Made by a program: the position numbers and the translations under genes. The notes below the pieces were generated by a model, which saw nothing but the letters and a program-made list of their open reading frames with translations, was not told the origin of the DNA and made no database searches. A stretch of DNA of 64,000 nt from Vicugna vicugna (taxonomy: Eukaryota). The DNA lies in contig MU058103.1 of assembly GCA_013265495.1 (NCBI GenBank), positions 1,000,870 to 1,064,869 of the forward strand. The letters run 5' to 3'. Positions within the stretch are counted from its first letter, which is position 1, and every line of letters starts with the position of its first letter. Shown one piece after another: positions 1-64,000 of the stretch.

Positions 1-2190
1 TTAGAGAGGACCCTGTACCATTTCTTCTACGTTGAGTATTGATGAGCTCTTAACTTTTTTACATGTCTGAGAAGTTCTTCTCTCTCCTATTCTAAGTGAT
101 ACTCTTGCCAGGTGGAGCATCCTACATGCAGGCTTCTTCTTTTCAGCACTGATTATATCACGCCACTCACATCTAGCCTGCAAAATTCCTGCAGAAAAAT
201 CAGCCGAAAGCCTTATGGCAGTTTCCTTGTATATAACTTTTTTTTTTTTAAACATTGCTGCTTTTGGAATTATCTGTAAGTTTTGCTGCTTTAATTATGA
301 CATATCTTGGTGTAGAACTCTTTGGGTTCATCTTGTTTGGGTTCATCTCTGTGTTTCCTCTACCTGGATATCTGTTTCCTTCATCAGGTTAGAGAAGTTT
401 TCAACCATATGTTCATCAAATACTTTTTTGACCCCATTCTTGCTCTCTTCTCCTCCTGAGACCTCCAAAATGTCAACGTTGCTTCGTATTATGCCGGAGA
501 TCTATTCAACTGTTCACTTTTTAAAAATTTTTTTTTTCTTTTTTCTGTTCTGATTAATTTCCATTATTCTGTCTTCCAGATCACTTCTGTGTTTTTCTCT
601 ATCACCTGCTTTGCTGTTAATTCCTTCTAGTTTATTTTTATTTCAGTGGTTGTATTCTTCTGTTCTCACTTAAAAAAAAACTATTTTCTAGCTCCTTGTT
701 AACATTCTCACTGTGTTCATTTATTCCTATTTCAGTTAGCATTCTTATTACTACTGCTTTGAATTCTTCATCTGGTAAATTCTTTATTTCATTATTTGTG
801 TTTTCAAGGTTTTTCTCTTTGCTATTTCGATTGAGGCTAATTCCTTTGTCTTCTCACTTTGCTTGATTTCCTTTATGTTTATGAAATTAGGTGAAACAGT
901 TGACTATTGCACCCTTGAAAAGTGCCCTTATATGAGAGTGCCCATCTACCATCCGTATGTGTCCAGTGGTTTTGGTGGGAGAGTTGGATTTGATGTGTAC
1001 TGAAGTCACATTTTCCCTTGGAGTGTGCTGGCAGTTAGGTGTTAGGTGTTAGGGCTGGAGATGGAGAGTTAGGACTAGAGCCAGGTGTGAGCCAGGGCTT
1101 CCCATCTGCTCAATGGCCATCACTTCCCTGTTGGGGCAGGGTCATGCCCCAAGTTGCTGGAGAAGAAATGCTGAAGTTTGAGTTTGAGCCGGCTCTGTTC
1201 CTTTTGAGTGTGAGTGAACCTTCCTACAAGCCCTGGCGCACTTGTCTCAGTGGAGAGCAGTGTTGGAGCAATGTGGGCTGTGAGGGTTCTCAGCACGTGA
1301 CAGGGTGAGGGTTGCCGTGGCCCAGCCACAGAGCTCAGGGTTGCTTCTGACTTGTGGCTTGTGCACAGGCCCCTACCCCATTCAGATGCCGCTTTAGGTC
1401 TGCGTCTCCCCTCTCCCTTACCGCCAGTCTCTCCTCTTAGCCTCTGCCATTTCCCGCCTGATTTGGAGCTGCACCACAGAGCGGGTAGGGCTGTGTGTGC
1501 TCTCTGCATGTGTCAGGGAGTGGGCTCTGGTGGTTTGGCTGCAGACAGGTCAGGGGTACTTCTAATGTGCTGCCTGTTTAAGTGCCAGAAATGGCTGTCC
1601 CTGCCTTGCTCCAAATCCATTTCAGATCTCAGCCACTTCTGTATCTCAGAGCCAAGTCTTTCCTCAGTCACGGTAGCCCTCGCTCCAGTGTGGAGAAGCG
1701 ACGTGAAGTCAGCAGGGCTGAAGCGCTGGCTGGGCTCAGGCTAGGCATATGCCTGGGCCGTCACAGGAAACCATTCACCTGCTCAGTTTCACTGCCCTCT
1801 CTTCCCTACTTTGTGAGCCATCAAACATGTGCGCACTCCTACTGAGCAGAGTCCAAGCTTCCCACAGTCCATCTGTTCGTCCCACTGACCGCCCCCCAGC
1901 CAATGGGCTCATCTTCTCTGTGTTGGATGCCAGAACTGAGGTGCCCTATATGTGGCTCAAACTGCTCACTCCCCAGGAAGTGTCTCCCCCCACGGGCATA
2001 GGTCCTGACTTGATCTCTTCCCTTAATATCTGATTCCGTTTGAATCTTTGAGCCTTGGTTATGCAGGATTCTTTCTGCCAGTTTCCAGTCAGTTTCCAGT
2101 GAATATTGTTCCTCATATAGATGTATATTTGATGTGTTCATGGGTTAAGATGAGTTCCATATCCTCCTACTCCACCATCTTAGTCTCGTC
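1..2190 (-). mobile_element. L1 5' portion (5'UTR plus decayed ORF1), continuing beyond the left edge
   Basis: ORF 1..255(-) contains AIRLSADFSAGILQARCEW, typical of the L1 ORF1p C-terminal domain. The minus strand near 2190 starts ...AAGATGGTGGAGTAGGAGG..., a YY1-like L1 5' end. Confidence 0.9.
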
Positions 2191-2744
2191 CTGCAGTGAC
2201 TTTTGAACAGTCTTTTATACATCTCATGGTCTTCTTGAAACAGACACCTGTTGAATCTTGCCAGAGAAATATATTTAAAATTAAAAATGAATATGCATTC
2301 CTCCACTCAAAATTTCACTGATTTCAGGGCTATTTTTGATCCTGTCCCTTCTGGCCTCTCTAGTCTCCTTGCTTGCATGTTTTGTAACGCTGATCCAAAC
2401 TCATTGAATGATGTGTATTTCTCCAATGTGTCTTCCTCTTTCAAACTTCGGTGTTACGCATGGTTTATTTTGGTTGTATTTTCTCCTCTCCTTATCTCCA
2501 TAACCTCCTGTAAAGTTCACCCTTTTGTGGACTCACACTTACTGTAAAAAGCCTGTTCTTCCTCCTGGAGCTCTTCCTGCACCATTTATGGATCAACCTG
2601 ACATTGAACTTGACAGCCCACTTCATTACACTCTCACCTTTTAATGCAGGGGCTGTCTTTACTAGATTTTATATTGCCAGTGACTAGCACAGTACTTGGT
2701 TTTACTGAGTTCTCACTCTCTCTTATTTCCCCCTTTCTTCTCTT

Positions 2745-2762
2745 TGTGTGTGTGTGTGTGTG
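2745..2762. repeat. (TG)9 microsatellite
   Basis: Direct reading. Confidence 0.95.
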
Positions 2763-3529
2763 TATGTAAACGTGTATACACACATATATTTTCTTTTAAT
2801 AAAGAAACGAGTTGTTCAATGCCATGCAGACCTTTTTTTTCACTCCTCTAACAGTCACCATACTCCAGGGTAAATACCACATAATGTAAACAAATTAGAG
2901 CAGTTCTCACCTTACTATTTAGTTTGTGGACACATATTCCCAGGGAATAGGCAGACACGGGAACAGACGTTTTCTCTAAATAGTACGATATGCATTCAGA
3001 GCTGAAAAATCAATACACCATTTACTGAGAGAGAGTTAGCTTGGCCTGTTTTGTGCGCTGTATTACAAATGACTTTACACAAATATGATTGAGCCCAACC
3101 TTCTGATTTGTAAATATTGTTCAACAAAGTTATTTCTCATCCATACTAAGAAATGGAACCTCAATAAACAGCATGGATCTTGAGATTTAGTTCAAGAAAG
3201 GATCTTTAATAAAATGCCTTCATTTAGATTCTTGGGAATTTCAGGCAGTCATCCATGCATTGAAGGTGAACCTAGGCTAAAATGTTTAAATGAATAACTA
3301 TTGCTAGAAATGCCATTGAAAACAAATAGGTTCAAATTCTTTGTAAGAGTTTTCTATTATAGTTCTTAATTTTGGTTGTAGCAGGCTATTATGACTACAG
3401 TTTTTAAACAAGGTATGGAATAATACAAAATAATCCCATAAATTAGTCTTTACCTATAGAATATAAATAATTCAAAATAATTTTCAAAACTAACTTCCCT
3501 AATGACATTTTACTTTTTAAATTTTAACA

Positions 3530-3972
3530 TTTTTTATTTTAATTTTTAATTGAAGTATAGTTGATTTACAATGTTAGATTCAGTTGTACAGCAAAGTGAT
3601 TCAGTTATACATACATACACATACATATATATTTTTTCTTTTCAGATTGTTTTCCATTATATGTTATTACAAGTAATTGAATATAGTTCCCTGTGCTATA
3701 CAGTAAGGTCCTTGTTGTTTATCTATTTTGTAAATAGAATATATGTCTGTTAATCCCCAACTCCTTATTTATTTCTCCCCACCCTTTCCCCTTTGGTAAC
3801 CGTAATTTGTTTTCGATGTTCATGAGTCTGTTTTTAGTTTGTGAATAGAATTTGTATCATGTTTTTTTTTTTCTTAGGTTTCACATATAAGTGATATATG
3901 ATACTTGTCTTTCATTCTTTTTTATGGATGAGTAGTATTCCATTGTGCATATGTGTGTGTGTGTGTGTGTGT
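3530..3972 (-). mobile_element. 5'-truncated lineage L1 3'UTR fragment, ending at a (TG)n run
   Basis: T-rich tail then TTGAAGTATAGTTGATTTACAATG...ATAGTTCCCTGTGCTATACAG, shared with the copies at ~16340, ~45360 and ~62630. Confidence 0.88.
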
Positions 3973-4339
3973 ATGACACCTAATGATATTTTAATCTTAA
4001 AAACATCAATGATAACCAAGGAAGCTTTACAATACGCACAAAGGTATGTGTGTGGATGTGTGTGTTGTGTCAGTAGTTACCTCTTCATCATGCTATGGCT
4101 CACGTAATAGTTTTGTACTGTTCCTTCCAGCCTTTGCCTGCAAGCATGCTTTTAAGCATACTTACACTCTTACTGCCTATGCAATTTGGGACTATGAGGT
4201 TTTTAGATTCTTTTCACATTAAAGTTATGTTATAGATCCAGAAGAATTTCTCTGTTATTCTATGAGTACCTTAATAAATAGAACATTAACAGTACTATTG
4301 AACTTTACTTCTGAATTATCTTTCAGAAGTAATTAAGCT

Positions 4340-7300
4340 TCTGATTTAGATTTACTTACTACATTTGTGTGCCTTTTTTAGGAAATTTATATAAATGTGT
4401 CATACTGAACATATTTTTCTCTACTTGTTTTTTCATTTAGCGTTAGCTTTATGAGATTCATACATGGTGAAGCATGTTTATTCATTGTTAGCTCTGTACA
4501 GTATACATGAAGCTTCAAATTTACAGGAAAATGGAAAACTATTTTCTAAAATAGTTATACCAAATACACCTCTGTTAGCATAACATAACTTAGTGTGTCT
4601 GGGTAATTGTGCTAATGCTGACTCTTATCAGACATACTAAATGAAAATAATTAGTATCTACTTGTGGTTTTGATTTTTATTTTCTTTTTTACTAATGAAG
4701 GTGAATACTTTTTTGTATGTAGTGATTATTCTAGTTTCTTATTTTGTAAAATACCTGTTTATCTCTTTTGCTCTTGCTTCTATGCTTTGGCTGCCTTTTT
4801 CTGACAGTGCTAGTGGTGCTTTATGTTTTATGATTAATCCCTTAATCTTTTCAGGTTTAAGGCTTTCATTTGCACTCTTTCTATGATAACTTTTGCACAC
4901 ATTTTTAATTTTAAATAGTTGAATTTATTATTTTTTCTTACAAATCTTGTTCTATATGCCTTTTCTTAATAAGTACTTTTTTACACTGAGGAGGAAAACG
5001 TAGTCACCCATATTTTCTTTAATACTATTAAAAGTTTTCTTTTCAAATTTTAATTTTATAATCTGTCTGGAATTACTTGTTTGTATGATGTGTGATATGG
5101 ATTACATTTTTTCACTGTAACCAGTTTGACTTGAAATACTCCTGCATTTCCTAAATAATGTATTACTTTCTCAAATAACCTATCCTGTCATTTCTATTAT
5201 ATATAAAGTCTCCCGTATATTCATGGGTTTATTTTTTGGGTTATCTATTATGTTTTATTATTTCTCTCTTTCTACATCAGATCCTCTAACAATCCATCCA
5301 TGTATCAATTATCAAGGTTTTAGAATAAGTCTTGATACATGAATGGGGAATATCCTTCTATCTTATTTTGTTTCAGAGGTGGGCAGGTCATTCTAGGCCT
5401 CTGCTAATTCATATAAATTAATGTAATCAATTTGGGCATCATGAACTAAAGTCTATATGGTTTTTATTTGGGATTATATTTTATCCATTGATTTATTGGT
5501 GGAGAACTGGTGTCTTATATTACTGAGATTTCTCCATGAATAAGTCACACCTCTGCATTTATTTAGATATTTTGCAGTCTGCTTTTATTTCCATTGAAGT
5601 ATAACTGACATACAATAAATTGCACATATCTAAAGAGTGCAGTTTGATAGAACTGGACATAACATATACACCAGGAACCACTACCACAACTAAAATGATG
5701 ACCACATCCATCATCTGCAAGGGTTTCCTCCTGCCACTTATCCCCCTTCCCATCTTCAATATGTTTTTAATTTTCTCCATGTACATCCCACGCTGTTACT
5801 GTAAAATGTTTTAGTGTTTTCTTGGTTTGCTTCTTATTAACTCTGTAATTTAGATATGCTAGTGCTTGTTATCATCATCATTATTATTAAAATGTTTACC
5901 ACTGTTTAGATTTTACCTTCATGTCTATTTCATGTCTCTTTTGTTTTTCTTTTTCCTCTCCGTTACCTTCTTTTATAATAGCCCTTCCCTTTGGAATTAC
6001 TTTAATTCTTCCCTAAGTACATCCTGTTGGAGATTTCTTTAGTGAAATCATGTTGGTTTTGTCTGAAAATATTTTTATTTCATCTTTGTCCTTAAAGATA
6101 GTTTTTGCTGAGTGTTCAATTCTTATTTAATATCTATTTCTCTTACCTTGTTCAACATATTGTTCGTATTTCTTGTGATTTTAATTGTTGCTGTGGAGAC
6201 GTCTACTCTCCAATTGTTTTCCATTTAGGCAACCTGTCTTCTCTCTTTTTGCTTCTATCTTATTTGTCATTAGTGGTCCACAGTTTTATTCTGACATGTA
6301 TAGATGTGAATTGCATTTTACTTACTCTGTTTGAGATAGTGTTTATTGACTCTAATAATGTGTGTCTTTTCATAAATTCTGTAATGTTTTCAGCTTTTGA
6401 TTCTATAAATATTTCTTCTGTGTATTTTCTATTACATTCCTCTAGAATACCAATTAATGTGTAGCTTTTAATTCTATGCTTATATACTCCATAATGACTT
6501 TTTTTAAAAAAAGTTCTATCTCTCTAACTCCTTGGACTGCATTTTTCAAATTTTTTATAGTCTACTTTTCAGTTTGTTAACATTCTCTTCAGCTATGTTT
6601 AATCCACTGTTTAATTCCCTCAGTATTTTAAAATTCAGTGTATATAATTAAATCTAAGCTTTATTTGTTTCTTTTATAAAATTAGCCAATCTATTTTAAC
6701 AGTCACTGTCTCTTTCTTTGAATCCATATTTTATATGTTTTAATGTTTTATTAGATATTTTATTTTCTATATCTGATACTTCTAATATCTGAAGTCCTTA
6801 GGGTCCAAACATATTGCTGAGTGTTTCCACTCATAGTTGTTTACAAAGGCTTTTCATTTTCTCGTGTATTTAGTGATTTAATATTTTGAGCTCATCTTTG
6901 ACCTAATATGTACAAGTCCTAAGGGTCCTCACATACGATTTCTTTCCTTCAAAGAGAATTTACATTAGTTTTTGCTATGATGCATAAATTATAAGTAACT
7001 CCCAGAACACCGCCATTTAATTTCCTCACTTGGTCTCCCTCAGACCATGCAGCTGTTGGAAATCCGACCCCAAGCCCCATCACAGTTAAGCCTGCAGATG
7101 CAGGCTCTCCGAGGACTGTGCTAATGTGGGTGTTCTTGTTACTATTTCCTACTTAGTGCTAAGACATTACAGACACCGTTTGGCTACAGCATTCACAATA
7201 GATGGTTTTTCCTCCTGGCATATTGTTTAGCTTTTATGGGTCTGATTTATGGCTGGGTGGGGGTAGGATGTGGATTTACGCCCCTTTCCTTGCTGCCATC

Positions 7301-7550
7301 GTCAAAGCTCAGGGGCCTACTCCTTCACTTCCAGGGTGGCATCTGTTCACAGCAGCTCGAATGTTCTGGTATTGACATATGACTCAGGACAGCCTACGCT
7401 GTGAAATTTGCTTACTCGGTTCCTTTCAGCTGCTCCTCTTCCTTTTCTTTTCTTACCTTTTTGTTTCTCTCTCGATCTTGGAGGCTTTTCTTACTATTTT
7501 TTCTGAGTTCAACAGAAAATATCATTAACAGTCTGTTTAAATATCTGACA
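4340..7550 (-). mobile_element. Cluster of old L1M fragments, including a separate L1 3' end at ~5560-5760
   Basis: T-rich degenerate L1 motifs, and TTGAAGTATAACTGACATACAATAAATTGCACATAT as a 3'-end signature. Boundaries are approximate. Confidence 0.65.
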
Positions 7551-8658
7551 TCTAGATGTTCTAAAACCAAAGGGCTTTTCAAAAAGTACTTTTCAAAAGT
7601 ACTGGCTAGACATACATAGACATTTTCAAATTATTAATATGAAACTATTAATATGTTACATTTTCTAATTATTATATTTAATAGCTTAAAATAAATATTC
7701 AGTTGACCAAGTTATTTTCAAATACCTATTAATAGATTTAATATCTGTCTTGTGTGTAATAAAATTGCTGTTACTGATGCATTTTCCATTTTATCATAAT
7801 TTCATCTGATAGGTCTTATCCTATTTTACCTCCTTTTTATGCTTCCTAGTGCAACATTAATTTCTGTCAACTTTGGGAATATTGTGATTCACTTTAAAAT
7901 TTCTCCTTTGTATTCATAGTGTTTAATTATCAAGGATCGTTTCCTGGTCATTGTCTTTACGTACTAATGAGTGAGGTGGAAGCATGAAGAAATGTTAATC
8001 TAATAGCTCCATCATGCTTTTTTATGAACCTGCTCCTTGGATTTGGTTTTTATCAAATATAGTATTCACTCTATCGTATCATTGTCATTTAAGAAACTTA
8101 CATATTCTTTAATCTACTTATTTCATCTTCATCTACTTACTACTTATCTACACATTTCAATCCACTTAATTCAGCCAGCAGTATCACTGAACATACCAGT
8201 AGCCTAACACCTTACTGAGCCAGCTGCGTGCCTTCACAGCCACCACTTGCTTTGCACTGGTGGCCAGGAAGGCTTCCACAACACATCATGGCATGGGTTG
8301 AGGAATGGGCATTATTCACTTAAAAAACAAGGTTCACCAAGAAGTTAAGACATGGGTTCCCAAATCTGTCTTTATCCTCATGAAATGATACACTAGAATC
8401 AAAGGCCCGTCCTAGACATACTACATGTATACCTTCCAGGACAGGGACCTAGATCCCCTCAACTATTTTTTTTCTTTTTTTACTATATGAGAAAATGGCC
8501 TCATCAGTGGGTGAATAAAAACAATACTAGGGCACCAGGTAGTCTGAGTTAATATACCATCTCTTTGAAGATTTGCCTGGAAATGCCAGCTGCCCCGTTG
8601 TGGGAATGTCATAAACCCTCCTACCAGAGAAAGGAAGCCACTGGTCTTTCACAGGTAG

Positions 8659-8742
8659 GTGTTATATACTTCGGATGTGATATTTCACAACTTACCACTA
8701 AAAGGAACAGTGGTAAAATATCACATCCTAAGTATATAATAC
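8659..8742. repeat. Long imperfect inverted repeat (hairpin)
   Basis: TTATATACTTcGGATGTGATATT...TTACCACT pairs with AGTGGTAAAATATCACATCCtAAGTATATAA across a 9-nt loop. Confidence 0.85.
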
Positions 8743-9839
8743 AAAAACTTTGGGGGAAAATTGAACTAATATTCGTTAACACCTGTCACAAACTAGACAT
8801 CTAAAATACTCCATCTCATTTAATATTCGCATTACTCCTATGAAAGATTAATGGCTTCCTTATATTAAGGTGACACGCATTTTCCAAATGAGAGTTAAAA
8901 TTTCCAAAAAGTGTCATTTAGAAAATGTGTATCGACTTAATATGATTCACCTCTGTTCAACATTTTGCGTATTTCAAATAACTTCATAGGAGCTGTCTCT
9001 CTCATTTGATGTCACCACGACTGTCTAAGGGGTTGTGTATTTTCTCCACTAGGCAGAGATGAAAAAATAAAAGCTGAAGAAACAAAATACTTCCAAGCTA
9101 AGTGAGCAAGGGCTAAACTATATATAATGCCTGTGATGAGGAAGAATTACTTTTATTTTTAATATTTGGGGGAAACAGATTGACAGTCATGAAAGAGGAA
9201 ATGGCTCTCTTATTCATATGTCACGGTGGTAGGATGTGCTTCAAGGCTATTTCTTTTTCCCTTAAGTCTGGCAAAGCTTCTCTTTATATATCCCTAAATT
9301 CTTGTCAAATTTCTGGAAATATGTGTGCCATATCCCACATAGACAGCCCAATTCCCATCATAAAGTCTCTGTAAACTGTTCATTGTCTTGGAATTTTAAA
9401 GGAATGTACATCAAAACTGTTCACTGTTTGCCATACTCTAGGCCACAGCCTGATGGAAATTGTAGAGCAAATGGATACTTTATGTAAGAATTGATTCCCC
9501 AAGAGGCTCTCAGCATTAACCTTGTATAAAGTCAGACCACAAGATGGTTGCATATCAGGGTCACATGATCCTCTGCATCCCCACAAAATTGCCTTAAACA
9601 ACTTCATTTGCCACTATACCCTTGTGTTTTACTATGGGCCTTTGATTTAAGAACGAGTGATATAGAAAGGCCTTCACCTTTCTTGTAAAACTGTCAACCA
9701 GGACATTGGCCATTACTCTGCTGAGTACTGTTCATGCGACAACCCTCTCGGCCAATGTGTTTAGGGCTCCAAGCCAGGAAAAGGTTGCTCTTTTCTGATA
9801 AAAGGGTCTCTCTCCCTTGATTAGACAGTTAAAGCAATG

Positions 9840-10710
9840 TGTGTGATAGAAAAAATATATATATTGACTTGGAAATTGATGTGTATGCATTTTCATTCTA
9901 GCTCTCTATGACCTTAACCTAATTATTAACCCTTCCTAAGCCTCAGCTTCCTCTTCTGTAAAATGCAGGTTATCAGCCTTAAATTGCAGGATTATTCTGA
10001 GGAATAAACATCACATGGGGTAACCACAGAGGTTTGCAACAGTTGTTAGCTTTACTAAGTCTCTGCTATGTGTAGGGCACTGCGCTAGTTCCCCAGTGTA
10101 TATGATCTCTAAACTTTTCAATAACACAAAGGAGTTTCATTGTCTATACTTTATGGATGACTCAACTGCGATTCAGAGAGTAGAAGTAATCTCTCTGAAG
10201 TCACACAGCTAGTTGGCAGCTGAGCTAAGATTCAAAGAGAGGACTAATTGATTCCTACATTGTCCACTTATCATATCCTTGGACCTTTTTGCATTTTTTC
10301 TCTGTCCTGCCTGCTGTGAAATTTGCAGTTGAGTTATATATTCAGGAACTGAAATTTTTCTCAGCCAGATTTTTAGAATCCATTGCCACTCCTCTCCACT
10401 ATCCTGTCATACCTTGTGCATCTTTAGGAGGTGTGGGTCAGGAGAGGGCTTTTAGAGAAAAAGAAAACAAAACAAAAACAAGTCATAGTGCTTCCGGAAG
10501 AGTTTGGAGTAGGAAGTGAGACTAACAGGGATTTAAACCCCAGCTCCACCACATTGCATTTGTGGGGGCAAAGATGTTTCAGTTTTCTGTGACTCAGTTT
10601 CTCATATGTAAATACCATCCACCTCACAGATGAGGACAAAAGTGATGAAGTGTGTAGAGGGCCAGTGATATCATACGTGGAATAAGCATGCAGTAAATGC
10701 TAGCAAGTAG
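9840..10710. mobile_element. Cluster of about three MIR fragments
   Basis: MIR core-like CCTCAGCTTCCTCTTCTGTAAAATG, CTCAGTTTCTCATATGTAAA and AAGTCACACAGCTAGT. Confidence 0.65.
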
Positions 10711-11929
10711 TATTCTGTTTTCCCGTGTACTTTTGCCACAAACTACCTCCAGTCTTATCTGAAAGTAATTAAGACAGTTTAAAAAATTTTGAATACATGA
10801 ATTATTATGAAACAGGCATCTGATTTGAAAATTGGGGGAATCTGGAAAGTAGCAGGAGCACTTTGAGGCTCTCCTAGAAACTAGAAGACGCTACAGGAAA
10901 CTGATTGCTTGAAATGGTATATTTCAAAGGAAGCAAAGGAAAGCAGCCTTTCCCAAATGTGCTGCCTGGGCGGATGGACAAAATTCTGAAACAGTGGCTG
11001 CCTCTGTGCCACTCGGATCCATCCAGGAAGGTCTCGTGGGTCTGGCAGCCCAAGATTCAACCCACAAGTAGCCCCGTGCTTCCAGATACTTCGGATTCAG
11101 CAAAGGCCACCTTCATCTAACGGAGCTCATCCCTCTCTTGTTCGCACTCTTTAGGCAATAGGATCTGTCTCCAGAGATCTGTGCCTATTTCATGCCAGCA
11201 ACCGGCAGCAAGACTCAACAGAAGAACCCATACTAGTGTGAAAGTGTCCAGGGCTCCAGTTTCTTTTTTTCTCCTAAACCGCAATGTGACAAAGTCACTT
11301 CTGTGCTTCCAGACCTCCCTAGTAAAATGGAGGTCATTTCTCACAGGTTTTTATGGAGATCAAATTAGGTAATGGCTGTGTTATTAAATCTAGTTGATAA
11401 ATAAGTCTTTAGGGTGATCCTTTGCCCCATAGAATTGGAAATTGTCTTTTTGCAAAGAAATGAGATACCATATAGTTCCTGCTTGTACCTTAAAGTCAGA
11501 CCATGTGATGAATATACCAGGTATCTTCTCACTAAATGAAAGGCGAATGTTAAAATGCAAAGAAACAAACATAAGAAGTAACGAGGGTTGTAGTATTGAG
11601 AGCTCCCAAAATAATCGTGTCAGAACTTGCCTCACCTCAGTCTCAGCTTTTTGAATTTGAGGGGCCAAAGGAAGGACCTGGGATAAGTGTTCCTGATTTT
11701 TCAGTTTTATTCAAATATTTAGGTATAAATAATTCAATATTAAAACAAGCAAATATATATTATTCATGAAGTATAACAGAATATTTGTGGGAATTTTTGA
11801 GCTATAACATCAACCTGCAGTCATGGGATTGTGGTGAGCTGTTTTCTGCTACACTTTGGAGTTCTCCTGGGGTTCTTGAGTCAACCTCCTTTGTCTTGAG
11901 GGTTTTCATTGTGAAGACAGTGCATTCAT

Positions 11930-12150
11930 GATATAGACAAGAGAATCAGGTGAGGGGTCATTTTGGCCAGGTTCAAGTCCTGGCTCCACCGCCACTTTTG
12001 ACTTGAAGTAAATGATACAATCTCTCTGTGCCTATTTCCTCAAATGCAAGATCAGGAGAATAATAATTCTCATAGAGAAGTTATGAAGATTTAATTAAAG
12101 TTACAAAGTGCTTGCCACCAGGCCTGCCACACAGTAAAAGTGTGAAAGCT
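11930..12150 (+). mobile_element. MIR
   Basis: GGTTCAAGTCCTGGCTCCACC...CTCTCTGTGCCTATTTCCTC...GCCTGCCACACAGTAA. Confidence 0.65.
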
Positions 12151-12654
12151 TAGTAAATTTTATCTTCATTGTCATTATCAGGGAGAACAATTTTGAGTAG
12201 AAATTCCAACACACTATTGTTCTTTTCCTCCCAATATTCCTGAACTGGAAGATGAAAGTTGATAACAGTCAGAGTGGAGAAGGATCAGAGGGACAGAAGG
12301 AAAGGAACTGATACAGACAAATAAAAAACAAAAAACAAAACCCCAAAACGATGATTGGAGATAGGAAAGTACTAACTTAAAAGCAACGCTTATATTGAAT
12401 CCATTCTCAACTCCTTACTAATTAGGTAAGACTGGATAATTCATTTAAACATTAAGTCTCTGTTTCATCATCACTGAAAAGGGATAATTGTGTATTCCCC
12501 AGGATTCTTCTGAGAGAAGAAATATATATAAGTAGTTAAATACAATGTTAGAAGTAAGGAGGTCTGATAAAAATTGGTTGTGATAATGGCATTTGTTACT
12601 GAGGCTCTGGAGGCTTTTTTAGTGCTGGCCTCTCATTTAAAGAGTCCTCTAAAC

Positions 12655-13380
12655 TAGTGTATTCATTTGTTAAACTAATAAATATTGAGTACCTATCATG
12701 GGTGAGGCGTTTCTAGATACCTGAAATACCAGCAGTGAACCATAACAACCTGGACTCTGCCATCAAAAGTTTATAGTCTGCTAGACTTAAACACATAGAT
12801 AAGTCTTTTAAATTGTGAAACATGGCATGAAAAAGAAGTGTTATACTGAAACTTACCAACAGGGCTTTTATTTAGACTAGATGATTGGAAAAGGCTTCTC
12901 TTTCGAGCTAACCACCACAGAACAGTGAATTTGACAGGTTGGGTTGGGTAGGGAAGGCCTGGGACTGGGGAGAGTTCAGTGCAAAAACAAAGAGATGTAC
13001 CAATGTCCTGAGGCTAGGATGAGTTTGGTTAGCATGAGGAACTGAAAGAAGAACAGTATGAATACAGCATATGGGACAAAGAGGTGGGTGGGAAAGAGAT
13101 GAGGCTGAAGAGGTAGACCAGAACCCTGTCATGCAGTGCTACACCTTAGGCCACTGAGAAAATTTTGGGAACTCAGTTTAAGTGAAAAGAGAAGTTGCTG
13201 ACATGTGTCAAGCAGGGAAGTGGTATGGCTTCTTTTAAATTTTAAAAAGCTTACCCTGGCTTTCAAGTACAGATTATACTGGACAGAGGCAAAAATAAAG
13301 AAAAAAATGGAGACCCATTAGGAAGCTCTCAGAGTGGACAAGACCAGATATGATGGCTTTGATTAGGCCGGCAGTAATGA
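12655..13380 (-). mobile_element. L2 3' fragment
   Basis: ATTCATT...AAATATTGAGTACCTA L2 tail, plus internal L2 motifs (AAGCAGGGAAGTGGTATGG). Confidence 0.7.
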
Positions 13381-13589
13381 AATTGTCTTGCATCTGTTTC
13401 ATAGTTACTCTGATCAACCAGATGAAAACCTATTTTCTAAAAATAGAGTACATAACTGCGTTATGGGATTGTTGTGAAGATTGCGTAAGATGTGTGTATA
13501 TACATGCCAAAGCCCCAGGTATATAGGAAGTCCTTAAAAAAAAACAAAACAGATCCGTGTCTTCACATATACCAGACTGTTGGCTTCTT

Positions 13590-13882
13590 TTATTGATTGA
13601 TTGATTGATTGATTGAATATTTTTATTTTATTGAGATATAGTCATTTTACAATGTTGTGTGAGATTCCAGTGTAAAGCACACTTCTTCAGCCATAAGTGA
13701 ACATACATACACTCATTGTCACATTCTCTTTCGCCATGAGCCCCCAAAAGATCCTGTATATATTTCCCTGCGCTACACAGTACAATCTTGCCCATTTATT
13801 CTACATTTGAAATCCCCGTCTGTCCCTTCCCACCCCCCATCCCCCCAGCAACCACAAGTCTGTATTGTATGTCTATAAGCCG
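13590..13882 (-). mobile_element. Young 5'-truncated L1 3' end with a 15-bp TSD and a (TTGA)n tail
   Basis: GACTGTTGGCTTCTT at both 13575-13589 and 13883-13897. Same family as 34755-34989. Confidence 0.9.
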
Positions 13883-16326
13883 GACTGTTGGCTTCTTGAG
13901 TGTAGATATTTGTGTTACTCTTGTTTGCATCCACTCAGACTCCTGGTATAGTGCTTTTCCAATAATGACTGACTACCACATGATGGCAAAATAGTAAACC
14001 TTTTAGAAAGAATATTAGAAATCAAAAAGAAAAAGCCTAGAAGACACGTTTAACTTCTAGAATCTCAATTGGAATTTCTCCTATTTCCTCTTTTGACTTA
14101 GATACCATAACTCCAAGGGGTCCGTAGGGGCTGCTTTGTGCATTGCTGAAGGCCATCCAAAATCCAATTTGTTGTTGTTGCTTTTGGAATGAAACATCAT
14201 CCTGCACTTGCAGAATTATCCTTTAAGAACTGCAAAGTGCTTTTCAGATGAAGATGCATCCTCCTTATGAACCAGAAGGGGAAATGGAGGAACTGGATGA
14301 TTTATATGGCTGCTGGCAGAGGAAGAGTGAATTGGCAAGATACGAAAGAATCAAACACCAGAGCCTCCACCCCAGCCTACAGTCATTCTGTGCTGAAACA
14401 GTTAACTTTCTTCTCCTGCAGAATTCCTTGGGATGCAGGTGGATCGCTGGCTTTGAGGCACTTCCTTCACAAGGGTGTAAGGCAGCCCTGAATCTGGGCG
14501 TCTATACCCCATGTTGTCCTTTTGAAAGGCTTTGACTTTGAAGGGTGTCTAGGATGCTCTCTTTAATGAGGAACTTTAATCTACCCTGTAAACTGTTTCA
14601 TCAAACTGCATTTTAAACCAATCAATAATCCCAAGAAAGCATTTCCTCAAGTAACACATTTTAATCATTGTATATGTGTCAGACAAGAAAATAGATCCCA
14701 TGGTGAATCAGACTGAGAACAAGTCAGAAAAATTCCCTATCTCTGAGAGGGAGAAGAAAGGATTTTTCTGAATGGCTATAATACAGTGGAATTATTTGTT
14801 GTACTGTGGTATGATGGTATAGTCAATATGATGGGGTCAAATTTAGGAATTATCAAGAATCTTTGAAAACAGCTGTCCATGAAGCCCTGTATGCATGGTT
14901 TAGCTATGAACCCTGAGCAGAATAAATCAAAGCTTCCATGCCTGTTTCTGGTAGTATCCTTTCAAGCTTTAGAAATAGAAGAAAATTCTTCAGTAGTCCT
15001 GATTGCCTGCGCAGTGTGTGTACTTCCTGGTAGTATTAGTCCCCTATAAAAATTACAGTGTTCCTATCAGTTTGTTATTGTGAGGACTGAATGAGCATAG
15101 AAAACAATCTTTGGCTGGGGTTAAGTTCACAGGCAGCACAAGGTACACACACTATGACAGTAGTCTTCTTCTATCCTATTACCTGCAAGACTTAGAGACA
15201 CACCACATAATTCAATTAGTTAATCAACAAATAATGATTTATTTGGTGTCAGTGTTATGCTTACTCCCATATTGTTAGAGAGCTCTAACAATAGTAGTTG
15301 ATCCATGATTAGCATTTGCTAAACTTGATGAATTTGTGAATGAATACATGAATGGAAGACTTGATAAAATCATTGCCTCTGGAAAATTGCTTTGCCTTTT
15401 CCAAAACCTTTATTGAGGCTCCCCTTCCCCTTTAAAATCCTTGCTATTCTCCTACCATGCCAGACATCTTAGACCTGCTGTCCTGTATGCCTTTACCAGT
15501 TCATGCCTGCTGAAAAAAAAAAAACTTTCCCCAAATCACATTTTGTTGTAATTAACTATATATGTCTGTCTCCCCTACCAGATTGTAAGACCCTCACTAG
15601 CAAAAACTGCTTCTCATTCAGGGCTTAACACAATAACTAGAACAAATTAAGTGCTTTATAAACTTATTAATTCGTTCATAAATTTGTATACTTATGTATT
15701 AATTAAGACTCTGTATGAGCCACTATATCATTGACAAGGTCCTATCACAGTCCCCAGCACTCTGTAGCTACTTAATGTAACTTTCCAGTGTTAATATATT
15801 GAAGAATAGACTTGTGCACTTACTCGATCCATCCACTAAGAAAAAAATAAACTCTATGTGTGTAACTGGTAGCTTGCTGGGGCAGAAGTGAGATTCTTTA
15901 AGACAAATGATAAAGAGGAATTGCTCACTTATTCCTGCCCTTTTGTGGTATTAAAATCTTAACTCTGTTATACAGGTGTTCTATTGTCTATGTATCTGGC
16001 TAGCCAGCTAACTAATAACAATCAGGTAAGTCTTTCTATCTTGGAGATTTATGATAAGGATCACAATACAGGTTGAAAACCAGTTATCAATGATGAGTGA
16101 CTGTCAATCTATCATATTGTCTTCTGTACAAGGAGGCGGGATGCGAAGTGTTTGAAGTATGGAATCAAAATATAGAAAACACTCAGTAAACTTTAATTGT
16201 CATTACTTGTCATGCATTTTTAACAGCAATTTATAAAGGATCAAGAAGATTCTGATATTTCTAGAGTTTCTTCTGGTGGTAACTAGGGTGCTCTTATAAT
16301 TTATTAACCATATTGAGATTCTTTCC

Positions 16327-16680
16327 GTTTTTTTTTCTTTTTTTTAAATTAAACTATAGTCAGTTTACAATGTAGTGTCAATTTCTGGTGTACAGCATAA
16401 TGTTTTAATCATACATATGCATACATATATTCGTTTTCACATTCTTTTTCATTATAGGTTACTACAAGATATTGAATGTAGTTCCCTGTGCTATACAGAA
16501 GAAACTTGTTGTTTATCTGGTTTGGTGATGATTTTCTTGTATTTTTGAAGCAAGAGATATTTTGCCAAAGTTCAGTAGGAATTCTGCATAAATTGTTCCA
16601 TTTTTGTATTTAATTTTTGATGTGTTCATGGGAGAGGGAGAGCTGTGTGTCCTTCCACTCTGCCATCTCGGCAGTCTTTC
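16327..16680 (-). mobile_element. Chimeric mini-L1 (L1 5'UTR start fused to L1 3' terminus) with poly(A) and TSD
   Basis: 14-bp TSD TTGAGATTCTTTCC at 16313-16326 and 16681-16694. 16519-16680 is homologous to the 5' end of the L1 at ~2060-2190. 16330-16518 is homologous to the 3' ends at 62630 and 45360. Confidence 0.85.
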
Positions 16681-16699
16681 TTGAGATTCTTTCCTTTTT

Positions 16700-19689
16700 A
16701 ATTAAACATTTAATTTGGAGATAATTGTAGATTCACGCATGATTGTAAGAAGTCATACAGAGAGTTAACTTGTACACCTTATCTATTGCCCTTTACCCAT
16801 CTTCCCTTATCTACCTATCATAGATAATTGTCTATATTATCTTGCAAAAATATAGTAAAATATTACAACCACACCATAGATACAGTAGAGATACAGTTCT
16901 AGCATCACAAGATCTCTCATGTTGTCTTTTATAGACATACCTCCTCCCTTACCCCACAACATCTGCATCCCTGATCCCTGTCAACCACTTATCTATTATC
17001 CATTTCTATAATTTTGCCTTTTTAAACATACTATATATATAGAATCATATAGTGTGTGATCTTTGGGAGGATAGACTTTCTTTACTCAGCATAACTTCCT
17101 GGAAATTATTTCAAATTTTATTGCATATAAATAATCAGTTTTTTTATTGCCATGTAGTATCCCATGGTATCGATGTACTATGGGTCATTTAAACATTCAT
17201 CCTTAAAGGACATCTTTTTTCCCACATTGTGGTTATTAAAAATAAAGCTGTTATGAACATTTGTCTCCAAGTTTGTGTGTGAACAAAAGTTTTAATTTTG
17301 GGGGGAATGCTTCCAAAGGTGCATTCGCAGGGTCTGATGGTAGTTGCATGTTTAGTTTGATAAAAAACTTTCAAACTTCCATCCAAAGTGGGCATACCAT
17401 TGCATATTCTTACCAGTACTGTATGAGTGATCCCATTGTTCCATATCTTTGCAGTATTTATTGCTATTACTTTTTAAAAGTCATTCTTGTCAGTGTGTGG
17501 TGGTATCTTATTATGTTTTTAATTGGCATTTCTCTAATGGCTAAGGACATGGAACATCTTTTTATGTGCCTGTTTGTCTATTATCTTCAGTGAAATGTAT
17601 GATCCTTTCTTTTGCACATTTTCTAACTGGATTGCTTGATATTTTTATTAATTAAGTTTTGATGTTCTACATAAGAATTTTTGTCACTTATGTGTTTTGC
17701 AAATATTTCTCTTCCAGTCTGTAGCTTGTCTTTTCATCCTTTTAACAGGATTTTCTTCAAGCAAAAGCTGTTTTTCTTTTGATGAGGTCCAATTTATCAG
17801 TGTTTTCTTTTGGTGTCAAGTTAAGAACCCTTTGCTTGACCCTAGATGCTGTAAATTTTCTCTTATTTTTTTTCTATAAGTTGTACAGTTCTATGTTTTA
17901 CATTTAATATCATGATCCATTTTAAGTTATTTTTTCTGTAAGCTGTGATACAGGTAAAGGTTCATTTTTTTGTCCAGTGGATGTCCAGTTCCCCTGCACC
18001 ATTTGTTAAGAAGGCTGGCCTTCCCCTTTTAAATTTATTTTGCATCTTTGTCAAAAACAGTTGGGCATACTTTTGTGTCTATTTCTGTGTTTTCTGTCCT
18101 GTTACATTGGTCTATGTATCTATCCCTTCCCCATATTATTTTAATAGCTGTAGTGATATATTAGGCCTTAATATCTGGCACAATGATACTTCTCACTTTA
18201 TATTCTCTTTCAAGATGATTTTAGGTAATATAGAGATTGTCTTTCCATATGAATTTTAGAATAAGCTGCCTATGTCTGAGAAAACAAAACCAAACAAAAA
18301 TACTGACATCTTGATAGAACTATATTAAACCTACAGATAATTTGGGGAGAATTAGCATATATAACTCTGTTGAATCTTCAAATGAATACAGTATGTATAC
18401 CATTGTAAATGGTATTGTGCTTTTAACTTCAGTTTCCACATGTTCATTCTTGGTATATGGAAATGCACCTTATTTTGTATGTATTTGTGTGTATGTTGAT
18501 CTTGTATCCTGAAATTTTGTTGAACTTGCTTATTGAAGTAGCTTTGCAGATCCCTTGGGTTTTTCTCTGTAGGCAGTTATGTCATCTGCAAGCAGGGACT
18601 AATTTATTGCTTCCTTTCCAATCTGTATATCTTTAATTTATTTTTCTTGCCTTATTGTGCTGCTATAATTTCCAACACTACAGAATAGCGGTGGTGAGAG
18701 TGAGTATCCTTGTCTTGTCCAAATCTTAGAGAAAAAGCATTCAGTTTTTCTACATTAAGTGTGATATTAGCTGAAGGCTTTTTTGTAAGTTATTATTTAT
18801 CAAGTTTAGGAAGTCTCCTCTATTCCTAGTTTTCTATTTTTTTTTAATAATAGATGAATGTTGAATTTTGTCAGTTGTTTCTGTGTCACTGGGTACAGTC
18901 ATACAATTTTTCTTCTTTAATCTTTTGATATGATGGGTTACATTGATTGATATTTGAATGTTGTATGAGTCTTACATACCTAGCGTGAGTCCCTCTGAAC
19001 CATGGTGTATAATTTTATACGTTATTGGATTTGATTGGCTAATATTTTATTGAAGGATTCTGCATCTAAGTTCATCAAATACATTATTCTGTAGTTTTTA
19101 TTTTTTTGTATATATATATATATATATATATATATGGTTTGGTCAAAGTTACAATGACCTTATAAAATGAGAAGTGTTCTTCTTCATTTTCTGGAACAGA
19201 TAAGAGTAAAATTGCTATTAATTCTTTAAATGTTTGGTGAAATGTTAAGTGATGCTTTTTGGGCCTGGAGATAGATTTCAGGTGAGTGGGCACTTTTTAA
19301 TTACAAACTTGATTTGTCGTGTACCATTAGGAGAAGGTCGTCTGTTTGGATTTGGTTCAGTTTTGATAGTTTGTATTTAGGGAAATTGGTCAATTTTTCC
19401 CAAGTTGTTGAACTTAGGAGCATAAATTTGTTCATAGTGGCTATGGGATCTGTTTCCCCGATTTCATTCCTGACATTAGCGGTTGAGGGCTTCTCTCTCC
19501 CTTCAGGCCTGCTAGAGGTTTATCAATTTCACTGATTTTTTTACAAAGCAGTATCTTTTGGTTTTGTTGATGTTGCTCTATTATTTCCTTACCTTCAATT
19601 TCATTAATTCTGCTCTTATTTTGACTACTTGTTTCCTTCTGTTTACTTTAGATTTATTTTTCCTCTTCTTTTTCTGGATTCTTGAGATA
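16700..19689 (-). mobile_element. Old L1 (L1MC1/2-like) 3'UTR plus decayed ORF2
   Basis: GAGATAATTGTAGATTCAC..TGTAAGAA 3'-end signature and decayed ORF2 (TFKELIAILL). Contains (TA)13 at 19109-19135. Confidence 0.85.
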
Positions 19690-20069
19690 GCCAGGGCATT
19701 TTTGAGACAAACTGTGCATAATTTTACTCCAAGAGCAGGTATAGTAAAAAGGGATTTCCTGGAAAAATTAGGAAGTATTGTCACTCTAGTGATAACCCTT
19801 CACCAGTAAGGCTGTAGGAGTTATATCTATGACCTCTTCAAGTATATCATGAAGACTTTGTCCTATGATGTCTGGTTTGCACTGGGCCTGTCACCTTTTG
19901 CTTTGGGTTACTCCTTTGTAATCGCAAAGAGCACGAAGCATTTTCCTGTGAAGTTCTGCAGTCTTGTCACCCTAACATGCACAAGCTGATTCTGCACTGT
20001 TTCCTTTAGTACCAGGAGACATGTGCTAACTCTTATTACAAGTTTTCAGAGATGGTAGCTAACTTCTAT

Positions 20070-20270
20070 GGTAAACTCTGTATACCAGGCCCTATTGTTG
20101 GGCCTGTTCAAATCTGTCATTTACTCCTCCTAACAATACTTTGAAGTAGGTATCTAAACTGAACTTTTTTAGAAAAGGAAATTGAAGGTTGGTGAGGCTA
20201 AATCACTTGCCTGGGAGTGTGTAGTAAGCGGGAGAGACAGGAGTTGAGATGCGAGAAGCCTGACTCCGCT
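20070..20270 (-). mobile_element. MIR
   Basis: AGAAAAGGAAATTGAAGG...AAATCACTTGCC...GCCTGACTCC. Confidence 0.6.
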
Positions 20271-20974
20271 GTACGGAGTAGCTCTCCAGCGCAGGCTGCG
20301 CTTGTATCAACGCCTGCTGGTTGTCTTACTGATGCGCAAGGCTGCTCTGTTAATGTAATCAGGCCTGCTTTTGTAGGAGGCCCCTGTGTGTATTTAATTG
20401 TGAATAATATACAGTGATGTCGGAGTAATATATGTGGTTGTTTGGATGAAGGAAAATAATAAATGCATTTAAATTGTTTTAGGAAAAAGTGAGATTTGTG
20501 AAATGTCTTATGTGCAGCTGTAAGATAGAGCCAGTGAAGTCATATTCAAGCTACATTACCTCAGGAGAGGGAATTGACAGTGTCCTAAACAATTCATTTC
20601 TTAAGTGGGAAATTTTAGCGGCACACATTTACTATCTTTAATCAAGTATTATATGCACACAGGACTGTAGGTAATGGGCATGAGCAATGAGACATATGGG
20701 CAAAATTTGGGGATTGAAATATGATGGAGATAATCAACAAATCTCAGTAGAAACTGAAATGAAGGCTTTTCATGTGTAATTATACTCGGGCTCTCACTGA
20801 ATCTATTGCCTGCATTTTATCTGCTTGGAAAGAAAACAACTTATTTCTTTTCTTTTCTTCCATTCAAGCTAAGATGTACAGGAAGCAAATTCATTCATTT
20901 ACTCAAGGAAACATATATTCCACTGCCTTTACTAAGAAGTGCTCTCTGTTGAGCAGTTTTTGTTAACTACGCGG

Positions 20975-21879
20975 AACTTTTACAACTCAACAATACAAAG
21001 GCAAATAACCTAATTTAAAAATTAGCAAACGGCTTGAATAGACACATCTCCAAAGAAGATGGTCAGTAAGCACATGAAAAGATGCTCATTTTACTAATCA
21101 TTAAAGAAATGCAAGTCAAAACCATGAGATACCACTTTGCAACCATTAAGATAACTAGCGTTCAAAACAAAATGAAACAAAAGAGGAAAAATAACAAGTG
21201 TTGGTGGGAATATGGAGAAACTGGAAATTTTGTGCTTTGCTGCTGGGAATCAAACATGATGCAGCCTTTTAGAGAATAGTATGATGGTTCCCCCTAAAAT
21301 TAAACAAAGTTAATGTATGATCCAGTGTTTCAACTACTGAGTATATATCCAAAAGGGATGAAAACAGTGATTCAAATAGATATTGGTACACCAAAATTGA
21401 GAGCAGAATTATTCACAATAGCCCCCAAATTAGAAATAAACTAAAATGTCCATCAGTAGATGAATGAATGAATAAAATGTGATATGTACACAAAACCATA
21501 CAGAGGAATATTATCAAGTTTTAAAAAGAAATGAAGCTGTGACACATGAACAAACCTGAAGACATCATATTAAGTGAAATAAGCCAGTTGTGATAAAACA
21601 AGTGCTGTATGATTTCACTTATACACTTACTAGAGTAATCAAATTCATAGAAACGTAAAATAGAACGGTGACTGCCAGGAGCTGGAGGGCGGAGGGAATG
21701 GGGAGCCATTGTTTAACATTTGGAAGTTGCAGTTTGGGAAGACGAACATTTCAGAAGATGAATAGTAGTGATGGTTGCACAACAATGTGAATGCACTTAA
21801 GACCTATGAACTGTATGCCTAAAAATAGCTCAAATGGTAAATTTTATGTTACTTATATTTTGCCCTTAAAAAAAAAAAC
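20975..21879 (+). mobile_element. L1MB-like 3' end (ORF2 C-terminus plus 3'UTR) with A tail
   Basis: ORF 21082 IIKEMQVKTMRYH...KCW matches the ORF2p C-terminus. Ends AAATGGTAAATTTTATGTTA...A11. Confidence 0.88.
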
Positions 21880-24459
21880 AGGTTGGGGTGTATAGCACCC
21901 TTTCTTAATTCTCTTTAGCACAGATTAACAACTCATCAAAGCAATGCAATAAACTGTTAGACATTTCCTGAAAATGGTCTAAAATTATCTTTAGTTTTTT
22001 TTTATTAAAGAGTGTGTCACTTTGTAGCCTTATCTCCCTCTATTAAAATTAGTACTATTAATAATAGTATGCATTATTAGTGAATGAGGTAAAATGAGAT
22101 ATAGATAAAAAATAGTTCACGTGTATTAAGCTGCTACCACAAACCAGGGACTACGTACTGTTTTACACAGATTAGCTAATTTAGTTCTCACCACAATTTT
22201 AGGTACTTTCATTTTTGTCGTCGTACCAATAAGCAAACCAAGGCACTATACGCTTGAATAAATTGAAGACATGAAACCTGTATATCAGGAGTGGGGGGGT
22301 GTTGTCTAGGATTTGAGCCTAGGTAGTGGTAACTACAGAAACATATTACTTATTTGTCATTTGATTGGTCAGCTGGAGACCTTCGACATTCCTCTTGATC
22401 TTGTTGAGCTTCTGGTTTTTTTGCTGATAATTTTATAAAACGTTTCCACCTTTAACCACGCCCCAGCCCTGTGGTAAGTGCTTCCGTTCCTTATCTCGAG
22501 CCTCAGACACACAAATCCCGTGAGGCTGGAAACCTTGCCCTGTTTGCTTCTGTATCTCCATTGTTTAGAACAATGTCTGACACGTGATATGTGTTATATA
22601 ACTTTTAATAAGTTGAATAATACAGAGAAACACATGATAAGTAAGGAATGGAATCATTGCCAGTTCTTTGGCCAGAAACCATTCCTCGCTCTCTCCCTCA
22701 CACGAGTAGGAGCTATGGGAGCAGGGTGTTGTCCAATTGCTACTCAGACAACCTGCAAATGAATAAATAACAACTCTGAGGTTCCCCAAGTTTCCTGTTT
22801 TCTGACGGTCCTTCGTTAGTGTTAATACTAAAATGGACCAGCCTCACATTAGGACGGAGTGTCAGGGGAACTATGTTCTGATCTGAGAAAGAAACCTGAT
22901 GAAAAAAGATTCCATCGTATTATGCAGAGAGTTGCTGTATAAAAGTACATGCACAAGCATACCTGGAAGCATGATTTGAATGTTATCTTTTGAATTAGTG
23001 TTACATTTCCACCTCTAAAGTAGAACTCGGAGAGGACTGCATAATTCTGAGAGAAAAAAAAAAAGTCCTAAAACTTTCTTCTGATATATTTCTCAATAAT
23101 AACTTAACATGGGGAGGTGCTATTTTTAAAAATAATAATTCATGGATCAAATAGAAACGTCATGGATATTGACCCTGGTGGTCTTGGTGTGGTTTATGCG
23201 ATGGATTAAGGGAGGACAGTTTTCATATTTACTCCAGGAAAAAGAATGAGTTATTCTGTTCTTCATGGTAAGGCTAATGAAAGTTAAATGGAAAAATAAG
23301 GCAATTTTATCTCACTTCACACCAGAAGGAAGAAAAGCGCACACAGACATTCAAACCAAAAATAAATGTTTTAAGTAACCGGATCCTTGGCCAAAGTAAT
23401 TCTTTACACCTTCCTCTTTGTGAAATTATCCATCTCATTCAAGTAGAATTGGTTTTGTTACCATGATCAAGATACTTAAGAAACAATGGTGTATATTTTT
23501 AGGAGAAACGTGGGTTTGTTCCTGTTTATGTGTTGTTGAGTTGGTCGGTTGGTTGTTATAAGGGAGCAGGTGTGAAGGCTGGCTAGATAATTGTCCCAAT
23601 TACTTTTCTCCAGTGTGTAGAGTTGCTCTAAATAAGGATGGTAGAGTGGCAAGTGACCAGGCTTGTCTGCTTCCTAGGTAATAACAAACTTCCAATCTGA
23701 CAGATAGCCAGGGGCGTCTCACTCATAACTCCACCAAAAAGGATGGGGTTCGTCTGGTTGATTGAATGTTCCACATTTACAAATGAGACAGGGTTTGAGA
23801 ATAACTCTGAGTGACTAAAACCAGGATTTATTTCCATATGCTGTGTAGATAGAGTGACGGAGTGCATGCTGAAACATGTAATAAACAGATTTGAACATAT
23901 CAACGGTCATTGGTCAAGGGAGACTTTGCTTTTATTGTATTTTCCTAATTTGTATGAAAATGTAATGCATCTATTGATTGTGTGGATTAGAATAAATATG
24001 AAATGATAAAATATTATATATACTGTATGATTGTGCATTTAGGTATTTGCCCATATATGTGTGTATATAAGAAAACATTTCTGGAGGTAAATATATCCTT
24101 ATTACCAGTGTTAATTTCTGGGTTGTGGAACTGTGAGTTTTTTTTTTCTTTTTACACTTCAAATTTTCAAAATATTTTCTACCAACAAAGATCATCTTTA
24201 TAATTAGTTCTGACTATAAGTTTATTTGAGAAGCAGGCTTATTTCCCCCATGTGGCAAATGATTGGATCTTTACTCAACCAGAGCTAAGTGCTGTTTTAG
24301 CTTTGATCTTACATCAGTCTGTTTATTTCATTTATATGAAAATAAACAGACATGCTATGTCCCAGTTTCTCAGAGTGAACAGGATCACTTTTTTTTTTTG
24401 ACACACTTTAACTGTTAATTCAGCCAACAAAAGAAAAAGGATTTTTATTGGGGAAGACA

Positions 24460-25650
24460 TGGATATTTATTCCATAAATGTTTATTGAGAACCTATTATG
24501 TACCAGGAATTACTCTTGATAATCGAGGCATGTTATTCACTTGAATGATGCCCTAATGCTCAGCTGAGGAAAGGCTGAGTGTAATGGCGGAGATTCATGT
24601 AGTTTTTAGAGATGTTGTTGAGCAGATGGAAATCTTCTTCCAAGGACTTTGATTTTCCCAGTGAACTAGGAGACTAGATTTTAGACTGCAGACACACGTA
24701 TACAGTTAACCCATAGTGCATATTTTGTGCTCCGGATGCTGTGCTAGGCCCTGAAATCAACATAATATGCCTTCTCTTGCCTTTGCAGAATTTGTCCTCT
24801 AGCTGAGATACACAGTTAAACCTAAAAAAATTATGAATTGATATTATGAGAAATACATGGTTTCTGTGAAACTACACAGCACAAGAAAGGGATATGCAGA
24901 GGGGATTCGAGGGTAGGTGACACCAGAGGAAGCTTCCCTGGGGATGTAATCTCTAAACTGAAATGTGCATGTTAATGGGGGACAGTGGTTTAAAGGTTTC
25001 AAAGAGTGCCTCATGTGGAAGAAACAGTGCATGAAAAGGCTGGAATATGAGGGTTAAGCTGGCAAGGAAATGGTTGTGGTGCTGGGAGAGAAGATGAGGT
25101 TGAAAAGGTTATCGGAGGCAAGACTGTGTCCGTGTTGAGGCCTTTAAAAAATAAAAATGGTCAGTTTAAATTTTGAGCATCTGGAACAAATTTAATGAGG
25201 GAATGATAGAGACAAACTTACACTTACTGTCTAGAAAGATCGTAGGCTCAGATGTGAAGAAAGGAATGGCATGAACTGGGAAGTCAGAGACTATTCCATC
25301 AGTGAGGTGCGAGGCGGTTGGTCAGACTATTACAGCAGCCATGGTATTTGAGGGAAGTGGATCCACATGAGAATATTCAGAAAAGGAATCAACTGAGCTT
25401 GAGCAGTAGTTGGACGTCGATGGTTGATGAGAAGGAAATAAAGTGACGGTATGTTTTGTAGTAACATGAAATGAAGTAGACAAAAAGGAAGTTTTAGGGA
25501 AAAAGTGTTAAGTTCAACTTTGATAATGCTTTAACACCCTAGGTGTATTTTGAAGAAGACAGGAATGAGTTTGGAACTCAGGGAAACTTGTTTGATTGAA
25601 ATTAGAAATTTGAAAGTCATCAGCAGAGATAATTTAGCTTGCGAACAACT
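24460..25650 (-). mobile_element. L2 fragments
   Basis: AAATGTTTATTGAGAACCTATTATGTACCAGG and a purine-rich antisense L2 body. Confidence 0.6.
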
Positions 25651-27473
25651 ACAAAGAAAAAAAAAATGACTTCCAAGAACAAACGAGGCCAACAAGTTGA
25701 CATTAAGGTCACTACTAACTGTTTGTCTCACTAAGCCCGAAGGCCATTGTCCTTTCGTTTTTTTCTTTTGTTCTTTAGAGGGTAAATTACCATGTTCTTT
25801 TAATGTTCCATACAGAATTCTCATGTATTATGGAACGAAAGTGTATAAATGTCATGTAATTATCCTTAGGCACTTTTAATTTCTTCAAATAAAGAATGTG
25901 TCACTATAGAGCATTTATACCTAAACTAATTTTTTTGGTCATAGTCTCAAGCTACTAATTTTCCATAAAGGCATACATCAGAGACAAAGGAAAGAAACTA
26001 AAGAAAAAAACAATTATTAGAACTTGTGCTAACCTGAGCTAGATTGTCCACAACACAAGAAATAATTTAATGTTGATATGACCTCTGCTGCTGAGGGTAT
26101 TTTTCCACAAATTCAGCGAATTCTGTGAAAGGTTAAAGCCACAGTTTAGTAGCCAGTGCATCCAGAATGTAGTGTGAATTAGCCCATTGTCTTTATTTTT
26201 TTAATGGTTACTTAGTTATCCTAGACATCCTTCCCAAGAGTATGTCTTTTTTAAGTGCAAACTCCAAATAATCCTGCATAAAACAGAGAACAAAAATTTA
26301 TCACATGTCATGCTTTATGCTAAACTTTTATATTCCTAAACTCATTTAAGTTTCTCAACCTTACTCTCCAGTTGATATTATCATCTCTAATGTAGATGAA
26401 AAAATGGATGCCTGAGGTTAGGTCATTTTCCAGAAGTGGCAGATAAAAGAAGTCCGATTCAATATCCATGCATTTTCTATCACAGTGTCTTACTTCCCCA
26501 GGTCCAAAAAGCAAACAAAAACGTAAGACATTATGTATAAATGACACTCCAGGGAGGGCTGGGATTCATTACCATGCAAGCGAGGGCCATTGAGAACTGG
26601 CTCCAAAGCAGTACTTGTCTTTTGTATGGAAAGAATCCTATGAATTCTTCTTCTTCTTGTCCTTTCGTGCATTATTATTGTGTGCATTTCCCTGATGCTT
26701 TGGGAAGAATCTGGAGTCTTTACAATGAAAGATGAGACCTTTATTGTGACAGAACAGCATCTAATTTATCTCTGACAAGATTTCCCTTTCACCCAGCATA
26801 AATCGAGTTCCAGCTTAATGATGTCATTCCCTATAATGTAGACTATAAAACAAGAAGAAGTCATCCGGGGCCTGCCCTGGGGAGAACGATGAGCAATGTC
26901 TTTTAGTTTCTTATGAGCAACACTCTGCAGGTTCCTAATGTATCTCTAGACTTTGTAGAAGGCAGAGACTGGGTATCGCACGGAACTCCTGACCCTCCAC
27001 GCACAGGATCATTGCACAGATAAAATGAGATGAGTTGAGTAGTGAGATCTGGCACAATGGCCAGTGCTGAACACATTTTCATTTTCTTTTCTTTTTCCTT
27101 CTTTCTGTTTCTAAGGTTAATTACTTCCGATTCTGCAAGAAAAGCCCTCTGTTTTTGCAATTCTTAAAGTTGGGTTCTCTAAAAGGAATCATTTCACACA
27201 ACTTTCTTGTTTCAGTGCTCTAAATGCTAGCATCTAATTTCAACCAGGCCTGGAGGGAACTAAATAAACTCAACAGATCTGCCGAGGTTAAAATATTGAA
27301 GTATTTATGCTAAAGGTACATAAAAGGTAACAGCAACAACCACAATATTCCAATGGGATGACTGTAAAAATAAACTTATTTCAAGTAAAAAGCGAACAGA
27401 GAGAAAGGAATAAGCTAGCAGAAGGTTTTTTTTCCTAAGGTTTACAACCATCATTTTTGGAATTTTCAAGAAT

Positions 27474-27630
27474 ACATATATATGTATATATGTGTATGTA
27501 TATGTATATATGTGTAAATATATAGAAATATAAAAATGCAAATACATAAAATATATAATATGTAAATATATAGAAATGGAAAGTTTATAAAATATTTATA
27601 TATTATATGTAAACGTATATAAATGTAAAT
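27474..27630. repeat. AT-rich (TA/TG) low-complexity tract
   Basis: Direct reading. Confidence 0.85.
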
Positions 27631-27639
27631 CTAGGAAGT

Positions 27640-28620
27640 GAGACAGAAGCATGGGAAGGTCTCCAAGGCACAGCAAACAGTGTGTGTGTGGCATGTTTGG
27701 AGAACTGCACAGAATTTGGCACCCGTGAAATAAAAAGGCCAAAAACTGCAGAGCAGAGGTTGGGTCCAGATCATGGCCGCTTCTGTGCTGAGGAGCTGTA
27801 CTTTATCCTTAAAGCAAAGGGGCACCACTGAAGAGCTGTAATTATAGAAATGTCAAGATCCGACCTGGGCTTAAGGAATAATTCCGGCATCAGTCATGGA
27901 ATTCCTCAAATTAAAAGCCAAGTTACATCATTGACTCCTTCCTACCTCTTACGCCCTCCCCGTGTCAAATGAATGCAAAAGTCTCTTCATTTTGCCCCTT
28001 AATTATTTCTCCAACTTGTCTGCCGCTCTGGATCCCTTTCTGACGCATTCCTGATCTGAGCCACCAGCACATCTCACCTGGACGGGTTTCCTCACTGGTC
28101 TCCCAGGAAATCCTTCTTTCTCAGGTCCACTCCACTCAGTACCCACCCGTCCTTTCCAACTACAGATGTGATCATGTCACACTTCTGCTGAAAACCATTC
28201 AGTGTCTTCTCCCAGCACTTAAAACTACACAAAATAACCTATAAGGCCCTGGAAAACTGGAGGGCACACCTCTCCAGTTCTGTTCCCTGGCTCTCCAAAC
28301 CTCGGTTCTTGGCCCAGACCATACTGATTCAACCTCAGGCTTCCCCTAGTGCCGTTTCTCCCGGCTGGAGCACTGGTCCCCGTCATCGCCTAGCAACATC
28401 AGCCTTCCCTTCCTGTCCGCAGCAGGCGTCTCTTCAGGACCACTCATCATGCCTGCAGTTACCTGTTCAGGGCTTGTCTTCCTAGCTAGACGGGAAGAAT
28501 GCAGGCCCACAGCTTCCTTCTTCACTGGTGAAACCCAGATGCCTAGCATGGCACCTGGCAAGTTGTAGATACTTAATGAGATTTGGGCAAATAAACTTGC
28601 TGAATAAATGAATAAAATGA
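27640..28620. mobile_element. L2 fragments in both orientations
   Basis: GATCATGTCACACTTCTGCTGAAAACC, and a 3' end GCCTAGCATGGCACCTGGCA...GAATAAATGAAT. Confidence 0.7.
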
Positions 28621-28934
28621 GATGCTCTCACTGTGTTAAGTGTTGTTGCTACAGAGACACATGAAACATGATCCCTTGTTCTCAGGGGACTCACAGTCTA
28701 TTAGGTGAGAGGGAGTAATGAACAAGATAGAAGTGTCTACGACTCATCCTAGCATGGGAGAACCAGGGGCTGTGACTACACAGTGAATGAAGAAACGCCT
28801 CCATGGGAGAGGTGGTACGTGGAGTAGTTCTGAGAGGAGCTGAAGGGACTTGAGTTAGGCTGCTAGAACCTCAGGGAAGGGGAAGGGCGGATGCACTCTC
28901 CACCAAGTAGACAGGAGATCACGTTACTGTGTCT

Positions 28935-29125
28935 AAAATAGATACACAACAAGGACCTACTGTATAGCACAGAGAACTGTATTCAATTTCTTGTAATAGC
29001 ATATAATGGAAAAGACTCAGAAAAGAAAAAATATATATGTATGTATATGTATAACAGAATCGCTTTGCTGTATACCTGAAACTAACATTGTAAATCAACT
29101 ACACTTCAATAAAAATTTTTAAAAA
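28935..29125 (+). mobile_element. Short lineage L1 3' terminus
   Basis: CAAGGACCTACTGTATAGCACAG...TTGTAAATCAACTACACTTCAATAAAA. Confidence 0.88.
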
Positions 29126-29478
29126 GTAGGGGATTATTGGTGTCCAGGGATCTGTTATGAAAGGTTTGAGTATTGTATAGTAATCCTATTGATACTGATA
29201 GAGAACAGTAATAGATTTCATCACCCTGGGGCAGAAATATGAATTGTCTGTGCTGTAAGCCTAATGTGCAGGGTTGAGTCAGTTTGCTAATAAGTGAGCC
29301 CAGCTGCAAATTCAACATCCTTATTGGCTAATAGATTCATGGTTTTAAAAAGTATGGCCGTATACACAGTAATCGTTCAAGTTACTACATTTTATAGGTT
29401 ACATATGTTGTAATAGATATCCTTCAGGATTCTTGAACATCTTAAGACATAATCATCATAAATTTGAAGAAGACAGTC

Positions 29479-29803
29479 TGATCCAGCAGTCCTACTTCTG
29501 TGCATATATCTGGAGGGATCTCTAATTCTAAAAGATACATGCACTGTAATGATCACAGCAGCACTATATACAATAGCCAAGACATGGAAGCAATCTAAAT
29601 GTCCATCAACAGATGACTGGAAAAAGAATATGTGGTATATTTATACAACAGAATACTACTCAGCCATGAAAAAAGAATAAAATAATGCCATTTGTAGCAA
29701 CATGGATGGACCTAGAGATCGTCATTCTAAGTGAAGTAAGCTGGAAAGAGAAAGAAAAATACTGTATGATATCACCCATGTGTGGAATCAAAAAAAAGAA
29801 GAC
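29479..29803 (+). mobile_element. Lineage L1 fragment (end of ORF2 and start of 3'UTR), truncated at both ends
   Basis: Reverse complement of sequence at 45700-46010 and 63380-63700. Stops at GGAATCAAAAAAAAGAAGAC. Confidence 0.88.
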
Positions 29804-30160
29804 TAATACTATTACTAATATTAAAGAAGACTAATCTGAGAATTAAAGTATAGAGAATGGATCCCTCAGATACATGTACATACTTATGTATAGACATACA
29901 CACATGGAATATATAGTAAATAGATAAAAATAGCTGTTATTTAAGTACCACTCTAAATATTTTTACACATTATCTAATCATATCTTCACAGTATCCCCCA
30001 AAGATACATATTCATATACCATTTTGCAGATCAGGAACCTGAAGACTCGCTGCGTGAAGTAACTCACCCTTGATCTTAGGGTGAGAACAAGGATTTGAAC
30101 TCAGGTTTTCTGGCTCCATAGCTTATTCCCGAAACTAGTCGGATTCACTGCCAAAACAGA

Positions 30161-30653
30161 CAGACTGCCTCTGACTTTCAGTGGTTGAACATGCGATGTT
30201 TTTGACTTTACAAAAGGTGTGAAAGCGATATGCATTTAGTAGAGACTGAACTTTTTGAATGTTGACCTCTTCCCAGGCTAGCAATATGCTGTGCGATGCT
30301 CTCTTGTCCTTCTGGGCAGTGGCAGCTCCAGGTCAGTCAGGTGATCACAAGGGTAAATGACTGATACACTCATAACCATCCCGTACCCACACAACCATTC
30401 TGTTTTCCACTTCCAGTACAATATTTGGCAAATTACATGAAATATGCAATACTTTATTATAAAACAGGCTTTATATTTGATGATTTTGCCCAACTTTTGC
30501 TAATGTCAGTGTTCTGAGCACATTTAAGGTAGGCAAGACTGAGCTATGATGTCTGGAAGGTTAGGTATATGAAATGCATTTTTAACTTAAGATATTTTCA
30601 ACTTACACTGGATTTCTTAGGATGTAACCTCATCATAAGTCAAGAGAGATCTG
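30161..30653 (-). mobile_element. MER47/Tigger5-like TcMar-Tigger non-autonomous element
   Basis: Degenerate TIRs CAGACTGCCTCTGACTT and AAGTCAAGAGAGATCTG followed by TA. Internal GTTCTGAGCACATTTAAGGTAGGC. Confidence 0.85.
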
Positions 30654-31271
30654 TAATTGGTATTTAATTACACCCTAGAAGTGAGGAAAAATACTAAGGT
30701 CCTTTCATGCAATAAACGAGAGAGACTGTTTATATGGCATTGTTATGACAAAGGGAGAATATCATCCTGAAACTTCAAAGGCAACCCCCTTTGCGTGTTT
30801 TGAGTTTGTTGATTTTGCTTTCAGCCCGACGTGCAGCCTGCATGACTAAGCTTTTCCACTGCTGTGGGATTCAGTTCAGGTATCCTGTGTGTCTTGGTGT
30901 CCACTGACGGCTGGGTCTAATGCTCCTGGAGGCACAGCTCATCCCTCATGCCCTGATAAGTCTTCTCTGTTGCCCTTCCATGTGTAAAATAGATTAGGCT
31001 TCCTTGGTATTGTCTTACAAAATATATTACAGAGGACTTAAAGTGGAATTCTTTGCTTTACAGAGTAAAGGGAAAGGGAGCCAGGTGAGTCTGAGCTCAG
31101 ATTTGCGTATTCTTTCAAGGTTTGAGAGTTATTATACTTTATTCAAAACTCATTGGGTCTGCCCTACTCTAGGCTCTTTATATCAGTTGTCACGTCCTTG
31201 TAGATCAGAGGGGCAGGTGATTATAGCATAAACCCAGGGGTCTTTAAGATTTTTCCCAATAATTTCCCTGC

Positions 31272-31415
31272 TTTTTTTTTTTTGACCTTTTTTATTTGTT
31301 CTTTGGGAGGAGGTAATTGGGTTTATTTATTTATTTTTAATGGAGGTACCAGGGATTGAACCAAGGACCTCGTGCATACTAAGCATGTGCTCTACCACTG
31401 AGCTGTACCCACCCC
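31272..31415 (-). mobile_element. tRNA-Ala-derived SINE (Vic-1-like)
   Basis: A box AGCTCAGTGG, B box GGTTCAATCC, the shared 3' motif CCAATTACCTCC and an A tail. Confidence 0.9.
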
Positions 31416-31689
31416 CTGCTCTCTCCATTATGCTTCTTATCCCTTACGTTCTATCTATCCATTTCCACGGGTCCACTTCTCCTATTTAGCTCATGAGACT
31501 TGCGATCTGACTGGTCCCCTTAGGTACTCAAAGTTTTCGGTAGGGGCTCCCCCGCAGAGCTCTTCCAGACTTAGCCAGACTTCCCACCCTGACATTTCCC
31601 CCATTAGGGTAAGCAGATCAAAAACGGTCATCAGCATCAAGAACGCTTGGTGCTGGGGACTGGAAATACATTAGGAAAAGTTAGAGCAA

Positions 31690-32070
31690 GCAGTGCTTGC
31701 TCAGTTGCTTATTTAATCAGAACTTGCTATAGCAAGAGAGTCAGCCTCCATCACCCGTGTTTGGCGGAAACTGAAAGGCAGGAGGGAGTGAGAAAACTTT
31801 ATAATTTAAAAAAGAGGAGAATACTTCAGGTCTGTTCCGACTGGAGGTTGCTGGCTTGGGGAAGCTAGAGGCAGGCTAACAAGAAGCAGAGCAGCTTATG
31901 TGATTGGTTTGGGGAGCACGTTTTGGCTTTCTCTGATTGGTCCTGAGTTCAAAGCAAAGACAGAGAAGGATGGGGTCTTTGACCAAATCCTGACTGTTTG
32001 GGGCCAGTTGCTGCAGAGGTTGTGGGTCAGAGGTCTGGCTATTGTCCACTTGTATATTTAGTCTTTTAGG
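31690..32070 (-). mobile_element. ERV1-class solo LTR fragment (MER89/MER90-like)
   Basis: GGGGAAGCTAGAGGCAGGCTAACAAGAAGC...TATGTGATTGGTT...TTTGGCTTTCTCTGATTGGTCCT resembles the remembered consensus. Confidence 0.65.
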
Positions 32071-32357
32071 ATGCAGACGGGGTAAGATTCAGGCCTTGCC
32101 TTTAATCAGTCTAGCAAAGGAAACAATCATAAACAGAATTTTACAGTAACAGGTGCAATAGGCAATAACAATTACACACAAAAGGTGCAGAGGTGATATT
32201 GGTTGGGGGAGAGGGTTTTTTATGGGAGGGATGAAGCCTACACCAGTAGAAATAGTAGATCAGCAGAATTTTGTCAAGTATCCAAGGAGAAAAGGGCATC
32301 ACAGGAAGAGGGAACAGCATACATAAAGTTAGAGAAACGTGAATCAATAAGGTGGGT

Positions 32358-32545
32358 GAAGGACCTACTGTATAGCACAGGGAACTACATTCAATTTCCT
32401 GTATTAACATATAATGGAAAAGAGTCTGAAAAGAAAAATATGTATATTTATTGTATATGAATAACTGAATCACTTTGCTTTACACCTGAAACTAACATTG
32501 TAAATCAACTACACCTCAATAAAAAATTAAATTAAAACAAACAGA
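32358..32545 (+). mobile_element. Short lineage L1 3' terminus inserted into an L2 remnant
   Basis: Closely similar to 28935-29125. Degenerate flanking repeat AATAAGGTGGGTGAAGG / AACAAGGTATGTGAAAGG. Confidence 0.85.
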
Positions 32546-33319
32546 AAACAAGGTATGTGAAAGGCCTATGTATTTTGGAATTGTGAAGCAAGATACTATG
32601 CTAAGTTTTAAGAATAAGATCACAGCTAAATCCCATAGATCCTTATATGCAGGGCTAACGAATTTAATTACCCTGAAAGATATAGGAGTCAAAGAGAGAT
32701 TTTCGGCTCAAGAGAGGTGGTGTTTAGTTTGTTAATGATAAAATATTTCAGCCCAGAGGGGCAGATATTTATGAAGAAGACCTTGAAATGTTCTGGACTC
32801 AAAGACTAGAGAAGCTGTGGAACCAAGGTCAGAAAGAGGATGTTGGGAAGAATGGTCCTGAGTGGGTAAAGACAGGAGAAGAGAAGTATTGAAAACAAAA
32901 TTCAGGTCAGTCTGGATAAAGCAAGTCGGCATCTGCATACAGGAATAACAGCTGGAAAGTCAGGGCCAGCGTCTTGCCCACTTGAGCCTGTCTCGAAATA
33001 ACTGTATATGACCGTCCTGAGCATCCTGGTCACCATCCTGAAATGATGCCCAGGATCTGACACATAAAGACTAAAATGCATGCACATTTTGAATATGCAA
33101 ATGTGTTTTATAACTATGATTGTTCCAATTCTATTGTTAGCATTTATAATGGAAAAATCTAGTAATCCATGTCTAGGAATAAATGATAGAGAAGCAATAT
33201 AAAAATGCTGAATGCATTAACTTTATATTAGAATTTCTTTCAGCTAATGACCTCAGGTATCATGCTTCATGGCAGGGGGTTGGCAAATTATATTTTATAA
33301 GCCAAATCTAGCATGCACC

Positions 33320-36300
33320 AAGAATCTTTTGTGTTTCCATACAAATTTTAACATTTTTTGTTCCAGCTTTGTGAAAAAAATGTCACTGGTAATTTGATAG
33401 GGATTGCATTGATTTGATATCTTGCCTTGGGTAGTATGGCCATTTTAACAATATTGATTCTTCCAATCCGAGAACACAGTATATCTTTCCATTTGCTTAT
33501 GTTGCATTCAGTTTCTGTCATCAGTGTCGTATAGTTTTTGGAGTACAGGTCTTTTGCCCCCTTGGGTAGGTTTATTCCTAGGTATTTCATTCTTTTGGGT
33601 GTGATGGTAAATGGTATTTTTCCTTAATTTCTTTTTCTGCTATTTCATTGTTGGTGTACAGAAATACAACTGATTTCTTTATATTAATTTTGTATCCTGC
33701 AACTCTACCAAATTCATTGTTGAGTTCTAGTAGTTTTCTGGTCACCTCTTTAGGGTTTTCTATGTATAGTATCATGCCATCTGCAAACAGCGGCAGTTTT
33801 ACTTCTACCTTTCCAGTTTGGATTCCTTTTATTTCTTTTTCTTCTCTGATTGCTGTGGCTAGGACTTCCAAAACTATGTTGAATGAAAGTTGTGAGAGTG
33901 GGCGTCCTTGTCTTGTTCCTGATCTTATAGGAAATGCTATCAGTTTTTCCCCATTAAGTATGATGATAGCTGTGGGGTTGTCATATATGGCCTTTACTAT
34001 GTTGGGTATGTTCCTTCTGTGCCCACTTTCTGGAGAGTTTTCATCACAAATTGGTGTTGAGTTTTATCGAAAGCTTTTCCTGCATCTATTTGGATGATCA
34101 TATGTTTTTTATTCTTCAGTTTGTTAATGTGGTGTATCACATTGATTGACTTGCAGATATTGAAGAATCCTTGCATCCCTGAAATGAATTCCACTTGGTC
34201 ATAGTGTATGATCTTTTTAATGCATTGTTGGAGTAAATTTGCTAGTATTTTGTTGAGGATTTTTGCATCTATGTCCATAAATGGTATTGGCCTGTAATTT
34301 TCCTTTTTTGTGGTATCTTTGTCTGGTGTTGGTATCAGGGTGATGATGACCTCCTAGAATGAGTTTGGAAGCATTCCTTCCTCTGTAATTTTTTGGAATA
34401 GTTTCAGAAGGATAGGTGTTAACTCTTCTCTACATTTTTGGTAGAATTCACCTGTGAAGCCTTCTTGTCCTTTTGTTTGTTGGGAATTTTTAATTACGGA
34501 CTCAATTTTAGTACCGGTAATTGGTCTAACCCTACTATTTCTACCTGGTTCAGTTTTGGCAAATTTCACCTTTCTAAGAAATTGTTCATTTCTTCTAGGT
34601 TGTCCGTTTTAGTGGCTCATAGTAGCCTTTTATGATCCCTTGTACTTCTGTGGTGTTTATAACTTCTCCTTTTTCATTTCTGATTTTATTAATTTGTGTC
34701 CTCTCTCTTTTTTCTTGATGAGTCTGACTAAAGGTTTATCAATTTTATCTTTCATATGTGGAATCTAAAAAACAAAAACAAAAACAAACAAACAAACAAA
34801 AACAAAGCATAAATACAGGACAGAAATAGACTCACAGACAGAGAATACAGACTTGTGGTTGCCAGGAGGGTGGAGGGTGGGAAGGGATAGACTGGGATTT
34901 CAAAATTGTAGAATAGATAAACAAGATTACACTGTATAGCACAGGGAAATATACACAAAATGTTATGATAACTCACAGAGAAAAAAAAATTTATCTTTCA
35001 AAGAACCAGCTTTTATTTTCAGTGATTTTTTTTTTTTAGTATCTATTTCATTTATTTCTGCTCTAATCTTTATGGTTTCTTTTCTTCTACTAACTTTGGG
35101 TTTTGTTTGTTCTTATTTCTCTAGCTGCTTTAGGTGTAAGGTTAGATTGTTTATTTGAGATTTTTCTTGTTTCCTGAGCTAGGCTTGTAATTGCTATAAA
35201 TTTCTCCCTTAGAACTGCTTTTGCTGCACCCCAGAGGTTTTGGATTGTTGTGTTTTTGTTTTCATTTGCATCAAAGCATTGTTTGATTTCCTCTTTGATT
35301 TCTTCACTGATCCGTTGGTTGTTTAGTAGCATATTGTTTAGCCTCCACGTGTTTGCACTTTTTGCAGTTCTTTTTCTTGTAGTTGATTTCTTGCCTTATA
35401 GCATTGTGGTCAGAAAAGATGTTTGATATTATTTCAGTTTTCTTACATTTGCTGAGGCTAGCTTTGTGGGCCAGCATGTGGTCGGTTCTGGAGAATGTTC
35501 CATGTGCACTTGAGAAGAATGTGTATTCTGTTGCTTTCTCATGGAATGCGCTATAGATGTCAATGAGGTCCACCTGGTCTAATAGGTTATTTAGGGCCTG
35601 TATGTCCTTATTCATTTTCTGTCTGGATGATCTGTCCATTGATGGAAGTGTGTTGTTAAGGTCCCCCACTATTATTGTGTTACTACCAACTTCTCCTTTT
35701 ATGTCTGTTAGCAATTGCCTTAGATATTGAGGTGCTCCTGTGTTAAGTGCATATATATTTATAATTGTTATGTCTTCTTCTTTGATTGATCCCTTGAGCA
35801 TTATGCAGTATCCTTCTTTGTCTCTTGAAACACTCTTTATTCTAATATTTATTTTGTCTGATATGAGTATTGCTACTCCAGCTTTCTTTTGGTTTCCATT
35901 TGAGTGGATTATCTTTTTCCATCCCCTTACTTTCAGCCTGCATGTGTCTCTAGCTCTAAAGTGGTTCTATTGTAGACAGCATATATGTGGGTCTTGTTTT
36001 TATATCCATTCAGCCAGTCTGTGTCTTTGGTTGGAGCTTTTAATCCATTTACACTTAAGGTAATTATCAATATGTATGTTCTTATTGCCATTTTGTTAAT
36101 TGTTTTGGGTTTGTTTTTGTAGATCTTTTTTTTTTCTCTCTCTCTCCTTGTGGTATGATGACTAGAGAAGTTCCTTTAACATTTGTCGGAAAGCTGGTTT
36201 GTTGGTGCTGAATTCTTGTAACTTCTGTTTATTTTTTAATTTAATTAAGTGTATCATTTAAATATTTCATGCCACTCTGTTCTAGCCTGTAGAATTTCTG

Positions 36301-36525
36301 CTGAAAATTAGGTGATAACCTTATGGGAGTTTCCTTATATGTTATTTGCTGCTTTTGTCTTGCTGATTTTAATATTTTCTCCTTATTCTTAATTTTTTTC
36401 AGTTTGATTACTGTGTGACTCGGTGTGTTCGTCTTTGGGTTGATCCTGTGTGGAACTCTCTGTGCTTCCTGGACTTAGGTGACTATTTCCTTTCCCAAAT
36501 TAGGGAAGTTTTCAATTATTAGCCT
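33320..36525 (-). mobile_element. L1 internal fragment: ORF1 C-terminus plus ORF2 endonuclease and RT, frameshifted
   Basis: ORF2 start near 36091 (MAIRTYILIITL). EN motifs IIVGDLN and SDHNAI. RT motifs [12 protein letters not shown] and LFADGMILY are spread over several frames. Confidence 0.95.
34755..34989 (+). mobile_element. Young L1 3'UTR fragment nested in the older L1, with an 11-bp TSD
   Basis: TTTATCTTTCA at 34744-34754 and 34990-35000. Opposite orientation to the host. Ends in A9. Confidence 0.9.
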
Positions 36526-36939
36526 TGATGTTTGTTATCAGTTAATCAATCAGTCTATAGAGTAGCAATTACATGTGGATGATGCCTTCTTGGAAAGGTG
36601 GGCACATATTGCTTTGTGTTTCTTTAAGTGACTTGAGTAATCCTAGCTCAACATTTCCATCCTACTCCTCTTCTAGACCCAGCAGAGGAAGTATATGCCT
36701 TGAAAGTGTCATTTTATTGCTGTTAGTACATATTGGCCAGGACTATGTTGTTTGATATATTTTAACTACCAATTGATCTTTGGATTATTACTCTGAAACA
36801 ATTCTATCACAAAGACAATATTTACATTTTTAATTGATGATAATTTAGAAATCTTAAAAAGAACATACCATATAACATCTACACATACATTTTATGAACA
36901 CATGTGCACACATGCACACACACACACATTATAATGTTG

Positions 36940-37765
36940 TGTTATGTAAAATTTAAGGACACAACTTCCAAAGCCAGACTGCTGGGTTTGAATCCTGGCC
37001 CCACTACAGGTGAGCTGTGCAAGTAAGGGCTAGTTACGGAACACCACAGTTTCCACAGCCATCAAGTAGGGATCCCAGTCACTTACCTTCGAGGGGTGTG
37101 AGGATTAATGCATTATTTCATTTAGTGCATATAGTTGAGCCCTACTAGGCGCCTATCTTGGTTGAGGCATTTGAGAAACCTCATTGAACAAAACAATGCT
37201 CCTTACTTCATGGAGCTTAGATCTGCCAGGAAAAGATAGACAGGAAACAGTCAGGTTGTCAACAAGTTTATTAGCTGTAATGCTGGAAAAAAATGAGTAC
37301 TGCTGAAAACAAGAAAGGAGAGCCGAGGAGGAGGATCCGCGCAGTAGCATGGGCGGTGGAGAAGCAGGGCTGCAAACCTGATGGAGGAGTCTGCGGGGCC
37401 TCTCTGAGAAGGCGAGGCTGGAGGGAAGGTTTGGAAGTGCCGAGCAGTCAGCCACGTGCATGTCTGGCCAAGAGCACGCCTGGCCTGGGGTCCCTAGAGC
37501 CCAGGCCCTCCCTGAGGTAGTACCTGAGGTGTCCGGGGAGCAGCAAGTGGGCCAGAGAGAGTGAGATGGAATGAGGAAGAGGGGCTCAGCAGAGTGGGGT
37601 TTCAGGGCTCTGGCTCACCTTTGGGATTGTGCGAGGACTCTCGCTTTTACTCTAGCTAAATGCCCTTCCATGGAGTTTGAGCAGAAAAGAGTATAACACA
37701 TTAAAAATTTAGAATAATGATTTCCTTGGCTTATAAGAAGTACTCAATAAATACTAGTTGTAATT
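36940..37765. mobile_element. MIR (+) interrupted by an L2 (-, ~37120-37700)
   Basis: CTGGGTTTGAATCCTGGCCCC on the left, TACTCAATAAATACTAG on the right, and L2 motifs between. Confidence 0.65.
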
Positions 37766-38289
37766 ATTATTATTATTACTGTTATTATTATGGTGTTTCC
37801 AGAGATGGGCTTATCATCTATGAAGGAGGTCAGTGAAATGAGACTGGAGAGCTAATTGTTACCAGACTTTAATTAACGTCACATCAGAGAGTTTGTACTT
37901 TATTGTGAAGACGTGAGGTATGAGGCACAGAAGCAATTTGAGAACCATCGTTACAGAAGGGTTACGAAATCAGTTTTGAGCTAAAACAATTGGATCCACT
38001 AGTATCATATCATGAGTTCAGATCGGTCATTTGTCATAGTCACACTATGCAGGTAATAAAAATAGTTAATAGTGATAAGCACTTGCTGTGAGCAACAAAA
38101 GTTTCTAAGTGCTTTCACATATTATCCCCTCAAACTCTATGATATGAATATATTGTTGTCTCCATTTTGTAGATCAATAAACAAAGATCCAGAAACATTA
38201 AGCGTTTTTTCCAAGTTCACACAGTCTCTTAGATGGGGTTCTCTACAAACTAAGGGGATGCTTACAAGCTAAGACTTCTGTGTAACATG

Positions 38290-38745
38290 TGACCCTAGAC
38301 CAACAGGAATGGTACGAAGGGTGGTGAAACAAGAGAAGAAAACATAAGGTGGTGTATTGCCAGGCTGGCCACAGCTTGACAAGATGACAGCCAGCTGAAT
38401 AGCTTTCAGGAAGAATTTGTGGATCCACCATGCCTGGGAGGGGAGGAAAGGAGAGGATTTATCTGATGGCTCCCCTTTGTCTTCCTTTCTCTGGTTGATC
38501 CTAGTTAGTCCACAGGATGTGAATTCCTTTGTATGTCTGGACATACTACCTGCAGACTCCAGGGGAGCCAGATCCCTCACTTCCTGGCATGATGCTTCAC
38601 CTGAGCTCCGAAGTGATGGAAGAGAGTCATATGGGTCTTGTCTGCTTCGACCTGGAACCAGAGCTGCTGGGCTCCTGCATGGCAGGCATGCTGATGCTGG
38701 TACTCTGTTGAAGAGAGAACTGGCCTTTCCTCCCAGGAAGCTGAG
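38290..38745 (-). mobile_element. ERVL solo LTR (LTR33-like)
   Basis: GGAGAGGATTTATCTGATGGCTCCC...TGTGAATTCC resembles the remembered LTR33 consensus. Confidence 0.55.
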
Positions 38746-39154
38746 ATAACCAAAGTGTTAGAAGAGGGCACTGCATGGTGTCACAGAAGTTAACGCTTTC
38801 CTCTGAGCAACTGGGGCTCAGTGGACCTGTGGGGATGATAGATTCCTGACAGGTACAGAAGGCTGGGTTGGATACACATAGCTAGGAAATCGATTCTCCA
38901 GGAAGAATAGATTGAATCCAGGAATTCTGACTCCAGAAACTCCCAAATATATTCTTAACTACTGCCCAGCCTGCAAACCTAAGGGTCACTACTTTTTAAA
39001 TGAAGATAAATAATTCAAAGAGACCAAGATTTGCAGTTCTGTCTGATTCACCATGATTACACCAACCTGGATCTTTTGGTCTCATATATTCTGGATTTCC
39101 ATCATCAGTATATAAACTTTAAGGAAAAACAACGTGTTAAAATCCAACTTTATA

Positions 39155-39280
39155 GGGAGGAGGATATAGCTTAAGTGGTAGAGTACATGCTTAGCATACA
39201 CAGGGCCCTGGGTTCAATCCCCAGTACCTCCTCTAAAAATAAAATAAATAAGTAAACTTAATTACCTTCCCCACAAATTT
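39155..39280 (+). mobile_element. tRNA-Ala-derived SINE (Vic-1-like)
   Basis: TAGCTTAAGTGGTAGAG...GGTTCAATCCCC...TAATTACCTTCCCC. Degenerate TSD AAAATCCAACTTTAT / AAAATTCAAGCTTAT. Confidence 0.9.
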
Positions 39281-40429
39281 AAAATTCAAGCTTATGGAAA
39301 CAAATCAATTATTCAAAATAATCATTTTTATCATATAAAACTATTTCTATTTTACACCAGAAAAGATTTCACCCTTCTAATAACCTTTTTCTCGAAGTGG
39401 TGGTACAGATTGGAGTTGGTTTTCAGATCATTAATCATTTGGTTTAGATACTATAAGGAAAAGGAATCATCCTAGTTTATTGACAAGGTTACTTTCAAAT
39501 AAAGACCTGTCACTGATCATGGCGTCAGGGAATTTCTGGTTCATTTAGACCAATCTTTGCCCAGAGTGTATCAAGGAGTTTGCTGACCTGGAGCAGGGTC
39601 ATTCTGTCATTTGACAACTCCAAGGGTTAGTGAGGCCTGCAAAGAGGAGCACAGTTTGAGTTCTTCCAAGTATCCACCATTGATATTTGAGGAGAAATAG
39701 ATGAGTAAAATGAAATCCATTAATCAATCATGCTTCAAATACTTATGAAGTATAAAACAGTGTTCTAAGCACTGTGGGGGACAGTCAGTTACAGGTGACG
39801 AAGTGTGACCCCTCGGAGGGCTCATGATAGTAATAGATAATTTGGTCTATGTGCTTGACAGACATTATGCATTAATCCTCATGTCAGTCCCATGAGGTCA
39901 GTTCAGAACTTGGCTTATCTGACAGACACAGAATCTGAGACTCTTGAAAGGTTAAGGTTACTCAGGGAGTTATGGTGTCTGGGGTTCAAATATGAAGAGT
40001 CTGGCTCCAGAGTCTAAGACTTTAGCCATGACATTAACAGGGGAGAAAGAATCAACCTTGAGGTCTTTGAATGAGGAAATCTATGTTAAGTGTTACAGTA
40101 GGGGCAGAAGCAACGTAGCGTCCTGTGAGAGAGGAAGACACTAATTCTAACCGAGGCTGGGGGGATGACGCGGGTCAAGGGAAGGGTATGTTGAGAGGGA
40201 ATCTTGATTAGATTGGGTCTTGAATTACTAAAAACTGTGAAAGTGAAGAGCTGTGTAGGCTCTTTCTAATGGTGATTAAATAAGTTTTAGTAATACATTT
40301 TATAACGTATTCCTGTGTTCCAAGATTCCATAGAATGAAAACTTACAGCTTTGTTCCTAGCAATAGATACTCATGGTCTAAGTCTAGGATTTCTATGTAA
40401 CCATTTAAGGTCTTAATCTTTTTCTTATG

Positions 40430-41240
40430 ATGATAGTATTTATCCAGCTGCTCAAGGCAGAAATTTTGATATCAACCTTGGCTCCAATTTCTTCCTGTCT
40501 TCCTCTTCAAACCTACCATAAACCCCTATCAATTCTGTATCCTTTCAACCTGGAACCCTTCAATGTTTTTCTAGCCCTCCAGCACTCTTCAAAGTCACCC
40601 TTACCTCTCAGCTGGATCCACATAGGAGACTTGTGGCTGATATTCCTGGCTCTTCTCTCCTGTCCTTTCAAGCTGGTGATGTAACTTTCCAATTCAGTTG
40701 TTTAAACGGTTCCTCACTGGTCTTTTATGATATAAACATGCCTCAACATGACCTCGAGGCTCCTGAAAGACCTGAGCCATGCTTCCTACCTAGCTTTATC
40801 TCTCGTCTGTCCTTCTTGCCTCCTCAACCCACCCCCATCCCTATCTACATTCCATGGTCCAGCCAATATATCTTTATAGTAGGCTCCCCTTACCCTGACC
40901 CCTACTAGAGGCTTACTCTTCCTGCAACAAGCTTTCTGTCTCCCAAACAACACTCTGTCCTGTACCTCTTCCCAACCTTGCTGAGTCCAACACATTCTTC
41001 AGGTCTCTACTTAAATACTACGTTCACTGAGCAGCCTTCCTGAGGACAGAACATTTCCCCACTTCAGGCTGGATGTCTGATTTTCTTTGATATTCTGTAT
41101 TATCCCAACTGTATCATATGCCTCTGCCAAATTTCTCACTCCATTCTAGGCTTTGAGAAAACAAACTGTATTTATTCTCTGTGCCCAGCCTATTGCCTCC
41201 CGTGTAGTAAAGACTCAATAAATGCATGGTGAATGAATGA
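40430..41240 (+). mobile_element. L2 3' fragment
   Basis: Pyrimidine-rich L2 body ending CTCAATAAATGCATGGTGAATGAATGAA. Confidence 0.7.
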
Positions 41241-42114
41241 ACTAATACAATGGTTTAAATTCCCTACTATGTGTCAGGTGTATACGTGGTATCTAAACCT
41301 TACAGCTGACCAAGGTAGGCAGTGATGTTCCTCTACAGAGATAAGGAAGCTGAGCCCAGTAATGCTCCTGTGCTCTCTTTGGTGAAAACAGCTACATAAA
41401 GCATGTTGCCTTCTACTTTCTACCATTGGTATGAATATTTTACAGCCTAAATGCAAGATGCTGCAAATATCCTTGATAAATTAAATCCTATGTGTTTTAG
41501 TTTGATTTTCTGGGTTATAGAGATGTTTTTGAATCCCGACTGTTATACCCAATAGCTTTGTGTAAAGCACATACTTAATAACCCTTCAATGTCTTTATCG
41601 AAGGAAATTAATGACTTTTAAAAAGATAAAAATATTGATGAATAAGGGAAGTCTTTAGAGAAGTAACTATGAGAAATATTAAAAATTTAATTATAAGCTT
41701 GGGATGATAATTATTTTATGAACTGGAAATCTGAACTGATCATTTCTTCATGTCCATACAGATGTGATGAGAAATATATTGCGGTAGAAATCAAAATAAT
41801 ATTATGGTAACAAAGTTCAACTTATATAGAGTTTAATATTTTTGCCAGTGAAACCTAATCGCTGTTAATTTGATAGGACTTTCTTTTCTTTTCTTCTTCT
41901 TTTTTTTTTTGGTCAAAACATGCTTTGATCACCTTTTCTTATAAATACGAAGTGAACTCTGGATACACTCACACTTTCATGTTTTTTCTGCCTTATAATT
42001 TGCAGTGGCTTTAGAGAGGCTATTAAAATTTTACAAATCCATTTGAACGAAAGAGTTAAGTATGCACTATTTTGTTTTCTTTATTTAAACTGAATTTTTT
42101 TCCCTTTGTCACCA

Positions 42115-42563
42115 TTGTTGTCCCCCTCAAAGTGGTATTTATCTGCAGCAGGTGCCTGGTGCCGTGCCCATGTCTCAGCACTCGCCTATGATATGCGTAA
42201 CAACAACTTCTTACTGCAAGCACTACGTCTCTTTCTCTAAGGGCTTTCACTGACCACGGGCACATGCTCAAAGCAAGTTGTGGGATTAGGGAGTTGGCTC
42301 CTTGGAGCAGGTCTCAGCCAAGATCAGCAGGGGTTGGTGGGCCAGCTTCCTTGGCCTTCAGCTGGAACCACTCTGAAGCATCCCTGCTTTCTCCTAGAAG
42401 TCCCCAGTGTGATTGAGCCCCAGTTGCTCACAGTGATACCCTGCTTATTAATGCACCTTTATTGCTTTCTTTCCCTTCCCTGTCTTGCTTTTCTGATTTG
42501 GGGTCACTTCCTAAATACATATCTAGTTTCAAGGCTGGCTTCTGGAAGAAGCCAGTCTAAGAC
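42115..42563 (+). mobile_element. ERVL solo LTR (LTR16-like)
   Basis: GATTGAGCCCCAGTTGCTCACAGTG...TTCCCTTCCCTGTCT...TAAGAC matches the remembered LTR16 3' half. Confidence 0.75.
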
Positions 42564-43519
42564 TTCACCAATCACATCAAATGAAGATTACAAATTCCAA
42601 GCTTCTAATCCATACATTTAATCCTTTCCACCAGAATGTCCACCTCTTACTGGAAGGAGGGAAATGGAGGGAGAGGGATGGAGGAGGAGAGAAGAGATGA
42701 GGGGGAGGGGAGAGGAGAAAGGATTGTGAGCGAGAGCTCTGTCTATCCCTTCCCCCTCTTCTTTCCCTAAGGTTATGATTTAACCTTTTATATATGGAAA
42801 AGCCTACTAGGCTACTAGTCACCACACGTATCTGAAAGCACTGGTTGTTGATATACACCAGCTTCTAGGAAAGCTGCAAGCTTTGTGGTACCTCCACTCC
42901 TGTCACAACAGGGTTGGAGAAGATAACCCGCAAGCAGCATAGGGAAATACATAAACGGTCTCAGGGAAGTGTTTACAGCCTTCTGAAGGAATTCACCCGG
43001 CAAAGTCCCTGTGCCGAACCTGATTCTTGCTTAACCCAGGGTGCCGGTAACCAAGATAAATGATGCCTTGACAGTTGGCAGTACAAGCAGCCTGACATGT
43101 CGGAGAAAAAAGGCCATCCATTCTGATTGTTTGCCAGCAGTTTATTTCTCTCTCCCTCATCAGACTGAAAGTGGCAGCTATGGTGGGTGTGTGATTTATA
43201 CCACCCAGCAGTGCGCCCTGCACAGATCCTTCTTGGGAAGGAAGATGACGAGCAGAACCTGTGACAGATCCCTTGCATTCAGACATCAGAATCGCCTGAT
43301 GATTTAAAGAAGAAGGTGAAGAGGAGTGCCCGGGCGTGGCTGGGCAGACACATTAAAAAGAGGAAAATGGTTATTGTGATTATGTCCTCTATGCTGGTGG
43401 TAATGAACTCTGTTCAGGTTTTGGAGAGAAGAGAAGGAACCCTCATTGATCCTGGGGGCAGAGGGACATAGTTTCTTGTTTCTGTTGAGCTCGGTGGGAC
43501 GTAGAATGATGGGTGTGGA

Positions 43520-43715
43520 AAGAGCATGGTCTTGGGAGACAGACCTGGGCTAGAATACCAGCTTTGCTACTTTCTGGATGTGGCACATTGTTCGTGCTAT
43601 TTTACCTCTGTAAGCCTCAGTTTTCATAATTGTAAAGAGCAGTGTTAGTAACTCTCATACTATCTGACTGTACGAGTTAACCTCGAGATTATAGAGTATT
43701 TACAGGCACACTGAT
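43520..43715 (+). mobile_element. MIR
   Basis: CAGACCTGGG...CCTCAGTTTTCATAATTGTAAA. Confidence 0.65.
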
Positions 43716-44704
43716 GCCTTGAGCTACTGTTGCAAGAAGGCAGGGATCTGTGGTTGAATCACTTTCCCATGAGCCTCAGTTACTAAATCTCCCACGTGCC
43801 ACGGCTAGGTTGACAACGGGAAATCAAAGGCAGGTAGAACGTGAGTCCTGTGCAAAAAGAACTCCCAGTCAAGCTCCGGAGGAGAAGCCAGTTCAGCACA
43901 GGTGTGCACGTCTCTTCTGATAAATACTTGTCCTTTGTTTTTCGGTCTGTTTGTCTTTTAACAAAGGATTGTTACTCAGTTTTATCCACAATTAGTTGCC
44001 GGTCTCTTGCTTTGCCGTCCATGTCACATGGTGAAACACTCGTGTATGTAGCTGGAGTAATATATGTTATATTAGCCCAAAACCTGTCCTGTTGATGATA
44101 ATAAGGAAAGGTGATCATTTTTAATCGTTCATCAGGAAAAAGTACTTTCTTTGAGGAAGAACAGTCAAATGACATTACTTGTAAGTTAGCCTCACCTAAA
44201 TCTTATCATCTGATGTCTCGATTTTGCTTCTGTAACTGGGGCAGAAGTTGCTCTCAGACACACTGAAACAAACAGGGGAGGAGAAACAATGATGGGAAAG
44301 AAATAAAGGCAATGGGAGTGGTTCAGCGATGGTGCTGGTTCCTAAGGGGAAACCAGTGGACTTGGCTCATACCAGGGCCAGTAACCGAAGGCTGCCAAGC
44401 TGTGGGTGAGGCAGGGTGATGCGGTCCACCTGCTGTGGTTAGGTTCACTGTCGGCAGGGCGGCAGATCTGTGTTTGCGGGAGGTTGGCCAACTAGAAAAA
44501 TATTCTAATCTCGGAGTGAATATGTGCAGGCAATGGTCCATACTCCCTGGGGTGGGGTTGGAAGCTGTTGGTGCAGTTGTTCTTGAATCTGCCTGCTACA
44601 CGTTAGAATAACCTGGAAAGCTGTTTCAATGCAAAACAGAGCAAAACAAAAGCAACGTCCAGATCCTACTCTCAAACCAATTAAATCACCAACTTGGGTT
44701 GAAG

Positions 44705-47700
44705 TCGTTTTATTATAAAAAAAACTTTAAATGTACGAAAATCTTAAGAAGTTTGCATTGAACATCTGTATTCTTCATCTAGATTCTACATTTAAAAGTT
44801 TGCTATACTTACTTTATCAACTGCCTGCTTTACTATCCAGTCCTTTATCCATCTGGTAATCCATTCTATTATTGGTGCGTTTTGAAGTAAATTTTAGGTA
44901 TTAGCTCACATTCCCCTGAATAGCTCAGTTTACATGTTGCTAGCAGGAATACAAAAGTATTTACAACTTTTTTCTTATGTAAATGTATATACAATGAAAT
45001 ATACAAATCTTAAGTGTCCATTAGCTGAGTTTTAATAAATGCATGCAGCATCCCAGCTTCTATCAAGTGTAAAATATTTCCATGACTCCATGAAGTTTCC
45101 TCATGCCATCTGCCGGTCAGTTCCTTGCCCCTGCTCTCCAGAGATAATCATTGTTTTGATCTTATTCTCATCACAGATTTCCATTTTGTTGAGAATTTCT
45201 TAAAAATGGAATCATACATTATGTACTCTTTTGTATAAGATATTGTTCACTTTATATAATACGCTAACGGTTTACCTAGGCTTATGTCTCTAATAGTATT
45301 TTTTTAAGTGCTGAGTCATATCTCATAAATATACTGTAATTTGTTTGTACATTCTTTTTTTTAATTGAAATATAGTCAGCTATAATGTGTCAATTTCTGG
45401 TGTACAGCACAATGTCCCAGTCATGAATATATATATATATATATATTCATTTTCATATTCTTTTTCATTAAAGGTTATTGTAAGATATTGAATATAGTTC
45501 CCTGTGCTATACAGAAAAAACTGTTTTTTGTTTTATATTTTTATATATAGTGGTTATCATTTGCAAATCTCAGACTCCCAAATTTATCCCTTCTTACCCT
45601 CTTTCCCTCAGTGACCATAAGATTGTTTACTATGTCTGCAAGTCTGTTTCTCTGTTGTAAATGAGATCATTGGTGTCCTCCTTTTTCTTTTTTTTCCTTA
45701 GATTCCACGTATGAGTGATATCATATGGTATTTTTCTTTCTCTTTCTGGCTTATTTAGAATGACGATGTCCAGGTCCATTCATGGTGCTGAAAATGACAT
45801 TTTTATTCTTTTTTATAGCTAAGTAGTATTCCATTATATAAATATACCACAACTTCTTTATCTAGTCATCTGTTGATGGGCATTTAGGTTGCTTCCATGT
45901 CTTGGCTATTGTATATAGTGCTGCTATGAACATTGTGGTGCATGTATCTTTTCAAATTAGAGTTTCCTCTGGATATATGCCCAGGAGTGGGATTGCTGGA
46001 TCATATGGTAAGCCTATATGTAGTTTTTTGAGGAATCTCCATACTGTTTTCCTAATGGCTGCACCAAACTATATTCCCACCAGCAGTGTAGGAGGGTTCC
46101 CTTTTCTCCATACTGTCTCCAGCATTTATCACTTGTGGACTTTTTAATGGTGGCCATTCTGACTGGTGTGAGGTGATACCTCATTGTAGTTTTGATTTGC
46201 ATTTCTCTGATAATTAGCGATGCTGAAAATTTTTTCATGTGCCTATAGGCCATTCATAAATCTTCTTTGGAGAATTGCTTGTTGAGATCTTCTGCCTATT
46301 TTTGGATTGGATTTTTGTTGTTGTTGTTATTAAGTTGTATGCACTGTTTATATATTCTGGAAATTAAACGTTTGTCAGTTGTATCATTTGCAAATATTTT
46401 CTCCCATTCTGTACATTGTCATTTTGTTTTGTTTATGATTTCCTTTGCTGTGCAAAAGCTTAAAAGTTTAATTAGGTTTCATTTGTTTATTTTTGCTCTT
46501 ATTTTTATGGCCTGGATAGACTGCCCTAGGAGAGCACTGCTAAGATTTATGTCAGATAATGTTTTGCCTATGAGTTTATTTTTGTGTATGGTGTGAGGGA
46601 ATGTTCTAATTTCATTGATTTATATACAGCTGACCAGTTTTCCCAACACCACTTGCTGAAGAGACTGTCTTTTCTCCATTGTGTATTTTTGCCCCCTTTG
46701 TTGAAGATTAGTTGACCATAGGCCTGTGGGTTTATTTCTGGGCTCTCTATTGTGTTCCACTGATCCATATGTCTGTTTTTATGCCAATAACATGCTGGTT
46801 TGATTACTGTAGCTCTGTAGTATTGTCTGACATCTGGGAGGGTTATTCCTCCAGCTTCTTTCTTTTTCTTCAATATTGCTTTGCCAATTTTTGGTCTTTT
46901 GTGATTCCATATAAATTTTAGGATTATTTGTTCTAGTTCTGTGAAGAATGTCCTGGGTAATTTGATAGGGATCTCATTAAATCTGTTGATTGCCTGGGGT
47001 AGTATGGCCATCTTAACAATATTAATTCTTCTAGTCCAAAAGGATGAGATAGCTTTCCATTTCTTTGAGTCATCTTTAATTTCCTTAATCAATTTTTTAT
47101 AGTTCTCTGTTATACACTCTCCTTTTGATGGATACTTTGGCTGCTTCCAATTTTTAGCTATTTTTTCTAAACCTACTATGAGCATTCTTACACAAGTCCT
47201 TTTGTGAACCTATGTTTCCATTTTTGTAGGAGTGGAATCACTGGGCCTTAGGGCAATTTAGTTCAAGTTTAGAAGAAACTGCCTAAACTTCTTTTTTTAG
47301 GTGATTACACCCTTTTGCATTCCCACCAACAACTTGTGACGTGAGAGAATTCTAGTTAACAACCTCATCAACATTGATGTCATCAATTTTCCCCCCTAAA
47401 GAGAAAAAGTATTTTTTTAAGTTTTGTTTTCTTTTTCTTCCATGATGATTGAGATATAATCAATATACAACAATGTATAAGTTTGAGGTATACAGCATAA
47501 TTATTTGATTTATATCCATCATGAAGTGATTATTACAATAAGTTTGATGATAAATCTTTTTAATTATAGTCATTCTGGGGGAAATAAATTGGCATTTCAT
47601 TGTGATGACAAATGATACTAACCACTTTTTCTTATACTTACTGACCATCTATACATCTTCTTTTGTGAAGTGACTTTTAAGTTATTTGCCAACTTTCATT

Positions 47701-47938
47701 GGGTTTTTATCTTTTTACAATTACATTTAAGAAGTTTTTTATTTTTTTTTAAGTTTTTCACACATTCTGGATACCAGTCCTTTGTTTAGATATGTATTTT
47801 GTGAAACATTTTCTTTTAGTCTGTGGATTGATAGTTCATTTCCTTTATGATATTGTTTAATGAAGGAATTTTTACATTTTGCAAAAGTCTGTTTTTTTTC
47901 TTTTATGGTCACTGCATTTTTAGGCTGATCTGAGAAAA
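44705..47938 (-). mobile_element. Old L1M 3' region hosting younger L1 insertions, including a short L1 3' end at ~47420-47555
   Basis: Host sequence reads continuously across the 45355-47109 insert (...GTACATTCT / CCTTTTGATGGATAC...). Confidence 0.75.
45355..47109 (-). mobile_element. Young 5'-truncated lineage L1 (ORF2 C-terminal part plus 3'UTR)
   Basis: ORF 46568..47185 ([11 protein letters not shown]...[13 protein letters not shown]) and ORF 46014 ([20 protein letters not shown]...HCWWE). T tail at 45355. Confidence 0.95.
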
Positions 47939-48533
47939 AATTCCTTTTTCAAACCTTCATAGGTGATTCTAACTTGTAGCCAAAATTGAGACCATCTGAA
48001 TTATAGAGAATCAGTAAAGTTCTCTGGCAAGTTATAGAGCTAATCAGGACACAGAAATGAAATGTTGAATTTTGGAGAAATTAGTGTGTCTATAAGAAAG
48101 ATTCTCTTGAGAGTCTCGAGCAAGTACTGCGGCTTCACACCAGGGCACTGGGCTTATGGCGGCTAGTTACTTGCAGACCCTCTCAGAGTTCATGCTTCAT
48201 GACTGCATCATGATTATTTTAGATACTGGGTGAGATAGAAGTTACAAGATTGGGGTCATCAGTGGCTGTAGTTGAATAGGAGACAGGAGAATCAGGATTT
48301 AACCTTCTCAACATGTGAATTCTGATCCAGGAATAGATTCAGTATTCTGGGTAGTACTTGTATGGAAGAAGTTATGGGGAAAACAAAAATTAACCCTATA
48401 AAATATTGTTGGCAAATGTTGGGTTATTTGAGCTTCATTTGGATCAGGACCACAAAATCAAAATGCTCAGTAAGGACGGGCAGATGAGCTCATGGTAGTG
48501 CTGGTGCCCATTAATTTAGTGCTTCTTGTCCAT

Positions 48534-48756
48534 CAGGAGTTGGCAAACTGGCCAACATCCAAGTCTGTCTCATGGTCTGTTTTTGTAAATAAAATTGTAT
48601 TGGAACATAGCCACCTCCTCCATTTACCTATTGTCTATGGCTTTGTGGCTATTTTTATGCTACAGTGGCTGTTGAGTAGTTTTGGCAGGCAATATAGCCC
48701 ACAAAGTCAAAAATATTTCCTATTTGTCCCTTGATAGAAAAGGTTGTTGACACTTG
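48534..48756 (+). mobile_element. MER58A-like hAT-Charlie element
   Basis: CAGGAGTTGGCAAACT...TTTTTGTAAATAAAATTGTATTGGAACATAGCCAC...GTTGTTGACACTTG. Confidence 0.85.
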
Positions 48757-49879
48757 CTATTCATTATTTTTAAGCTGTATAATCTGTCTATGGAAAAGAT
48801 GTTATGTATCCATTTCAAAGATGGAGAAACTGAAGCTCAATTAGTCTCGATGATTCATCCAAGACAGTAAAAGGAAAAACTAGAATTGAAACTCATGTAT
48901 GAATGGCTTCCATGCATATACCCATTCTTTTGTGCCATCTGCTCTCTCTCAGTTATATAGATGAACTTAAACAAGGCAAATCCAATAATTATGATTACTG
49001 AAAGGTTTGTCATGCATGATGGAAAACAAAACTGGTTGATAGGATGAATAATTGGTACTGAAAAATTACAAGGAAATATGGACATTTAATAACTCATATA
49101 AGATTAATTTATATGCTATGCAGAGTCTGAAATACATTTTGTAGTCATATGGCTAACATTGATGTCTTCTTTGGATGAAGCATTAGGACACATATAAGGC
49201 ACTGTAATGCAAGGCAGAAATGTGTCATCATCAGAAGCCATACTCAGAGTGCGTAGGACCTGTGGGCAGAAAGGCTCATGTGGTGAGAGACGTCACGTTT
49301 TAATTAGCCTTTGACAATCAGTAGGGATTTAGGCTCACACACACTCCTAGACTAGTGTATATTCCTGAACAAATAATAGAGAACTGTAGTCCTTTCTAAC
49401 TCCTATGTTAATATTTAATAAAAATCATCTAAGGGATCATGAAGAAAGAGCGGATGAATTGAATCTACTGGAATTCACTTGAGAATAATGTGAAAATTAG
49501 CTGCTGATTTCATTCTCAACCATATTGCATTTTAGCAGATCCCAGCATTCCTAAAATGCAGTATGATAGCTATAGAAAAGGGTTATAGACCAGAGAGGCT
49601 AGTTGATAAAACATCCTTTTCTGAGGGAAAAAAAGAAAAAAGAAAAAAAAGCAGCCAGCAATCAGGCAATCTCCTTTGTGAATTGGTTTTGAGACATATT
49701 TTTTAATTAAAAAATATCTTATTTTTTGTTCTATGTTAATAGAGGGTTTTAAATTGTGACTAACACATTGGGCATTACAAACTGATTACTTAAGGGCACT
49801 TGATACAAAATAACATTTGATTTATTCATATTTTGCTCATTTCTTCAACCACTCAAGGAAGAATTTTTGAGACTGTATT

Positions 49880-50420
49880 AAATGCAGGAAAAATGAAGAT
49901 AAGACAAATATCCTGTCCTCAAGTAGCTATGAATCCCCTTAGGAAAAGAGGTACACAAACAAATATTAACAAAGCAAAGAGGCAAAATTTTAAAGAGTAA
50001 TGAATGTATGCTCAGTTTTTCATAGAAAGGGATTATCTCCTCTTTAAGTGAGGTAGTCAGAGAATGTTTCAGAGAAGAGACGGTATGAACAAGGAGCCTG
50101 GACAGGTGCATAGATGGGCTCGTGTCCATGTTTTGCTCACAGGAGGAGGAATGAATGAAAATGCAGGAGCTAACTATGACAGCCTGTGATGAGCTAGCAG
50201 ACAGGCAGCCTGGGTCTGATGGAGCTGGTGGGATATTAATACAGAAAACAAAGGAAGGTGATAGCAAGTTAGTGTAACCATGAGATGAACATAGACCATG
50301 GAGAAAGGAATGTGAATGCCAGAGCTGGAGGTCTGTCGCCACAGAGTGAGTCTCAGGAGTAAGGCATCATCAGGAGGACCACAAGTGCTCTGAGGCCAGA
50401 TCTGAAGACTAAGAAGAAAC
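49880..50420 (-). mobile_element. L2 remnant
   Basis: AGACAAATATCCTGTCCTCAAGTAGCT...GTCAGAGAATGTTTCAGAGAAGAG. Confidence 0.55.
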
Positions 50421-50639
50421 GGCAGAAGGGGCTGTATGATAAACGGGCAGCAGTTAGAATGCTCTGAACCTCAGGCAGAGATGCGGTCTTGCTTGGGCTT
50501 TGCTGTGGAGGTGGTAGACTGGTGCAGGAGTTCTAGAGACCAGGCCGGTACTTCAGGGAAAGTCAGGCTTTGCTCACTCAATGATTTAGCAGCTCTACGT
50601 TTGGGTAGATGTTTCAAAGAAAGTGTTGTGTGGATGCGT

Positions 50640-51030
50640 AAGGGGGTTTTTACAAGGTTGTTTACTTTCACATTATTTGTAGTAGCAAAAATTTGAAGAC
50701 AGCTTGTGTGGGTGCCCACCCCTGGGAGAGTGGATGGGTAAAGTGTGTGGGAGTGAGATGCAGTAATTAGAAACAATACACAGCAACATCCAAGGATCTG
50801 AAAACGTAGGACTTAGAACAACAATAAAGAAAATAGAAGGAAGCAGAATGACATTTGTGACACAATTTGGTTTCCATAAATTAAATATCCACGTTCCCAG
50901 AACAAGAATACAGTTTTTCATCATACAACATACTCTTTCCTAAAAATAATCTTGCTATACAAAATCTTACAATGAAAAAATACAGGGCTTGTGAGAAAAA
51001 TAGGTTTGGGGAGAACACTAAAACCTTTGT
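50640..51030 (+). mobile_element. Old L1ME-like 3' fragment
   Basis: TACAAGGTTGTT...CATTATTTGTAGTAGCAAAAATTTG...GGATGGGTAAA. Confidence 0.6.
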
Positions 51031-53296
51031 CGGGGACAAATAAAAAAGATCAGAACTTAATAAGAGGTGCGGCACAGTTATGCACACGTTAAACAGTTAA
51101 AAACATATGTCCTGCAATATGTACATACTCCAACTTACAAAAGATGAGACGTTTTCTTGTGAACATGGGCCTGGGAAAGGCTTCAGTTTGTGAGTTATCG
51201 AGAGGTGATGGAGTGAGGCTTATCTGAAGGGAGAGGAAAGTTGTGATGCAGGCGTGGGTGTGTACAGCTCATAACACATGTGGCAAACTGGGTCGCTGCT
51301 GGGTGTCTGAGGGCTGTGTGCTTGTGTGTGTGTTGTGTATTTGTACTGGGCTCCGATCAGCAGGGTGCAGTTTTCTGCATTCACAGTGCTTTTCCTGGAT
51401 GGAATTACACGTGAAAATTGGATTAGACTCAAACGGTTCTCTGTGTCAGTGGCATTTGAACAAATCCACAGTCACAAAACAAGCATTACAGCAGAAATGG
51501 CTGCATGAAGACATGCCAACAATTGAGCATAAAACGCTGTGAAAAGAGAAAATACCTAAGTATATAAAATAAAGGAGGAGACTTTCATGAGCCAATGATG
51601 ATAATATCACCATTGATATTGATTATCAACGATATAATGATGAATCAAATCATCAAATGATGAATTGAGGAAAGAGGGTGACTTACCAACTCTCTTCTAA
51701 CTTTCATTCAGAGAAAAGGAACTGAGGGCCAAAGAGAGATGCTGTATGTTCAAGGTGAGTATTTCCGGAAGGAGTCTGTAAGAAATTCCAGGGTGCCTGA
51801 GATTGTTTTCCTGTGTAATGGGAACTAACCAAATGAGTTCATAAAAAAGGAGGAGGGACTGGAGAGGACTTTATTTCCAGGTATTGACAGTGAGCAATGA
51901 CATTAGAGACGGAGGAATAGCACTGCAACGGCACAGGAAGCTCAGCGACACGGTGGTACGGAGCTGGAGACAGAGAGACAAAGGATGGAAAGAAAAAAAA
52001 CCGACACAGATAATAGGTGATCATAAACAGGAAGTTGATCTCTAAATCACCAAAGACGCTAGTCTGAGTGAGCTCCCTCCCTTTCTGAGCTCTGTGAGTG
52101 GTGATGCTCATATATCCTTCCCAATACACGGCTCACTGAAAAGAGCAGGAAGATTATACAGCCGAAAATCATCGACGCTGGGGAGCTGCGGAGAATACCC
52201 AATGATTCAGTGACTGCCGCTCCGCCTGAGCACGGAGCACAGAGGGATGGTTTTGGAGGAACACAGAAACTGTCAAAGGAGATATGAAAAGTAGTCTGCG
52301 GAGGAAATAAAAACTGCAGATTCAAGGGCGAAAATGAGAAAGCAGCCTTGGGATGGGAATGAACAATAAGACAGTTGATGGTAAAAATGAAAGGTGATAA
52401 TGAATCACTTTTACACAGATGAATATGCACTGGGATGATACGGCCTGAAAAGGGGGAAACATGTGCATTCTGGAGACTGAAAGATACTGCGGCTGGAACA
52501 AACAAGCTGATATTTCCCCTTTGCAATGCCGCGGGCTGTGCTACGGTGTGAAAATACGCACTCCACAGTAAAACTAGAGCATTTTTATTAAAGGCTGCAT
52601 ATAATGCCAACAGAATGCGAAGAATGGAGGGAGAGAACGAAGGAAGGAGAGTGCCTACTAAGAGCCAGATAGTGTGACGCAGAGACTGAGGCATTTACCC
52701 GCCCAGTGAATGTGATCATCCTCGGGTAACCTGGCTGTCAGCTGGGATCCTCCTCACCTCTCAAAATCTACACAACGCTGAGTTTAGCCCTCCTCACCAC
52801 CTGCCTGGGGCTGTGGACATGCAATGCTTCCTTCCCACACTATATGGAAAGCTTTGTCTCTTGGCCACCTAAGTGTCTGGGTACCTTCGCTGTCCTCAGT
52901 CATCTTTGCTGACCTACACTTGGAACCCAGGCTCTTCCCTTTTTCTAAAATCAGCACTCCTGATAAGTATGTCTGAGTCTATTATTACGCAGTCCTTAAG
53001 ATGAGTGGAAAACAGAGAAGGGTTTACATCATGGCCACGCAGACAACTTACAATGGAAGATTGGGAAAGCTTGCGCTCCCGGTGCCCTTCAGCTGCTGCA
53101 CTGCTGCGGAGTTTCAGGGGTCCTTTACCCCAGTGGACTTTAGAGACTCCTCAGCGGGTCTTTTATGGCCACTTCCTCCCCTCGTCCCAGTTCTTTCCTC
53201 TCCTCCTCTGTGTCAAGTTTAGTTTCCCATGTGGGGCATCTTGTCACTTTTCTCAGAAGCTGTGGTGCTAATCAGCTAACACTAGAGCTTATCTGG

Positions 53297-53320
53297 GTGT
53301 GTGTGTGTGTGTGTGTGTGT
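53297..53320. repeat. (GT)12 microsatellite
   Basis: Direct reading. Confidence 0.95.
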
Positions 53321-54439
53321 TTCTGTACAAGGCAGTTCCCTTCCTAACAGAAATTCTGTTTGTCAGAATGATAAACTCTTCTCTCTCTTTGCCCTCATTT
53401 CTGTGGAGGTTCAGCTAGGTTAAATGACACGCCAAGATCACAAGACTCCTAAGGAAGATGGGCTGGTACGTAGAAGTTGCTTTTGTGAATAAGAAAGAGA
53501 AGCCTATGTTGACTGCTCCCAGTGGACGCGGCATCAGGTCAGGCGCACCCCATAGTTGACAACAGAGCTACCCCGGAGGTCCCTTTAATCCCGCGCATTC
53601 TACGGACAATGAGACTTGAGACTCAAGAGTGTGAGGCCCCTTTTCAAGGTCAAGCTAGGATTTGACCTATTTATGTTTTCTGCGCAAAGAAAAAGGAAGG
53701 AAAGGACCAATATTGGAAAAGGAGTCTGTTGTAGATGACATTGGGTGACTGAGGGGCCCTGGGGACTTAGTTTTAGTGTGAACGTTTGCTCTGAGAGGAT
53801 GCAGAGCCCTGTCTGCATTTTTGCTGTTCTCTAGCTCATGAAATAGATGCATTTTCCTCCTTCCCGCTCTCTGTTCTTCGGGTGTTCTGGCTATCGGGAG
53901 GGCTGGTGTCTGTCGGCTTACAGATGCTAGCACTGAAGAGGCTGTCTCCTCCCTGGTTTGACCCTCTGTGCTCTTTCTTACTTTCTCTGTAAGGCTGGCA
54001 GCGCAAGGGCAGTTCTGGGCTTGCCTGTCAGCAAAGGGGTTTTTGTCATCAATCTTTCTCTGCATGTGGAGGAGGAGCGTGGCGAGAGAAACTGCTGTCT
54101 GCAAAGATTGCTCTGAAGGTGGAGAAAGATTATTCACATGGCCCCTTCCTTAGAGACTGGCACTTACAGAGAGGTCTGTGATAGGCCTGGGTGAGACTGA
54201 AAAGTGAACTAGGAAGAGGCTCTCACAGCATCCTGGCGGGAACCTCATGCAGGCCTTTCTCCTGCCTGGCCAGGCCAGCTTTCTGGCCCCAGCAGTTTCT
54301 TGGTGTCCTCCTTTTCTTTCAAGCCAAGGCCATGGAATAAATATCGTTCCCTGCTTTGGTCCCTTCCCAGCACAGCAGAACTTTCTTTCCTGCTACCTTT
54401 GCAGACCAGCTCCCAGCATCTTTTGAGAGGTACCTGTTT

Positions 54440-54660
54440 TAGCAGTAAGAGCACAGTCTCTGGGTTCAGATCCCAGCTCTTCCATTTCCTGGCTGTATGA
54501 CCTTGGGCCAGCTGCTTGAACTTGCTGTGCCTCAGGTTTCCTGGTGCAGCAAGAGGAGCTGATGTCGGGAGCATCTTCCGCATACAGTCAATGTGAAGAT
54601 GAAGGCAGTTAATGTTTGTAAAGCACTTGTAAGAGTACATGGTGTTTATCAAGTGTTACC
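54440..54660 (+). mobile_element. MIR
   Basis: TGGGTTCAGATCCCAGCTCT...GCTGTATGACCTTGGGC...GTGCCTCAGGTTTCC...GTAAAGCACTT. Confidence 0.8.
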
Positions 54661-55934
54661 TGAGTGTTAGACTGAAAGTGTAACATGTAATCTCTGAGGA
54701 TGAGTAGACACCGATCTCAAAAGTTAGAACATTGCTTGACACCAGGGGTTCGGGGTGTGTATCTTCTCAGCTCTCCTGGGAACTTCCTTTCCTGGTATCT
54801 GGTCCACTTTATTGAACTGACCTCTATTCATGACTAACTGCAGGCTTTGTGAGGGAAGAGCTCTGTTTATCCTATTTATTATTTCATCCCCACTGCCTAC
54901 TACTGCATAATTCATTGAAATCCTTACTGTTTCAGTCTCTTGTCCACATTGAAAATTCACTTTGGGGAAAGTAAGTGAAAAAGGGATTGAGAATCAGACC
55001 TCTGTTTTTTTTTTGTTTTGTTTTGTTTTTTTGATTTTTGACCTATTCTACTAGAAATCTGGGGGGATTCCTTTTCTTGACAGAAGCCCCATCTCCATCA
55101 TCAGCCAGAAAGTCATCCAGTGAGAAAAACAGAAGACATGAGACCCTTCACCTGGCCTGTGTCAGTTAGCAGGGGATCTGTCCTGCTTGAGAATCATCAT
55201 CCCCTCTCAGCTTTCCCTTGTGCTACCTGTGGTGATTTCCAATCAGGGTAGATCAAGGGCATTCGAAACCTTGCACAACTTGTCCAGGGACCAGTGAGGT
55301 GGAACTGAAGATTCGGGAAATGGTCCAGGTTATTTTGAGGAAACTTGGGGTTAAAAGATCTGGAGCTACCCTTAGAGCTGCCTAATTTCCCTGGGGAAGC
55401 TTCTGACAAGTGTCACACCATTGCTGAGACCAAAGAGCTGAGGCAGTTTGGCATGGCCAAGAAGAAATGTGCTTAACAGGAGATAAACTCATTGCCAGAG
55501 TCAAAAAAATAGAATAGAAATTTACAGTAAACTGCCTTGCTTATATCCACTCACGTTGTAAATACAGAAAAGGAAGTTTCACAAAGGAAAATGGAAAATC
55601 ATTCTCATTCACAGTAATAATGAATAATAGCTTTAAAAACCTGAGAGCAAAATTCCACAGATTAAGTGCAGAATTTTGCTCTTACAGATACTTGAGGAGT
55701 GTGTGTGTGTGTGTATACATACATACATATGTGTGTGTATATTATAAATTTGTATTTCAATCTACAGAAAAATACATTTTTATAGTACAAGTTTCACCTC
55801 AAGTAAAGGCAAATTATTTTGACCTGATTCCTTCCAAGTTCCACTTACCTCTTTGTCCCAGATGTCCCAGACATCTATGGCCTTTGGCACACTTGAATTC
55901 CAGAACATTCCAAAAGGACTGCAGGAGGAGCACA

Positions 55935-56150
55935 GGCTTTGCATTTGTATTCTAGCTCCTCCATTTACTGGATGTGTGACCTGAGACAGGTTAATCAGCC
56001 TCTGTCAACCTCAGGTTTTTAGCTGTAAAAACCTGGAGATAATTAAAATGTCAGCCTCTCAGAGTAGTTGGGAGAATCACATGAGAAAATGTTGCTTAAA
56101 TCATGTACCTCAACGCTTATCAGTTCGTAAGATCCGCTAAATAGTTACTG
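55935..56150 (+). mobile_element. MIR
   Basis: TTCTAGCTCCTCCATTTACTGGATGTGTGACCT...CCTCAGGTTTT. Confidence 0.65.
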
Positions 56151-57844
56151 GATGCTCTAGTGTGTGATGGAGCAGACGTCCTAAAGCAGTGGCGGTGGCC
56201 TGTGTGCTCTCAGTAAGAGTGAGGATCTGGAACGGTCCTCTCTCAATAGGCTTTATGATACATCTCGTTAGGCCTTTTATAACCCAGAAAGCATAGTACC
56301 CCCGAGACAAATGGACTTCCTTAAGGGCTGCTACCGCAGTTACTTTATATTTTATCTTACAAAAGACCTTTCGTACCCTAGGAGGCCAATGAATATTTGT
56401 AGACTGAGTTAATTAAAAACTAACCAGCCTGAATCCTCAATTAACAAGGTGTTGTTATTGTATTTTCCGACACTTCACTGAGGAGGAAAAAGAAACAAAC
56501 AAACAAACAAACAAATAATGACAAGCTAATATTGGAATTTAAGGAAATTTAATTGTGTGCAAGCATGCATGTTAATCCCTTAGGTATGTTCTGGGGTAAA
56601 GATTCAATAGGGTATAAATTTTCTATGTATTCTGCATCTATACCTTCCACCCTAGGTTATGAAAATCCTTCTTCAGACAGGATATTTAACTACTAGAAAT
56701 AAATAAATTGTCCATTTATTGGTGTGGGAGGCCCTTGTCAAGGGGAAGACAGGAGAAGTAACATTGGTTTGGTACTTAGAAAGCTAAGGCCTGTCTACCA
56801 GTTGGCTCTGTGAACTTGGATGAGGTGCTTCTCTCTGAGCCAGCTTTTCCTTTGTATAAGGAGAAGATTGAACTTGATCCTCTATAAGGTATTTTCCCGC
56901 TCTAAAACCTGTATAAGTATATGGTTAGAAATTTGATTGATGCTTTAGAAACACTTGTGAATTCCTCTGTTATAATGCTTAACAGTACACATAGAAACGA
57001 TGTGTTTTTAAATCTGTGTGTTTCACTAGACTGTGAACTTCTTTAGGGCCTGGCTTAGAGCCTCGAACAGAGTAAATTTTAAAGGATTAATTAATTTTCA
57101 TTAAATTATGCTGATCCAAGATAAGAATAAATTTCCAAATTTGAATTGTGATTTAGTTTTTCTTTTAAAAAATGACAGCTAATGACAATTTTCAAATGTC
57201 CTTAGATATTATTATTATTTCAAATGCACTTCAGATAAATGTAGTGACCTGGAGGGTTAAAATTAAATAATTAAAAATAGTTCCATTTGCCATTTTTCGA
57301 AGGGTATAGAGGTACACTGCTGAAAGCAGCCTTTTCCTTCTCAGTGGGGTGATGTATAGCACAGGTGCCTCTGCCTTTGAATTTGCTGTGATCAACATTT
57401 TTATGTGTGGCTTTACTGAGGGTATAGCAGACGGTTCATGAAATGCAAGACTGACAGGATTCTGGGCAGGAGAATGCATGAAGTTTCCAACCGGCTCATG
57501 ATCCAAAGAGATATCAACAGGCCACAGTGACAAGACAATTTAATTCTCACAAAATGCTGCTTAACAAAGATGAATGTTCTACCCAGAGATCTCAAAAAAC
57601 CAAACATGTTTGGACAGGATCAGAGAGAGACGGTTTAGTGGTTGCAAATGTGAACTATCTCCAGGATTCTAAAATAATTACAGTGATGGTAACAGTGGTA
57701 GCCATCATTTACTGTGTACTTATTATGTGCCAGGCACATTCCAGATGTTTCAGCTCTGAGTTCCAAGACCAGCACCTCTCCAGTATGCCCCGTTGGACGT
57801 TCACTGAAGACGACTAGTGACGGGGCTTTCACAGCGCTGCCTGA

Positions 57845-58330
57845 GCCTAGAGTGAGTTAACCTGGTGAGGCAGGTGGAGTCTCTTGTTCTGTTCTCATCA
57901 GACCTGATTGACATTTGTGTTCAGGTTTCAATTCCACAATTTCTGAAGTACATAGGTGGTATGTTCCAGGAGAAAGTGAGGGGTCTTAGAACCTTATTTG
58001 CTGAGGATTAGTTGGAAATTTGAGGAGAAAAATCTGAATAAGTGGAGAGGAGAGATGATACATGTTATTAAATACTGAAAAGGTTACCATGTGGATGTTG
58101 AGTTAGGCCTCTTTTATCTAGATCTTGAAGGAAGAAGCGTGATGAAGAGTGAAAAGAACAGAGAAATAGATTTGGCTTCACAGAGAAAAAAGTGCTAATA
58201 GTGAGTTCTGGTCTAATACAGAGGAGTTACTGCTAAGTGAATGAGGGGCCTACTGGTAAAAGTACGTGGAGATAAATTGAATATTCATTGATGGGAAGGG
58301 AAGACTAGATTTGGACTGATGATAGAATAG
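57845..58330 (+). mobile_element. CR1/L3 remnant
   Basis: TCAGACC...TGTGTTCAG...AAATACTGAAAAGGTTACCATGTGGA...AGATTTGGCT resembles L3 3' ORF2. Confidence 0.6.
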
Positions 58331-58963
58331 ATGTTTCAGATCAATTTCAAGCCAGTGATTTAATTATTTTATGATAATATATCAATGGAGAATACTTTTG
58401 AGCTTGCAGTCAAATGCTTTTATTATCTTTGTAAAGCTTCCACATATAAAACTCTGCTAGATATTGTATAAAAACAGGTATAACCCCTAACACTTCAAAT
58501 AGTATAATTAAGATGTTTCTGTATTGTTTTCAATCTTTTAAATTTACTTCTCATAATAATCTTTACATGTAGGCATTATTTTATACATTATCTAAGATAA
58601 AACTGACACTCAGGAAGTTCAGAAGCACGCCCAACATACTGTTAATTAGCAGTAGGTGCATGATTCACACACAAATGATCAACAGTTCTAAATAATGCAT
58701 CTTCCTCCATATTTCCCTAAAGATCTGAAAATTAGAGCAATTTTTAAAAGACTTGCAGTTTTGGATCATTTTAATAATAAAAGTCATATATTTTTGTTCT
58801 GTTAAATTTGGAAAATAGAGTCAAAATAATTAAAAAGTAGACTAATGTTATTCATAACACCACCATCTATAAAATTACTCTTAATATTGTCATGTATAAT
58901 TCTGTGATATTTTCATACATATTTTTATAAACTCCATACATACACAATAAAAATAAGTATTAT

Positions 58964-59088
58964 GGGGGTAGGGTATAGCTTGGTGGTAGAGCGCATGCCT
59001 AGCTTGCCCAAGGTCCTGGGTTCAATCCCTAGTACTTCCACTAAAAGAAAGAAATAAACCTAATTACCTCCCCCACAAAACTAAAAAA
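58964..59088 (+). mobile_element. tRNA-Ala-derived SINE (Vic-1-like)
   Basis: TAGCTTGGTGGTAGAGCGCATG...GGTTCAATCCC...CCTAATTACCTCCCC. Degenerate TSD AAAATAAGTATTATG / AAAATTAATACTATG. Confidence 0.9.
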
Positions 59089-59479
59089 ATTAATACTATG
59101 TATAAATATTACACACACAGACAAATACATGTACTTTTTATAATGAAATGAGACTAGCTGCCCTGTGGTGTTCTTTGCCTTGTGTTGGGAAAGAAAATAT
59201 TGTGAGTGTAGTCTAGCGTCACTAAATATCCTTCTAAAATATAAATTTTATTTGCTTCAGCCTAAAGAGATACTAAGAGGACAGATAAATCTGCTTTGAT
59301 TGACATGCTAACAGAGTCGCTCCCTTGCAGCACTGAGGCTCAGGGGCAGTCACTGCAGGGAGTGAAGGACCCATTGCTTCCTCTGCCCTCAGCCTGGAGC
59401 TGGATCAGGAGCAGCTCACGGCAGTCCCTTGATGCCCTTTATTGCCAGGCTGCCTGAACTAGACACTGTCCAACTCTAA

Positions 59480-59880
59480 CCTCTCTCTCTGCTCCAAACT
59501 CTGTAGCCCCATTCTCCCCACTGAAATTGCCAAATCCATTTCAGCCTCAGATCCTGTGCTCTGAACATTCAGATGGTCTGGAAAGCTTCCCTCAGAAATT
59601 CACTTAGACCTCTGCTCCAACATCGCCTCCTCACGGGGCTTTCCTGACCAGAGATAAGCCCTGCCCACTTTCCCATCACCTACCTTTACCCTGCTTGAGT
59701 TCCTGTATCCCACTTCACTCCCTGCCACCATATCATACGTGTATTTGCTCCTGGCTATTTTTCTTCTCCTTTATTAAGTATGGGGAGGTTTAGAGCTTCC
59801 ATCATGTCAACAGTAACTAGAAGAGTGGCTGGCACAGAATGAGTACCTGACGTACACTTAGTGCATGACTGAATGAGTGA
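59480..59880 (+). mobile_element. L2 3' fragment
   Basis: CTTTCCTGACCA...TGGCACAGAATGAG...TGAATGAGTGA. Confidence 0.6.
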
Positions 59881-62599
59881 GGATCTTGTGCAGCATGCTT
59901 GGCAGTGAGATTCTCTTTTATTTGGAGCATGTTAGGAAACCAGGGAAGGGTTTTGGACAGCTTCCTAATATTTCTTCATGCCTGATCTAAGAGAGATCAG
60001 TTAAGAGGCCTGGAGTTTAGCACAGAAGTGGGTTTGTTCATTTAAACTAGAGTTTTGAGTAAAGAACACAAACGAGAAATTGTTCTGAAAAAAAGGCCAG
60101 GAAGAATAGGCCAGGTTTCCAGTAGGAAGGATCTGGACAGAGAGAGGGAGGAGACGGAGCCAGATCAATGGTCACCTCACAGTCACACCTAATAAGTAAA
60201 TCTGGGAAATCCCACAAGACCAGGTACAAATACTAACCTTGTCTTTGTTCACTTTCATACTTGCAAGGTGAATATATTTAAAGGACCCAAAACAAACAGG
60301 AACTATCTTGTTTTTTATCAGAAGAATAATGGTAAGCTCATCCACTGTCTATCTGGATAGGTGATTCCAGCCTTGGGTTTCAATTTGCTTGCATTTTTAA
60401 GATCCTATGAAAGAAAATGTGCTCAAATTGTGATTTTTGAGAAGAGAGTTATCCATCAGTGTTAGAGTCTTGATGAGGCTGTATAGATTTCCTAAGAAAG
60501 ACACTTCTGCAAAGGTGATAACATAGTTATCTCCCTGTCATGTAGTGTAATTGATAGCACTATTCAAAATTAATGGACTTCAGTGTATAGTAGATTAATG
60601 CACAGTATGTGCAGAGCAGAAACGATTACTTATGGGATTCCAACCCGCATCCGGAATTAGACTAAAGTGCAAAGAGAGGGATGAGGGAGACCTCATGGCT
60701 AAGTAAAGACAGAGAAATTTTACATCATGACATTGGTCATAAAATTAGGCTTCACAAATCCATAACCCTGAAAGTGAGACAGAAGGGTGTTAAAAGAAAG
60801 CCCGCCGTTCTTGTGGGAACCATCTCTTGTATTTATTTCATTACTCTGAGCTTATAGTTCCCATTAGTGGCTCTGCTTCAGCTCTTGTAAACCTGGTAAC
60901 ATACGGTACTTGAGAAAAATTACATTAATAAAGGATTTCTATTGGTCTTCTATGACCTAAATTAACCACAGGATAGTTTAATAGGTGCAGGGCAGCAAAC
61001 ATGATAAGAACAAACTTACTTGCAAGTGTAATCAAAAGGAATGGTCTCTTTCTGGTTGGACTGTGGAGGAAAGTAAGGGGAAAAGACAGAGAGTCAAATC
61101 AGGGAGAAGCAGAAAGATGGGAGGAAATGGATGCAGCCAGGCTGCCACTCATCGAGAAGCTGATGTAGAAGCAACGGGTTGTCTGGTTCCCCCTTGAAGG
61201 CTGGATGGGGAGAAGAAAGTACCTTTCCAGGATGTTAGAAAAGAGCTCACCAAATGGATGAAATAATTTTTCCCCTTATTTCTGATTCGCTAGCAGATAG
61301 AGCAAGGATTTTGGAGCCATAGAATTCTTGGTTCAGATCTTGGCTCTTTTATTTGTTCTGTGTATCATTTTTGGATAAGTATTTAAACCCCTGGGATATA
61401 AGTCTTTTTAGCCACACAACAAAGGCAAGCAAACCAATTTGTAGTGTTATTGTGAGAAATAAGATAAGGTCTGTCAAAGACCCAGCACGATGCCCAGAAC
61501 AGGACTGGCACTGACAGTGCTCACTCCTGCACTAAAGGGCTCCAACATTGTAAGATTTGTGGTCTATTAAGCATCGTGTCTCAAGGTATCCAAAGTCATG
61601 ATGCAAGTGCAAAATTAGGATGATCTGCCCTTAGTTTCTCACAAAAGTTCTAGTCAAAGCAGGGATGATAAAAATGGGCTAGGACCAGCTTCTAGGTCAA
61701 TGGCATGTTTCACTCCTTCCGTCTAAAATACGATCCTTCCCTCGTGAAGTCGGACTGTCCGTGACTTGTTGGGAAACGTTCCAGGATTCCTTACATGCCT
61801 TTTTACCCCAAGCTGCATTAGACACCTATCTCACAGGTCACCCTAGCCCTTATCATGGTTCCCACAGGATAAATCCTTCAGGGGAATGGCTACATTGCAT
61901 CTCCCGTGTTAATTTCCAGAACTAGACCACAAGACTGTGCATTCCTTGAAGTTCTTATTTATTCTTATATGTTCAGGTCCTGATTCTGTGTCTGGCATAG
62001 TTATCGTTAAGCATGTGCTTTTTACACGAATGAGAAATATTTTGCAAACTGACCTTGAGAAAGCTGCTAAAACCGTTCTGAGCCTCTGCTTCCTCATGTA
62101 TATAAAATGGGAGAAAATGTATACCTAGCAGGTACAGTGAGTCTGGGCTGGACTATGCACTCATTAAGTGAAACTCTGGTTCATTATCATTATATTATTC
62201 TAATGATTGTGTTCAGATATAATCCAAAATACATAATTATTGAGTAGTTTTTAAACATTTAGTGTAAAAGATACATTAAGCCCTTTAATTTGCAAGGTTT
62301 CTATTTCTCTACAAGATGCCATTTGCCCTTTCCAGCACAGGGATCTCTTTCTGTGTCCTCTTTGCTCTCTCTCATGAGCTCTTACATTTATTCTGTCTGA
62401 CGCACTCAAATCCATTAAGTCTAATGAACATCTGTTCTGACATTACACTGCTTAAATGTGGCCAGTGTGCCTTATGATTTTTGCTTTTAACAGTGACTTT
62501 GCATAGTCTGTATTTCTAAGATTTAGCAGAGCTGAACGTCACTTTAATATTCCTGAGATCCAGAGAGTAGCTGTTAAATTTCTACCAACACCTTTAAAA

Positions 62600-62975
62600 T
62601 TTATATATTTATTTAAATTTTTTTATATTGAAGTATAGTCAGTTTACAATGTTGTCTCAATTTCTGGTGTACAGTATAATGTTTCAGTCATACATACACA
62701 TACATATATTCCTTTTCATATTTTTTTTTCATTGCGGGTTACTACAAGATATTGAATATAGTTCCCTTTGTTCAACAGAAGAAAGTTGTTGTTTATCTAT
62801 TTTATATATAGTAGTTAATATTTGGAAATCTCAAACTCCCAATTTATCCCTTCCCACCCTCTTTCTCCCTGGTAACCATAAGTGTGTTTATGATGTCTGT
62901 GAGTCTGTGTCTGTTTTGTAGATAAGTTCATTGTGTCTTCTTTTTTCTTTTTTTAGATTCCACATGTGAGTGACA
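62600..62975 (-). mobile_element. Lineage L1 3'UTR fragment
   Basis: TTGAAGTATAGTCAGTTTACAATG...TTAGATTCCACATGTGAGTGA. Confidence 0.9.
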
Positions 62976-62976
62976 C

Positions 62977-63700
62977 TTTTCTTTTTAACTGAAGTATAGT
63001 CAGTCAGTTTACAATGTTGTGATAATTTCTGGTATACATCATAGTGATTTATACACACACACACACACACACACACACATTCCTTTTCATATTCTTTTTC
63101 ATTGTAGGCTATTACAAGGTTTTGAATTCAATTCCCTGTTCTATACAGTAGGACCTTATTGCTTATCTATTTTAGATATTGTTGTTTATCTGCTATATAT
63201 ATATATATATATAAATTATATATATATTTATATATATATATATATATAAAATCTATTTTGAGTATCTGCAAATCCCAAACTCCCAATTTATCCCTCCCCA
63301 CTCCCTTCCCCCAGTAAACATAAGTTTGCTTTCTCTATCTGTGAGTATTTCTGTTTTATGAGCAAGTTTATTTGTATCATAATTTAGATTCCACATATAA
63401 GTGATATAATATAATATTTATCTTTCTCTTTCTGGCTTACTTCACTTAGTATGACAATCTCCAGGTCCATCCATGTTGCTGCAAATGGCATTATTTCATT
63501 CTTTTTTATGACTGGATGGTATTCCATTGTATATGTATATTACAACTTCTTTATTCAGTCATCTGTCTATGAACATTTAGGCTGCATCTGTGTCTTGGCT
63601 ATTGTAAACAGTGCTGCTATGAACACTGGGGTGTGTGTATCTTTTCAAATTAGAGTTCCCTCCAGATATATGCCCAGGAGTGGGATTGCTGGATCATATG
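62977..63700 (-). mobile_element. Second lineage L1 3' fragment, in tandem, containing (AC)13 and (TA)n
   Basis: A new T tail plus GAAGTATAGTCAG at 62977-63003, running to GGATTGCTGGATCATATG. Confidence 0.9.
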
Positions 63701-64000
63701 TCTACCAGGACTTTTGAATGTTGATCATATAAAAGATGCAGCACTAGTCACTACAGGGAGATATAAACCTAAGCACGGCTCTGCCTCTACCCTTGAAGTT
63801 CAAGGCCTTCGATCCAGTAGTCTCCCATTAAACACGCTGAGAAGAGTCCTCACTGTGCTATTCTCCGCTATTCTCCACCACTGTGAATTGGATCTGTTGA
63901 GTCAAGCAAATGTTGACTGGGCAGCCTCTCACGTGCCAGATCGGGGGCTACATGCCTGGAAAATGGGGCTGAAAATGGCACATGCTCCATCCGATGGAGC

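Follow-up and report, generated by a model that had tools for sequence, protein, structure and literature searches.

A vicugna insert joining the two ends of an L1 is probably a retrocopy of spliced L1 RNA

A 354-base insert at 16327-16680, on the minus strand of the 64,000-nucleotide stretch of Vicugna vicugna DNA analysed here (the window), carries the first 164 nt of an L1 fused to an L1 terminus of ~190 bases. It is probably an ORF-less, SpIRE-like retrocopy of a spliced L1 RNA that was mobilised in trans, and the proposed process is likely a more extreme form of the splicing and retrocopying known from human L1. Two observations are new: a second sequence at the same join, from a comparison with four sequencing runs, and a TACTAAC heptamer at -19 in the majority 3′UTR of three of those four. 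The features of the insert and its two references in the window are as follows.

16313-16331, no strand: left TSD copy, 14 bp exact to 16326, overlapping the tail
16328-16345, minus: A-rich tail, 17 A in 18 on the minus strand
16346-16516, minus: last ~170 nt of L1 3′UTR, from sequence identity and contig depth
16517-16518, minus: junction AG, putative splice acceptor, at the same place in the intact 3′UTR
16517-16680, minus: first 164 nt of L1 5′UTR, from homology to 2027-2180; repeated in reads
16681-16699, no strand: right TSD copy, matching the left copy
16695-16701, plus: TTTTT/AA, L1 endonuclease-type nick site (consensus as given in the available text of PMC5860796)
62608-62830, minus: reference, intact L1 3′UTR, TATTAAC with branch A at -19, same AG
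2027-2180, minus: reference, older L1 5′ end by homology, CAG/ATA at the aligned join (between 2030 and 2029)

The L1 5′ start, the 3′UTR end and the A-tail lie within one TSD at a TTTTT/AA site, which bears out the earlier note's reading of the locus as an L1-mediated insertion of an ORF-less unit made of both ends. The perfect 14-bp TSD and T-rich tail it described are both present: the repeat, TTGAGATTCTTTCC, is exact at 16313-16326 and 16681-16694, with no third occurrence on the plus strand of the window, and the tail (16328-16345) has 17 T in 18. Comparison of 16313-16331 with 16681-16699 gives 18 matches in 19, the one mismatch being at 16327; the TSD extends to 19 bp and therefore reaches the TTTTT/AA site at 16695-16701. 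Across the whole window, outside the tandem L1 ends (62.6-63.4 kb), exact non-simple 14-mer repeats less than 500 bp apart occur at three places: the TSD of the insert, the TSD of another L1 (13575/13883) and an AT-rich repeat at 27513.

The insert has no coding capacity. Its longest stop-to-stop frame, of 66 aa, resembles only translations of L1 3′UTRs, and both L1 ORFs are absent. It contains no AATAAA (none intact ahead of the A-rich tail), no tRNA gene (ARAGORN, 0 genes) and no Rfam match up to E 1, and its head is L1 5′UTR, not a SINEBase-type Pol III head (tRNA, 7SL or 5S RNA). The YY1 motif claimed for the L1 5′ end is represented by a YY1-like motif, GAGATGGCAG, at 16669-16660, decayed relative to what we take to be the consensus. 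The RNA fold of the insert has z = -2.4, mostly owed to the 3′UTR, and was given no weight.

Both halves could be traced to other L1 sequence in the window, in agreement with the claim that an L1 5′ start is joined to an L1 3′UTR end. The 3′ part shares 87% of its letters (152/174) with the L1 terminus at 62608-62800 and 86% with 45352-45529; its nearest subfamily is the one represented at these two places. The 5′ part has its match at 2027-2180, aligned at 61% (E 2.5e-8), with a local score of 64 against a shuffle maximum of 39 (n=500), and this was the best of 480 window tiles, self excepted. We assign the element at 2027-2180 as an L1 5′ end because ORF1-like sequence lies 1.6-2 kb downstream (Pfam Transposase_22, E 1.7e-4, with 22.3 bits falling slightly short of the 22.4 cut-off). 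No further L1 5′ end was found in the window; the L1 at 33.6-36.5 kb is 5′-truncated within ORF1.

To compare the locus with sequencing data, we used the reads of four public runs, X1 (DNA) and X15, X17 and X19 (presumed RNA). A contig from X1 spans 16494-16900 with one difference; as DNA reads cross the join in this way, it does not stem from an error of assembly. An X1 piece with a non-window allele at 16524, on our reading 21 letters from the piece end, would span at least 16504-16544 and cross the join by at least 13 nt. The junction was also recovered in a second sequence: a contig from X15, a run only guessed to be RNA, covers 16486-16585 across the same join with 12 differences per 100 bases, reaching 31 letters from the AG into the 3′UTR part and 67 into the 5′ part. 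It is the single other sequence to pass the bridging rule of 31 letters; over 16100-16342 and 16748-16900 X15 gives no coverage. The three presumed RNA runs yielded repeat words only, with flanks nearly absent (X19 covers 16802-16900), and do not indicate transcription of the locus.

These data bear on a simple DNA-level origin, in which a full-length L1 was inserted and its middle later lost through deletion. The TSD and tail taken alone are compatible with such a history, but the same join recurs in a second sequence. Furthermore, 14 of 24 listed runs (six organism labels) contain 0.86-0.88 of the sampled words of 15800-17200, and X1, the one of those 14 examined at the locus, carries the joined form; shares below 0.2 were not taken as evidence, except for runs whose reads were compared in detail. 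We therefore regard a later deletion as very improbable.

The join falls, as had been claimed, at an AG (16518-16517), and the intact 3′UTR carries an AG at the same spot. The loose ends of 3′UTR contigs begin behind 16518 in all four runs, and in three of them the majority there is the reverse complement of TACTAAC (339 contigs in X1, 102 in X17 and 67 in X19), the agreement of these loose-end majorities being only 0.57-0.78. The X15 row behind 16518 (171 contigs) is without TACTAAC, and the heptamer is present in the X15 row at 16510. TACTAAC in the majority 3′UTR is a perfect branch-point heptamer, with the branch A at -19 from the AG; the AG of the join is the first 3′ of the heptamer, with none between. 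TACTAAC occurs seven times in the window on both strands, or ~0.001 per 23-nt stretch (a post-hoc figure), and the looser yTnAy motif is frequent, at about 0.5 per 23 nt. Splicing is supported by the heptamer at -19 and by the position of the join, at the first AG to follow. The caveat raised earlier, that the acceptor lacks a polypyrimidine tract, holds, as no tract was found, and is answered by the branch-point heptamer before the AG.

The donor side gives a different picture. At the aligned place the old 5′ homologue reads CAG/ATATTAAG, with AT where a donor would have GT, so that the spliced origin put forward in the earlier note is favoured at its acceptor but finds no GT in the only homologue at hand. 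That homologue is old and diverged, with 50/94 ungapped identity below the shared block. Because it is the only window homologue of the 5′ part and reads CAG/ATA, not GT, a microhomology jump stays alive. The letters common to the join and the old 5′ end are AGATA, five nucleotides that are also in the 3′UTR, which replaces the 2-nt microhomology (AG) suggested before. While reverse-transcribing a full-length L1 RNA at the primed target, the enzyme would have dropped its template at ~190 nt from the tail and taken it up again at this shared word close to the 5′ end, with mobilisation in cis and no splicing. The CAGATA common to the old 5′ homologue and the join fits such a jump, as do four single contigs that link 5′ and 3′ parts at different places (intervening letters not given). 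An L1 3′ fragment at 28935, 5′-truncated ~6 nt before the same AG, also speaks for a jump, since the AG spot may be a site where reverse transcription breaks off as well. A base-exact repetition of the join in a sequence that differs by 12% would, however, be expected only at a strong hot spot; a jump gives no role to the branch-point heptamer and its first-AG geometry; and the old homologue is too diverged to represent the parent. On balance we consider a template jump unlikely.

Under the preferred reading, splicing followed by mobilisation in trans, the body of the L1 RNA including both ORFs would have been removed as one intron and the remnant reverse-transcribed by the proteins of another L1. 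The parent 5′UTR would carry a GT donor after ...AACCAG, and the putative acceptor would be the 3′UTR AG, with the majority heptamer 19 nt upstream and no AG between. The TSD, A-tail and TTTTT/AA site mark a single insertion, and the 12%-different sequence carries the same join. As the ~350-nt polyadenylated RNA codes for nothing, ORF2p would have been supplied in trans via the poly(A) tail. The available text of PMC5860796 supplies two precedents: the human SpIREs, whose 131 copies fall at three fixed joins, and the trans rescue of spliced L1 RNA.

We then considered how such copies might multiply. Summed contig depth is about 2e5x single copy over the 3′UTR part (16346-16516) and 8-172x over the 5′ part (bins 16532-16666), full-length L1 5′ ends included. 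At ~9/157 sites (16396-16552) the window copy carries a letter other than that of the read majority, and the X15 bridging contig has the majority letter at all four such sites of the 5′ part. These differences show the pattern of independent decay from a common source, with no copy-of-copy lineage visible. On the preferred reading most copies would have been made afresh from full-length L1s, not from one another. Alternatively, a single event of splicing or deletion may have produced the join in a master copy that retained enough internal promoter for transcription, and whose descendants would form a non-autonomous, ORF-less L1 family transcribed by Pol II. This alternative departs from the preferred reading in its mode of multiplication, but its join need not have had a different origin. 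It would explain the same join in a second sequence, and the insert retains the extreme 5′ start, the site of LINE transcription signals as described in the available part of PMC5786205. Against it stand the fit of the window copy and the X15 contig to independent decay, the low summed depth of the 5′ part even with full-length 5′ ends counted in, and the human SpIREs, which in the available text of PMC5860796 lose promoter activity and are dead ends. We find a master copy doubtful. The combined scenario is equally tentative: splicing of the L1 promoter region onto a branch-point-driven 3′UTR acceptor would have created a 350-nt Pol II gene-less parasite that then amplified from its own copies.

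Searches for further copies gave chance matches. The pattern of the 5′ side of the join hit 4 loci in metagenomes, 0 in viral contigs and 1 in prokaryote genomes, and the 5′ block motif hit 13 loci in viral contigs; all 18 match the insert over 31 nt or less. The 3′UTR motif hit 0 loci in viral contigs, and plasmids and phages held no match to the insert. Copies sought via spurious translations gave 7 proteins, and in another such search the best 150 of 524 proteins, matching the 3′UTR frame only; none of 155 proteins scored (26 rows inspected by eye) matched the 5′ half, and further searches of this kind returned nothing. No such L1 sequence was found in the searched supplementary files of PMC9252281 and PMC5203782. 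An ORF-less spliced L1 in camelids was not found among titles and abstract starts, which is weak evidence of absence, and a camelid repeat library, which the supplements of PMC8605555 may contain, could already list the insert.

Among known systems, human L1 SpIREs (spliced integrated retrotransposed elements; Larson et al. 2018, PMC5860796, available text) resemble the insert in several respects: they are L1 retrocopies that carry a TSD, a tail and an endonuclease site and lack an internal part, their join lies at an AG with an upstream branch point and is found in more than one sequence, and the donor lies early in the 5′UTR (nt 97 in SpIREs, probably nt 164 here). In the SpIRE classes described there the splice falls inside the 5′UTR or leads into the beginning of ORF1, and ORF2 is retained, whereas the acceptor here lies in the 3′UTR and both ORFs are gone, so that both proteins are needed in trans; the donor is demonstrated in SpIREs and putative in the insert. 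Bov-A, RIME, NARTc, Vingi-1_EE derivatives and RTESINE/WALLSI3 are bipartite ORF-less non-autonomous LINEs (Kojima 2018, PMC5786205) that, like the insert, hold only the 5′ and 3′ ends of a LINE, are about SINE length and are noncoding. Those in the available part of that survey belong to the RTE, Ingi, Vingi and R2 clades only and involve internal deletion and family amplification, whereas the insert is L1-derived, likely by splicing, with own-copy amplification only putative. HAL1 (half-L1) is also L1-derived and non-autonomous with both ends retained, but keeps ORF1 according to the available parts of PMC5786205 and PMC13756887, where the insert has no ORF. The vic-1 tRNA SINE of camels, likewise a short retroposon, is in the SINEBase text available (PMC3531059) a simple Pol III SINE, unlike the insert with neither tRNA nor Rfam match. 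Finally, the chimeric U6/L1, Alu/L1 and mRNA/L1 insertions in the accessible part of Law & Burns (bioRxiv 10.1101/2025.02.02.635956) also combine two RNA pieces and an L1 3′ end within one TSD, but here the 5′ piece is the L1's own start and the join lies at a splice-acceptor-like 3′UTR AG.

If splicing is the true origin, a mammalian L1 lineage carried, at nt 164, a donor that together with a 3′UTR acceptor deletes the whole coding body, which would amount to one-step L1 silencing by host splicing, preserved as germ-line fossils. Should copies beget copies, they would form an L1-derived ORF-less non-autonomous family, a kind missing from the available part of the 2018 survey (PMC5786205), and self-amplification would make it the L1 clade's equivalent of Bov-A and RIME, with the spliceosome turning a LINE into a SINE-like element. 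Inserts of this type keep the promoter start and the tail and take both proteins in trans, so their copy number relative to full-length L1 would gauge the leakiness of cis-preference towards L1's own ends. Such copies are likely to be broken into two L1 fragments in repeat annotation and so overlooked.

The 14-mer TTGAGATTCTTTCC occurs at 16313 and 16681, with no third occurrence on the plus strand of the whole window, and between these repeats lies a minus-strand insert of 354 nt. If one mismatch is allowed, the repeat lengthens to 19 bp (18/19 identical), which places the end of the target-site duplication (TSD) at a TTTTT/AA site, matching the L1 endonuclease nick consensus given in a passage of PMC5860796. 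Besides the tandem L1 ends (62.6-63.4 kb), exact non-simple 14-mer repeats at most 500 bp apart are found at three places in the window, one of them the TSD of another L1, so that such repeats are rare here.

16328-16345, plus strand: T run, the tail of the element
16695-16701: TTTTT/AA nick site

The last 190 nt of the element consist of an L1 3'UTR end and tail. This 3' part is 87% identical (152/174) to 62608-62800, 86% to 45352-45529 and 70-82% to five other L1 ends of the window. The first 164 nt align with 2027-2180 at 61% identity (E 2.5e-8), with a local score of 64 that lies above every other of 480 window tiles and compares with a maximum of 39 among 500 shuffles. The older element at 2027-2180 continues into ORF1-like sequence (Transposase_22, E 1.7e-4, slightly below the curated cut-off; the ORF1 remnant at 36263-36515 matches it at 66%), which identifies the region as an L1 5' end. 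An earlier note had described a perfect 14-bp TSD, a T-rich tail, a TTTT/AA site, a 5' part aligning with an L1 5' end near 2190 and a last ~190 nt from the L1 3'UTR; all of these were recovered, the TSD being even longer than described. No tRNA or Rfam head was found in the element, and its longest stop-to-stop frame (66 aa) matches spurious translations of L1 3'UTRs only. On the minus strand, 1-2190 holds an old L1 5' end that comprises a 5'UTR of ~1.3 kb and a broken ORF1 and runs past the left edge of the window.

Among 24 public sequencing runs listed, 14 (six organism labels, eight studies) contain 0.86-0.88 of the words of 15800-17200. Four of the 24 were mapped to 16100-16900 at 88% likeness: X1, a DNA run, and X15, X17 and X19, treated as RNA. 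One X1 contig spans 16494-16900 with one difference and another spans the left flank, which establishes the join as real; no single contig spans the whole element, since the repetitive tail region was skipped. Relative to the X1 single-copy depth of ~36, summed depth is ~2e5-fold over the 3' part, 8-172-fold in bins of the 5' part and 20-40-fold at 16524-16551, a measure that differs from copy number and includes both short copies and the 5' ends of full-length L1s. The majority of depth differs from the window letters at 16524, 16529, 16545, 16551 and five 3'-part sites. About 9 of 157 nt in the window copy are private changes, which suggests that this copy is not young.

The join is also bridged by a second sequence, an X15 contig (record 16) over 16486-16585 with 12 other letters, extending from the AG by 31 letters into the 3'UTR and by 67 into the 5' part. 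X15 covers neither 16100-16342 nor 16748-16900, indicating that record 16 comes from a different sequence that shares the join. It would represent either another locus or spliced RNA, the RNA nature of X15 being a guess. In X1, a piece with the non-window allele at 16524 has this site 21 letters from its end; the distance-to-end column gives the ends of record 16 exactly in X15, so the piece reaches at least 16504-16544, crossing the join by 13 nt, below the 31-letter bridging rule. We conclude that the element is a real, well-marked ORF-less L1 retrocopy whose join recurs. A later DNA deletion is extremely improbable as its origin.

Upstream of the AG, the majority sequence was read from 3'UTR contigs whose loose ends lie behind 16518. 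The pyrimidine tract is missing, as the earlier note had cautioned, but a branch-point heptamer, TACTAAC, is present on the element's strand in the majorities of three of the four runs (X1, 339 contigs; X17, 102; X19, 67; agreement 0.57-0.78), with its putative branch A at -19 and no further AG from there to the join. TACTAAC is the optimal branch point, branch points usually lie at -18 to -40, and acceptors are chosen by first-AG scanning. In X15 the heptamer is not seen in the row at 16518 (median 15 letters, 171 contigs) but is present in the row at 16510, where X19 (15 contigs) has a variant. The intact 3'UTR copy at 62798 reads TATTAAC at -19; neither the 3'UTR copy at 3724 nor that at 63168 shows a motif of this kind within 45 nt. 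Exact TACTAAC is rare in the window (7, both strands counted) by a post hoc test made with the motif already seen, and the looser yTnAy form is not rare. On the minus strand, 62600-63700 comprises two L1 3' ends in tandem, and the L1 3' end at 62978-63200 has an expanded (TA)n run as well as a short AGATAAACAAC duplication directly at the acceptor region.

On the donor side, the sole window homologue of the 5' part reads CAG followed by ATATTAAG at the aligned join, with no GT. It is CpG-poor and 50/94 identical, ungapped, below the shared block, and may simply have decayed. Taken at face value, this sequence would favour a jump at microhomology, the homologue and the L1 3'UTR having AGATA in common. 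A template jump during reverse transcription, which we consider quite unlikely, would also fit an L1 fragment at 28935 whose start lies about 6 nt before the AG of the join, and four single contigs in which 5' and 3' sequence meets at different positions (X1 16507-16650, 16406-16633 and 16475-16552; X15 16504-16610), with intervening letters not known and short sides rated unreliable. The fragment (28935-29124) is an L1 3' fragment of another subfamily, for which no TSD of at least 8 bp was found in the ranges searched. The four contigs (16406-16650) hint that more short 5'/3' L1 chimeras exist, joined at other points.

The element is most likely a spliced product, probably retrocopied from an L1 RNA after splicing. 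In this pathway, for which the insertion marks, the geometry of the acceptor and the second junction are observed directly, transcription would start at the L1 start and one intron would be removed from nt 164 to the 3'UTR AG, giving a short polyadenylated RNA without an ORF; with ORF2p provided in trans, this RNA would insert at TTTTT/AA, duplicating 19 bp. The parent would carry a GT donor, and each copy would presumably arise from a full-length L1. A self-amplifying family descended from a master copy, with which a spliced origin of the join is compatible, seems unlikely.

Passages of PMC5860796 describe human SpIREs (spliced integrated retrotransposed elements of L1) as 131 of 6,609 full-length L1PA1-6 copies, with three fixed joins, each in the 5'UTR or the ORF1 start; they lose promoter activity and are termed dead ends, the ORF1-cut class being mobile only with trans help. 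In those of Kojima 2018 (PMC5786205), ORF-less bipartite LINEs are given for RTE, Ingi, Vingi and R2 only, and HAL1 as an L1 form retaining ORF1. Passages of a camelid TE survey (PMC8605555) assign nearly all SINEs to MIRs and name no ORF-less spliced L1 element. Repbase has alpaca L1 entries, e.g. L1-2_Vpa (named in PMC6726744). In our reading, the element works like SpIREs but lacks both ORFs. L1 splices extending far into ORF2, reportedly described by Belancio et al. 2006, could lower the novelty further.

Other L1s are present in the window. A ~300-nt 5'-truncated L1 3' end of another subfamily lies at 13575-13897 (minus strand); its tail is (AATC)n-like, and it is flanked by a perfect 15-bp TSD (13575/13883). 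A decayed L1 at 33590-36540 (minus strand) is cut off in ORF1, of which a remnant is present, and a younger L1 3' end is nested inside it in the opposite direction near 34750-34990. Its Pfam matches are:

33590-34063, minus strand: RT
35307-35966, minus strand: endonuclease

The right flank of the element (16700-16900) resembles the 3' terminus of an older, similarly oriented L1M-type element, so the insertion may have landed in the A-rich tail of that element.
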